36,496 nucleotides of DNA from IMG/VR virus record IMGVR_UViG_2518645528_000001. One strand, written 5' to 3'. Under the pieces are notes generated by a model. It was not told the DNA's origin and did no database searches. It saw nothing but the letters and a program-made list of their open reading frames with translations. The translations under genes and the position numbers were made by a program. Positions within the stretch are counted from its first letter, which is position 1, and each line of letters opens with the position of its first letter. Positions 1 through 36,496 of this stretch are shown piece after piece. This DNA is from a virus.

Positions 1-1221
1 TTATCCCACCACTATCTTTATTTTTTTACCGCTAGCTACGTGCAATTCCATATCGCCTGCATTATTTTTGAGATACGTGTTCGAATCAGCAATGCCAATC
101 TCTCCATTCACTTCCAATTTTCTACCGGGACTCGTTGTACCGATACCGACATTGCCTCCGCTGTCTTGAAGGACAAGATTCATTCCAGTCTGGGTATTAT
201 AGTCATGTGCCAATATTCTTCCAAATCCGTATACTGTACCTGGTGCTTGCAGAAGAATAGCTTTCCTGTTAGCGCCCCCTCCGTTACTGACAATGAACCG
301 TGCTCCTGTATCTTTTGCTACTTCAAGCGGTTCGTTTGGATTCGTTGTACCGATACCGACATTGCCAGATGGATCGATCTTCATATGGGTTACACCTTTC
401 GTTTCAAGTAACACACTGCCACCTGTACTATCAGCAGTTGATAAGTACAAGTTCCCGAGCTCGCAGAGAGCAACCATATCGTTGCCAGTCGTGTAAAGTT
501 TACCCCTCCATGTACCGCTTTGTTTAAATTGTACTGCAGGATCGGTCTTTTCAATGGAAAGGTTGCCGGACATTATGTTACTACCGCTCAGATTCAGTTT
601 TGCATTAAGTGCGTTCTGCAGATCCGTCTGATTGCTCAGCGTGCCGGTGATTGCACCCCACACAGCAGCGCCTGTGCCGATCTCCTGCCACAGATCGTTT
701 CCCTTTCCGATATACAGCTTGTCAGTATCGGTAGCCCAGTATGTTGCCCCCTCCTCCGGGGTTGCTGACTTGGAAGCATCCAGTCCCCGGGGCAGTTTTA
801 ATCCGTATGCGAGATCCCAGACATTCACAGGCGACTGCGCTTTGGTCATGAAACCGCCCACGCCGACGATATCAGACTTGCATAGCCCCTCATCATCAGT
901 CACATAGTCCCAGTTCCTTCCAGTGATCATGCTCACGATAGACTTGTTTGTGCCCATTGAGAGATTCTGAAGCATCGTGTTATTTCCGCCGTATCTCCAG
1001 AGATAGTTACCCTCACCGCCGCCTGCGACGATCTCGACATCGTTGTAGTATGCTTTCCCGGTGCCGTATGTCCGCAGGTTGATATCCTTGTCAGGTGCAG
1101 CCGTGATATCAAGCCCGATCCGTGACATGATCCGATCAAGGATGAGCTCACGGTTGTTTTCCATGAACTTCAAGAATGCTTTTTCCAGCGCCTGCTGCTG
1201 TTCATTCGTGTAGGGTTCCAT
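1..1221 (-). CDS. Tail fibre / receptor-binding protein (406 aa)
   Basis: Last gene of tail module; two GNVGIGTTxP repeats and a WGAITGTLSNQTDLQNAL motif typical of tail-fibre/adhesin proteins. Confidence 0.7.
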   Translation of the reverse strand: MEPYTNEQQQALEKAFLKFMENNRELILDRIMSRIGLDITAAPDKDINLRTYGTGKAYYNDVEIVAGGGEGNYLWRYGGNNTMLQNLSMGTNKSIVSMITGRNWDYVTDDEGLCKSDIVGVGGFMTKAQSPVNVWDLAYGLKLPRGLDASKSATPEEGATYWATDTDKLYIGKGNDLWQEIGTGAAVWGAITGTLSNQTDLQNALNAKLNLSGSNIMSGNLSIEKTDPAVQFKQSGTWRGKLYTTGNDMVALCELGNLYLSTADSTGGSVLLETKGVTHMKIDPSGNVGIGTTNPNEPLEVAKDTGARFIVSNGGGANRKAILLQAPGTVYGFGRILAHDYNTQTGMNLVLQDSGGNVGIGTTSPGRKLEVNGEIGIADSNTYLKNNAGDMELHVASGKKIKIVVG

Positions 1222-2675
1222 TAGTCTTCATACTCCCAATCGTAGTTATATTGCTGAAGCGTAAGCGACTCATGCACTCCCTTGCCTGCAAAACGATATT
1301 CTTGACGAATACAGAAAAAGTCCGTGGCTGCTGCTGCCAGCTCATCATAGATATTCACAGTCTTGCCTATCAGGTCAGTGTAATCGATCCAGGAAGGTAG
1401 CAACTCAAACGATGCTGTAATCATAGGGGCATGGTACATACGAACCTGCTGGATAGCATAATCGTCTGCATCGCCCTGTGTTGTGATATCGTTCTTCAGC
1501 AGCGCTTTTGCTTTCGTGCCGTAGTCGTTGATACTTTTTCCTGCAATCGCAAACGTACATTCATCAACGGTGATCTTGCAGCCTGAGAAGCTGTTCACCT
1601 CGAAAGCTTTCACAGCGCCGCCGCTGAGTGTCGCAAAGCGGTTGTTTGAGAAATGGAATCTTGTGGAATATGCAGGCACTTCCAGGAAGAATCGCTCGTG
1701 GATCTCTTCAGGTGGAACACCATCATCAGCGCCGTTGATCAGGACGTTACCTGTCTTGTCAGATCCTGTTGTGTTTTCTATCTTGATCCTCAGGTATCGC
1801 CTCTGTGCAGGCTGATTAGTCGCATAGAATTCTTCCGAGTTGGTAGGTATGCTGGTCTCTACAAGGATCTGTGTTGTAGCCTCCTGTCCTGGCACGGTCC
1901 TGTATAATTTGCTCTCAAGGCCGCCAGAGCCGTACACCCTGCATACGTTCAGCAGCCTTGAGTAATCTTTCTCTAATGTTTTAGGCGCTGCTAATTGAAA
2001 ATTCTTGTATATCTTTGTTGCAGCTTGATCAGTGTTCACCATCTGCGGAATTATGTAAATGTAAAATTCGCTTTGCAGTGCATCTATCTTTACAGCCCAT
2101 TCCCCGATATGTACTGTCTCTTCGATATCTAAAACTTGCGTCAGGTCCTGCAGAGCTGCAAGGATGGTTTTGCCTGTATAGTCCCTGCTGATCTGTGTAC
2201 CGAACAGACCCGCATCGTAGTAAGGCAGCTTAGAAGTATCGTATTTGTAGATCGCCTTTTTCGTGATACCGTAATCATTAGCGATTCGGCACAGGTCTGT
2301 GAAAATTGCATTTATTGTCTGATCTGTATAATCAGCGCCGTCATCTGGATCAAGTATAACGCCTGCAAGCTCTTTATCCCATGAAACTCCTGTTACTGAA
2401 AAGTTACTTTTGTTGTTGCCTTTGAAGCGGTAATCAGGATCTCGGATGAAGCCATCGAAGATCTTCGTAGAATTTGCATATAAGCGCACAGGCCGGATCT
2501 TCTGAAGCTCTGTATCCAGCGAAGAGCGCTTACTCTCTATTCGCAGCATATCGCCTGCGAAAATATCCCTCTGGAGAGTAATTATTGCGGAGCGCTGGCT
2601 GTCGTAGACTGATGAATAAGAGCCTGAGCCGAAGCCGTCAGGGCTTTTTACATATACCTGCAGATCAACTGACAT
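1221..2675 (-). CDS. Tail tip / baseplate hub-like protein (484 aa)
   Basis: Position between tape measure and fibre; own late promoter; size and N-terminal pattern fit hub proteins; no decisive motif. Confidence 0.55.
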   Translation of the reverse strand: MSVDLQVYVKSPDGFGSGSYSSVYDSQRSAIITLQRDIFAGDMLRIESKRSSLDTELQKIRPVRLYANSTKIFDGFIRDPDYRFKGNNKSNFSVTGVSWDKELAGVILDPDDGADYTDQTINAIFTDLCRIANDYGITKKAIYKYDTSKLPYYDAGLFGTQISRDYTGKTILAALQDLTQVLDIEETVHIGEWAVKIDALQSEFYIYIIPQMVNTDQAATKIYKNFQLAAPKTLEKDYSRLLNVCRVYGSGGLESKLYRTVPGQEATTQILVETSIPTNSEEFYATNQPAQRRYLRIKIENTTGSDKTGNVLINGADDGVPPEEIHERFFLEVPAYSTRFHFSNNRFATLSGGAVKAFEVNSFSGCKITVDECTFAIAGKSINDYGTKAKALLKNDITTQGDADDYAIQQVRMYHAPMITASFELLPSWIDYTDLIGKTVNIYDELAAAATDFFCIRQEYRFAGKGVHESLTLQQYNYDWEYED

Positions 2676-2698
2676 TGTTTAAGATATTCGCCTGTCAG

Positions 2699-2716
2699 TT
2701 TAAAAAGCTGAAAAAG
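2699..2716 (-). promoter_or_regulatory. Late-promoter motif copy (tail hub gene)
   Basis: CTTTTTCAGCTTTTTAAA, 24 nt before ATG 2675. Confidence 0.65.
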
Positions 2717-2784
2717 AATATTATGGGTTATTTTCCAGGAAATAATGCAAAATTATATATATGATAAATAATTTAATATAGAGC

Positions 2785-2988
2785 ATGGAACAGAAAGATG
2801 TTGAATTGGTTGAAGCAATCCCATTCCCATGGATTATAGTGCCTATAGTTTTTGGAATCCCTGGCGGGATCACTGCCTATCTCGCAACTCATGATAGAGA
2901 TCCTGAACAGGCCCGCGTAATGCTTGAAACAGGGACTGGAATATCTTTTCTCTGGCTCTTTTTCATTGTGGTGTGGTATTTCTTCTAA
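2785..2988 (+). CDS. Small two-TM membrane protein, antisense to tail operon (moron-like)
   Basis: 67 aa with two hydrophobic stretches; AT-rich TATA-containing upstream region 2745-2780; stop overlaps tape-measure stop. Confidence 0.65.
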   Translation: MEQKDVELVEAIPFPWIIVPIVFGIPGGITAYLATHDRDPEQARVMLETGTGISFLWLFFIVVWYFF

Positions 2989-4484
2989 GTCACGTTTCCA
3001 CGGTTTATCGTTGTCACTATTTTTTCTTCCATCAGTCGCTCAAGCGTCCGTCCGTCCAGCTCTATGTTGATGGTCTGCTGCATAGGCATATATGGTCTTT
3101 CAGGTTCGAATTTTGGCCTTGGCGGCAGGGCTAACACCTGTTTCTTGATTTCTGCCCCCTGAACCTTGGCAAGCGATTCTTCAAGCGTCCTGGAAGGCTG
3201 GAATGTAGCACCGGGTATTACGGAAGGCGTGGGCACACCGGCGCCGGTATATGAGCGCATCCTTACCCCGGTCGCAGCAACATCTGCCGCCTTCGTTCTT
3301 TCTGTGTTGATCAGCCGCTGTATCTCAAGCTCCTTCTGCTGATACTCAGCTTTCGCTTTTGCTGCAATGATCGCATCCCCGTCTGCATCAGCCTTTTCCC
3401 ATGCAATCCTTGCGCCGTCCTGCTCGATCTTGAGTAGATCTCTTGCATATCTCAGCCGTTCCTGCTCGATAAGCTTGGCCTTCTCTGCCGCAGATCCGGG
3501 GCCTGCTGTAATGGCTGCAATGGTTGCCTGAAACTCAATCTGACGTTGTTCTGCACGCATTGCTGCAGATCTCATTCTTTCCTGCAGTGTCTCGACCTCA
3601 CGTCTGAGCCGCTCAGCCTCCTCACGGGCATTGCTGAAGTTTGAGGTCAGCGAATCACCAAGAAGATCGGTTGCTGTCTGTGCCCTGGCTGCCTGAGTGG
3701 AGAGATAGTATAGCCCCCCAGCAAGAGCAGATAATATCAGCAGTTCCGGCGCCATCGCTCTTATCCTGGCCGTCGTCAGCATTGTAGCGATCTCTACTTT
3801 CTTGAGCTGTGCGATCATGTTGGTAGCGAACTTCACAGCCAGGGGTATCTGCCCGACCATCGTTACCCCGATCATTCCAAGCGATATGTTAGCCCCCATG
3901 TTGGCCTTATCGAGATTGTTCTGTGATCTCACGAGTTCATTGTTAGCTATGAAAGCTTCTCTTGAGTTCTCGCCATACTTCGTCACGGCTTCATTGTACC
4001 GTACCTGTGCGCTTGCTAATGTGGCCTGAGCATTTGCCACGTTGAGCTGGGAGATCTCGATGCGGTCAAGAGATGCCATGAAGACCTGCCCCATATGTCC
4101 GACTTGCTGCAAACTATGAGCGGATGCAGAGATACGGTCTGCGAATGATTGAGTAGCCACGGCGGCCTGCTGATTAGCTGTGGCGACCTGTTGAGTGACT
4201 GTCACTGCACTTTGCCCGGATGCCTTATATTCTTTCCACTCAGCTCCGATACGGCGGATAGCTGCAGTATGTGCATCAGCATGTGATAGGCCCTGTGCAA
4301 AGCCTTCTTTCATGTAAGGCCCCATCTTGCCCTTGATGAACTGAGCCCAGGACATGGTTGCAGCTTCTGCCTGCTTGATGTTGTTTGTTAGATTGTTTAC
4401 GTCTGCTGCTGCTGAATCTAATGATTCAAAGCCTTCCTTACGCGCTGATATTTTTACAACGATATCCTTTATTGATTCAGGCAT
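2985..4484 (-). CDS. Tape measure protein (499 aa)
   Basis: Ala/Gln-rich helical and coiled-coil composition, hydrophobic central segments, follows the tail chaperone pair. Confidence 0.8.
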   Translation of the reverse strand: MPESIKDIVVKISARKEGFESLDSAAADVNNLTNNIKQAEAATMSWAQFIKGKMGPYMKEGFAQGLSHADAHTAAIRRIGAEWKEYKASGQSAVTVTQQVATANQQAAVATQSFADRISASAHSLQQVGHMGQVFMASLDRIEISQLNVANAQATLASAQVRYNEAVTKYGENSREAFIANNELVRSQNNLDKANMGANISLGMIGVTMVGQIPLAVKFATNMIAQLKKVEIATMLTTARIRAMAPELLILSALAGGLYYLSTQAARAQTATDLLGDSLTSNFSNAREEAERLRREVETLQERMRSAAMRAEQRQIEFQATIAAITAGPGSAAEKAKLIEQERLRYARDLLKIEQDGARIAWEKADADGDAIIAAKAKAEYQQKELEIQRLINTERTKAADVAATGVRMRSYTGAGVPTPSVIPGATFQPSRTLEESLAKVQGAEIKKQVLALPPRPKFEPERPYMPMQQTINIELDGRTLERLMEEKIVTTINRGNVT

Positions 4485-4653
4485 AATCTTGCTCCTCTTG
4501 CTGCGGTTTTTCTCTTTCTCTCATGCTGTTCAGCACCATCATGTAAGCTGAAAACGGCAGGTTCAGCACGTAATCAAGCGGCTGACCCCATTTGATCGCT
4601 ATCGTTGCTATGCTGTTCACGAATTGTCGCTCTGATTCTTCGACACTAAAGGG
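4477..4653 (-). CDS. -1 frame extension (gpT-like part) of tail assembly chaperone
   Basis: Slippery heptamer C CCT TTA (4653-4647); -1 frame reads SVEESERQFVNSIATIAIKWGQPLDYVLNLPFSAYMMVLNSMREREKPQQEEQDYA* and ends overlapping the tape-measure start. Confidence 0.75.
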   Translation of the reverse strand, partial: PFSVEESERQFVNSIATIAIKWGQPLDYVLNLPFSAYMMVLNSMREREKPQQEEQDYA

Positions 4654-4976
4654 CTATCGCCTTCTTCTGCTTCTGTCTGAGGGAACAGCGCGACCAGATA
4701 CAGATCCAGCTCTACCCCGAACTGGAAATAAAAAACAACAGCGTTTGCGTCTATCGCTTCTTTGATCTCTATAGGAAGCTTTGCCCTCTCGATAAGCCGA
4801 TCTGCAAGCGCCATCACCGCATTGTTCTTGAGCTGGACAGCCTCAAGCGATGCACTGCCGTAGCCGCGCAACACAGCATTCAGGAGATCGAAATCTGCAA
4901 CCCGGGGGCAGGGTAAGGAGATCTCCTTACCTGCAAACAGGATCTTGAGATCCTGCCCCTTGAGATACTTCAGCAT
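4617..4976 (-). CDS. Tail assembly chaperone (gpG-like, 119 aa)
   Basis: Between major tail protein and tape measure; carries slippery site near 3' end. Confidence 0.75.
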   Translation of the reverse strand: MLKYLKGQDLKILFAGKEISLPCPRVADFDLLNAVLRGYGSASLEAVQLKNNAVMALADRLIERAKLPIEIKEAIDANAVVFYFQFGVELDLYLVALFPQTEAEEGDSPLVSKNQSDNS

Positions 4977-4979
4977 TGT

Positions 4980-5621
4980 TTAGGTCACCGCCATGACCTC
5001 AACCGGCGGCTTGAACGAAAAGTTGAAAGTTTCATCATGCTTCCCGCCGACATTCAAGCTGCCTCTCGTTCCAAGGAACTTCACCTCTGCTAAGATCGTT
5101 CTCTCTGCCTTGGTAAGATCAGGCTTTGCGTCCTGTATTGCAAGCAAGCAGGGAGTCTCAGAATCAGCATAGCCTTCGATCAGCGCAACCTCAGTCTTGT
5201 TGTTCCGCAGCAAGCTTACGCTGCCAGTACCTTTCCTGGAGACAAGATCTGTAGTTACTACTGTGCTGTTGAGTTCTTCCCAGTCGTCTGTAGTGGCATC
5301 CGTGCTATACTCAATGCCCTGCTGTATCCTCATATCCGCTTTTGCGGTTTTTGGATATATAATCTCTATAACGCTGTTAGCAATACCTGTTGCCGTGATC
5401 ACATATGTTTTTGTCCCACCTGTGACCGAGGTGGGTGTAACCTTCGCCCCGTTTGCATAGACGCGGTGATACGGTTTGTTGTTCGCATCTGCCACGGTAT
5501 CAAGCAGCGGAGTATCTGTTACCACAAAATCAGTCTGATTACCTGAACTATCTGTATAAACTTCCTTTCGGCATTCATATAATTTGACCCATGCATGTTT
5601 TGCTCGTGTTGGCGCTACCAA
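4980..5621 (-). CDS. Major tail (tube) protein (213 aa)
   Basis: Position after tail terminator; beta-rich C-terminal half; own late promoter plus GGTGA SD. Confidence 0.7.
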   Translation of the reverse strand: MVAPTRAKHAWVKLYECRKEVYTDSSGNQTDFVVTDTPLLDTVADANNKPYHRVYANGAKVTPTSVTGGTKTYVITATGIANSVIEIIYPKTAKADMRIQQGIEYSTDATTDDWEELNSTVVTTDLVSRKGTGSVSLLRNNKTEVALIEGYADSETPCLLAIQDAKPDLTKAERTILAEVKFLGTRGSLNVGGKHDETFNFSFKPPVEVMAVT

Positions 5622-5657
5622 ATATTATCACCTATATGAATAATATTCGACTGTAGC

Positions 5658-5677
5658 GTTATAAAGCTGAAAAAAGG
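5658..5677 (-). promoter_or_regulatory. Late-promoter motif copy (major tail gene)
   Basis: CCTTTTTTCAGCTTTATAAC, 37 nt before TTG 5621, GGTGA SD between. Confidence 0.7.
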
Positions 5678-5687
5678 AAATGAAAAG

Positions 5688-6110
5688 TCAATTATCAACG
5701 AACACAACGATCCGCGCTTCCAGCCCGGTAACGATCTTGTTCTGCAGCAGCGTGCTTGTGATCCTGCTGCTGTAGCACTGCGCATCTGCTGCCTTTCCGT
5801 TCAGCGAAGGATCAGCACGGATAAGCGCCTTAAGCGCATAGTCCTTCTTGTTTAAGTTGACCTCATGACCTGTATAATCGAGGTAATACACCTCAACCTG
5901 ATAAGTGAGCGTGTCTTCTGTCAGCGCCTCATCAAGCTCTGATTCTTTTGTTTCTCTCTCGATCTTTGCGATAAACATGCACGGAAAAACAGCATTCTCA
6001 AGCGTCATGGTGTTGAGATATACATTTCCCGAAGCGTCCGCAAATTCCGCATCCGCTATGATCTTTGCTTTTATAGCATCCGTTATATCATTATACTTTG
6101 TGTTTGTCAT
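5688..6110 (-). CDS. Tail terminator / completion protein (140 aa)
   Basis: Size, position and FPCMFI...YQVEVYY pattern typical of lambda gpU / SPP1 gp17-like proteins. Confidence 0.65.
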   Translation of the reverse strand: MTNTKYNDITDAIKAKIIADAEFADASGNVYLNTMTLENAVFPCMFIAKIERETKESELDEALTEDTLTYQVEVYYLDYTGHEVNLNKKDYALKALIRADPSLNGKAADAQCYSSRITSTLLQNKIVTGLEARIVVFVDN

Positions 6111-6540
6111 TAATTGAGTCCTCCACAGCCTTTAAGAAATATCCTGTAAGCGCATTTTCAGTGAGTGGATCCTCTACAGTACTTCTCAGGAAGCTTCGTT
6201 GCGGTATCGTCCTTGTACCAAACTCGTGATACGCGGCTATCCTTGATCTGTTTCCGAACACACCGACAAGCGCGACATTGCTTTTCAGGTGTCCGTAGTC
6301 TGCTGCGATCTGTGAGCGCATGAGACCGGTATCGATGAGTGGTGTGCTGCTGCCCTTTCTCCTGATAGTTGCCTGTTTGAGCGGCGGCGGGATTCCTCTT
6401 GTGATCGCGTCTTTTGTTTTCCGCTCAAGGAACATTGCAGATTTCTCAAGCGCATGCCTGACGTTAGTATCAAGCCGCTCATGAAATCCTGCAATATCTT
6501 TTGCGACCTCGAATCCTTCGACCTCGATCTTCAGGAGCAT
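6091..6540 (-). CDS. Neck / tail-completion protein (HK97 gp10 / Mu gpG-like, 149 aa)
   Basis: Motifs PPLKQATIRRKGSSTPLIDTGLMRSQI and YHEFGTRTIPQRSFLR. Confidence 0.8.
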   Translation of the reverse strand: MLLKIEVEGFEVAKDIAGFHERLDTNVRHALEKSAMFLERKTKDAITRGIPPPLKQATIRRKGSSTPLIDTGLMRSQIAADYGHLKSNVALVGVFGNRSRIAAYHEFGTRTIPQRSFLRSTVEDPLTENALTGYFLKAVEDSINDKHKV

Positions 6541-8252
6541 CAGTATGCTAGCCTCCCGCCGGTTTGTCGTTCTAGGTCGCTTGATAAATATGCTAGCTGC
6601 CAGAAAAACGCGCCTGCAAGCGTAGTGTCTGATGCCCAGCCGCCATGAAGACCTACGCGCCAGCCAGATCCCCCATAAAAATAATCCGTGATCTTTGTTG
6701 TGGCGCTAGCACCGACCGCAGCAGGTAAGAATCCTCTGCTTATCTTATGTAGCGTGCTCTGCCATCCGTTTGATGGTGGCAGGGCGATACCCAATGCAAT
6801 ATATCCTGTGGCTGTATTATCTGCGAATGTGGAATCGTTGTTCGATACATAAGGTACACGGTCATTGATATTGATACCATCAACCCATTTCAGTATGTGC
6901 CCGTACCAGTTCTCGATCCCTCTGTATGACATATACGAGCCGACTACACCGGCGCCGTTATCTACGTTGTTGGTTCCGTTCCCGTCCGAATTTGAGATGC
7001 CAGTATAATTTATGGGGTTGTGTCGGTTGTAGTTTAACCAGGACGCACCCCCCCAATCCGTCAGACCCTTACCTATCGCGCTCTGCGAATTGAACGAGGC
7101 ATACTCAACAAGATACAGCAGTTGTATCGCTAAGATCAGATCGTAATCCTGCTGCCGCCATCCTGCTCCACGGTTCTTCGCTGCTGCTCTGAAATTAGCT
7201 CGTGTGCCGTAATTGATAGGTGCTTTCCCGCTCACTGATGCAAGCTTATCACCTGTTGTTGCAGTCCAGTCTTTTTCGGTCTCAACTATTGCTGAAGCAG
7301 TCTCGTCTACGAGATCTTCTTCAACTGTGATGCTCTGATCGCCTGTCGTGGCCACTGTGAATGTGCCGTTGTTGTTCGCAGTGCCTGACACCTTTATTTT
7401 ATCTCCTACCTGCAACGGCGTGTACGGGTTGGTCCTGTTTGGCTGCGTTATAGTCTTTGTGGCTGCTGTGAATGTCGTTTGATCGAAAACTGGATCGTAC
7501 ACTCCATTTGTGTACCGTGATGCGGAGACATCATACATGACGCCTTCATATGCGCCGATATACCTTGCAGATACGTTCACCCCGTTCTTGACGAATGCAG
7601 GATGTAAAGTGAACCCGGCCTTCGCTACCGGGCTGATCTCCCATAAATGAACGCTTCCGTCATACAAATACCGGTAATAGAAGGCAGGCATTTCGACCAT
7701 GACCTGGCCGTCCGTGCCGTCGATGTTTGCAGGAGAGCCGTCTGCCTTTTTCGTCGAATCAGCCGGGTCAAGGTAATACTGCACAACCCCTGCATCATTG
7801 AGAATGCAGCGCTTCATAGCTGCCTGGATCGGAAGTACTGCATTGCCGGGACTTGAGCCGACCGCAGTGCCGTGAAGCGTGCCCGTCCTGGCGTATGCAT
7901 CTGCTGACTCGTCCCAGGTCACGCCGTACTGTACTATAGGATCAATCGTTCTGATCATCGCCGCCATATAGTATGCAGTAGCGCCCATGTATGTGATCTT
8001 CTCAACGCTCATGATCTCCCAGTCCACACCATCATACGTGATCCTGTCGCCCACGCTGACCACCTGCGAAGTCTTGAAATGCGCTATGAAGTCGCCGACC
8101 TGAATAAGCCCCTGCTTAACATACTTAGCGTCTGCTGAAGCTATGTTCAGCACCGCTTTGATATCAGTCTCGAACCCATATATGCCGACACCGATCTTAT
8201 TTTTATAGACTATGCTTGTCCCGTACTGCTCAATAAGATTATCGAAGTTCAT
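6540..8252 (-). CDS. Head-closure (stopper) domain fused to C-type-lectin-fold adhesin of DGR-target type (570 aa; start moved to ATG 8252)
   Basis: N-terminal ~100 aa with VGDRITYDGVDWEIMSV resembles SPP1 gp16-like stoppers; C-terminus GWRVGLHGGWA...AGAFFW...SS...GGRLAY matches the DGR variable-region pattern. Confidence 0.7.
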   Translation of the reverse strand: MNFDNLIEQYGTSIVYKNKIGVGIYGFETDIKAVLNIASADAKYVKQGLIQVGDFIAHFKTSQVVSVGDRITYDGVDWEIMSVEKITYMGATAYYMAAMIRTIDPIVQYGVTWDESADAYARTGTLHGTAVGSSPGNAVLPIQAAMKRCILNDAGVVQYYLDPADSTKKADGSPANIDGTDGQVMVEMPAFYYRYLYDGSVHLWEISPVAKAGFTLHPAFVKNGVNVSARYIGAYEGVMYDVSASRYTNGVYDPVFDQTTFTAATKTITQPNRTNPYTPLQVGDKIKVSGTANNNGTFTVATTGDQSITVEEDLVDETASAIVETEKDWTATTGDKLASVSGKAPINYGTRANFRAAAKNRGAGWRQQDYDLILAIQLLYLVEYASFNSQSAIGKGLTDWGGASWLNYNRHNPINYTGISNSDGNGTNNVDNGAGVVGSYMSYRGIENWYGHILKWVDGININDRVPYVSNNDSTFADNTATGYIALGIALPPSNGWQSTLHKISRGFLPAAVGASATTKITDYFYGGSGWRVGLHGGWASDTTLAGAFFWQLAYLSSDLERQTGGRLAY

Positions 8253-8253
8253 T

Positions 8254-8361
8254 TTACATCCCGAACACAAAAGCCAACACCAACGCTACAAACGCTGTGG
8301 CTGCCAGTATCTTTGCCAGGTTCTCTAAGTCCTTTTCATCACGTATGATCCGTATCTGCAT
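8254..8361 (-). CDS. 35-aa single-TM peptide (not in ORF track)
   Basis: MQIRIIRDEKDLENLAKILAATAFVALVLAFVFGM*; ATG overlaps upstream TGA, stop 1 nt before next ATG. Confidence 0.55.
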   Translation of the reverse strand: MQIRIIRDEKDLENLAKILAATAFVALVLAFVFGM

Positions 8362-8900
8362 CAATGCCACCTCTCGATATTGTCGTTCTCTGTCGGTGAT
8401 ATCGCCATCTCTGGAAACCCGCGTCTGAACTTCTGAATGAAATCAAGCATCCGTGCACGGTAATAGATATCCTCTTTCGCAAGTCCCAGCACAACGTCCA
8501 CGAGCTTCATCATGAAATCATGCTTGTAAGGATACGAATCATGAAAGTTCGCGCGGATGTATTCTTTCGTGAATTTCTCAAGCTCTGCAAGGCGCAGATC
8601 ATCGTACCTGTAAGCGTCCTGATCATAGTGCTTCACCATTGCGCTGTGCGCAAAGTCGATAGCTTTCAGGATGGCTTTCTTGATCACGTCCTGAAAGAAC
8701 TTTCCCCGTACATGGTGATACGGGTTATAGATAAAGCCGTCCCTGGAGCTATTGTCACCTTCCAGGTATTTTGGATTGCGCTCACTTGCAGGATTCCAAA
8801 AAACTATTTGCTGCCCGTTCTCCTGTACTATTTTGGAGAGATCCTCGATAGATACCTCCCCTTTGTTATATTTTTCAATTGCTTCTTGTATATTCAACAA
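8361..8900 (-). CDS. Hypothetical protein (179 aa)
   Basis: Clean ORF with GGTGA SD and TTG start; no recognised motif. Confidence 0.7.
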   Translation of the reverse strand: MLNIQEAIEKYNKGEVSIEDLSKIVQENGQQIVFWNPASERNPKYLEGDNSSRDGFIYNPYHHVRGKFFQDVIKKAILKAIDFAHSAMVKHYDQDAYRYDDLRLAELEKFTKEYIRANFHDSYPYKHDFMMKLVDVVLGLAKEDIYYRARMLDFIQKFRRGFPEMAISPTENDNIERWH

Positions 8901-8901
8901 A

Positions 8902-9036
8902 TCACCCGCTTGTAACCATATCTGCCATTATTATCTCGCTCCTGAAATATATATCATACCAGTCCTTGAAATCGTACTCCTTGCGAGCAAGCCTCAAAGC
9001 CTGCTTTTGCCTGTCTGTATAATACGAACACTGCAC
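8902..9036 (-). CDS. 44-aa hypothetical peptide (not in ORF track)
   Basis: GTG start directly after upstream stop; MQCSYYTDRQKQALRLARKEYDFKDWYDIYFRSEIIMADMVTSG*; fills gap exactly. Confidence 0.4.
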   Translation of the reverse strand: MQCSYYTDRQKQALRLARKEYDFKDWYDIYFRSEIIMADMVTSG

Positions 9037-9246
9037 TCACAGGCGACAGGGGCAGCGTCTACGTTGCACCCGTTTGTCATTTCTGCAAAGAATCCACTTA
9101 TCAACTTTGTAAAATATCACCGCTCCCGCAAGATTCGCTATCGCTGCTGCCGTCCAGTATCCTGCAAATGCAAAGTATGCAGTTGCCAGAGCCAGGATCG
9201 GGGTGCTCAACTGCCACCTAAGGAGATAGAGAAGAAAGCGGTTCAT
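9037..9246 (-). CDS. Small two-TM membrane protein (69 aa)
   Basis: Hydrophobic hairpin FLLYLLRWQLSTPILALA...AAAIANLAGAVIFY with basic tail; ATGA overlap. Confidence 0.65.
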   Translation of the reverse strand: MNRFLLYLLRWQLSTPILALATAYFAFAGYWTAAAIANLAGAVIFYKVDKWILCRNDKRVQRRRCPCRL

Positions 9247-9380
9247 AGCGGTTTTGGTTCTCCTGTATATTTTCCGTTCTGCAATCTCAAATCGACTATG
9301 AAGCTGCCTTTTGGTATGCTGCCCCTTGGTGCTCTTTTTTTCTCAAGTACAGGCAGCCACTCTTTTCCCAGGAATATCAC
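9243..9380 (-). CDS. 45-aa basic peptide (not in ORF track)
   Basis: GGTGA SD and GTG start; GTGA/ATGA overlaps with both neighbours. Confidence 0.5.
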   Translation of the reverse strand: MIFLGKEWLPVLEKKRAPRGSIPKGSFIVDLRLQNGKYTGEPKPL

Positions 9381-9577
9381 AATGTCACCACTGCCGCATG
9401 GTTGCACTGTATCAGGTGCCCGAAAAGCTCGCCCGGGTATGGCAGGAATCCGTACTGCAGCGCAAAATCAGCCTGACCGCACAACATGATAGCATTGCGT
9501 TCAGGCGTACCGTTCTGACACTGCATTATGAAAATATTGCAATCCGGGACGATATCGTACATCGAGAGCATGATCAC
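9377..9577 (-). CDS. Hypothetical protein (66 aa)
   Basis: Translationally coupled to both neighbours; no motif. Confidence 0.5.
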   Translation of the reverse strand: MIMLSMYDIVPDCNIFIMQCQNGTPERNAIMLCGQADFALQYGFLPYPGELFGHLIQCNHAAVVTL

Positions 9578-9729
9578 ATATTCGCTAACGCATTCCTCAG
9601 TCCTGCAAGTGCAAGACCTGCTAAGAATAGCTCGTAGCCTTTTTCCGCGTTCCCTTCTACCATGACGTAGTACGCAGCGCCTGCAAGTGCAAGACCTGCT
9701 GCAATGTATGTTTTATAGCCTTCTAACAT
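9574..9729 (-). CDS. Holin-like two-TM protein (51 aa, not in ORF track)
   Basis: MLEGYKTYIAAGLALAGAAYYVMVEGNAEKGYELFLAGLALAGLRNALANM*; GGTGA SD and late promoter upstream; AGLALAG repeated at DNA level. Confidence 0.6.
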   Translation of the reverse strand: MLEGYKTYIAAGLALAGAAYYVMVEGNAEKGYELFLAGLALAGLRNALANM

Positions 9730-9761
9730 TTGTATCACCAGGAATAACATTATAATGTGTA

Positions 9762-9780
9762 GTCATAAAGCTGAAAAAAG
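9762..9780 (-). promoter_or_regulatory. Late-promoter motif copy (holin-like gene)
   Basis: CTTTTTTCAGCTTTATGAC, 33 nt before ATG 9729. Confidence 0.65.
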
Positions 9781-9788
9781 CAACAGCT

Positions 9789-10148
9789 TTACAATGTGAA
9801 TTCACACCAGCGTTTCACCTCATCCCCTATAAGCAAGAAATCCCTCTTGTTGGTCAAATCCGCTACTTTTATTTCATTATACGGATCATCCCCTCGGACG
9901 ATGCACACCTCAATTTTATAATTAGTATCTATTGAATTAAAGACATTAGATAATATTCTCAAAACCTCTAATTGAGAATAAGGCATGTGTTCAGTGATGT
10001 GTTTAGATTCGATCAACCGTATAGCTTTTTTAGAGCGTTTGAATTGCAGACAGTCAATATTTATAACAGTCATCTCTTTTGAGAGGCTGTTCAGGTATTT
10101 GTTAAAATCAGAGCCGAAATAATTCCGCTCAGTAAGCGACCGTGACAT
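9789..10148 (-). CDS. PD-(D/E)XK-like nuclease-fold protein (119 aa; start moved to ATG 10148)
   Basis: INIDCLQF...IRLIESK pattern (D...ExK); coupled downstream of methyltransferase. Confidence 0.55.
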   Translation of the reverse strand: MSRSLTERNYFGSDFNKYLNSLSKEMTVINIDCLQFKRSKKAIRLIESKHITEHMPYSQLEVLRILSNVFNSIDTNYKIEVCIVRGDDPYNEIKVADLTNKRDFLLIGDEVKRWCEFTL

Positions 10149-11490
10149 TCTGTACTCTCCTTTGTATAGTCTCGATGTGCGCTGTGTCTTTTTCAATTGC
10201 AATCCCTGTGCGCTGTAGTTTCAATGACATAATTAATGTGGTGCCGCTGCCAGCCATTGGATCTAGTATTGTCTCTCCGGTCTTTGAGAAAGTGTTTATT
10301 AGCGGTTCTAATTCTTCTTCTCCCTGCTGCCATTCATGGTTTTCTTTCTCTCGCCCCGACCCTTTTAGCACGTCCTTGAAAGTCTGATCTATCTTTTTGA
10401 ATGGTGCCTTCTGGAATATCAGTATAGGTTTCCACTGACACACTGCATTACGGGCGTGCACTATCTGAGTGTTTCCGTTATGCACTAAACTAACAGTCCA
10501 GTAATAGATGAGTTCTTTAGATAGGTACTCAAAGACTTTATGTAGATGCAGTTCTCCCGAATACGCAATTAAAAAACCAGACGGCTTTAAAACCTTTTTA
10601 GCAAACACTGCCAGATCTTGCCATAGAACCAGGAACTCAGCAGGGTATGGCGGATCTGTTAGAATCAAGTCTATACTTTCTGGCTCAATGTCGGCATTAC
10701 GGAAATCATCATGAATGATTCTGTATCTTTTAGTTACGGATGAGAGTTCAAGAAGCCTATCAGATTCTGCCTGTTGTCTTGCTTGTTTTTTCTCCTCTTT
10801 TTTTATCTCTTTATAAGCCTCGTTGATAGAAACTTCGCCCTTCAATGCTTTTTGTTTAAGTTCTTCAGGAGCTTTCCTCAATATCTGCAGGCCTTTGGAT
10901 ACTGTTGACTTCCCAATATCTGTTTCTTCGGCTATCTTTTTAGTGGTATTGACTTTGTAAAGAGCCTTTTCCAACATTGGAAAAGGCTCTTTAGACTGTT
11001 GTACTAAATCGAAGTTACCTGTATTAGTTTTAAGTTTTGATTTCGCATGTTCTTTCAATTCGAGAATATCGTGTTTCTTAGAAGCTAGATCAATCTTTAC
11101 CAACGTTAGTATGTTCCTTCTACCAAGCTGATTATTGATTATCCATACCCTGACATCATTCCTATCAGCAAACCCGTTCTTCTCCACGGTTTGAAAAGGA
11201 ATGCTGTGCTTCGTGCAGATCTCATAGCGGTTATGACCATCTATGATTATGCCGTTCCATGTCACGATTGCATCACGACAGCCATCTTCTGTGATATTCT
11301 TTTCAAGTTGTGAGAATTCTTCAAAAGAGAGCGGCGGGATCAGCGACTTAAATTCAGGATCTATACTTAAACGCAAAGATTTAATAGATTCAGTCCCTTC
11401 TATCACTTGCATCACCTCTTTTGTGAGTTGGTGTTGCTGTGTCCGCTGTACGTCCCTGGCAGGTTGGACAGCGGGCGCAATCGTGTTCAA
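10129..11490 (-). CDS. ParB/Srx-like domain fused to beta-class amino (N6A/N4C) DNA methyltransferase (start may be ~11406)
   Basis: N-terminal IIIDGHNRYEIC ParB motif; C-terminal DPPY (motif IV) preceding ILDPMAGSGTT (motif I). Confidence 0.85.
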   Translation of the reverse strand: MNTIAPAVQPARDVQRTQQHQLTKEVMQVIEGTESIKSLRLSIDPEFKSLIPPLSFEEFSQLEKNITEDGCRDAIVTWNGIIIDGHNRYEICTKHSIPFQTVEKNGFADRNDVRVWIINNQLGRRNILTLVKIDLASKKHDILELKEHAKSKLKTNTGNFDLVQQSKEPFPMLEKALYKVNTTKKIAEETDIGKSTVSKGLQILRKAPEELKQKALKGEVSINEAYKEIKKEEKKQARQQAESDRLLELSSVTKRYRIIHDDFRNADIEPESIDLILTDPPYPAEFLVLWQDLAVFAKKVLKPSGFLIAYSGELHLHKVFEYLSKELIYYWTVSLVHNGNTQIVHARNAVCQWKPILIFQKAPFKKIDQTFKDVLKGSGREKENHEWQQGEEELEPLINTFSKTGETILDPMAGSGTTLIMSLKLQRTGIAIEKDTAHIETIQRRVQNVTVAY

Positions 11491-11611
11491 AATCCATTAC
11501 ATGGCGCAAGAGGAGCTCTATATACAGAGACCTGTTAACAAGACCTCTGCGCCTATCTATCTCTATCAGGACTGACTCTTCAAGAGAGTGTCCCGTAATT
11601 ATTTTAACCAT
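11390..11611 (-). CDS. Small RHH-like DNA-binding protein (73 aa)
   Basis: IITGHSLEESVLIEIDRRRGLVNRSLYIELLLR pattern; leaderless start 25 nt after late-promoter TATA. Confidence 0.55.
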   Translation of the reverse strand: MVKIITGHSLEESVLIEIDRRRGLVNRSLYIELLLRHVMDFEHDCARCPTCQGRTADTATPTHKRGDASDRRD

Positions 11612-11635
11612 TCAAGATATTATATGATTGAGAAG

Positions 11636-11655
11636 TATATAAAGCTGAAAAAAAG
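11636..11655 (-). promoter_or_regulatory. Late-promoter motif copy (RHH/ParB-MTase cassette)
   Basis: CTTTTTTTCAGCTTTATATA, 25 nt before ATG 11611. Confidence 0.7.
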
Positions 11656-11656
11656 A

Positions 11657-11851
11657 TTAGAATACTCTGGTCATCACGACAAGTATAATGAAACTGATTA
11701 TCCCGATGCCAGTTTTAAACCTGACCGTACACTTCTCTTCTTCATTCAACCTCTTGCTAATATCACGAAACTGCTTCTTTCCCTCTTCAAGTGATATCAG
11801 CACGGAATCCATTTTTTGATCAAGCCTGATAAGAAGATCGTGATCGTTCAT
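11657..11851 (-). CDS. Coiled-coil plus C-terminal TM protein (holin/XhlA-like, 64 aa)
   Basis: MNDHDLLIRLDQKMD...GIGIISFIILVVMTRVF; ATGA overlap with adaptor stop. Confidence 0.55.
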   Translation of the reverse strand: MNDHDLLIRLDQKMDSVLISLEEGKKQFRDISKRLNEEEKCTVRFKTGIGIISFIILVVMTRVF

Positions 11852-12228
11852 CCGTTCACCTTCCTGAGATACCACCTGTCACGTCTCTGTGTGCCGTGCG
11901 ACATTATGTACGCCTCTATGTTCTTTCCTGCACTCTCGGTGAGCTGTCGTATCGCCTCGTCCGGATCTTCTGAGGTTGAGATATCGCCGATCCTGATCGA
12001 GCTAACAGGCTTGGAGCCGTCAAGCTGCCCTCTGCGGACCACCCCGGCTATCGAGAGCTTCAAGGAGGCTGCTTTCAGGTCATCGTCAGATCCGGGGGCC
12101 GAGATATTCGCAAGCCGAAGCTGTGATACAATATCGCGGTCTGCCTGGTCGATGATCGCCTGGAGTATTGCAGAGGATAGGGGAGAACCAGTCAGGCTCA
12201 CAAGCTCGGCTGTGGTGCTGTATGTCAC
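11848..12228 (-). CDS. Head-tail adaptor protein (126 aa)
   Basis: MTYSTTAELVSL...IIDQADRDI...LKAASLKL pattern of gp6/gp15/gp36-like adaptors; position after capsid genes. Confidence 0.75.
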   Translation of the reverse strand: MTYSTTAELVSLTGSPLSSAILQAIIDQADRDIVSQLRLANISAPGSDDDLKAASLKLSIAGVVRRGQLDGSKPVSSIRIGDISTSEDPDEAIRQLTESAGKNIEAYIMSHGTQRRDRWYLRKVNG

Positions 12229-12392
12229 TTCGGTGCCTCAAGTGCTGTAGCTGTAGCTGCTGCAAGCTCTTTCTCGGACTTGTATGTAGCATCTGCTTTC
12301 TTGTTCGCGGCTATCCTAGTCTGGTCTTGCCAGTATGCTATCCTCTCCTCTTCACTCAATCCAAGACTTTCAAGCTCAGCGTTGGTGGTCAT
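12225..12392 (-). CDS. Small hypothetical protein (55 aa)
   Basis: Overlapping start/stop coupling on both sides. Confidence 0.55.
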   Translation of the reverse strand: MTTNAELESLGLSEEERIAYWQDQTRIAANKKADATYKSEKELAAATATALEAPK

Positions 12393-12844
12393 GTCCCTAA
12401 TTCCCAACCAAGTATCTGATAAAATCGTGCGTTCGTGGTTGACGCGTCTGTATTGGTAATACGAATACGAATGTATCGGCCATATACAACCCTGTCGACG
12501 TTGCGCAGCGCTTCGGTAGCGTTGGTAACATCATCTGACCTCAAGCTCTGGAGCACCCAGTTAACCCCATCATTCGACGCTTCTACATAGAAATAAACTG
12601 AGCCTGCAGTTCGCCAAACCCCCATAAAATAGTGAATGAGATAGACACTAATGCGCCCTGTATCTATTCCAACGATACCAACGGCACCGCCAGCGACCAA
12701 AGTGGTTACACCAGTACCTGTCACCGTGCTAAAATTTCCGTCAGTACAATTAGCTAAATCGGTTGGGGCTGTGTCCCAACCCGACGCTGTTGGTACAATC
12801 CCTCGAAGGATGTTCACCGGTTTGCTCGCCGTGTAGTCAGGCAT
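12389..12844 (-). CDS. Discoidin/galactose-binding-like beta-sandwich virion protein (151 aa)
   Basis: FYVEASNDGVNW...GRYIRIRI pattern of F5/8-type C domains. Confidence 0.6.
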   Translation of the reverse strand: MPDYTASKPVNILRGIVPTASGWDTAPTDLANCTDGNFSTVTGTGVTTLVAGGAVGIVGIDTGRISVYLIHYFMGVWRTAGSVYFYVEASNDGVNWVLQSLRSDDVTNATEALRNVDRVVYGRYIRIRITNTDASTTNARFYQILGWELGT

Positions 12845-12850
12845 CGTCCA

Positions 12851-13204
12851 TCACCTCTTCACAACGAGTCTACAGTACACACCGCTAAATTTATTGTCAG
12901 CGTCCAGAGTGCCCGCATATCTCACTTTCAGTCTAGTGCCGAGCGTCAGCCCATCTACAGTGATATAATCCGAGGTGGTCGCTGTCGATATCGCTATTCC
13001 GGGATATGTGCGGATAGTTGCGCCTGATGTCGGTTCTATCACATCGAGATAGAACGTGAGTACAGGACTGCCTGTTTTTGTGCCGACCCTGATAAGCACA
13101 TCAGCATGGTTAGCATCGAATACAGTGTGCACAGGCTCGCTTGAGCTGCCTGCAGTCACAGTCGCATTATTCAGTATGAGTGTATCCAGTATTGGTTCTG
13201 ACAT
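12851..13204 (-). CDS. Beta-sandwich virion protein (117 aa)
   Basis: Alternating beta pattern, LGTRLKVRY motif; downstream of major capsid. Confidence 0.5.
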   Translation of the reverse strand: MSEPILDTLILNNATVTAGSSSEPVHTVFDANHADVLIRVGTKTGSPVLTFYLDVIEPTSGATIRTYPGIAISTATTSDYITVDGLTLGTRLKVRYAGTLDADNKFSGVYCRLVVKR

Positions 13205-13237
13205 TTTCTTATAGCCTCCTTCTTGTTTTCGTTTTTT

Positions 13238-13486
13238 TCAATCCCGTCCTTTCAGTTTCCTGATATCCACACCATTCACTTTCGGAAGTGTGTTTGGATC
13301 TACAGGCGTTGTATCTATCAGGTATGTTTCAGGATCGTTCCTGCCTTCACCCTCAATACCCACATTGAGATCTTCAAGCGAGTACTGCTCACCTGTTGCA
13401 GCGAAGCCTGATGAGTCCTTGAGCGCCTGCTCACGCTGACGCTGCCATTCCCCATTCAGTTCCTTGTGAGTTCGTGACGTGATCAT
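13238..13486 (-). CDS. Hypothetical protein (about 82 aa; start moved past terminator hairpin)
   Basis: ORF in track from 13507; internal ATG 13486 follows hairpin/T-tract. Confidence 0.5.
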   Translation of the reverse strand: MITSRTHKELNGEWQRQREQALKDSSGFAATGEQYSLEDLNVGIEGEGRNDPETYLIDTTPVDPNTLPKVNGVDIRKLKGRD

Positions 13487-13494
13487 GTTGTAAG

Positions 13495-13515
13495 AAAAAA
13501 GGGGCACGAAGCCCC
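13495..13515 (-). terminator. Hairpin plus T-tract after major capsid gene
   Basis: GGGGC-TTCGT-GCCCC followed by TTTTTT on minus strand. Confidence 0.55.
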
Positions 13516-13539
13516 TGCCTCCTGCATAGTAGCTTCAGC

Positions 13540-14658
13540 TTATGTCAGCCACTTACATCTAGCAACTGCGTTTGCGTGCAGGTAATTCACGTCACACCGC
13601 ATTGTCACGGTGATGGTGTGCAGCTCTCTCACGATATCGTCTATGCGGTTCACCGTTCTGTCTCTGCGCATCGCTACACCGCAGCCGCGCTTCGCCTCCA
13701 GGACTATTGCACCGGTATCTGTATTGGAGTTGTACTCCCACGGATATGAGCCGTCCACGGTCGAAGAACCGTTATCCGTGACGAACCAGCGCATTCCAAG
13801 GAGCGGTGTTGGAAGCACGCCCTGGATAGTGCCGGATGCACCCGGACCGCCTGCATAATACGGGGTCTGCAGTACAGTGTTCGCCATGAGGTCAGCCTCG
13901 AAATCGCTGTGCATGATGATCGTGTCTGAGAAAAAGCCGTCGTTCTTGTTCAGCTTCTTGGCCTGCCTCAGAACTGACAGCGCCGTGCCCGGAGTTGCGC
14001 CGCCAGTGATCGTGGTCACGTTGCCTGCATTTGTTGCCAGGGCTGTGAGTGCGTCATAGTTGAGCCTGTTCTCAACCGCTGCACCCGCGTAGTAGATCTC
14101 CTCCGCCACAACGTCTACCAGTCCGTCTTCGATCATCTCGAATGATATGCGAGGTTTGACACCATACTTCACTATCGTGAAATCTCGATAGCCGTAGTCC
14201 TGTGTCCTGTCAGGGATTTCAGCGCCCTCAGGGACAACATCAGCGTTGCGCTCGGTCTCGCCGAGGGGCACGCGCAGAGCATTTGACTTGCACGGATACC
14301 ATGCAACCCCTGCGTCTCTGATGACCTTGAATTTCTCAGCGCCTGCAACGACTGTTCTCATGACCTCTTCCTGGATGATCGAGGTTGACTCGATGGCATC
14401 TGTGAGCAGAAGTTCTCTTGCCTGGTATCTGGGAGCTGTCGGATCGTCTGACATGAAATCATCAACCTTGCTTGCGCCCATCTCGACAGGCAGCCTTCTG
14501 ATAATATCTCTGCGTCTCTTGCTGCCAAGTCTCTCGCCTGCATGGTCTATCCTTGCGATCTCAAGCAGTTGCGCTAACAGGCGTACATGCCTGTCCTGTC
14601 CTGCATTCACACTTCTGTGCTGCATTGGTTCTATATTAATTTCTTTCATTTGTATCAC
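13540..14658 (-). CDS. Major capsid protein, HK97-fold (372 aa)
   Basis: Follows scaffold and decoration genes; VPEGAEIP, KYGVKPRISFEMIED and C-terminal VTMRCDVNYLHANAV patterns. Confidence 0.88.
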   Translation of the reverse strand: MIQMKEINIEPMQHRSVNAGQDRHVRLLAQLLEIARIDHAGERLGSKRRRDIIRRLPVEMGASKVDDFMSDDPTAPRYQARELLLTDAIESTSIIQEEVMRTVVAGAEKFKVIRDAGVAWYPCKSNALRVPLGETERNADVVPEGAEIPDRTQDYGYRDFTIVKYGVKPRISFEMIEDGLVDVVAEEIYYAGAAVENRLNYDALTALATNAGNVTTITGGATPGTALSVLRQAKKLNKNDGFFSDTIIMHSDFEADLMANTVLQTPYYAGGPGASGTIQGVLPTPLLGMRWFVTDNGSSTVDGSYPWEYNSNTDTGAIVLEAKRGCGVAMRRDRTVNRIDDIVRELHTITVTMRCDVNYLHANAVARCKWLT

Positions 14659-15123
14659 CTACGCATTATTTGCTGCTGTCAGATGTCCCGGTGCGACTTC
14701 CATGAGTCCGGTTCCGCCGCCTGCAATGTCGTCAATCGCAATGCCTATCTGGTATTTGACCACAGCGACCGCTCCCGCCTCTACCAGCGCTGCAGCACTC
14801 ACTGTTCCTTTGACTGCGTTATCGTTGTCCTCAAGTGCGTCGCCTGCATCTATGCCTGTAGTATCGTCAGCGTTTGCGACGTACACCCAGCAGCCTCTAC
14901 ACGCTACTGCAACCTCATCACCGCTTGAGACGCCGTAGAGAGCAACGCCGATCGGCATTCCTGTCGAGCCTTTGACCGCAGGTATTACCTGCCTGCTCAC
15001 GCCTGACGATTCGAAGGCAACGACCATGCCTGCTGTGATCGCTGCACCTGCTTTGAAATTCTTGATGTTATCCCCGCTGTGGAGGACATGTCTAATTGTT
15101 GGAAATGCGTTTATGTCTGCCAT
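14659..15123 (-). CDS. Capsid cement/decoration protein (DUF2190-like, 154 aa)
   Basis: AGAAITAGMVV...PIGVAL...GDEVAV...IGIAID pattern; between scaffold and major capsid. Confidence 0.75.
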   Translation of the reverse strand: MADINAFPTIRHVLHSGDNIKNFKAGAAITAGMVVAFESSGVSRQVIPAVKGSTGMPIGVALYGVSSGDEVAVACRGCWVYVANADDTTGIDAGDALEDNDNAVKGTVSAAALVEAGAVAVVKYQIGIAIDDIAGGGTGLMEVAPGHLTAANNA

Positions 15124-15125
15124 GA

Positions 15126-16361
15126 TTATTCACCAAAATCCTTTGCGGAGAATGCCGGGAACTCTTCGTTATCCAGCTCGACCGCTGTTCTTTCTGCCGA
15201 CACGGGAGTTGTTATCCTGGTATGGATCACTGGCTGTTTTGAGAGCTCGGCTATCTGCCTCTGAAGTTCTCTTACACGGCCGTCGTGCTCCATCTCGGCT
15301 ACCCGCCTGATCAGGTCTTTGTTCGAGGCCTCAAGCTCTGCTATCTTGGCCTTTGCAGCTTCAAGTTCTGCGGCTGCCTGGTTCGTTTTCTGTTTCTTGA
15401 CTTCCTCAAGCTGCGCCTCTAGTGCAGCAACGTCGGAACCCTTGTTCTTTACCGCCTCGGAAAGTTTTCTTTCCAAGACATCTATAGCGGGGTCTGTACT
15501 TGATCCCCCGGCTCCTTCTTTCTTATCCAGCATGTTTTCACCTTTGGATGAATGTGATACCGCTCCTGCGTTCTCTTTTTCTTTTTCTTTTTCTGCTTTC
15601 ATACCCATGTTCTTCATCATGTCCTGCATGTCCTCATCGATCATGTCAGGATTAGATTTCATGAATCCAAGCATATCTTTCATCTGTTCTTTTGTATATT
15701 CTGCCGTAGTATCAACTCCTTCGTTGAATTTGCATATAGTGCAGGCGCCCTTTCTGACTGTAGCAGCGCCCATAAAAATAAGATCGGTTGCAAGCATCCG
15801 CTTGTTTTCCTTTTCCTTATCCTGCTGCGGATTGATGAACATCTCACTTGAGATATCCGTGATCTTGCCGCGCTTGAGCAGCGTTGATATGTCCTTTCCG
15901 TTCTGCGTCGGGAATATGCGCACATCGCCAAGCCATCTAGCCGGATCTTTCTGGAATCGTGGATTTTCTACGATACCGATTTCATTCGTGAGCGGTAGGC
16001 GGTCGTATATGTCGTGATCCATCTTCACTGTCATGCGCTCGAACTTCATTTTCTCAAGCTCTGATGCAGGGTAGTGAGTGGCTTTCCTGCTGTGCGCATC
16101 AGTCCATGTGCCTTCAGCGATCAGCGTAACGTCATGGAAAATCGTATCGCCTGTTTTCGGATCTTCTGTGAACTTCACGGACTGCTTGAATGCAAGCGCC
16201 ACGGGCTGCTTATTCGGACATGCGCTGTTCTGCTTGCTATTGCCTTCAGCGTCGGCCTGCATCTTCCCACATACTTTCTTAGCGACTTCCTCAGAGTACC
16301 CCTGCTCTTTCATCATGTGCGTTACGCACGCTTCAAAGTCCTGAAATTGTCCTATAGGCAC
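15126..16361 (-). CDS. Prohead protease / scaffold fusion (411 aa)
   Basis: N-terminal protease-like beta domain (VKMDHD, ISSE...FMGAATVRKG), Met-rich linker, long C-terminal coiled coil. Confidence 0.75.
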   Translation of the reverse strand: MPIGQFQDFEACVTHMMKEQGYSEEVAKKVCGKMQADAEGNSKQNSACPNKQPVALAFKQSVKFTEDPKTGDTIFHDVTLIAEGTWTDAHSRKATHYPASELEKMKFERMTVKMDHDIYDRLPLTNEIGIVENPRFQKDPARWLGDVRIFPTQNGKDISTLLKRGKITDISSEMFINPQQDKEKENKRMLATDLIFMGAATVRKGACTICKFNEGVDTTAEYTKEQMKDMLGFMKSNPDMIDEDMQDMMKNMGMKAEKEKEKENAGAVSHSSKGENMLDKKEGAGGSSTDPAIDVLERKLSEAVKNKGSDVAALEAQLEEVKKQKTNQAAAELEAAKAKIAELEASNKDLIRRVAEMEHDGRVRELQRQIAELSKQPVIHTRITTPVSAERTAVELDNEEFPAFSAKDFGE

Positions 16362-16383
16362 ATACTAATATTTTTTGTATGTA

Positions 16384-16404
16384 CTTATATAGCTGAAAAA
16401 AAAG
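16384..16404 (-). promoter_or_regulatory. Late-promoter motif copy (protease/scaffold-capsid operon)
   Basis: CTTTTTTTTCAGCTATATAAG, 23 nt before ATG 16361. Confidence 0.7.
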
Positions 16405-16472
16405 AAGTAGAGTATTTCCCGGGGAATAGAAAAGAGGCACCGCACGAAGTGCGGTTGAGGGTCACTTGCAGC

Positions 16473-16616
16473 TCAATCCTGTGGCATTGATAGGTAATCT
16501 TGATATGCCCAGTAATGATACTTACAGCCGCATTCTCCTCTGCATGGCCTGTATTTGCAGTTGTTCTCCCTGCATGTGCATTTATGGCCAAACTCGTCGA
16601 CTAATTCTTGTTCCAT
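16473..16616 (-). CDS. 47-aa Cys-rich peptide (not in ORF track)
   Basis: MEQELVDEFGHKCTCRENNCKYRPCRGECGCKYHYWAYQDYLSMPQD*; GAGG SD. Confidence 0.45.
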   Translation of the reverse strand: MEQELVDEFGHKCTCRENNCKYRPCRGECGCKYHYWAYQDYLSMPQD

Positions 16617-16622
16617 TTTTCC

Positions 16623-16793
16623 TCATTCCTGTTCGAGCAGCACGACAGCAACTTTCTTACCAGCCCACGCTGCAGGCAGGTACAGGTGAGACGCTGTCTC
16701 GCTGTGCGGCCTAACAACTTTCTCCTGATAGCCATATCCTTCCAGGACGAACTTTTTCTTTATAGAGATTATCTTATCCGCTCCATCTCCCAC
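16623..16793 (-). CDS. DUF2080-like (AbrB-type) small protein (56 aa, not in ORF track)
   Basis: EKVVRPHSETASHLYLPAAWAGKKVAVVLLE matches the archaeal DUF2080 pattern. Confidence 0.65.
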   Translation of the reverse strand: MGDGADKIISIKKKFVLEGYGYQEKVVRPHSETASHLYLPAAWAGKKVAVVLLEQE

Positions 16794-16996
16794 GAGGTAC
16801 GCCAGTGCCTTGGCTCATCCAGCGCCCATTCAAGTATTGCCATTTCTGAGCGCAGGACGTGCATAGCCTCATATTTTGCTTTGAGCAGATCGTAGCGGAT
16901 CAGCCTGTTCTCTTCTGTGCATTCGCTCTTATCAAGTTTTTCGTACTGCTCCCTGAGCTCTGTGAGCTTATCTCTTAGTTCTTTTTCAGATTTCAA
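16769..16996 (-). CDS. Small coiled-coil protein (75 aa)
   Basis: MKSEKELRDKL...ILEWAL; clean heptads. Confidence 0.6.
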   Translation of the reverse strand: MKSEKELRDKLTELREQYEKLDKSECTEENRLIRYDLLKAKYEAMHVLRSEMAILEWALDEPRHWRTSWEMERIR

Positions 16997-17444
16997 AATT
17001 CATCATCTCCTGCTTCTGTTTCTAGCCCCGTCTCACAGGAGTACGGGATCTTGCACCATACATAGCCGCCCTTGATCCTGTAGCCGTGCCTGGTCACTGT
17101 CTTGACCTGCATTTTTACACCCCTATGTCGAATTCTCTCATATCCTTGCGGACTGCGCAGGTAATTGAATGCTCATGTCTCTCTTTCTCTCTCGCCTGGT
17201 CGTCCTCAAAGAAGACATCTTTATTTGGTTTGAAGTTGTTTCTCATTCGTTCATTCCTCCTTGACAGGAATGAGCCTCGCCCCTGGATGTTGACGCATCG
17301 CAGGGGTATTGCTCTTATCCTTAGTGATTACTACGTAATTATCACATATATAGTTATCGCTTGCTTGATAGCTCTGAGCATAGCGATATTACTGAGAGTA
17401 ATAGAAAAAAGAGAAGGACAGGTGTGACACGGACGGGTATTATT

Positions 17445-18191
17445 CTATTCTTTTGAAATTATTGGTAACAGTACACAGCGGCACTGTGGATGTACCGGCG
17501 GCACTACGTGATCACTATCCAATCTAAAGACTTTGCCATCAAGAGGCCCGCACACTGGACAGACCCTTTCATCCTGTGCCGTGATAAATTCTGTTTCCTC
17601 GATGTCGTGTTGTTGGTAGCGGATAATCGTTCCCTGCGTAAATGCGTTGATCGTTTCAGTCCTGGCCATTACTGTTGCTCTCTGAATGCCGATATGATCA
17701 ACTCGATCCGTGATCCTGCCTGCCAGCTCAGGAATTCCCTCACCTCTCTGGATGCCTGTCGTGAGCTGCTCGATGATCTGCTTTGACTGCTCGTCTGAGA
17801 TCCCTTTCAGAGCTGAAAGGTTGCGCACACGCAGTGCGTCAATCGCCCGCCAGTCTGCAGGAGTATTCGCGCCAACCGATACTTCGATACCTGCGCGTGT
17901 GAGGCCGAAGCCTGCATAAGTCGTGCCTGACTGGTATGACTTCCGCACGTAATCGTCAGTGATCCGCTTTCCTGGAAGGATGATTATCTCTGTTGCCAGA
18001 TCTCTGAGCCGATCAGCCAGCCAGGGTGTGTTCACGTCTGCTGCCGCCAGCGTCCTACCTTCTGACTGCTTGAGAGCCTCTACAGCTTGTTTTTTGTAGC
18101 TGCGGAATAATCTGCGCAGAGCTACAGCGTAGCTATTTTGTATCGTTCTTGTGTGGGTAGGCTCTTTTCTGGTGTCAGTGCTGAGGCGCAT
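17445..18191 (-). CDS. Minor head protein (SPP1 gp7 / Mu gpF family; start moved to ATG 18191)
   Basis: RATVMARTETINAF...DERVCPVCGPLDGK...PPVHPQCRCVLLP. Confidence 0.9.
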   Translation of the reverse strand: MRLSTDTRKEPTHTRTIQNSYAVALRRLFRSYKKQAVEALKQSEGRTLAAADVNTPWLADRLRDLATEIIILPGKRITDDYVRKSYQSGTTYAGFGLTRAGIEVSVGANTPADWRAIDALRVRNLSALKGISDEQSKQIIEQLTTGIQRGEGIPELAGRITDRVDHIGIQRATVMARTETINAFTQGTIIRYQQHDIEETEFITAQDERVCPVCGPLDGKVFRLDSDHVVPPVHPQCRCVLLPIISKE

Positions 18192-19392
18192 CTGTAATAT
18201 CCCCTGGCATCTGTTCCGGGAACAGATCTTCCTCTTCGTCATCCTCATACTGCCCCGGATCAATGTTCAGTTGCTCCTGCACCCAGCGCCTCGGAAGCAC
18301 GGAAAAAGGATCGATTGGAGTTGAGCGCATGATATTCGCTATCCATTCTGCTTTGAGTTTTTCATCTTCAGGCGTGATATCGTTGAACACAAGACGCACG
18401 GCGCCGGGTTCCTGCGTGTACAGATTGATCACGTTTGAGTATATGCGTTCAAGTCGCTTCTGGTATCTTGCGATTTTCTGGAGATATGATTCTATGCGCT
18501 TGGCTGCTGTTGCGTCAGTTGATCCGCGCCTCAAGCCGAGAAGCTCCTCCGGGACACCCAGAGCAGCGCACGCCCTCATAATGCTGATGTCGTTGTATGT
18601 ATCGATTCCAGTGAGCCCGCCTTCATCTATGTTCTTGATCTCCACGTCCCGGACTGTGACGAAATCGTTCTTGCTTTCGAGATCCTGGAACTGCTTGTCT
18701 ATATTCTGCAGCACGTCCTGCGGTATGATCTCGCCTTCTTTGCCGACACGGATGTGGTACTTCTTGAAGCCGTGCCTTTCTACTGCAGTAGCAGATGCCT
18801 CTGCGGTCTTGGTGTCGCGCATGATATCATCGTATGCCCTGCCGATGAGAGAAAGGCCGTACATGCTGCCACCCAAGGATTTTAGCTGGATGTGTGTGGC
18901 CTGCTCCGGCTTGAGCTCTATGCCCTGATCGAGCATATCTATCTGCTGCATGTAGCCGTTGATCTTGCCATGATCGTCGTGCAGGATCGAGAAGCTCCAT
19001 GATTCCCTTGCCACGATCCTCTCAAGATCGCCGCCGCGCGTGAATACGTTCTCCTGGAAGCCGTCGCCGTACACAAGCGCATCTATGAGGCCCTGCTCCA
19101 TGACGTAATCGAAATCGAAGCCCTCTAACCATTGCCATACATCGTCTGCAAGATTTTCGTCCTCGCCTTCGAGCCGCCAGCCGTTAGCGAATGCAAATAG
19201 GGCGTAAGTGTCTATCGCTTCTGCGAATACGCCGCCCTGTTCATATATCGTGCGGTATTTCTTCAGGTTCTCCTGATTCCGCATTCTCTCTGAGAAATAG
19301 TTGCGCCTGTTGCTGCCGCCTGACGCTATGTATGTCTTTGGCTGCGCTTCATTCTTGAAGGCTTGAAGTGCCTGCTTTAACCGGTTTAACAC
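18175..19392 (-). CDS. Portal protein (405 aa)
   Basis: Position before gp7-like gene; DALVYGDGFQE, SMYGLSLI, CAALGVPEELLG patterns. Confidence 0.85.
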   Translation of the reverse strand: MLNRLKQALQAFKNEAQPKTYIASGGSNRRNYFSERMRNQENLKKYRTIYEQGGVFAEAIDTYALFAFANGWRLEGEDENLADDVWQWLEGFDFDYVMEQGLIDALVYGDGFQENVFTRGGDLERIVARESWSFSILHDDHGKINGYMQQIDMLDQGIELKPEQATHIQLKSLGGSMYGLSLIGRAYDDIMRDTKTAEASATAVERHGFKKYHIRVGKEGEIIPQDVLQNIDKQFQDLESKNDFVTVRDVEIKNIDEGGLTGIDTYNDISIMRACAALGVPEELLGLRRGSTDATAAKRIESYLQKIARYQKRLERIYSNVINLYTQEPGAVRLVFNDITPEDEKLKAEWIANIMRSTPIDPFSVLPRRWVQEQLNIDPGQYEDDEEEDLFPEQMPGDITDAPQH

Positions 19393-19414
19393 ATTCTAAA
19401 GATTAGGATGAAGG

Positions 19415-19436
19415 TAAATAAAGCTGAAAAAAAAGG
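19415..19436 (-). promoter_or_regulatory. Late-promoter motif copy (portal); T-tract doubles as array terminator
   Basis: CCTTTTTTTTCAGCTTTATTTA, 23 nt before ATG 19392. Confidence 0.7.
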
Positions 19437-19458
19437 AATTGAGTCCAATACATCTCTT

Positions 19459-19641
19459 GTTACATCCCTACTTCTGATAAATGTCACTCTTCAACCAGGC
19501 ACGGGCGGGTATCATTTCTCATGCAAAGAACTGTTACATCCCTACTTCTGATAAATGTCACTCTTCAACACCTGTCAATTATATCCATCAAGCAGGGTAT
19601 GAAAGTTACATCCCTACTTCTGATAAATGTCACTCTTCAAC
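19459..19641 (-). CRISPR. Mini-array: 3 identical 37-bp repeats, 2 internal spacers (37 and 35 nt) plus a terminal 24-nt spacer-like segment (19435-19458)
   Basis: Repeat GTTGAAGAGTGACATTTATCAGAAGTAGGGATGTAAC (minus) at 19459-19495, 19533-19569, 19605-19641; 3' end resembles Cas12f/Cas14 repeats. Confidence 0.93.
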
Positions 19642-19723
19642 ACTACCAGCCCGATATCGGTTTTTTAGCCGAAATTCAGGCGTGCTGGCAATTTATTGAA
19701 ATACTTATAAAGACAAGAAAACA
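19642..19723 (-). promoter_or_regulatory. Array promoter and structured leader
   Basis: TTTATAAG box just after the cas stop; CCAGC...GCTGG stem enclosing TCGG...CCGA and CCGATATCGG. Confidence 0.5.
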
Positions 19724-21295
19724 CTATTGCATAGACACAATATTATTTGCCTGATTTATAAGTTGATTAACTTCATATCCGCAGGACTCACATTTAAAGT
19801 TTTTGATACCTTTGATAAGCTGCGTAATCGCCTTCGCGGGTTTTTTCCCGTTCTTTTGCTTCGCACCACATGACGAGCATACAAGATCATTGCATTTGTT
19901 ATATTTGATCTCTACAATCGGTATGCTTACCTGCATCGCTTTGTGCCTTAGGTAGTCCTGCTGCTGAACGACTGGCCACAGGTTCTTCAGGTAATTCAAC
20001 TGCTTACCGAAGTTCTGTGTTATGCCATTGCCAACATCCCATAGCAGTATCTTGGGATTCTCTGACTGTTCCATGATATAATCTACCACCTTCCTTGATA
20101 TCTGGTGATTATACGTGGATACATACCTCTGTTCTACGTTACCTCTTCTCCGTATCTTCTTCCTTCTGCGCCTGATCTTTCTCATTTTTTCATCAGGTGA
20201 CTTTCTTACCGTAATCTCTGCCCGCTTCTCTTTGAAGTGCCTCTTAGAGAACGCAAGCTGACCTGTTGACATCCACTTAACCGAATTAAGCGCACCATCC
20301 TCATCGTATCCAAACACTCCTATCCTGGTTGGCGATGACAGGACAACGAACGGATCACACTCTTCAATAGCAGGGGGCTGCTTGACCTTGATCTCCAGTG
20401 GATACATTAGATAGTAGTCGCCATTCTTTTTTGTGATGTTGCAATATACGTTATTGTCTGCTTCCATCTTCAGGATATACTGCTTAAGATACTCTTTGCC
20501 CCAGAAGTCTATCCTCTTCCTGCCTTTCCCCCATAATGTGAGATAAAGCTCTCCGTTATCCCACTGTACAAACCCGGAAGCCATCATTATGGTTCTGCAC
20601 TCTTCAAGATGCGGAAATGATATTGGTCGTTTCAGCCGCCTCACATCCATGAGTTTATCATGCAGCCTTCTGATCTCTTTCTGTTCTTTGTCTGAGAAAT
20701 CACGGAATACCTCTTTTGTAGCATGTGCCTTTGCGGTTTTCCATATCATCTTTGGGTTACTGCGCTTTGTATCTGCTGCCTTCTGCTCTATCAGCATTGC
20801 AGCGTGCAGGTATCGCTGATCTGGATATGATGATAGCTCTGCTTCAACCACCCCTAACTCTCTGTTGCGCTTGATCCTCCAGGCATTGTATGATTTCCAC
20901 ATTGCGTATGCTTGAGAGAACAGCATCGCGTAATGCGTCTTAACCGGGATTTCTATGACGCTTTTTAAGTCGTTTGCCACTACACGGTCACCTACACCAT
21001 ATATTTCTTTTCGCACAGTGTATTCACTGTACGTTTTCATAGCGCAGGATGAGCAGTATTTTCGATTGGTGTATCGATTAAGAAAGGTTAGATTCTTTTC
21101 TGTATTGCATTCAGGACATACGCCGTCGATACGGTTTTCTTTCGGGATCTCTTCAAACCGTGAAACAAATACTTGATATCGTTTCTCGATTTCGTTCAGT
21201 GACCAGTTAATGCCAGTTCTGAATGCCTCAAAAAGGGTTTTTAGTTCCTGCTCTTGTGGTATTATCAAATTAAGCTTTATGCCTACTGTTTTCAT
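19724..21295 (-). CDS. Cas12f/Cas14 (TnpB-derived) effector, predicted nuclease-dead (523 aa; start moved to ATG 21295)
   Basis: MKTVGIKLNL start, CPEC...CSSC zinc finger, WPVVQQQDYLRHKA helix, CSSCG...FKCESCGY zinc ribbon, terminal N..N.A.NI motif; RuvC acidic residues replaced; adjacent array. Confidence 0.85.
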   Translation of the reverse strand: MKTVGIKLNLIIPQEQELKTLFEAFRTGINWSLNEIEKRYQVFVSRFEEIPKENRIDGVCPECNTEKNLTFLNRYTNRKYCSSCAMKTYSEYTVRKEIYGVGDRVVANDLKSVIEIPVKTHYAMLFSQAYAMWKSYNAWRIKRNRELGVVEAELSSYPDQRYLHAAMLIEQKAADTKRSNPKMIWKTAKAHATKEVFRDFSDKEQKEIRRLHDKLMDVRRLKRPISFPHLEECRTIMMASGFVQWDNGELYLTLWGKGRKRIDFWGKEYLKQYILKMEADNNVYCNITKKNGDYYLMYPLEIKVKQPPAIEECDPFVVLSSPTRIGVFGYDEDGALNSVKWMSTGQLAFSKRHFKEKRAEITVRKSPDEKMRKIRRRRKKIRRRGNVEQRYVSTYNHQISRKVVDYIMEQSENPKILLWDVGNGITQNFGKQLNYLKNLWPVVQQQDYLRHKAMQVSIPIVEIKYNKCNDLVCSSCGAKQKNGKKPAKAITQLIKGIKNFKCESCGYEVNQLINQANNIVSMQ

Positions 21296-21314
21296 CACAT
21301 TTTCCAAAATATCA

Positions 21315-21430
21315 CCTGTATTGAAGTAGGGTTGGCTCTCCGCCAAAATGACGGGAGCCACCTTGCGCGCTGTAACGGGCACGCATTGCACAGCGCATAT
21401 AGCACTATACAATCGCATCTTAGATATGCT
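21315..21430 (-). ncRNA. Putative tracrRNA in the 5' leader of the cas12f-like gene
   Basis: CCCTACTTC (21331-21323) complementary to repeat GAAGTAGGG; GTTACA (21376-21371) complementary to repeat 3' end TGTAAC; several stems; TATA at 21453-21460. Confidence 0.7.
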
Positions 21431-21474
21431 ATCGTTCCTATACATCTCTATAATATATAACACTTTCGATCATA

Positions 21475-21666
21475 TTAGTTCTTGTAGTGGCTCGGGTATT
21501 TCTCTGTGTGGAAGAATAATTGCATCGTTGCTTTCCAGTGACCGTCCTTGATCTCTCGGACATCGAGCAGGTAATCGAACTTGCCCTGCTTCTCTATGCC
21601 GTCTTTGATCGCTTCTGCTTTTTTTTCTACTTCTTTCCGATCTTTTCCTTCTACTACGAATACCAG
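21475..21666 (-). CDS. 63-aa hypothetical protein with CTG start (not in ORF track)
   Basis: AGGAG 8 nt upstream of CTG; MVFVVEGKDRKEVEKKAEAIKDG...PSHYKN* fills gap after terminase. Confidence 0.4.
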   Translation of the reverse strand: MVFVVEGKDRKEVEKKAEAIKDGIEKQGKFDYLLDVREIKDGHWKATMQLFFHTEKYPSHYKN

Positions 21667-21667
21667 G

Positions 21668-23038
21668 CTACCAGCTCCTTTTTGATACCACTATGCTGCT
21701 GAATCGGTTCACGTCGCCGCTGCCTTCGGATGCGGTCACAGCGAAATCAAATGCGTCAAATGTGTCGTCATGCGATGCGTCCGGGAATAAGCAGAGCTCG
21801 TCCACAAATACGGCCATGTCTTTGCGCAGGAATACTTTCTTATTCTCGAATAGTGCGCTGCGCCTCTGCGCTCTTGTCACTTTGTCTTTGACCGTCTGCA
21901 GTTCCTTGATCGGAAGCGTGGTTGTCCTGATCAGTTCCTGCGCAAGAGCTCGCTGGTACTGGTTGATCTCTATTCCGATGCTGACAGGCTGCCACTGCTG
22001 CGCCTTGAGTCTGATGATCTCCTGCTGCGCCTTGAAGCTGAGCCGGTCGCGGTACAGATCCAGGACGTAGATACTGCCGTTAGGATCGATTCCTAGTGTC
22101 ATGAGCGCGAAGTAATCGGCGGTCTCTTTTTCGCTTATTGCGAGATCCACGCCCTGGTATATTTTCAGCTTCTGCGGTGCCCTGTCATGATCATAGAACT
22201 GCATCCACTCAAAGCGGAATATGTGCCCCTGCTTTGCCAGCTCGACATCGTTCTGGTATTGCATTGAGAATATAAGGCTGCCGAGCTCTGCCTTTATCTG
22301 CAGCAGATCCGTGGAAGAAAACTTTGCAGGCCACAGACTGGAGCCGTCGTCCTGGATGGCGCGCTGGATCTGGACGCTGTACTGCTTGCTGTCCATGAGA
22401 TCCTGGTACAGATCCAGCGGATGATAGCGCGTACCTATGACTACAAGCTGGCCGTGCGGTTCCAGGGTTGGAAGTAATGCAGTACGATACCACTCGCTGA
22501 GCTTCCTGCGCTGCAGCTCTGTCCTGGCGTTCTCGAAATCAACGATGTCGTCGGCTATGATAATATCAAAATGCTTGCTGATCACCGCGCCTGACGCACC
22601 TAATGCAGTGAGTGTGCTTTCTTTTGCCACTATGGTCCTGCCTGAAACGGAGAGCTCGCTTTCAGTCCACTTATCGCTTTTGAAAGTCCCGAAGAGCTCA
22701 AGCAGCCGTGAGTTTCCTTCCAGGTGTGCTTTCATTTCTCTCAAAAATGATTCTGCCTGGCTCTGCGTGTTGCTCACAACAAGGATCCTTGTGTTGCGGT
22801 TCTGTACTATCTTCCAGAGGCAATAGCCGATATCTCCTATCGTGGATTTGCCGAAGCCGCGCGGCGCAAGATCGAGCGATTTCTTACTGCAGGTGATATG
22901 CTCAAGGATCTTCCTGTGGTGCTGTTCTACCTGATAGCCCAGAACATTTCCCAGGAAATAATCTTGATCGAGCATGCAGAGCGCTTTAGTAGATAGCAGC
23001 CTGTTTGAGCTTTGATATGATCCTGGCTCTTCCGACAT
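21668..23038 (-). CDS. terL: Terminase large subunit (start uncertain, possibly 22975)
   Basis: Walker A APRGFGKST, Walker B IIIADD, nuclease GVDLA...DY and HDDTFDA. Confidence 0.93.
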   Translation of the reverse strand: MSEEPGSYQSSNRLLSTKALCMLDQDYFLGNVLGYQVEQHHRKILEHITCSKKSLDLAPRGFGKSTIGDIGYCLWKIVQNRNTRILVVSNTQSQAESFLREMKAHLEGNSRLLELFGTFKSDKWTESELSVSGRTIVAKESTLTALGASGAVISKHFDIIIADDIVDFENARTELQRRKLSEWYRTALLPTLEPHGQLVVIGTRYHPLDLYQDLMDSKQYSVQIQRAIQDDGSSLWPAKFSSTDLLQIKAELGSLIFSMQYQNDVELAKQGHIFRFEWMQFYDHDRAPQKLKIYQGVDLAISEKETADYFALMTLGIDPNGSIYVLDLYRDRLSFKAQQEIIRLKAQQWQPVSIGIEINQYQRALAQELIRTTTLPIKELQTVKDKVTRAQRRSALFENKKVFLRKDMAVFVDELCLFPDASHDDTFDAFDFAVTASEGSGDVNRFSSIVVSKRSW

Positions 23039-23495
23039 CGTCCACCTCCTCTAAAATTACTTTCATGAACTCATTGAACTGCTGGTTTACCTGTACGTTT
23101 ACCTGTACCTCAGGTACTGAGAACCTGCCAAGACGTTTATCAAGAGAATCCAGAGCAGCAACGGCCTTGTCCAGCCCCTGTATAGCTGTCCTGATATCGC
23201 CGTCCTCTTTTGCCTGTCTTGCGAGGTCACGGATCTCTGTGATGAGCTCCTGCCTGGCCTGTACTGTGTCGAGCTCGAGCTCTATGACTTTAACCTTCAG
23301 CTTCTCGTTTTTCTCAATTACGTCGCGGTGAAGCCTGGCCTGTGCCGTGAAATACCGCTGAACTGTGTTGAAGGTTATAGATTGTTTCGATACGTCGGTT
23401 AAAATTCTGGCGATTTCTCGAACTGATTTATTTTTTTCTTTCAATTCCTTTGCCTGTGATTCCAGGCTTAGTTCAACGATTTTATTGAGTTTCAT
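22986..23495 (-). CDS. terS: Terminase small subunit (169 aa)
   Basis: N-terminal HTH (SVREIARIL), helical oligomerisation region, directly upstream of terL. Confidence 0.75.
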   Translation of the reverse strand: MKLNKIVELSLESQAKELKEKNKSVREIARILTDVSKQSITFNTVQRYFTAQARLHRDVIEKNEKLKVKVIELELDTVQARQELITEIRDLARQAKEDGDIRTAIQGLDKAVAALDSLDKRLGRFSVPEVQVNVQVNQQFNEFMKVILEEVDDVGRARIISKLKQAAIY

Positions 23496-23638
23496 AATGT
23501 ATCGGTACGTATCGGCTCAGCCGTTACTTTTTTCCTGTAATCCGTGCATCTATCCGGGTTGCAGGAGTTCCGCTTCATACAGCCTCGCTTCTTGAAGTGC
23601 ACGCAGGACGGTTTGTAGATTTTATTCTTGACGTTCAT
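23492..23638 (-). CDS. Small Cys-rich basic protein (about 48 aa)
   Basis: CVHF...C...C...C..Y pattern; ATGA overlap with terS. Confidence 0.45.
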   Translation of the reverse strand: MNVKNKIYKPSCVHFKKRGCMKRNSCNPDRCTDYRKKVTAEPIRTDTL

Positions 23639-23755
23639 AAGTATAATTGATAAGTGTTTTCCAGTGCAGCGATTCAGGATGTTTGGCTGCGACTGCACGA
23701 CATACGCTTGTCTGAATATTGCAATGTTTGCCGCTCCAGCGACAGGATAGGCAGA

Positions 23756-24208
23756 TCATTCAAGCCCCTCCGCTTTTGCCCGTGCTTCATTGGCATGACT
23801 ATCGAGGAATTTTATAAGCTGCTGTCTGCTCGAAAACTTCAATTCCTGCTGTAGTTTTGCATATCCTGCTGAAGATATTGATTTGTTCCTGTGCTGACTT
23901 AGTATTTCAGGTCGCTCGCTTAGCTTATTCAGACGTAATTCCTGCAGAGCATCGTCCATGATCGCGTGATGCTCTTCTTTCAGCAGTTGCGCCTCTTCCG
24001 CTTCCAGCATTTCAAGGTGCTTTGCTGTCTTTTCTCTCAATCGCCTGACTTCATCAATCCGCTTATGAGTTGCTTTCTTGCCGTCAAGAAATGTGTCAAG
24101 CAGCATTCTTATTACAGGTGTCAGTTGTTTCTCAGGATATAATTCCTGGAACTTAGTGATCTGGTCAGGCCTTAAACGAACTGTCAATGAAATCCATGGG
24201 GTGCTCAA
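23756..24208 (-). CDS. RHH-domain / coiled-coil protein next to the origin (about 150 aa)
   Basis: ISLTVRLRPDQ...LTPVIRMLLDTFL RHH pattern followed by coiled coil. Confidence 0.6.
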   Translation of the reverse strand: MSTPWISLTVRLRPDQITKFQELYPEKQLTPVIRMLLDTFLDGKKATHKRIDEVRRLREKTAKHLEMLEAEEAQLLKEEHHAIMDDALQELRLNKLSERPEILSQHRNKSISSAGYAKLQQELKFSSRQQLIKFLDSHANEARAKAEGLE

Positions 24209-24232
24209 AGTGCACCCACCCATACCGATTGT

Positions 24233-24420
24233 TGAGATACCTTGAGATACCTCATTTTTAGAAAGTCTGAGATACCTTGAGATACCTCATTTTTAGACTG
24301 TTTATATAAAATATCTAACAGAGTCTGAGATACCTTGAGATACCTCATTTTTAGACAGTTACCTTCTGATGCTGTTTTTGCTATTAAATTTGAGATACCT
24401 TGAGATACCTCATTTTTAGA
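24233..24420. repeat. Four identical 30-bp iterons, putative replication origin
   Basis: TGAGATACCTTGAGATACCTCATTTTTAGA at 24233, 24268, 24326, 24391; AT-rich stretch 24301-24314; directly downstream of MCM. Confidence 0.85.
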
Positions 24421-24605
24421 CAGTTGATTTACATAGTTGTGTTTGTTTTGGTCGCTGTATGCTGGTTTTTTTGGTGTTTTGCGTGACTGTGTTGTTGTTT
24501 CTGAAAAAAAGGCGTATATATATAAAATGTTTTTTATTGAGGTTGCGGTAGGTTGCGGTATCTCTAACGAATATATTCTACACGTATAAGGGATTTTTTT
24601 AAACA

Positions 24606-26612
24606 TTAACTCACCTTAAACTTTTTCCCTTTGAGCTCACAGATCTCGCCGACATTTTTGAGCCTCTCGATCAGCATTTCGATCTGTTTCTTATCAAAGC
24701 CGAGAGCCTCACACTCAAGAATAATCTCTCCGATCGGGGCCAAACCGCCGGATCTCTCTGATACAGACCTGACGATATTCAAAAACGACTTGATCATGTC
24801 GCGCTGGCTTTTCCCCATTCCGGTATTAATAATATCTGAATCAAGTCTACCTTTTTCATCAACGATCGTCTGATCCAGGCTCGCATCAATCAGCCTGCTT
24901 GCACGAAGGACGTGCTCGGACGTAACAACATCACTTAAAGCAAGCTGCGCCTCTGCCTTTGAAAGCCGGAGTAACGCCTCTGCATACCGCGCAGTCACCG
25001 CGACAGTCTCTCCCGTGCTCCGGCGCCGTGCAGTCAGGTATTTCTTTACGATCTCATCTCTCAGTTCTTCAGGTATCTTCGGCTGAATGGTCTGAGCATA
25101 TGCAATGTATTTTTGCATATCTTCAAGCGGAATAATATTCTTGTATTCTTCCTCAACACCGGTCCAGGCGTCAAAGATCTTAGTGACTATATGCCTGTCT
25201 TTTTCGTCATTGACATCATCCTGCAGCAAAAAGATCAGGTCGAACCGGCTGAGCGTGTCAGGCGGGATATCGATCTGATCAGTGAGCGGCACAAATCTAT
25301 CAAACCGCCCATACTTCGGATTCTGGAACGCCACAACGAAGCACCGGGTCCAGAGCTTCAGATTGAACCCGGCCTTATTGATCTCGAACTGGCAGTTGCT
25401 CAGGGCATCATTCAGGCTGCGAACCTCGGTTTTAAATTTATCGAACTCATCAAGCCCGATCCCGCCGCCGTCCGCAAGCACCAGGGCGCCGGCCTCAACG
25501 CTCAATGATCCGCCTGCAAAATCATCCTTCACGACTGCAGCAGTTAGCCCGGCTTTGCTGCTCCCCGTTCCGCTGCTCATCACCAGGTTCGGCATTACGG
25601 CCTTCAGCGCAAGCTTCAGGTTTGTTTTTGCCATTCCAGGATCAGAGCATATAAGTGTATGAGAATATTCTCTCTGCGGTGTTCCGTCAGGTCTTAGCTT
25701 ATATCCGTTACTCACTGCACTGCAAAGAATCCCTTCTTTCTCTAGTACTAACCCATGTACTGTTGGCGCAAAACTCTGAACAAGCTGATCTATAATATCC
25801 GGACTTGAAGCTTTTTCTCGCATTCGCTGCCCGTCTTCATAAGTCAGCGTCACCGTCTTATGCCCCTCGTTCACACGAATATAGTTAGCATCAATACAGA
25901 GGTCAAGAAAAGGTGTCTTGTTATTCGATTTCACGCGCTGGTAAGCTCTCAAAACCCCAGTAATAGTTACCTTGTTGCCAGGCAGCACAGATCCTGCAAT
26001 ATCATCCGAAATATACACATCTATTGTCTGGCTCTTCTCCCCGCTTCTCAGATCTTCAGTCAGTTCCTGCAGCCGTATAGTCTGAAAGTCTATTTTTTCC
26101 GACCTCTCCTGTACGAATTTAAGTGCGGTTTTGCGCCCGCAGAGGTCATTGCCGCAGGTGTAAGGCTCTACGAACCTGTTATTATCTTGCTGCACAAACG
26201 TGATCTCATCGCATCTTAGACACTGGAATGCTGCGACTGTAGTTTTAGGGATCACGTCTGTTGCCCTCTGCACTATTCCGTCAAGTGCTATAAGCTTGCC
26301 AACATGCTCCTGTCTCAGATCACGGCGCCGTATTTTCTCGCTGCAATCTGATATCCTTATGTTTGCTTTTTTCAGGTCAACGTCGACTGGCAGATCAATT
26401 GTTGATAGGGCCTCGATGGCATGCTCTAAAACCGTATCTGGATTATCAAGAAGCTCATTAGCAACAACATAGTTATATCGGTTCAACGTGGGAAATTGTA
26501 CTATCAGGCTCCTGCTCTCAGGGTAATTATCTGCTAAGGTGAGAACATCATCCCAGTAATATTTCCTGAGAAATTCATCCCAGAAAGCGACAGACGATTT
26601 CACAGAATCCAT
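24606..26612 (-). CDS. mcm: Viral MCM replicative helicase (668 aa)
   Basis: N-terminal CxxC...C zinc finger and OB fold, DPGMAKT Walker A, LDEFDK Walker B, LSRFDL arginine finger, C-terminal winged helix. Confidence 0.95.
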   Translation of the reverse strand: MDSVKSSVAFWDEFLRKYYWDDVLTLADNYPESRSLIVQFPTLNRYNYVVANELLDNPDTVLEHAIEALSTIDLPVDVDLKKANIRISDCSEKIRRRDLRQEHVGKLIALDGIVQRATDVIPKTTVAAFQCLRCDEITFVQQDNNRFVEPYTCGNDLCGRKTALKFVQERSEKIDFQTIRLQELTEDLRSGEKSQTIDVYISDDIAGSVLPGNKVTITGVLRAYQRVKSNNKTPFLDLCIDANYIRVNEGHKTVTLTYEDGQRMREKASSPDIIDQLVQSFAPTVHGLVLEKEGILCSAVSNGYKLRPDGTPQREYSHTLICSDPGMAKTNLKLALKAVMPNLVMSSGTGSSKAGLTAAVVKDDFAGGSLSVEAGALVLADGGGIGLDEFDKFKTEVRSLNDALSNCQFEINKAGFNLKLWTRCFVVAFQNPKYGRFDRFVPLTDQIDIPPDTLSRFDLIFLLQDDVNDEKDRHIVTKIFDAWTGVEEEYKNIIPLEDMQKYIAYAQTIQPKIPEELRDEIVKKYLTARRRSTGETVAVTARYAEALLRLSKAEAQLALSDVVTSEHVLRASRLIDASLDQTIVDEKGRLDSDIINTGMGKSQRDMIKSFLNIVRSVSERSGGLAPIGEIILECEALGFDKKQIEMLIERLKNVGEICELKGKKFKVS

Positions 26613-26764
26613 TATCTACCCTCACGTTTTTTTGAATGCTGTAAAATGTTGCACCTTTCTGAAAAAGTGCATTCGTCTTCAAAACAAACAGAATTGACGC
26701 TTAGATATTTATTCAAATCTGCGCAATAAAATCCGATAGTATGATGATTCTTTTCACCAGTCAT
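26612..26764 (-). CDS. Small Cys-containing hypothetical protein (about 50 aa)
   Basis: TAATG coupling to HNH stop; stop overlaps MCM start. Confidence 0.45.
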   Translation of the reverse strand: MTGEKNHHTIGFYCADLNKYLSVNSVCFEDECTFSERCNILQHSKKREGR

Positions 26765-27318
26765 TATTTGATCTCCGTAGCAAGTTTTTTTTGATGAGGG
26801 CAATAGCCATGAAACCCAAGCACAGTGTTACAATTATAACAAAGAACCCTGTACCCATCGGGATAATTGTTCGTTTTTAACCACCGATAAAAAGGAAATC
26901 CCGGCTGCAATTTTAATGATTTTCGATGTTGATTGCCACCACCATTTATATGATCAATGGTTAAAAACTCAATATCCTCTATGCCGCAGCAATCACATTT
27001 TGCCGTTCCATGGGAGTAATAACTTAATACTTCTATTTTTAGGTTTAATCTTTGTATCCTAATACCTGCTATTTTTTTTATCCTTTGATCTGCGGTGAGA
27101 GGCCCCTTTGGTTTTCTATAAGGGTATTTTACATGATATCGGCAGAGCACCCACGCACGATAACACTCTTTACATTTAGATCTATAATGGTTTTTATCTT
27201 TCTTATAAAACTCAGAAATATTTTTCTCTTGCTTACATTGTGAACAAACTTTTTTAGCCCACAGAGTCTTTCCTTTTTTATTTTTATTCCACGGAGTATT
27301 TCCTTTTTTAAATACCAT
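26764..27318 (-). CDS. Free-standing HNH endonuclease with NUMOD3-like and zinc-finger N-terminus (184 aa; start moved to ATG 27318)
   Basis: FKKGNTPWNK; CSQC...CKEC; CDCCG...LTIDHING...LCYNCN; markedly AT-rich. Confidence 0.8.
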   Translation of the reverse strand: MVFKKGNTPWNKNKKGKTLWAKKVCSQCKQEKNISEFYKKDKNHYRSKCKECYRAWVLCRYHVKYPYRKPKGPLTADQRIKKIAGIRIQRLNLKIEVLSYYSHGTAKCDCCGIEDIEFLTIDHINGGGNQHRKSLKLQPGFPFYRWLKTNNYPDGYRVLCYNCNTVLGFHGYCPHQKKLATEIK

Positions 27319-27438
27319 ATTGGCACCTTCTGAACAGTAAGTATTATACCCCATATCGTATATATAAGTTATTGAGGTTGGAATAAGTGCACCTTCTGAA
27401 CAATTGTGCTCTTTTAATCCAACCTCGAATCTATTCAT

Positions 27439-27675
27439 TTAAGTTGCTCCTGTCGCTTTTCTAACACCCGCTGCCATTCTTATTCTCACACCTGCACTGC
27501 TCATGATACCCAGTCCCCCACAGTCAGCACAGTTCTTACAACCCATCTGCAGATTGTGATATCCAGATAGATTAGCTGATACCCTCTCGCGGTCAGGCTC
27601 AGTCGCAGATAATATCTTCCGAACTCGATCGGCATTATGTACCTTCCTGCTCCGGCTTAACCCAGTCCGGCTCAA
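27439..27675 (-). CDS. Hypothetical protein with CxxCxxC (78 aa)
   Basis: ORF in early cluster; GCKNCADCGG motif. Confidence 0.45.
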   Translation of the reverse strand: MSRTGLSRSRKVHNADRVRKILSATEPDRERVSANLSGYHNLQMGCKNCADCGGLGIMSSAGVRIRMAAGVRKATGAT

Positions 27676-28150
27676 ATGTAATTATGTCCCATTCGAGCTC
27701 TTTCCACGCAGGCCCCCACGACTTAGAAAACCACGTATCGGCCTCTTCAAAGCTGTTGAAGCCGTCAGCAACGGCCCAATCATTCAGCGCACCATCCGAC
27801 CATTTCCACATCAACGGTTCGTAATTAGCTATCTCATATTCAGGAATGTTATCGCTATGTCGCGCCTTGATGATAGAAGTAATTTCAGCCTTACCAAAGA
27901 AATGGGTGTAACTCGCACAACCACCGCCAGCCACATCATATAGATACGGATGCTCTTCTAAAAACAAGCATTTCTTACCATGCGGAACCAAGCAGTTACT
28001 ACAGCTTTTCTTTTGCCTCGGTTTGTAGTAACAGTATAAAATATCTTCTACTTTTAGCGGCGTTTTCCTGGGCAGCCTAGTCGTCTGTCTCTTCCTGCCG
28101 TCAAGTATTAGCGGAACTTGAAAATCAATAGAAAAAGGCATCAGCGGCAT
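27635..28150 (-). CDS. ASCH/PUA-like domain protein with Cys-rich insert (start moved to ATG 28150)
   Basis: ILDGRKRQTTR...FGKAEITSI...AVADGF...F pattern. Confidence 0.75.
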   Translation of the reverse strand: MPLMPFSIDFQVPLILDGRKRQTTRLPRKTPLKVEDILYCYYKPRQKKSCSNCLVPHGKKCLFLEEHPYLYDVAGGGCASYTHFFGKAEITSIIKARHSDNIPEYEIANYEPLMWKWSDGALNDWAVADGFNSFEEADTWFSKSWGPAWKELEWDIITFEPDWVKPEQEGT

Positions 28151-28293
28151 TATATCCCTCTCGCGACGATCGGACATCTGAATATTTTCTCTCGCCTATC
28201 TAGGCGCTCTTTGATCTCGCTGCAATACCGCAGCAGCTCGCAATCGCATGTTGCAAGCGTTGTCCTGCGCCGCCCATGTGCTTTGCTGCTCAT
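28150..28293 (-). CDS. 47-aa Cys-containing peptide (not in ORF track)
   Basis: ATGA/TAATG coupling both sides; CDC...YC...CP. Confidence 0.45.
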   Translation of the reverse strand: MSSKAHGRRRTTLATCDCELLRYCSEIKERLDRREKIFRCPIVARGI

Positions 28294-28442
28294 GCGCTCA
28301 CCGCCCCTTTCATTTTTCGTACTGCTTTTATATCTCCTTCACAGCACCGTGAGCAGAAATGCAGTTCCAGAGAAGGCTTAGTCCCGCCCCGTATCTCTCT
28401 GCCGCACAGCTCGCATTTGAGTACCTTACACTTGCGCCCCAT
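28290..28442 (-). CDS. 50-aa zinc-finger peptide (not in ORF track)
   Basis: CELCG...FCSRCC; coupled overlaps. Confidence 0.55.
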   Translation of the reverse strand: MGRKCKVLKCELCGREIRGGTKPSLELHFCSRCCEGDIKAVRKMKGAVSA

Positions 28443-28636
28443 TATATCTCTCCGCATATCATCCAATCATCTTCCTGATCTTTCGGCACTACTACGCGCA
28501 CGAACCTGCATTCTCCTGCCTTACACGGCTCGCATTCTTTCGCATCAACAGGCTCTACCTGTCCTGATGGCCAGTGCTCGCACGCAGCGCAGGCATGGCC
28601 ATGGCCGAAGTGATCGATATTGCCACAGCGTGACAT
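28442..28636 (-). CDS. Cys-rich peptide (64 aa)
   Basis: Multiple C/H ligands; coupled overlaps. Confidence 0.5.
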   Translation of the reverse strand: MSRCGNIDHFGHGHACAACEHWPSGQVEPVDAKECEPCKAGECRFVRVVVPKDQEDDWMICGEI

Positions 28637-28782
28637 TAATCCTCTTCAATCCACTGCGCATGAAGATTACCAATCAGGCATCCACAGTTAAGCTGATATC
28701 CATCTTGAATCTCTACTTTGCACCCAAGACCACAATTCTCAACGGTTTTCGAATGAAGCGTACCCACACATATGTATTTCAT
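28636..28782 (-). CDS. 48-aa Cys-rich peptide (not in ORF track)
   Basis: MKYICVGTLHSKTVENCGLGCKVEIQDGYQLNCGCLIGNLHAQWIEED*; ATGA and TAATG overlaps. Confidence 0.5.
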   Translation of the reverse strand: MKYICVGTLHSKTVENCGLGCKVEIQDGYQLNCGCLIGNLHAQWIEED

Positions 28783-29477
28783 CTTACCCCCCCCTCTGCT
28801 TTTTCAGCCCGCCACTTATCCTGCTTTTCCCTTGCTATCTCTCGAAGCCGTTCTATGCGTGCTGATTTTTCAGTATTCTCTGTCTTCTCTTGATCCTCTG
28901 CAGGATCTGAATCTACATTTCCCAGCTTCGACAGATCGATTTCATTCAGACATGTCCGGATTATTGTGCGCTTGTTGCTTGAAAGACTACCTGTTGCGAT
29001 ATTGAAATCTTTTTTGCTTTTGAGCTGCAGCACTTTCAGCCGCTTCAAGCTTTCCATGTCTACCCACATGGCAACGTCGTACCCCTCTTTTGCAATGCGA
29101 AGCGATCTACCTGACTGGTGTACAGTCGTCTTTCCGAATCGCTTTTCAGGAACGCTTTGCCAATAAAAATGCGCGCATTCCTGGAAGCTGAACTGTGTTG
29201 TATCGCATGATACAATATTCGATACCTTATTCGTCACATCGTTTGATACATCATGCACACGATCGGTAATCAGATGCTTTGCTCTCCCTTCTTGCATGAC
29301 CGACTCAGGCAGAGGCACAGGTTCATGCGCTTTCTCGCAGCTTGCGTTCAGCATGAAGATCTCTCTTACTTTCTCGATCATATTCGTGCCTGTGCTGATC
29401 GCGTAGCTCTTGCCGCCGTCTTCTTCTACTAGAAAGCCTTCATCAAGCTGTTCTATCGAAACTGATATGTGGCTCAT
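28779..29477 (-). CDS. Hypothetical protein (about 232 aa)
   Basis: Long ORF with AGGAG SD before ATG 29477; no motif recognised. Confidence 0.65.
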   Translation of the reverse strand: MSHISVSIEQLDEGFLVEEDGGKSYAISTGTNMIEKVREIFMLNASCEKAHEPVPLPESVMQEGRAKHLITDRVHDVSNDVTNKVSNIVSCDTTQFSFQECAHFYWQSVPEKRFGKTTVHQSGRSLRIAKEGYDVAMWVDMESLKRLKVLQLKSKKDFNIATGSLSSNKRTIIRTCLNEIDLSKLGNVDSDPAEDQEKTENTEKSARIERLREIAREKQDKWRAEKAEGGVR

Positions 29478-29651
29478 GCTATCCCTCCTTAGCAACAGAG
29501 TAAGGAGCATCTGGCGCCGCTATGATCACGCCCTCGATCTTGAGTACCGGCCTGTCGCATTCCTGGAAGCTGTCGCACTCACTTACCTCAAGCGCAACAT
29601 TCTCATAATTGCCGAGATTGACAGTTACACGCTTTGAGAATTTAGGAGGTA

Positions 29652-31160
29652 TTAGATCGCCTCCTTCGCAGCAGTCTCTGGATAATACTCAGCTTCTATA
29701 TCCCTGATCTCCATTTCGCTCTCAGGTGCAGCTAATGCAAGCCTTGCCGTGTTCTCAAGCTCTATGATCTGTGCCCTCATCGCCCCTTGATATTTCGATA
29801 CCTCAACAGTAGTCTGCAGGAGCTGCTGCGCTGTGCCGTCAAATTCTACATTCACCACATAGATCGTCTGTGTAGTGGGGCTGTCCTTTGGCTGCACCGT
29901 CATAGGCGATACTGTCAGCTTCAAAGGGATCATCGCCAGCACTCCGCCTGTAAGTGACCGCAGGAAGAACAGCGAAGATAGTATAGACTTGATCGAATTG
30001 TACGAAGTCGTACGGAACTTATACACCCCACCGAGCCGGGGCGATTGCGTGAGGATTGCACTCAGAATGCCATTTGGCTTGCATTTTTTCTGCTGGAAAT
30101 CCTGGCACGCGTCAGGATTGCACTCTATCGTATCGCCATCGATGTTTTTAGCCTGCTGGCCGTCCCCCTGGCATAAGCACTTGCCACCCCGGTAATAGTT
30201 GTACCTTGTCACGAAGTTCAGCGTCGGGTCATTGTACAGCAGCATTATGTCGAGAGACTTCGGATTTTCACCAAGCGCCTGCATTATTTGATCAGGTATG
30301 AAATCCCCTTTTTCGTCCCGTAGAACTGACACCACCTCGAAGTGGTCAAACTTCTCCGGCAGCCTAAATTGCTTTCCGCCAGACGATTCTTTCATTGCGC
30401 CCTTGCGCCCTATCTTGATCTTCCCGATCTCCTTGAGCTGCGGGATGAAGCCTTTGATCATGCTGCCCTGTGGCGTATATGTCCTAACTGGCAAGCGTGC
30501 ATCTGGCTTGAACGGGTTGGTTGTAGTCGGCAGTTGATTTTTGAATACTCTTGGTGCTATCTCTGTAGCCTGCTTCTTCACGAAAGGCTCGGCGCCTTCT
30601 GGCCTCTCATGCGGCATCGGGTATGTTTCTACTCCCGGTTTTGGTTTCTCAGGTTCTGCGGCCGTGGCTTCATGCCCCTTAGCCGCCTTATCTTCTGCTT
30701 TTTTCTCTTCAGTATGTTTCTCTTCATGTTGCTCCTGAGGCGCTGGCTGCGTCTCCTTCTTTCCGTTTTTGCCAGCGCCGTTCTTGCTTTTCAAGAGGGC
30801 TTCTATCTCTTGCTTCAATCCCTCTAACTCAGTTATACCGTGCCCTTCTGTGACTCTTTCGCCGTCAGGTCTCAGTATCCCAATCTCAAAAGACACCGGG
30901 AGCCTGGTGATATCCACGAACCGCTTATGTGGAAAATTGCCTTTCGTGTACAGGTTCTGATTACCGCCGTGCTGCTCATACCCTTCTTGTTCAAGCTTTC
31001 GCCGGACCTTGACCTTCACAGGCACAAGCTGCTCTGCGCTTTTCGCCATCTCCTCACCCGCATGTTTCGGGCAGAACGGATTTCCAAGTAGCTTGATCGT
31101 ACTCTCTGCCTGGCTCTGCGATATTGCGCCGCAGCCATCAACATTACAGTAGAATACCAT
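29652..31160 (-). CDS. Gp3-like / recombination-directionality-factor-like protein (putative single-strand annealing) with N-terminal zinc finger and low-complexity linker (502 aa)
   Basis: C-terminal IGKIKIG...PEKFDHF...CQGDG...CNPDAC...CKPNGIL...GGVYKFRTTSYNS; N-terminal CNVDGC...CPKH. Confidence 0.65.
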   Translation of the reverse strand: MVFYCNVDGCGAISQSQAESTIKLLGNPFCPKHAGEEMAKSAEQLVPVKVKVRRKLEQEGYEQHGGNQNLYTKGNFPHKRFVDITRLPVSFEIGILRPDGERVTEGHGITELEGLKQEIEALLKSKNGAGKNGKKETQPAPQEQHEEKHTEEKKAEDKAAKGHEATAAEPEKPKPGVETYPMPHERPEGAEPFVKKQATEIAPRVFKNQLPTTTNPFKPDARLPVRTYTPQGSMIKGFIPQLKEIGKIKIGRKGAMKESSGGKQFRLPEKFDHFEVVSVLRDEKGDFIPDQIMQALGENPKSLDIMLLYNDPTLNFVTRYNYYRGGKCLCQGDGQQAKNIDGDTIECNPDACQDFQQKKCKPNGILSAILTQSPRLGGVYKFRTTSYNSIKSILSSLFFLRSLTGGVLAMIPLKLTVSPMTVQPKDSPTTQTIYVVNVEFDGTAQQLLQTTVEVSKYQGAMRAQIIELENTARLALAAPESEMEIRDIEAEYYPETAAKEAI

Positions 31161-31741
31161 TATTTCCCTCCTGCAATCTGCGCTATACTCTGATATGCCC
31201 TGAAAAGATTGTTCAGATATTCAAGCTCTATCTGCTCAACCCGCAGCTCTCGCTCTTTCAAGCCCAGTCCGTTCAGCTTAAGCAGATAGTCCTCATTATC
31301 TCGCAGTCCCTGCTCTGTTGCCAACTTCCTTGTTTGCTCATTCGTGAATTTCGGCTTTCCGTTCTCTGTTGCGCTAAGAACAAGCTCAAGCGCATCGTTC
31401 CTGATATCCGCTATCTGCAATCTCAGTACTTCGATATCGTTATAAATGCCAGCAACAGCTTCGCTCTGCTCTTGGATCTCTTTAGGCAGTTCAAGTAGCT
31501 TGATCACCGCCGCACTTGCATTCTCTGTTTTGCCCTCATCAAACGCAGCCCTGACGAGACGCTGCACCTGCTCAGGGCGATATAGATTTGCAAGAGATTC
31601 ACCATCCTTAAGAGCTTCATCGATCTGTTGAATCAATTTAGAATAGTATCCCTTGTGAAAGGTATCCTCGTCTGCGATATCGGCAAGCTCTGTAATTTCT
31701 TTTCTTGCAGCCTCCAGCGCCGCCCTCATTTGGTCGCTCAT
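31160..31741 (-). CDS. Coiled-coil hypothetical protein (193 aa)
   Basis: Helical heptad composition; TAATG coupling. Confidence 0.65.
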   Translation of the reverse strand: MSDQMRAALEAARKEITELADIADEDTFHKGYYSKLIQQIDEALKDGESLANLYRPEQVQRLVRAAFDEGKTENASAAVIKLLELPKEIQEQSEAVAGIYNDIEVLRLQIADIRNDALELVLSATENGKPKFTNEQTRKLATEQGLRDNEDYLLKLNGLGLKERELRVEQIELEYLNNLFRAYQSIAQIAGGK

Positions 31742-31910
31742 ACCTATGCCCTCTGCTCTATCGCTCTTGTTTTCAGAACAGGTCTGATAGCTGCTGAGAT
31801 TGCCCAGATGGGGCAGCCTTGCTTAGCTGTATCATCACCGTTGCACTGTATCGGGGAATGCTCATATTGTACACCATAGCAGCAAAGTGCAGCTACAGAA
31901 AAATTGCAGT

Positions 31911-32210
31911 TCATGCTTCCACCTCAGCGCACATCACAGTAAGCCCATGCTGTCGTGCCAGGTCTGAAAACACAGGCTGCTTGATCTGCGGTATTTTATA
32001 TATCATCCCGCGCTCTGGATCAACCCGCACCTGTTCCGCTGTTGGGATTTCGTCAAGCACTTCAGGATAGAAATCATAGATATCCTGCAATCTGCCATAT
32101 ACCGAAACTTCTATATTCTTTCTCGATGCATTATTCATGGGTACAGCCCCTGCTCTTCTAATCAGATGCTGTGCCCTTACATTTTCGTTCAATCTCATTC
32201 TCATTCTCAT
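31911..32210 (-). CDS. Hypothetical protein (99 aa)
   Basis: GGTGA SD upstream; clean ORF. Confidence 0.6.
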   Translation of the reverse strand: MRMRMRLNENVRAQHLIRRAGAVPMNNASRKNIEVSVYGRLQDIYDFYPEVLDEIPTAEQVRVDPERGMIYKIPQIKQPVFSDLARQHGLTVMCAEVEA

Positions 32211-32261
32211 TCAATTCACCTTCTTGTTGCATTCTCCCGTTTAGAAGGGGAGAACTCCCTG

Positions 32262-32897
32262 CTATGGCAGGGAGCCGCATAGCGTAGGGTCACCATTACG
32301 TGTCACTGCTATACTTTCATGAAGCTCCGAAGAGCCATGACTGTTAATAATTTTCTCAACTGCTGTGCATATCGCCAGTGACAGACCGTAAGGAACATGT
32401 GCCCTTTCTGCAACACTATCTTTGCTCAGCCCCCATGTCGCCTTAATGAATGATACTGGCTTATCATTTGCAGGAACAGGAGATATAAACTCAGGGAACA
32501 CACCCCAGAGATCAGTCGGTTTCTTGGAGAAATAACCATAATCAGAATAATTGACCGTAATCACAGGTTTTCCTATAAAGTGCCTCAGGCAGCCCTTTGG
32601 ATTTTCAATTAACCAGAATTCCGGCTTCGCTTCACTCACTATCCGAAAGCAAGCCTGAACGATACTCAAATCAGGGGTTCTGTATTTACAAGCACCCAGT
32701 CGGTAGTTTGCTATACTGAATTCAGTGCATGGCGGGCTGAACCACATGAAATCGTAATGCTTCTCAGGATGAAATTCCCGAATATCGCAAACATAAGTAT
32801 GCTCACCTTCGATATCAAGAGTCTCAACAGTGTTGCCTCTGTCAGCGAATGCCTTTGTCGCCGATCCCGTGCCTGCGCAGCCGTCAAAAACTAACAT
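32262..32897 (-). CDS. Minimal C5-cytosine DNA methyltransferase (211 aa)
   Basis: Motif I-like FDGCAGTG, catalytic SPPC, motif VI ENP, KKPTDLW; no extended target-recognition domain. Confidence 0.85.
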   Translation of the reverse strand: MLVFDGCAGTGSATKAFADRGNTVETLDIEGEHTYVCDIREFHPEKHYDFMWFSPPCTEFSIANYRLGACKYRTPDLSIVQACFRIVSEAKPEFWLIENPKGCLRHFIGKPVITVNYSDYGYFSKKPTDLWGVFPEFISPVPANDKPVSFIKATWGLSKDSVAERAHVPYGLSLAICTAVEKIINSHGSSELHESIAVTRNGDPTLCGSLP

Positions 32898-32959
32898 GCT
32901 GCACCTCTTATTGCTGAACGACCAGGAAATAGCGCAGACCTGCGCAATAAATAATCATG

Positions 32960-33412
32960 ATAATCAGGAGTGGCATGGGGAAAAATTATAAAAGCCATGC
33001 CTTGTGGCCTATCCTGAAAGGCCGTGATAGCACTACTCAATAATACACTAGCCTGGGACGCCCTGACTTCAAGGGCGGTGCTATCTGCTAATAGATCATC
33101 GTGAAAAGTAAGGGAGAAGGCGGGATTGAGGTGGTGGTGTAAAATTAAACCCGCCTTCTCCATAGGGGGTGAGCCGTGGTGCTCAAGAGAGTGTTGGGTA
33201 GAAAAAGAGCTCACCACGGCCTCCTGCTCAGGAACTGTGGGAAACCTGGCAGGAAATGACCCGGCGGACTCGCACCGTCTGAACTGCTTTCAGTCAGGTC
33301 AGAATTTGCGAAAGCCGGGTGGGGATTAGGGGTTAGTCGATCTTGAAAAAAGCCAGCTTTCGCAACGGACTCTAGCGGAATCGAACCGCTATGATGTGCA
33401 CCAGCCGAGCCT
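32960..33412 (-). ncRNA. Highly structured non-coding region with two tRNA-like elements and several long hairpins
   Basis: Inverted repeats 33113-33124/33150-33161 (12 bp), 33173-33181/33212-33220 (9 bp), 33306-33315/33356-33365 (10 bp); T-arm-like stems at 33374-33390 and 33263-33279; TATA-like box 33432-33439. Confidence 0.5.
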
Positions 33413-33786
33413 GTGTTTATATTTCTATTGAGATATAAGTAGCATCCAGAGCATTTACCTTCCTGGCAACTGCTGCTGTATTTGCACCAACTACCTTTCA
33501 TCCTCTCACCGCCAGCACAAGAACGAGAATGTACAGCTCTACCATGATAATTGCGAAGAGACCGACCGCAGCCATTTTAAGCGACATTCAATTCACCCCG
33601 ATCAATGGGATATCCTCAATTGGAGTACGGTCATCTTCATCAACGAGCGAGAGGGTGTACACGAATAGCCCGCGCAGGCAGTTCTCACCCATGTTCTTCT
33701 CAGCCATCAGCTACCCCCCCAGAATATCAAGATCGGCGACATTGCCACTGCAAAGCCGAGAAAACAGACTATCATGAATTTCAGGA

Positions 33787-33984
33787 TCATTTCAGCCTCT
33801 CGAATATCCGCACGTTGCCCGACATGGCAAGCTTCACCTGATGAGCCAGATCACGAATCTCAACAGTGCTGCCGTCGTTCATATGCGCTACAGTCCTGGC
33901 ATATCTTCTGTTCTCTCTGATCTCTCGGCGATCCTGCTGATTAGTTCCGTCCCTGCGTCCTTGCGTTGATCTACCGAAGCTCAT
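33787..33984 (-). CDS. Hypothetical protein (65 aa, from MSFGRS)
   Basis: Internal ATG of track ORF 33787..34032; part of coupled micro-ORF chain. Confidence 0.45.
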   Translation of the reverse strand: MSFGRSTQGRRDGTNQQDRREIRENRRYARTVAHMNDGSTVEIRDLAHQVKLAMSGNVRIFERLK

Positions 33985-34092
33985 GCTGCGCCTCCTGTTC
34001 TTTCTTGATCTCACGCTCGCGCTGCATCTCAAGAGCTACCTGCTGTTCAAGGCTCTCGAAGATCCTCATCCAAAGAGGTTTGACGAATGCCA

Positions 34093-34305
34093 TCAGCCCC
34101 ACCTGCCCTGTGGTACTGGTATTTCAACCCCGGATTGTTCAGCGAATTCTATCTTGTTGCAGAAATCGTTAATCGCATGACTTATTAGGTCGCTGGCCCC
34201 AAGCTGGTTTGCAAAATGTGACTCAAGCACATGATTCATTCGCCTGATAGTCAGAACATCCAGGCTCACGGACTTGACCTGTGTTTTGCGGTTTTTCTGT
34301 GCCAT
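34093..34305 (-). CDS. RHH-like regulator (70 aa)
   Basis: VKSVSLDVLT...ASDLISHAINDF pattern. Confidence 0.65.
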   Translation of the reverse strand: MAQKNRKTQVKSVSLDVLTIRRMNHVLESHFANQLGASDLISHAINDFCNKIEFAEQSGVEIPVPQGRWG

Positions 34306-34466
34306 CAGGCCAGCCCCCGCTCTTTCTTGATCGACCTAATTCCTTCCCGTATCACTGACCTCAGCGCATCGCTTGAATGCGTAAAAACGCCCTTCTGTAC
34401 GAGTTCGTTGATATCGGCTGCGTCGGCCGGTGATAACCGTATGCTTGTTGGTGAATCTTGTGCCAT
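34305..34466 (-). CDS. RHH (CopG/Arc-like) regulator, Cro-like position (53 aa; start ATG 34466)
   Basis: TSIRLSPADAADINELVQKGVFTHSSDALRSVIR. Confidence 0.8.
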   Translation of the reverse strand: MAQDSPTSIRLSPADAADINELVQKGVFTHSSDALRSVIREGIRSIKKERGLA

Positions 34467-34475
34467 ATTACCTCT

Positions 34476-34542
34476 CTTGTGTATTACACAAGTAATGCAC
34501 TTCAAGCTATATATACTTTATTACTTGTGTATTACTTGTGTA
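34476..34542. promoter_or_regulatory. Operator array between divergent RHH genes
   Basis: CTTGTGTA-T-TACACAAG palindrome 34476-34492; ATTACTTGTGTA at 34520 and 34531 and inverted at 34485-34496; TATA boxes near 34508-34515 and 34551-34558. Confidence 0.75.
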
Positions 34543-34582
34543 GTAGTTAACTTAAATACTCTTTACTACTGTAGTATTGCAT

Positions 34583-34819
34583 ATGCAATTTTCACAGAAA
34601 AGATTAAAAGAAACAACATCTATAACAATTAACAAATATTTATTAGATAAATCGAAAGAGCTTGTTGAAAAAGGGGAGTTTGGCTCGGTTTCTGACGTAA
34701 TCACAACAGCGCTATCAGAATTTTTTGTTAGTTATGAAGCGCACAAAAAAACACCGGCTCAGAAGCCACAAGAGACAGACGGTGCGCCGCTCTTGACCCG
34801 GCCGGTTACGATCGGGTAA
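34583..34819 (+). CDS. RHH repressor, CI-like position (78 aa)
   Basis: TTSITINKYLLDKSKELVEKGEFGSVSDVITTAL; divergent from the lytic operon. Confidence 0.8.
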   Translation: MQFSQKRLKETTSITINKYLLDKSKELVEKGEFGSVSDVITTALSEFFVSYEAHKKTPAQKPQETDGAPLLTRPVTIG

Positions 34820-34934
34820 TTCAAAATACGAATCGGCGATTATGCGATATATTATATTATGAGCATAGTAAGCATAGAAAAATGAGGGCTAAAGGTGGAA
34901 AAATGCAAGCAAAATATAAAACGGCAATTGTTGG

Positions 34935-35336
34935 ATGGATCTGTGGCGCGATCACGATAGCGATTATCTTCACACTGCTATAGGGGATACTATGTACGTC
35001 CGCACAAGTTGCACTCGCTGCAGCAATGCAGATTATCAGGATCTCAAGTTACATGCCTTAGAGCACACCGTTTTTGACGACCTCACCCACGCCTATCGAT
35101 ATTCTGTCGAGAACATCGAGATAGCGGATACTATCAGCGAGGAAGAAATGGCAGCGCGGATCATGCGAGAGCTGAGGGGTATTCTGAGGGACGGCATAGA
35201 GATCTCGGAGCTGTGCAAGACGATCCAGGAATGCTTTGGCGTGGCTGCAAAGTACTGCTGCGATATCATTCAAAGAATAAAGTACGAGGCAGGGATGTAC
35301 TGCCCGGACCGGAAGCATTTGTATTACGCGCGATAG
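34935..35336 (+). CDS. Hypothetical protein with CxxC and helical C-terminus (133 aa)
   Basis: ORF co-oriented with repressor; CTRC motif; start uncertain. Confidence 0.55.
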   Translation: MDLWRDHDSDYLHTAIGDTMYVRTSCTRCSNADYQDLKLHALEHTVFDDLTHAYRYSVENIEIADTISEEEMAARIMRELRGILRDGIEISELCKTIQECFGVAAKYCCDIIQRIKYEAGMYCPDRKHLYYAR

Positions 35337-36496
35337 CTCAGTTCTCTCATTTTTTTGAGCAGGATCTGCTGCACTGTCGGATCTGCAAGCACGCTATCAA
35401 GCTTCTCGTCAACCCCTCTCCGTGAATCTAAGTCTGCAGAGATCTCATCCATGCGTTTCTGCGTTTTCTCAAGCTCAAGCCGAAGCTGCGCATTATCGGC
35501 CTGAAGTCTGTTGTAAGCATCGCTCTCAAGCACCCTGGCCTCTGTCTTCTCAATAGTCAGAAACGGCAGGTACTTCATATACCGTTCTTTGAGCTTCTTT
35601 GGATCTGCCTTGAAATAAGTCTCATGCATGGAATCAATTTTGTGCCCCATCAGGTAATCCGTAAAGAATATATCTGCGCCGTTATTCAAAAGCTGGGAGT
35701 TGAAAAACTTGCGCAGGTTGTGCGCCCTGGCAAGACCGAACAACCCGTGACCGTTACCATATCCTGCTTCTATACCGATCTCCCGGAACACCTTCACAAA
35801 TGCATGTTCCGTGAACTTCACACCGTCCTCAGATACAAACAGCCAGTCATCGTCGCCTTTGACTGCAAGCTTCAGGCTCTTGTTCCTGAAATCAAGATAT
35901 TCTTTGATCGCGTCCACCGCCTCAGGTGACAGGAAAGTAGTGAACTCATAATTAACTTTTTGCCGGGTAAGCTGTAACGTGGCTATGCCGTTCCCATCCT
36001 TGTTTTTAATGTGTTTTATTTTAAGGTTACGTACTTCATTGCCCCCCAGCCCTGAACTGATTATGGTGTAAATAATAGCCTTGTTCCTGAGGCTCTTGCA
36101 GTGATTGATCAGCTTGCGCACATCTTCTATATCAAGCTGTGACCTGCTGCCGTTCTCTTCCAGAGCTCGGGCGACCTTTTCCTTCAGGTTAGGCAGATCG
36201 ATCTCATTAGTTTTGTAGAAACTCTTCACCGCAGCCATGTAAGCATTTACGCTGTTGGGAGAATCCCCCTCTTCATTGAGGTGCTCTCTGAAGCTGATAA
36301 GATACCTGCGGATAGATCGCTTTCTCATCAGTATGCCGCGTGTGATCTCATCCTCTGCCTCTTCGATCAGCTCAGCCGCAGTCTTACCTACGTGCCCTGT
36401 GTATTTCTCCAGGCCGAACGTGTATAATTTCTTCGTCTTGTGGCTTGCCCCGATCTGCGCCAGCCAGTCTCTAATTATCAAGTCGTTATTATCCAT
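35324..36496 (-). CDS. int: Tyrosine integrase (390 aa)
   Basis: N-terminal SAM-like domain, HNLRKFF, MGH, YF catalytic region; C-terminal coiled coil. Confidence 0.92.
   Translation of the reverse strand: MDNNDLIIRDWLAQIGASHKTKKLYTFGLEKYTGHVGKTAAELIEEAEDEITRGILMRKRSIRRYLISFREHLNEEGDSPNSVNAYMAAVKSFYKTNEIDLPNLKEKVARALEENGSRSQLDIEDVRKLINHCKSLRNKAIIYTIISSGLGGNEVRNLKIKHIKNKDGNGIATLQLTRQKVNYEFTTFLSPEAVDAIKEYLDFRNKSLKLAVKGDDDWLFVSEDGVKFTEHAFVKVFREIGIEAGYGNGHGLFGLARAHNLRKFFNSQLLNNGADIFFTDYLMGHKIDSMHETYFKADPKKLKERYMKYLPFLTIEKTEARVLESDAYNRLQADNAQLRLELEKTQKRMDEISADLDSRRGVDEKLDSVLADPTVQQILLKKMRELSYRA

Follow-up and report, generated by a model that had tools for sequence, protein, structure and literature searches.

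A predicted nuclease-dead Cas12f2-like CRISPR module in an archaeal provirus, with a target in a co-resident mobile element

Introduction

Cas12m and Cas12c are not known to need a tracrRNA, and their RuvC site is kept for RNA processing. Non-cleaving type V interference is established for both (PMC12669027, PMC11656645), and Cas12m is carried on mobile elements (PMC11656645, PMC12669027). Natural type V systems that do not cut have been described from bacterial plasmids (Cas12m) and among bacterial regulators (TldR and dCas12f/sigma-E). The regulators and an array-linked dCas12f cluster are naturally nuclease-dead relatives of Cas12f and TnpB that act as RNA-guided DNA binders; they are bacterial, are reported to have their origin on the Cas12f1 side and to show C-terminal truncations, and either have a sigma-E or HTH gene as partner or act on efflux promoters (PMC13472631, PMC10705468). 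Virus-borne mini-CRISPR arrays that take part in inter-virus conflict borrow the Cas machinery and the repeat of the host (PMC7099407, PMC10541130). Extrachromosomal elements of Methanoperedens encode a TnpB that is reported to have conserved cleavage residues, next to a large and rapidly diversifying array (bioRxiv 10.1101/2023.08.02.551345).

Here we describe a module encoded in a 36,496-nucleotide stretch of viral DNA (the window; IMG/VR record IMGVR_UViG_2518645528_000001) that is probably a self-contained, type V-F2-derived CRISPR cassette without adaptation genes. The module resembles Cas12f2 systems (V-F2, Cas14b-like, from uncultured archaea) in full-length homology and size of the effector, in both zinc sites, in 37-nt repeats that start with GTT and end in CAAC-type or TAAC-type sequence, in predicted tracrRNA dependence and in a T-rich 5' PAM, here deduced from a single case. 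Unlike Cas12f2, it has all three RuvC residues replaced, a family score of 125 bits vs the curated 450, a zinc-ribbon segment peculiar to the dead clade, and a tracrRNA that is directly upstream of the gene and continuous with it. Adaptation genes (cas1, cas2 and cas4), which are common in V-F2 loci, are absent from the module, and the dead systems are carried by viruses and other mobile elements.

The dead catalytic triad and a co-resident target suggest that the module likely works on the same principle as Cas12m and Cas12c, in which a guided binder shuts down genes essential to a rival element; like Cas12m, it is carried on a mobile element. Cas12m, however, is a separate Cas12 lineage, and the module is archaeal and virus-borne. 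Unlike dCas12f and TldR, the protein has a complete C-terminus, viral structural genes as neighbors and no sigma-E or HTH partner, and its fold matches active AsCas12f better than it does the solved dCas12f. As in the virus mini-arrays, a very short array of an archaeal virus has a spacer against another mobile element, but here effector and tracrRNA are both supplied by the virus, and no matching repeat occurs in the host. The Methanoperedens arrays share with it a probably similar host group and an element-borne TnpB/Cas12f-like protein beside an array with spacers against other elements; going by their published description, they are set apart by the dead nuclease and mini-array of the module. 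TnpB/OMEGA systems have a guide RNA encoded at the 3' end of the gene, inside transposon ends, together with TnpA; the module instead takes its guides from a repeat-spacer array and has its scaffold RNA upstream, and no transposase adjoins. Although the non-cleaving principle is known from Cas12m, the apparent V-F2 origin, tracrRNA dependence and carriage by an archaeal virus seem to be new. The module would add an independent V-F2-derived, tracrRNA-dependent example from an archaeal virus, with a concrete co-resident target.

The provirus and its host

Genes for an integrase, MCM, the large terminase subunit (terL), portal and major capsid protein were identified, in keeping with the archaeal provirus proposed by an initial sequence-only reading, and we conclude that the carrier is a tailed virus integrated in the genome of a methane-cycling archaeon. 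The module is encoded on the minus strand, with the terminase gene immediately to one side and the portal gene to the other. Its predicted lack of adaptation genes and of a transposase was upheld: no Cas1 match was found on the window's contig (the sole Cas1 matches of the host genome are on contig C1), and no transposase adjoins the module among the reading frames of the window. Inserted at the terL-portal junction of what would be a temperate archaeal tailed virus, the cassette may be seen as a "moron," an accessory gene unit equipped with a promoter and terminator of its own.

The host CRISPR systems are type I and type III. Because their repeats differ from that of the module, and because the host genome (3.2 Mb) encodes no second copy of the dead Cas12f2-like protein family and no array with the module's repeat, the module appears to be autonomous. 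One host array (C1:414479-415453) has a superficially similar repeat and was considered as a type V-F array, but was rejected given its type III neighbors (RAMP proteins, a CARF protein and Cas2).

The effector protein

The effector gene (19727..21295, minus strand; stop codon at 19724-19726) encodes a Cas12f2-like protein of 523 amino acids that is predicted to be nuclease-dead. A 579-aa frame with a GTG start was set aside as an artefact, as the added N-terminus overlaps a conserved non-coding RNA.

Structure prediction and profile alignment bore out the Cas12f/TnpB fold that had been claimed. The top Foldseek match of the structure model (pLDDT 87.6) is AsCas12f (E 1e-12, probability 1.0), with the solved dCas12f at rank 17 and a Cas12m structure (8pm4) far behind Cas12f at rank 49 (E 4e-5). 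Family profile searches with the effector gave no match to Cas12m. When the family was aligned to active Cas12f2-like proteins using hhalign, the match extended over the full length (probability 100%, E 7e-48, 488 aligned columns). The NCBIfam Cas12f2 model (NF049972) also matches over the full length (E 3e-36), at 125.2 bits vs the curated cut-off of 450, which is passed by the active proteins P0097 and P0098 (574 and 636 bits, respectively); the score for NCBIfam guided_TnpB is 35 bits vs a cut-off of 100. The sequence-only reading, which used Cas12f1 as its reference, was thus correct in assigning the protein to Cas12f but not in its closest active kin, which is Cas12f2 (Cas14b-like).

Across 47 homologues, which share 39-66% identity with the query, the cysteines of the N-terminal zinc site (C60, C63, C81 and C84) and of the C-terminal site (C473, C476, C502 and C505) do not vary, and the zinc ribbon is complete. 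These eight cysteines are among 51 invariant columns. Alignment with active relatives revealed an additional conserved zinc-ribbon segment that is confined to the dead clade.

Loss of the RuvC catalytic residues

In both MAFFT and hhalign alignments, the catalytic D/E/D of active relatives aligns to L319, W419 and L512. These residues fall exactly in the three RuvC stretches from which acidic residues had been reported missing. The replacements at W419 and L512 were also seen using phmmer and hmmsearch against AsCas12f, in comparisons that span RuvC-II and RuvC-III only. Among the 47 sequences W419 is invariant and L512 nearly so, and the replacement of the triad holds throughout the family of about 77 proteins and the wider dead clade. 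In the tree, all dead proteins are on one side of a 100/100 branch that adjoins active Cas12f2. On the strength of these alignments, we conclude that the triad loss is a conserved loss of catalysis rather than decay.

Given that all three RuvC catalytic positions are hydrophobic, the module is predicted to stay bound instead of cutting. Nuclease activity could nevertheless persist if the catalytic site were rearranged and acidic residues had moved, as in several TnpB branches, and such rearrangements are documented in TnpB and Cas12 (PMC10691335). One candidate residue is D314, which is nearly invariant in the 47 sequences, five residues upstream of the RuvC-I position and on the first RuvC strand. 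However, a bulky tryptophan and a leucine occupy two of the three positions across the family, and the conserved E388 and E508 are not replacement catalytic residues, since active relatives have both. A perfect PAM-flanked target also coexists with its spacer in one genome (see below). Thus, we consider it improbable that the effector still cuts.

TracrRNA and CRISPR array

Upstream of the effector gene, and continuous with its 5' untranslated region, is a structured tracrRNA-like RNA of ~95 nt (21320..21413, minus strand, as are all features below). From the sequence, a TATA-like box (21449..21460) that precedes the first conserved stem by about 35 nt was recognized as a candidate promoter of the module's own. 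When 15 loci were scanned for an exact motif, the RNA was located ahead of the gene in 13, and the other two have diverged copies. RNAalifold identified compensatory changes in 16 of 21 pairs. The internal loop, which is GTTACA in the window (21371-21376) and GTTGCA or GTTGTA elsewhere, is matched by repeat ends TGTAAC, TGCAAC and TACAAC, respectively, and the 3' anti-repeat (about 21323-21333) likewise varies with the repeat of each homologous locus. In a plain duplex-energy scan this anti-repeat is not above background, and it becomes clear only through comparison of loci. In Rfam the upstream RNA matched no family. From its structure and covariation across loci we identify it as a probable tracrRNA with two anti-repeat segments, in line with the tracr-like leader suggested previously. 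At locus L012, a motif resembling the repeat, immediately ahead of the start codon, was evaluated as a natural single-guide RNA and discarded, its 3' end being mismatched to the L012 tracrRNA loop.

The array begins 83 nt downstream of the stop codon on the same strand and comprises three identical 37-nt repeats and two spacers, which agrees with the 37-bp-repeat array noted at the outset. The leader (19642..19723) includes a TATA-like box and a conserved motif adjoining the first repeat; it resembles the leader of locus L009 and, in part, that of locus L005, and may serve as the array promoter. It is followed by leader-proximal repeat 1 (19605..19641), spacer 1 (19570..19604, 35 nt), repeat 2 (19533..19569), spacer 2 (19496..19532, 37 nt) and repeat 3, the last (19459..19495). 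The post-array segment (19427..19458) consists of 24 nt that are a possible third guide, then a run of eight Ts that is likely an archaeal terminator.

The sequence that follows the last repeat matches a site overlapping the candidate promoter (21435..21454; ATTA, then 16 nt) at 13 of 16 positions, with a chance probability of roughly 0.01 (a rough estimate in which the PAM is not counted). This possible self-target is not conserved among homologous loci and is a lead only.

Phage-encoded Cas9 with a dead RuvC domain has been proposed to be a decoy (PMC11656645), and the module, virus-borne and without adaptation genes, could by analogy be an anti-CRISPR device in which dead effector and tracrRNA soak up the crRNAs of a type V-F system belonging to the host or to a rival. 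The host genome, however, encodes no type V effector and has no array with a related repeat, the tracrRNA covaries with its own repeat at every locus, and the module has spacers of its own, one with a perfect target. A decoy function therefore seems unlikely, about as much so as retained cleavage or marginally less. The loss of catalytic residues, tiny array and missing adaptation genes might also suggest a decaying Cas12f2 remnant that is functionless now. Against this, the reading frame is intact, the repeats are perfect, compensatory changes preserve the tracrRNA, and the invariant columns and all zinc ligands persist in proteins of such low identity to the query; moreover, the dead clade is old and diversified in the tree. 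We regard a remnant as very improbable.

Spacer target and proposed mode of action

Spacer 2 matches 37 of 37 bases at G000:C1:493596-493632, on another contig of the same genome, and the site is preceded by a 5' TTTA PAM. This is the sole significant match in the 3.2-Mb genome. Cas12f enzymes have T-rich 5' PAMs. The PAM and target class given here derive from one case, spacer 2, as searches of the window, the host genome, viral and metagenome contigs and 284 genomes of the same order gave no target for spacer 1. Spacer 2 has no match among the viral contigs. The genome assembly comprises 10 contigs with 3.65% contamination, and the provirus and target, which are on separate contigs, could be from different strains.

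The target gene encodes a 951-aa primase/helicase-like protein within an 11.6-kb integrated element that is bounded by 17-bp direct repeats and encodes an integrase and a split terL; one gene of the element is a candidate for the small terminase subunit. Proteins in the Atlas that resemble the target protein are viral and plasmid primase/helicase proteins, which we treat as a lead only. A perfect target in its own genome is consistent with an effector that binds without cleaving. The protospacer is at codons 342-354 of the 951-codon gene, thus within the gene and not at its promoter. As the guide is complementary to the coding strand, a transcribing RNA polymerase would arrive at the PAM-distal end before the PAM, an orientation that gives a weaker roadblock for dCas9 and dCas12a. 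Because the target is intragenic and is met from this end, a simple elongation block is not the sole option.

We propose that one promoter would give rise to the structured tracrRNA, running straight into the effector mRNA, and that a second promoter, in the leader, would drive the three-repeat array. The internal loop of the tracrRNA would pair with the terminal six bases of the repeat, and its 3' end with those immediately preceding them. The resulting guide complex would load onto the Cas12f2-like protein, which has kept its zinc sites and RNA/DNA-binding architecture but has hydrophobic residues at the three RuvC positions, would find targets with a T-rich PAM and would remain bound without cutting. 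Spacer 2 would direct the complex to the primase/helicase-like gene elsewhere in the chromosome, so that a rival or parasitic element would be held down through a block of transcription or replication while the shared chromosome stays unbroken. Overall, we favor the interpretation that the module binds and silences a competing mobile element without cutting, and judge it to be probable; expression, RNA processing, binding, silencing and a benefit to the virus are inferred. The programmable binding and silencing for which the sequence-only reading had argued gains support from the perfect PAM-flanked target in the co-resident element. If correct, the module explains how a provirus could attack a neighbor on the same chromosome without killing the host. 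A naturally dead, 523-aa predicted binder guided by two RNAs, whose scaffold RNA is defined and whose PAM is likely TTTA, is also of interest as a compact tool for repressing genes, those of methanogens and methane-oxidising archaea included.

Related loci and possible regulatory roles

A search for homologues at terL-portal junctions had been recommended. Homologues were found, but their neighborhoods vary and are not limited to such junctions. Arrays at the homologous loci have from 3 to 13 repeats, and the L009 array has 12 varied spacers. A match of 17/20 between an L010 guide and a tail-fibre-like gene was rejected as being at chance level. No partner gene is conserved around the loci of the array-bearing subfamily. 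Another subfamily lacks an array in its flanks and is always divergent from an AbrB/MazE-like gene, at the head of a long operon. In a further subclade the arrays have shrunk to ~13-nt repeat remnants, and some guides occur in more than one virus.

The last two groups bear on whether the main role of the module is to regulate the virus's own genes or to bring another activity to the bound site, for instance in autoregulation, a switch between lysis and lysogeny, or activation as for dCas12f/sigma-E. The setting of the array-less copies and the shrunken arrays with guides common to different viruses speak for such a role, as does the match of the post-array sequence to the module's promoter, beside ATTA, and dCas12f provides a precedent (PMC13472631). 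The promoter match, however, is not shared by other loci, the array-bearing subfamily is without a conserved partner, spacer 2 clearly points to a foreign element, and the varied spacers of L009 look like immunity, not fixed regulation. We consider a primarily regulatory role unlikely, although it is the least unlikely of the alternatives to silencing of a competing element.

More tentatively, and with less confidence than we place in silencing by the module itself, the loci may represent a whole lineage of dead Cas12f2 borne by archaeal viruses, a lineage in which the tracrRNA forms the 5' end of the effector transcript and domestication is graded. Full, varied arrays would give way to mini-arrays against co-resident elements of the same chromosome (as in the window), then to repeats shrunk to ~13 nt that pair with the tracrRNA, and finally to array-less copies fixed in a switch-like manner beside an AbrB/MazE-type gene. 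CRISPR immunity would thereby be turning into viral gene regulation, by way of a natural, compact silencer that fits the archaeal transcription machinery. The shrunken-repeat arrays and array-less relatives form a testable series from CRISPR effector to regulator.

No relatives of the effector were found among viral contigs. Genome contigs yielded four loci, three of them on short contigs in bins labelled as bacteria or DPANN, which are probably mis-binned mobile DNA. An 18-nt tracrRNA motif had no matches in viral contigs and 51 in metagenome contigs, of which 50 are chance matches and one is a true relative.

A dead Cas12f-like module between terL and portal

The virus-borne CRISPR module that a sequence-only reading had flagged at 19435-21460 is real. 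A 523-aa gene (19727-21295, minus strand) and a perfect array of 37-nt repeats lie between terL, the upstream neighbour (21668-23038, minus strand), and the portal gene (18175-19392, minus strand). The array, on the same strand, begins 83 nt from the gene and consists of three identical repeats separated by 35- and 37-nt spacers; beyond the last repeat are 24 further bases and then a run of eight T. The leader between gene and array is conserved in L009 and partly in L005, two loci that carry homologues of the effector. With a TATA-like box and an oligo-T end of its own, the cassette resembles a moron lodged in the late genes, an extra gene unit that brings a promoter and a terminator along. 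Such a layout would permit expression from the prophage.

The 24 nt past the last repeat (19435-19458) are a possible third guide. At 13 of 16 positions beside an ATTA they agree with the region of the module's own promoter (21435-21454), which suggests that the module may regulate itself; the homologous loci do not share this similarity.

Pfam recognized only a sub-threshold Cas12f1-like TNB domain in the effector. The NCBIfam Cas12f2 model aligns to it end to end (E 3e-36), far under the curated cut-off. Cas12f complexes are the best structural matches of an AlphaFold model (24 homologues in the alignment, mean pLDDT 87.6), with Cas12g, TnpB, Cas12k and Cas12m behind. A word-indexed search recovered 77 relatives, which form two subfamilies with 50-72% and 34-41% identity to the query. 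An exhaustive profile search added only few more clusters of the family and then, after a gap, full-length proteins at 90-200 bits. Two of the latter, P0097 and P0098, pass the curated cut-off as true Cas12f2 and retain the usual D, E and D residues.

Positions of the RuvC residues were established by phmmer and hmmsearch against AsCas12f (RuvC-II and RuvC-III), by two MAFFT runs with active relatives, and by hhalign of a 47-sequence family profile against an 11-sequence active profile (probability 100%, E 7e-48). The three methods concur in placing W419 at the RuvC-II glutamate and L512 at the RuvC-III aspartate. The RuvC-I aspartate position is L319 (hhalign and one MAFFT run) or F316 (the other MAFFT run), and is not acidic under either alignment. 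Profile alignment and structure prediction therefore uphold the earlier proposal of a Cas12f-like protein that has lost D/E/D. W419 is invariant in the family and L512 nearly so. One caveat to the loss of the nuclease is an aspartate, D314, which is nearly invariant and precedes the RuvC-I position by five residues. Fifty-one columns are invariant, including all eight zinc-binding cysteines. The invariance of W419, the cysteines and these columns indicates that loss of the triad is a conserved change of function and not decay.

Two other groups of Cas12f2-like proteins (P0082/P0083 and P0085/P0087/P0090) likewise lack the triad. In a maximum-likelihood tree they fall with the family on one side of a 100/100 branch, so a single ancient inactivation is possible. 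A segment inserted in the C-terminal zinc ribbon is common to the dead groups.

A TnpB/Cas12 census mentions inactivated branches inside Cas12f (PMC10691335). Bacterial dCas12f proteins, which have C-terminal truncations, have been linked to sigma-E or to arrays targeting efflux promoters (PMC13472631). Unlike those proteins, the family described here is full-length, closest to V-F2, and carried by archaeal mobile elements, and no protein partner is conserved beside it. For Methanoperedens elements, a preprint describes a TnpB-like protein beside arrays, reportedly with conserved cleavage residues (10.1101/2023.08.02.551345). A non-exhaustive search found no literature on the family, on the tracrRNA upstream of its genes or on what its guides target.

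A predicted tracrRNA upstream of the effector gene

Cross-locus comparison showed that both subfamilies have a conserved non-coding element upstream of the effector gene. Of 15 loci scanned with an exact motif, 13 contain it and the remaining two have diverged copies. No Rfam family matches this RNA. RNAalifold predicts three stems from a 12-sequence alignment, and 16 of the 21 pairs show compensatory changes.

Two unpaired parts, an eight-base loop and the 3' end, track the repeat of each locus, in line with the tracr-like leader proposed earlier. Within the loop, GTTACA corresponds to repeat end TGTAAC in the window, L007, L008, L010 and L015, GTTGCA to TGCAAC in L005, and GTTGTA to TACAAC in L009. 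The 3' end, following a conserved AACC, complements and co-varies with 6-11 repeat bases directly upstream of the repeat end. Such a pattern is expected of a tracrRNA that forms two repeat:anti-repeat duplexes. At most about 25 nt separate the anti-repeat from the ribosome-binding site and start codon, and thus the effector transcript almost certainly carries the tracrRNA at its 5' end.

Provirus and host

The window corresponds to an integrated archaeal tailed virus at C5:243028-279523 of a 3.2-Mb, 10-contig genome. Genes for terL, portal, a MuF-like head protein, major capsid protein and a tail protein were identified, as were genes for an MCM helicase, a tyrosine integrase and a Gp3-like recombination directionality factor. 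Based on the presence of mcrA, a G+C content of 43% and 29 reading frames with at least five CxxCH haem motifs, we infer that the host is Methanoperedens-like.

The host genome encodes Cas1 and has large type I and type III arrays with repeats unrelated to those of the module. Neither a second copy of the effector family nor another array with the module's repeat was found in it. The family occurs in 2 of 284 genomes of the order, as would be expected for mobile-element cargo.

One spacer of a type III-associated host array (G000:C1:414479-415453) matches the provirus at 15712-15741, inside a 411-aa gene (15126-16361), over 24 consecutive bases (about 30 of 34 if a 4-5 nt indel is allowed). 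It looks like the memory of a related virus, now an imperfect match.

Spacer targets and predicted function

Outside the array, spacer 2 is matched perfectly at a single site of the host genome (C1:493596-493632), preceded on the guide-like strand by TTTA. Cas12f enzymes use T-rich 5' PAMs. This target and the provirus lie on separate contigs, and the assembly has 3.65% contamination; both PAM and target class derive from this one target. The site covers codons 342-354 of a 951-aa gene whose product has no Pfam, PHROG or NCBIfam match. Its nearest Atlas clusters are viral and plasmid primase/helicase proteins with the MTBMA_p00010 P-loop domain; a primase/helicase-like function is a lead only.

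The gene belongs to an 11.6-kb element (G000:C1:485101-496754) flanked by 17-bp direct repeats. The element also encodes an integrase, a terL broken into two frames and a tail-fibre-like protein that shares 31% identity over 100 aa with one encoded at the left end of the window. A small gene may, on position alone, encode the small terminase subunit; it has no terminase-family match. It may be a provirus, small or defective, or else a satellite-like element. No target of spacer 1 was found in the window, the host genome, 284 genomes of the same order, or viral and metagenome contigs.

A perfect, PAM-flanked target in the spacer's own chromosome would be self-destructive with an active nuclease but not with a binder. 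The best reading, of moderate confidence, is that the module would direct RNA-guided binding without cutting at a rival element, a working principle shown for Cas12m and Cas12c (PMC11656645, PMC12669027). The target is intragenic and polymerase would meet its PAM-distal end first; thus, a block of replication, or another effect of binding, is as open as a block of transcription.

Arrays and solitary repeats at related loci

In one subclade of the family, arrays of 10-14 units lie downstream of the gene at L010:7650-8200, L015:7600-8170 and L016:4030-5320. Only about 13 nt of their repeats, ending GGATGTAAC, are conserved, namely the portion pairing with the tracrRNA. Spacing of the units is irregular, about 28-117 nt, and some guides are common to L010 and L016.

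In the second subfamily (34-41% identical; L012, L017, L018 and L019-L022, with the gene near position 6001 in the first three), the upstream tracrRNA-like RNA is kept and no array or cognate repeat was found within 4-6 kb. The gene is always divergent from a small AbrB/MazE-like gene and heads a long run of small genes, resembling a switch region.

L009 has a 13-repeat array and four solitary short repeat remnants (3026-3160 and 5806-5840), each followed by a guide-like stretch; one is just upstream of the module's promoter. At L008 (3831-4018 and 6306-6342), one solitary repeat lies downstream of the gene, and a degenerate three-repeat array in the opposite orientation lies upstream.

Follow-up and report, generated by a model that had tools for sequence, protein, structure and literature searches.

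A possible RNA-guided autorepression circuit around a predicted nuclease-dead Cas12f-like effector in an archaeal provirus

The stretch of DNA analysed here (the window, 36,496 nt) corresponds to C5:243028-279523 of a 3.2-Mb genome in 10 contigs. This genome encodes McrA and shares its order with a MAG that carries the label Methanosarcinaceae. Around the cassette described below, Pfam finds terminase, portal, Mu-F-like, HK97-type capsid and MCM proteins. The virion genes among them, together with the McrA-encoding genome, place the cassette in a head-tailed provirus of a methane-cycling archaeon. It is situated between the genes for the terminase large subunit (21668-23038) and the portal protein (19392-18175), both identified with Pfam and both read on the minus strand, as are a 61-aa ORF located after the terminase gene and before the TATA box of the cassette, and all features of the cassette itself. 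No sigma factor is encoded among its neighbours (terminase, 61-aa ORF, portal and MCM). Relatives of the portal protein, which were sought for an empty-site comparison, were found neither in 61 related genomes nor in viral contigs.

The effector gene (19724..21295) encodes a protein of 523 aa. The NCBIfam model Cas12f2 aligns to it over its full length (E 3e-36), but with 125 bits compared to a cut-off of 450, and the Pfam model TNB, a C-terminal zinc ribbon, reaches 21.8 bits, which is below the gathering threshold. The AlphaFold model of the effector (pLDDT 86) has AsCas12f, CnCas12f1, OsCas12f and SpCas12f1 as its top Foldseek matches. With its modelled Cas12f-like fold, this small TnpB-like protein fits a type V-F effector; judged from the profile, it is a relative of Cas12f2 that does not count among the curated members of that family.

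An intact Asp-Glu-Asp catalytic triad of RuvC was not found in the effector. In the profile alignment with AsCas12f, the Glu of RuvC-II is aligned to an invariant Trp and the Asp of RuvC-III to Leu, the latter change being confirmed in a profile-profile alignment to TnpB. At the catalytic positions of RuvC-II and RuvC-III, 75 of 76 homologues from two clades carry W419 and 74 carry L512, and the candidate RuvC-I residue, D314, is Asp in 73 and Glu in 3. In the model, D314 sits in the strand 314-320, W419 closes the strand 414-419 and L512 starts the last helix, the latter two being canonical positions. From the alignments and the structure model, members of the effector family are predicted to bind DNA without cutting it, so that binding by this protein would repress rather than cleave a target.

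A TATA box, TTATATATTA (21451..21460; TTATATAT at 21460-21453), was recognised in the sequence and in the family alignment as part of the promoter of the tracr-effector transcript. It lies at a constant distance from the first stem-loop of the scaffold RNA in all 14-16 homologous loci of that alignment. The scaffold RNA itself (21320..21432) is tracr-like and forms the 5' leader of the effector gene; its consensus fold (16 loci) shows compensatory changes in 15 of the 20 pairs. Rfam gave no family match anywhere in the window. When scaffold RNA and repeat are folded together, the anti-repeat CCCTACTTC at the 3' end of the scaffold (21331-21323) pairs with the repeat bases GAAGTAGGG, and CCCUACUUC pairs with GAAGUAGGG. 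The scaffold loop GTTACA (21376-21371) pairs with TGTAAC, the last six bases of the repeat. Anti-repeats covary with the repeat they pair with, and the pairing of handle and anti-handle covaries across loci, reading TACAAC/GTTGTA in locus L013 and TGCAAC/GTTGCA in L008 and L003. The pairings between repeat and scaffold fix the direction of array transcription and define the handle as the 3' ~13 nt of the repeat.

The effector gene is followed by an array leader of 80 nt (19644..19723), which has its own TATA box, TTTATAAG (19711-19704), and is conserved in L007, L008, L017 and L020. The mini-array (19459..19641) contains three identical 37-nt repeats (19605-19641, 19533-19569 and 19459-19495), between which lie spacer 1 (35 nt, 19570-19604) and spacer 2 (37 nt, 19496-19532). 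The locus thus shows a tracrRNA with anti-repeat, an adjacent array and a T-rich 5' PAM (TTTA, taken from a single protospacer), as is characteristic of type V-F. Its layout makes it plausible that we are dealing with a self-contained natural CRISPRi cassette, in which a TATA promoter precedes the tracr-like scaffold RNA and the gene for the predicted nuclease-dead, Cas12f-like protein, and a second promoter precedes the array of three repeats.

The last repeat is followed by a terminal segment of 24 nt, AAGAGATGTATTGGACTCAATTCC (19458-19435). Its first 15 nt, AAGAGATGTATTGGA (19444..19458), constitute the guide proper of a putative terminal crRNA. The adjoining stretch (19415..19443) consists of CTCAATTCC, a run of eight T that is a likely terminator, CAGC and TTTATTTA, and represents the viral late-promoter motif in front of the portal gene. 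Six copies of this T5-8-CAGC-TATA motif are found on the minus strand before late genes, one of them at 19434-19415, after the terminal segment. CTCAATTCC, the 9 nt ahead of the T-run, resembles TTCATTTCC at another copy of the motif, indicating that guide positions 16-24 are viral flank and that the guide proper is only 15 nt long. Since the T8 run could plausibly act as a terminator in archaea, a terminal crRNA would be expected as the default product. Cofolding also gave 6 bp between the 5' end of the tracr-like RNA and the terminal guide, which we treated as noise.

An earlier, sequence-only reading of this DNA had drawn attention to a match between the terminal segment and the promoter of the cassette. 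It had reported 13 identical positions out of 15, 10 of them consecutive, next to a TATA box and with TTA in front of the target; all of these observations, including the positions, were verified in the sequence. The putative target, TAGAGATGTATAGGA (21436..21450), is followed by an untranslated leader of 135 nt and then by the effector ORF. The match to 21450-21436 is anchored at the start of the guide and stops exactly where the viral late-promoter sequence begins. The target is directly preceded by TTA (ATTA), which is compatible with the PAM; the putative PAM (21454-21451) coincides with the last 4 nt of TTATATATTA. The target was also said to lie between the TATA box and the start of the transcript, which agrees with the fixed distance between TATA box and RNA in the family alignment and with an inferred start near 21430. 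The caveat of a mismatch at spacer position 1 holds as well: the mismatches are rA:dA at guide position 1 and rU:dT at position 12. With position 1 unpaired, contiguous pairing is restricted to positions 2-11.

Within the window, the promoter site is the only match of the guide with at most two mismatches, 0.08 being expected by chance; allowing three mismatches adds a single, intragenic site, in agreement with chance. In addition, the whole genome was scanned on both strands (6.4 million sites) with the initial 15-16 nt of this guide. Besides the guide itself, 13 sites reach at least 13/15, and only two of these are flanked by TTR, namely the own promoter (ATTA) and host cas1 at C1:508549 (ATTG). 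The chance expectation for a PAM-flanked match of the terminal guide in about 120 promoter sites is about 2-4e-5; if the PAM is disregarded and the expectation is summed over three guides and two promoters, it is about 4e-3. The previous estimate of roughly 1 in 10^4 was hence of the right order. Pure coincidence is therefore unlikely for the promoter match but, as the match was chosen post hoc, keeps some probability.

When the whole genome was searched with the three guides by short-query BLAST, spacer 2 gave a perfect 37/37 match at G000 C1:493596-493632. The protospacer is preceded by TTTA, which argues for a T-rich 5' PAM (from a single protospacer) and backs the earlier assignment of TTR as a PAM of the Cas12f type. 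It is located inside an ORF of 951 aa between an integrase and a split terminase. This region is a second integrated element, a provirus only distantly related to the one that bears the cassette. The 951-aa protein has no relative in Pfam, PHROG, NCBIfam or PDB. Since the effector and a perfect, PAM-flanked target coexist in one genome, such a target is tolerated, which fits an effector that is unable to cut. For spacer 1, neither the genome nor the viral contigs contain a target.

Conservation of the promoter match was examined in homologous loci with readable arrays (L013, with 13 repeats, L012, L008, L006, L003, L007 and L014-L019). The sequence-only reading had proposed to look for covariation of spacer and promoter across homologous loci, and had named a lack of complementarity there as evidence against autoregulation. 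Such a lack is what we found: none of 91 guides in 11 loci has a TTR-flanked match of at least 11/15 to its own cas or array promoter. The absence of PAM-flanked complementarity between guide and promoter from these 11 loci is a weak test, the proteins being just 54-63% identical. It indicates that autoregulation is not a trait of the family, and family-wide autoregulation was rejected on this ground. In L014/L015, a guide at 5907 matches the TATA region at 13/15; it is flanked by TCTA, which is not a TTR PAM, and was counted as chance. The contigs of the closest relatives (65-70% identical) end inside the array, so that their terminal guides are not readable, and a scan of viral contigs with the effector protein, two alignments and the repeat yielded no useful closer relatives.

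Taken together, these data are compatible with the following model. The array transcript would pass through the last repeat and end at the T8 run, and its product would be a terminal crRNA that is made and loaded into the effector. The 15-nt guide would then pair with the template strand of the core promoter of the cassette, with a PAM (ATTA) that overlaps the TATA box and an R-loop spanning roughly -20 to -6. In this position, the dead effector would exclude TBP, TFB and RNA polymerase, and the transcript of tracr-like RNA and effector would be repressed, establishing negative feedback similar to that of CreR or tracr-L. We infer that a pairing of 13/15 with a mismatch at position 1 may suffice for binding, and that binding may repress. 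On the available sequence data, we regard autorepression of the cassette promoter by the terminal guide, in a manner resembling CreR and tracr-L, as the most likely of the readings considered, and give it a real but somewhat less than even chance. The autoregulation proposed earlier thus has support in part: the match, its PAM and placement, the predicted dead effector and the T8 run speak for it, while recurrence in homologous loci was not found and host cas1 pairs better with the guide than the promoter does.

Two alternatives do without any function of the promoter match. The 24 nt may be mere flanking DNA, in which case a terminal transcript may form and its similarity to the promoter would be without consequence. 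This is in line with a short match that is mismatched at guide position 1 and absent from every homologous locus tested, and that was selected post hoc from a scan over very many windows; the region is AT-rich, and TTR motifs are common there. In addition, when the two 110-nt regions are aligned locally and without anchoring, 1.6% of shuffles attain the observed score. Against such a coincidence speak the expectation of about 2e-5 to 4e-3 for an anchored, PAM-flanked match, the empirical control (0/91) and the fact that the sole other PAM-flanked site of the genome, in host cas1, is also biologically pointed. We consider the coincidence unlikely, though by a long way not negligible. Alternatively, both 15-mers could be decayed copies of the handle, or a scar of recombination left when the cassette was assembled or inserted. 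At the two sites, the 10-nt core agrees with the 3' handle of the repeat, TAGGGATGTA, in 9/10 and 8/9 positions, and a common motif could account for some of the similarity. Homologous loci have mini-repeats consisting of the handle alone dispersed around them, in L005 and L013 also ahead of promoters, recombination duplicates pieces of the array in L008, and the two sites form direct repeats close to the two ends of the cassette. The two 15-mers are, however, more similar to each other (13/15) than to the handle (9/15). In a local alignment of the 110-nt regions around both sites, only a 14-nt core is common, and since the flanks are alike in nothing beyond this core, a larger duplication is not indicated. 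That the two copies are direct repeats flanking an inserted cassette, or its target-site duplication, was likewise rejected: the sequence upstream of the left copy, with a purine-rich, BRE-like element (GAAA) and the TATA box, is part of the conserved module, which makes this copy internal rather than a boundary repeat, so that the copies do not bracket the cassette. Even if the two sites shared descent, a crRNA made from the terminal copy would still bind the PAM-flanked site. Shared descent without function is the reading to which we give the least credence.

A third alternative assigns the terminal guide to host cas1. There, it would direct the dead effector against a host defence gene and dampen spacer acquisition, the promoter match being secondary or incidental. 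The site at C1:508549, within C1:508545-508563, reads ATTG followed by AAGAAATGTATTGG and matches the guide at 13 of 14 positions; as the remaining position forms an rG:dT wobble, pairing runs without interruption over 14 nt starting at position 1, which is better than at the promoter. It is located about 190 nt into the Cas1 gene (PF01867, E 1e-86) of a cas4-cas1-cas2 operon and adjoins the host arrays (42 repeats altogether), and in some relatives of the same genus cas1 has this sequence conserved. One host spacer imperfectly matches the provirus, which points to past conflict between host and virus. Phage crRNA-like RNAs that silence host cas genes have been described (10.1101/2024.10.29.618823). 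A point against this alternative is that the site falls within the coding region and the crRNA pairs to the coding strand, so that RNA polymerase meets the PAM-distal end first. For dCas12a roadblocks, this is the weak orientation. Moreover, a second copy of cas1 in the genome lacks such a site, and with about one PAM-flanked chance match expected genome-wide, the probability of landing in a defence gene is roughly 1-5%. Cas1 as a second target of the terminal guide is suggestive only, and we regard cas1 silencing as the main role of the guide as improbable. A combined role can also be envisaged, in which the cassette would be one viral device with split guide roles: spacer 2 would silence the rival provirus, and the 15-nt guide, as a compromise with 13/15 to each of its two targets, would throttle its own promoter and silence host cas1. 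We put this forward as a speculation with a rather small chance of being correct.

RNA-guided autorepression of cas genes is established for types I, II-A and V-A, and positive self-regulation for the bacterial dCas12f-sigmaE systems. To our knowledge, no description of autorepression so far concerns a V-F-like effector, an archaeal TATA promoter or a nuclease-dead effector borne by a virus. The autorepression model for the cassette invites comparison with the CreR autoregulators of types I-B, I-E and V-A (10.1101/2023.03.10.532045, 10.1101/2023.03.03.530964), which share with it a repeat-derived handle, a short guide with partial complementarity and a PAM-flanked site at the effector promoter; complementarity from the PAM-proximal end, as expected of a CreR-type guide, is interrupted in the cassette by the mismatch at position 1. 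CreR represses cas12a through a partial match that is flanked by TTTA beside the promoter (10.1101/2023.03.10.532045). As proposed for the cassette, CreR acts by binding without cutting and by negative feedback, and the PAM of Cas12a is also TTTA. CreR genes are, however, degenerate stand-alone mini-arrays that are usually located upstream of cas, whereas the guide of the cassette follows a perfect repeat at the trailing end of the main array. As the effector of the cassette is already predicted to be dead, partial pairing is not needed to protect against self-cleavage, unlike in CreR. The cassette further differs from CreR in its residence in an archaeal virus and in its promoter of the TATA/TFB type. 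The text of the survey by Shmakov et al. (10.1101/2023.03.03.530964) does not mention subtype V-F.

The model for the cassette also has a parallel in Streptococcus pyogenes Cas9, where the natural guide of tracr-L represses the promoter of its own effector operon through a short duplex of 11 bp (Workman et al. 2021, as cited in 10.1101/2023.03.03.530964). According to the same secondary account, tracr-L is conserved broadly but not universally, and it differs from the cassette in being of type II, in carrying its guide within a long form of the tracrRNA instead of a crRNA and in employing an active nuclease.

The dCas12f-sigmaE systems (PMC13472631) are akin to the cassette in having naturally RuvC-inactivated Cas12f homologues and guides that auto-regulate in cis. 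Their guides are 14-16 nt long, some of those encoded just downstream of the locus target its upstream region, and PAM-proximal pairing matters most (PMC13472631), which speaks against binding by a guide with a mismatch at position 1. These bacterial systems activate via an ECF sigma factor and do without a tracrRNA by using single guide RNAs; their effectors are inactivated by a C-terminal truncation, and they are chromosomal in Bacteroidota (PMC13472631). In contrast, the cassette has neither an operonic ECF sigma factor (rpoE) nor a single guide RNA independent of a tracrRNA; it combines a tracr-like RNA with an array, owes the predicted inactivity of its effector to point substitutions and resides in an archaeal provirus. 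As its target overlaps the core promoter, repression is expected, unlike in dCas12f-sigmaE. Silencing by binding rather than cutting, as predicted for the cassette, is also known from an element-borne type V effector, Cas12m (V-M); Cas12m and virus-borne mini-arrays are used in conflicts between mobile elements (PMC11656645). The match of spacer 2 to another integrated element corresponds to the competition between viruses or between plasmids described there. Cas12m belongs to a different Cas12 lineage and has no tracrRNA, and a guide against its own promoter is not described in PMC11656645. Classical viral mini-arrays borrow the Cas proteins of the host, whereas the virus studied here carries its own effector.

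If autorepression by the terminal guide applies, the novelty would lie in its coming together in an archaeal virus with a dead V-F-like effector, which has a tracr-like RNA and an array, and with a trailing array unit as regulator. Viruses would then use miniature CRISPRi devices with built-in dosage control, and the effector would be a compact natural repressor (523 aa) with a defined PAM and a requirement for a guide of 15 nt. The additional targets, i.e. the rival provirus and possibly host cas1, offer a testable case from methane-cycling archaea of RNA-guided silencing, both where viruses compete with each other and where virus and host are in conflict. The effector gene is rare, being carried by 2 of 392 genomes of the class; scans of genomes and metagenomes for relatives of the effector detected 9 loci.

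Within the host genome G000, the terminal guide (the 15 nt following the last repeat) has only one TTR-flanked match of at least 13 of 15 positions other than the promoter of its own module. This site is located in the host cas1 gene (contig C1:508545-508563; L048:3546-3564), which is part of a cas4-cas1-cas2 operon adjoined by host arrays with 42 repeats in total. The pairing features one G:T wobble in the first 14 paired nucleotides, and the site is also kept in the cas1 genes of some relatives in the genus.

Spacer 2 of the module (window 19496-19532) was found to match a second integrated element of the same genome perfectly (37/37; C1:493596-493632, L022:7597-7633), with TTTA immediately 5' of the protospacer. 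The match falls within an ORF of 951 amino acids, which belongs to no known family and lies between an integrase on one side and a split terminase on the other. The crRNA of spacer 2 would pair with the coding strand of this ORF. A 36-nt host CRISPR spacer (C1:507094) matches the provirus at window 33392-33427, inside a structured-RNA cassette, at 27 of 36 positions without gaps. If the provirus is taken to carry an insertion of 4 nt, the match extends nearly end to end, which points to a protospacer that is old or has escaped.

In the arrays of four homologous viral loci (L014:5630-6200, L016:5610-6170, L018:4850-5330 and L019:5610-6400), the unit that recurs, at a spacing of 33-45 nt, is only the 3' end of the repeat (approximately 12 nt, TAAGGATGTAAC). 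Several guides are common to homologous viruses, e.g. CTTTAAGGGCGATTAG in L016 and L019, although the effectors are only about 55% identical. These arrays look as though they carry fixed guides for regulation, not spacers for immunity.

No array lies downstream of the module in L005 (same record as L047, from a MAG labelled Methanosarcinaceae); its one handle-plus-guide unit is found upstream, at about 170 nt from the TATA box (L005:176-231). Handle-like units were also observed upstream of the promoter in L013 (3803-3815, 1022 and 1067). In L008, the 3' end of the effector gene and the array leader are duplicated (4477-4640), and the copy sits between array repeats. One guide therefore reproduces the 3' end of the effector gene itself exactly, and no TTR PAM flanks this match; we take the duplication as evidence of recombination within such arrays. 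IS200/IS605-type TnpA and TnpB genes lie on either side of the module in L012 (2046-3638 and 6710-7882) and separate effector and array by 2.3 kb. The distant clade L043-L046 (35-40% identity; L043:3300-3500) shares the Trp and Leu substitutions at the RuvC-II and RuvC-III positions, still has the scaffold RNA 5' of the gene and has a MazE-like gene upstream, while neither array nor handle was found within 3.5 kb.

The late-promoter motif proposed in the sequence-only reading was borne out. TTTTTCAGC occurs immediately 5' of a TATA box seven times in the window, compared to 0.7 expected copies. Six copies precede late genes on the minus strand (2707-2715, 5666-5674, 9770-9778, 11644-11652, 16392-16400 and 19423-19431), and the seventh is located on the plus strand (28800-28808).

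Follow-up and report, generated by a model that had tools for sequence, protein, structure and literature searches.

The provirus locus and its Cas12f-like gene

The window (the whole 36,496-nt stretch of viral DNA that was analysed) is part of a 333-kb contig in a 3.2-Mb genome of 99.8 % completeness, and the SSU rRNA in this genome indicates an archaeal host. When the window was read directly, a CRISPR module was found with its effector and array all on the minus strand, located between the large terminase gene (21668-23038) and the portal gene (18175-19392) of a tailed provirus. The upstream neighbour of the stretch described here is a small ORF with its end at 21476. It is followed by a 180-nt intergenic stretch, the Cas12f-like ORF (to 19724), an array leader of ~80 nt and a mini-array (19641-19459). 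The features are as follows:

21453..21460, minus strand: TATA-box-like element TTATATAT, candidate archaeal promoter of the tracrRNA (core invariant in 8/8 close loci)
21320..21432, minus strand: putative tracrRNA of ~110 nt (5' end predicted near 21430; 3' end undefined, near 21320)
21415..21429, minus strand: H1, small 5' hairpin GCAU/AUGC (4/4 pairs changed on both sides, 12 loci)
21385..21413, minus strand: H2, long stem enclosing GCUAUAUGCG (6/7 consensus pairs changed on both sides)
21365..21384, minus strand: H3, 6-bp hairpin GCGUGC/GCGCGC with the 8-nt loop CCGUUACA (100 % of cells paired; 3 pairs changed on both sides)
21371..21376, minus strand: H3-loop anti-repeat GUUACA (exact complement of repeat nt 32-37, UGUAAC)
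21330..21362, minus strand: H4, long stem-loop including GGCTC/GAGCC (99 % of cells paired; 5 pairs changed on both sides)
21323..21331, minus strand: 3' anti-repeat CCCUACUUC (DNA CCCTACTTC), 9/9 Watson-Crick pairs with repeat nt 22-30 (GAAGUAGGG)
21305..21316, minus strand: Shine-Dalgarno GGTGAT (21316-21311) and probable start codon TTG (21307-21305), from homologue N-termini and locus L011
19724..21307, minus strand: Cas12f2-like effector gene, ~523-527 aa (NCBIfam Cas12f2 profile and AF2 fold)
19642..19723, minus strand: array leader with its own TATA-like box TTTATAAG (~19711-19704) and the motif AAAAA[CT]CGATATCGG (read directly)
19459..19641, minus strand: CRISPR mini-array of three 37-nt repeats and two spacers (read directly)
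19427..19434, minus strand: T8 tract after the last repeat (read directly)

The effector protein matched the NCBIfam Cas12f2 (Cas14b) profile NF049972 end to end (protein 5-519 on model 1-515 of 524; E 3e-36) with 125 bits, below the cut-off of 450, and we read it as a related but separate family, with ~77 homologues of the effector in the database. Its AF2 model (pLDDT 88.5) has the Cas12f fold (WED/REC/RuvC/zinc-ribbon TNB), and the best Foldseek matches, with a probability of 1.0, were AsCas12f, OsCas12f, CnCas12f1 and Un1Cas12f1. The RuvC D-E-D triad is incomplete, as just the first Asp candidate (D314) is kept and conserved. Tryptophan (W419) occupies the position of the catalytic Glu in 50/50 members, and the third Asp position is leucine (L512) in 49/50 and Leu or Ile in 50/50. 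Since two of the three RuvC carboxylates are absent, the complex should bind PAM-flanked DNA and leave it uncut, and the effector itself probably binds DNA without cutting. Some non-canonical activity may come from the conserved RuvC-I Asp candidate D314.

The preliminary description had taken the ATG at 21295 as the true start of this gene. The homologue N-termini and L011 instead favour a TTG located 12 nt upstream. In the homologues, 3-6 residues lie ahead of a V-K-[ST]-I-G motif, and in L011 an in-frame TGA is followed by GGTGAT, 4 nt and a TTG that is the sole possible start. In the window, GGTGAT is followed by ATT and then TTG at 21307, and the ATG at 21295 is 15 nt from the Shine-Dalgarno sequence. 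The start codon is probably TTG 21307, with ATG 21295 and GTG 21298 as alternatives.

Among the 284 genomes of the host's order, the effector family was found in only two, the single further carrier being the one with the same contig as L011, and it was found in none of the 48 other genomes of the host's genus. This rarity fits a mobile, virus-borne origin of the module. The sizes of the host's family and genus, along with the bioreactor and sludge sources of the RNA libraries that contain the stretch, may point to a Methanoperedens-like host.

The array contains three copies of the repeat GTTGAAGAGTGACATTTATCAGAAGTAGGGATGTAAC (19641-19605, 19569-19533 and 19495-19459, minus strand) and two spacers (19604-19570 and 19532-19496, minus strand). 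The same array leader is present in L001, L002 and L009, with a TATA-like box right after the effector stop and AAAAA[CT]CGATATCGG ~10 nt before the first repeat. This box presumably serves as a promoter, and the T8 tract is likely the archaeal terminator of the array transcript. In the case of L002, the array is broken (L002:4435-4600) by ~160 nt that repeat the effector's last codons and part of the array leader (…GTGAATCTGTGAAGGTC…), as if the gene-array junction had been duplicated or recombined internally.

Fold of the leader RNA and its pairing with the repeat

Comparison was made with 12 loci for which DNA was available, out of the ~77 database homologues of the effector, and the putative tracrRNA adjoins the effector in 11 of the 12. 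When RNAalifold was applied to 8 loci, four helices (H1 to H4) were obtained, and the minimum free energy fold of the RNA from the window (-50.5 kcal/mol; z -5.5) is the same as the alignment consensus. A covariance model built from the 8 loci scored this RNA at 89 bits as the sole copy in the genome of the window, and the same model also picked up L005 (52 bits), L006, L003 and L004. In the alignment of 12 RNAs, which was fitted to the covariance model and represents just 12 loci in two clades, 97.4 % of the cells are paired and 18/27 pairs are changed on both sides, whereas slid controls gave 32-48 % paired and 3-5 such pairs. Covariance among homologues, which had been proposed as a check in the preliminary description, supports a tracrRNA.

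H2 is lengthened to 12 bp in the single-sequence fold, at a place where the homologues carry a variable insert. Within H2 (21385-21413, minus strand), GCUAYAUGCG is near-invariant in the 12 RNAs, and the surrounding stem covaries and takes inserts of 0-40 nt; this motif probably contacts a protein or takes part in a tertiary contact. Two stems had been pointed out previously. GGCTC/GAGCC is present and forms part of H4 in the supported fold. The letters of GCGCTGT/ACAGCGC are present as well, but this 7-bp stem was rejected, as it shows no covariation (0 pairs changed on both sides) and 63 % of its cells are paired, the same as in shuffles. In the conserved fold, GUUACA lies in the loop of the 6-bp hairpin GCGUGC/GCGCGC and not in GCGCTGT/ACAGCGC.

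Rfam gave no family match for the RNA, and no paper describing it was found in the literature searched. Scanning of viral contigs with peptide patterns and the 16-mer GTGCCCGTTACAGCGC yielded no true relative; the 70 DNA matches to this 16-mer in viral contigs lack the flanking motifs and were dismissed as chance. A tblastn search against INPHARED phages found nothing.

The combined target of the two anti-repeats is the final 16 nt of the 37-nt repeat, GAAGUAGGG-A-UGUAAC, with which they form perfect duplexes of 9 bp and 6 bp in the window. The partner of GUUACA is the last 6 nt of the repeat, immediately beside the spacer. Both elements are located where the preliminary description placed them (CCCTACTTC at 21331-21323 and GTTACA at 21376-21371, minus strand) and are 39 nt apart. 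When the 3.2-Mb genome was searched on both strands for GTTACA-N25-60-CCCTACTTC, a single occurrence was found against 0.21 expected, and this sole site is the leader described here; the anti-repeat match is therefore more than chance. Both anti-repeats are exposed, as GUUACA lies in the H3 loop and CCCUACUUC in the free single-stranded 3' tail that comes after H4 in the minimum free energy fold of this RNA. The proposal of two separate anti-repeats of the Cas12f1 type is borne out in that the fold supported by covariation places GUUACA in the loop of H3 and has CCCUACUUC follow H4.

Both anti-repeats change together with the repeat of their own locus in 8/8 loci having a visible repeat. In the H3 loop, the anti-repeat/repeat pairs across loci are GUUACA/UGUAAC, GUUGCA/UGCAAC and GUUGAAG/CUUCAAC. 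The window and L012 have a repeat end ...GUAGGG-A-UGUAAC and the anti-repeats GUUACA plus CCCUAC or CCUUAC, the tail pair of L012 being CCUUACAU/AUGUAGGG. L002 and L009 have a repeat end ...ACGUGG-A-UGCAAC and the anti-repeats GUUGCA plus CCACGUUCU, with the tail pair CCACGUUCU/AGAACGUGG. L003 and L004, which represent a clade of 38 % identity, have a repeat ending in ...CUUCAAC, to which GUUGAAG of the H3 loop corresponds; the second anti-repeat of these loci, CGAAAGUCC, pairs elsewhere, with repeat nt 10-18 or 10-19. Thus the architecture is not uniform, as the second anti-repeat of L003 and L004 meets another part of the repeat.

Complementarity to the own repeat is kept in the window, L002, L009, L012, L003 and L004 despite differing repeats, and the pairing in trans holds with the array upstream or on the opposite strand (L012, L003 and L004). 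When all duplexes were compared in a cross matrix, the cognate ones were the most stable (-15 to -17 kcal/mol for the 3' anti-repeat versus -5 to -8 kcal/mol for non-cognate duplexes), so that RNA pairing with the repeat, another check suggested earlier, also came out in favour. In addition, a repeat 3' end GTAGGG-N-TGTAAC was predicted from the anti-repeats and afterwards found in two loci: it forms the first repeat past the effector gene of L001 and an upstream solo repeat in L011.

The solo repeat of L011 (Methanosarcinaceae-binned) is 5'-truncated (…CCGTAGGGATGTAAC) and located upstream of the tracrRNA (L011:164-230). The 'guide' after it and the gene just downstream of the effector (L011:2380-2393) are identical over 14 nt, GATGGATTATGAAA; an estimated ~4e-4 such identities are expected by chance in that locus, and a T-rich PAM is absent. 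This may be a short guide with a regulatory role.

Judged from sequence comparison, the tracrRNA of this virus-borne, type V-F-like CRISPR module is very likely encoded at 21432-21320 (minus strand).

Transcription of the RNA and the effector gene

In 8/8 loci, the first paired base of H1 comes 21-23 nt after the 3' end of the TATA-like element, and we infer that the element acts as a promoter with a start near 21430. None of 8 loci has five or more consecutive T between the 3' anti-repeat and the start codon, which extends to the homologues the earlier and correct remark that no T-tract separates 21323 from the GGTGAT Shine-Dalgarno (21316-21311). No second TATA box was found at a usable distance between the tracrRNA and the effector start in the 8 loci, and the distance from the 3' anti-repeat to the Shine-Dalgarno sequence is just 7-27 nt in the homologues. 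With a conserved TATA box ahead of H1 and neither a promoter nor a T-tract behind the RNA, co-transcription is likely, and we lean towards a single transcript carrying both the putative tracrRNA and the effector mRNA.

The stretch is present in six RNA libraries (bioreactor and sludge sources), and assembled contigs from four of these cover it. In three studies, metatranscriptome contigs run continuously across TerL, the tracrRNA and the effector gene, although these are assembled contigs and possibly DNA carry-over. The RNA contigs show neither ends nor strand and break at repeats, and no 5' end or junction molecule is readable from them. Their ends at 19612/19614 and ~24262 were considered as transcript ends and rejected, since they coincide with the CRISPR repeats and the iteron region and represent assembly breaks.

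Alternatively, the tracrRNA would be a stand-alone small-RNA gene ending at an A/U-rich stretch past the 3' anti-repeat, and the effector would be on a different transcript, such as read-through from the upstream terminase operon. Transcription termination in archaea occurs at U-rich tracts, and the sequences after the anti-repeat in the homologues (UUUAUAAUAAU, AUUAUUU, UCUAUAAU) are indeed A/U-rich and could be a weak archaeal terminator. However, the corresponding sequence in the window is AAUACA, and none of the 8 loci has the T run mentioned above. RNA contigs that span the terminase gene through the effector gene are also in line with this alternative, but the anti-repeat stays within a short distance of the Shine-Dalgarno sequence and no second TATA box fits between them. 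A further point in its favour is L006, where the tracrRNA and the effector are 1.4 kb apart with an IS605/TnpB element in between, so a single transcript is not obligatory; yet the IS was inserted secondarily, and a duplicated 3' part of the tracrRNA stayed beside the effector. Taken with the points on both sides, we consider a stand-alone gene possible but rather doubtful.

The insertion in L006 (L006:1019-2500) is an IS605-type TnpB gene of 380 aa (OrfB_IS605 plus TNB). The tracrRNA 3' part (…ACTGTTCAGTCGAAAC…GACTGCTTCC) is found on both sides of it, and a second TnpB fragment lies further upstream.

According to the favoured single-transcript reading, transcription would begin ~23 nt past the conserved TATA box, near 21430, and, with no promoter or terminator after the tracrRNA, would read through into the effector ORF, so that the tracrRNA would form the 5' leader of the mRNA. 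It would then be freed or trimmed by an RNase, or would end at a leaky U/A-rich stretch. A more elaborate scheme joins this to the target of the array: the tracrRNA would be made solely as the mRNA leader, each transcript would deliver one scaffold and one message, scaffold cleavage or effector binding would set the amount of protein, and the dead Cas12f of this self-contained module would silence the replicase of a co-resident provirus without cutting the host chromosome that both share. We regard this combination as speculative and unlikely in its entirety.

Identity, known relatives and predicted target

The position of the conserved leader, directly 5' of the ribosome-binding site, would also suit a purely cis-acting regulator of the effector mRNA (e.g. 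a translational operator) with no crRNA pairing. However, both single-stranded segments covary with the repeat in 8 loci, even where the arrays are upstream or on the other strand, and this argues against such a regulator because a purely cis element has no reason to covary. There is also no conserved repeat mimic downstream, as the duplexes of the anti-repeats with downstream sequence were no better than shuffles in 7/8 loci (z ~0). We consider a solely cis-acting role highly improbable.

Translation of the stretch as a 56-aa N-terminal extension of the effector (GTG 21463 ORF), to which the frame open from 21463 in this genome and a 564-aa database call would point, has a negligible chance of being correct, as the equivalent stretch has in-frame stops in all homologues, V-K-[ST]-I-G-I-K-L begins 3-6 residues past a start codon preceded by a Shine-Dalgarno sequence, and substitutions keep base pairs rather than codons. 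A conserved block is present there in 11/11 loci with upstream DNA, in-frame stops run across the block in all of them, and its conservation follows base pairs, not codons. The preliminary description had named the 56-aa extension as the finding that would speak against it; with stops in every homologue, its view of the region as an untranslated part of the effector 5' leader holds.

The database gene call for this effector (window 19724-21463, minus strand) is 564 aa compared to ~525 aa, and several homologues were called at 540-615 aa. These calls indicate that automatic annotation wrongly adds the tracrRNA to the N-terminal end of the protein, which is of practical importance wherever gene callers are applied to such loci.

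The RNA has several properties that mark a tracrRNA of the Cas12f1 type. An anti-repeat is complementary to the CRISPR repeat of the same locus; two separate anti-repeat:repeat duplexes are formed, by a hairpin loop beside the guide and by the 3' end, with a long stem between them; and the RNA is non-coding and encoded inside the CRISPR-cas locus. The putative tracrRNA should bind the effector together with the crRNA and serve targeting.

The tracrRNA of Un1Cas12f1 consists of Stems 1-4 and makes two anti-repeat:repeat duplexes, one of which, made by the loop of the 5-bp Stem 3, positions the guide, the other being formed by the 9-nt 3' end after the long Stem 4 (PMC8053092). Each of H1-H4, as well as the GUUACA loop and the 9-nt tail, has its counterpart in Un1Cas12f1 (Cas14a1; V-F1), with H3 matching Stem 3 and H4 matching Stem 4 (PMC8053092). 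The two systems also share the type of repeat 3' end (...AUGUAAC) and have the spacer directly after the duplex made by the H3 or Stem 3 loop. They differ in that the RNA described here is ~110 nt rather than 140 nt and has no detectable sequence similarity, and in that two RuvC carboxylates are absent from its partner protein. The putative tracrRNA of Cas14-family loci is located between the nuclease gene and the array (PMC7229846). Here, in contrast, it is upstream of the effector, in the leader directly 5' of the ribosome-binding site.

In OMEGA systems, the omega-RNA of IscB is located 5' of iscB, and the omega-RNA/reRNA of TnpB comes from the 3' end of the tnpB mRNA. The present locus is similar in that the scaffold RNA and the effector ORF are on the same strand with no terminator between them, and one transcript could supply both. 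In OMEGA RNAs, the guide is covalently attached and a CRISPR array is not required, whereas the guide here is supplied by a separate array that has a TATA box of its own, and it would pair in trans. With this separate spacer array, and with no repeat-plus-guide in cis after the scaffold, the RNA is not a single guide of the OMEGA type.

Inactivated relatives are also known. The published dCas12f proteins are bacterial and C-terminally truncated. Those of the dCas12f-sigmaE activators use single guide RNAs, no tracrRNA having been found for them, and a CRISPR-linked dCas12f cluster with predicted repressor targets was briefly mentioned in the same study (PMC13472631). The dCas12f proteins, the TldR repressors and the present family are alike in having a Cas12f/TnpB fold, an inactivated RuvC and, as predicted for the present family, a DNA-binding use. 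Unlike the dCas12f proteins, the present family keeps the full C-terminal zinc ribbon, shows point substitutions (E to W and D to L) together with a predicted tracrRNA, and is encoded between the terminase and portal genes of an archaeal tailed provirus. Methanoperedens extrachromosomal elements were reported to have TnpB/Cas12f-like genes next to CRISPR arrays, and these elements resemble the present case as Methanosarcinales mobile elements with a miniature Cas12-like gene, an array and spacers against mobile elements of the same host (10.1101/2023.08.02.551345). The protein of those elements, however, has conserved cleavage residues, the array is large and diverse, and no tracrRNA was described (10.1101/2023.08.02.551345).

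We conclude from the comparative sequence evidence that the predicted RNA is a real tracrRNA with an architecture of the Cas12f1 type. It occupies an unusual leader position, proximal to the promoter, and belongs to a nuclease-dead Cas12f2-like family of archaeal proviruses. The best explanation for the locus as a whole, in which we have good confidence, is a tracrRNA in the effector leader that is probably co-transcribed with the effector and would guide a probably non-cutting Cas12f2-like protein. This amounts to a complete predicted guide for an uncharacterised, virus-borne, nuclease-dead Cas12f-like family with ~77 database members. With the tracrRNA sequence, fold and both docking sites defined, an sgRNA can be designed (tracrRNA 3' end + GAAGUAGGGAUGUAAC + spacer 2). 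The double anti-repeat architecture of the Cas12f1 type extends to a Cas12f2-like lineage, and the scaffold gene can shift from its usual site after the effector gene to the effector 5' leader, which recalls the shared transcript of OMEGA systems.

In the proposed mechanism, the array transcript made from its own TATA box would pair with the tracrRNA, and the duplex would load the Cas12f2-like protein. Docking of the H3 loop and the 3' tail on the last 16 nt of the repeat would leave the spacer directly after the duplex with UGUAAC. The complex would then bind TTTA-flanked DNA without cutting, and spacer 2 would aim it at the replicase gene of a second provirus on the same chromosome.

Spacer 2 has a 37/37 match in the same genome (G000:C1:493596-493632; L090:4097-4133) with a 5' TTTA, inside a 951-aa ORF that has no Pfam, NCBIfam or PHROG match. 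This ORF resembles viral primase/helicase replicases (Atlas score 0.97, to be read as a lead), and it is regarded as part of a second provirus since its neighbours are a tyrosine integrase and split terminase ORFs. The crRNA of spacer 2 would pair with the coding strand of the target gene. In the case of spacer 1 and the pseudo-spacer after the last repeat, no convincing target was found in the genome, the best match being 19 nt with 1 mismatch and PAM-distal. A dead effector would let a chromosomal target be bound without killing the host. The perfect, PAM-flanked match to the replicase of the other provirus represents a testable case of conflict between viruses in archaea that would involve DNA binding without cleavage. 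The flanks of the spacer 2 target were also found in 4/4 of the RNA runs examined.
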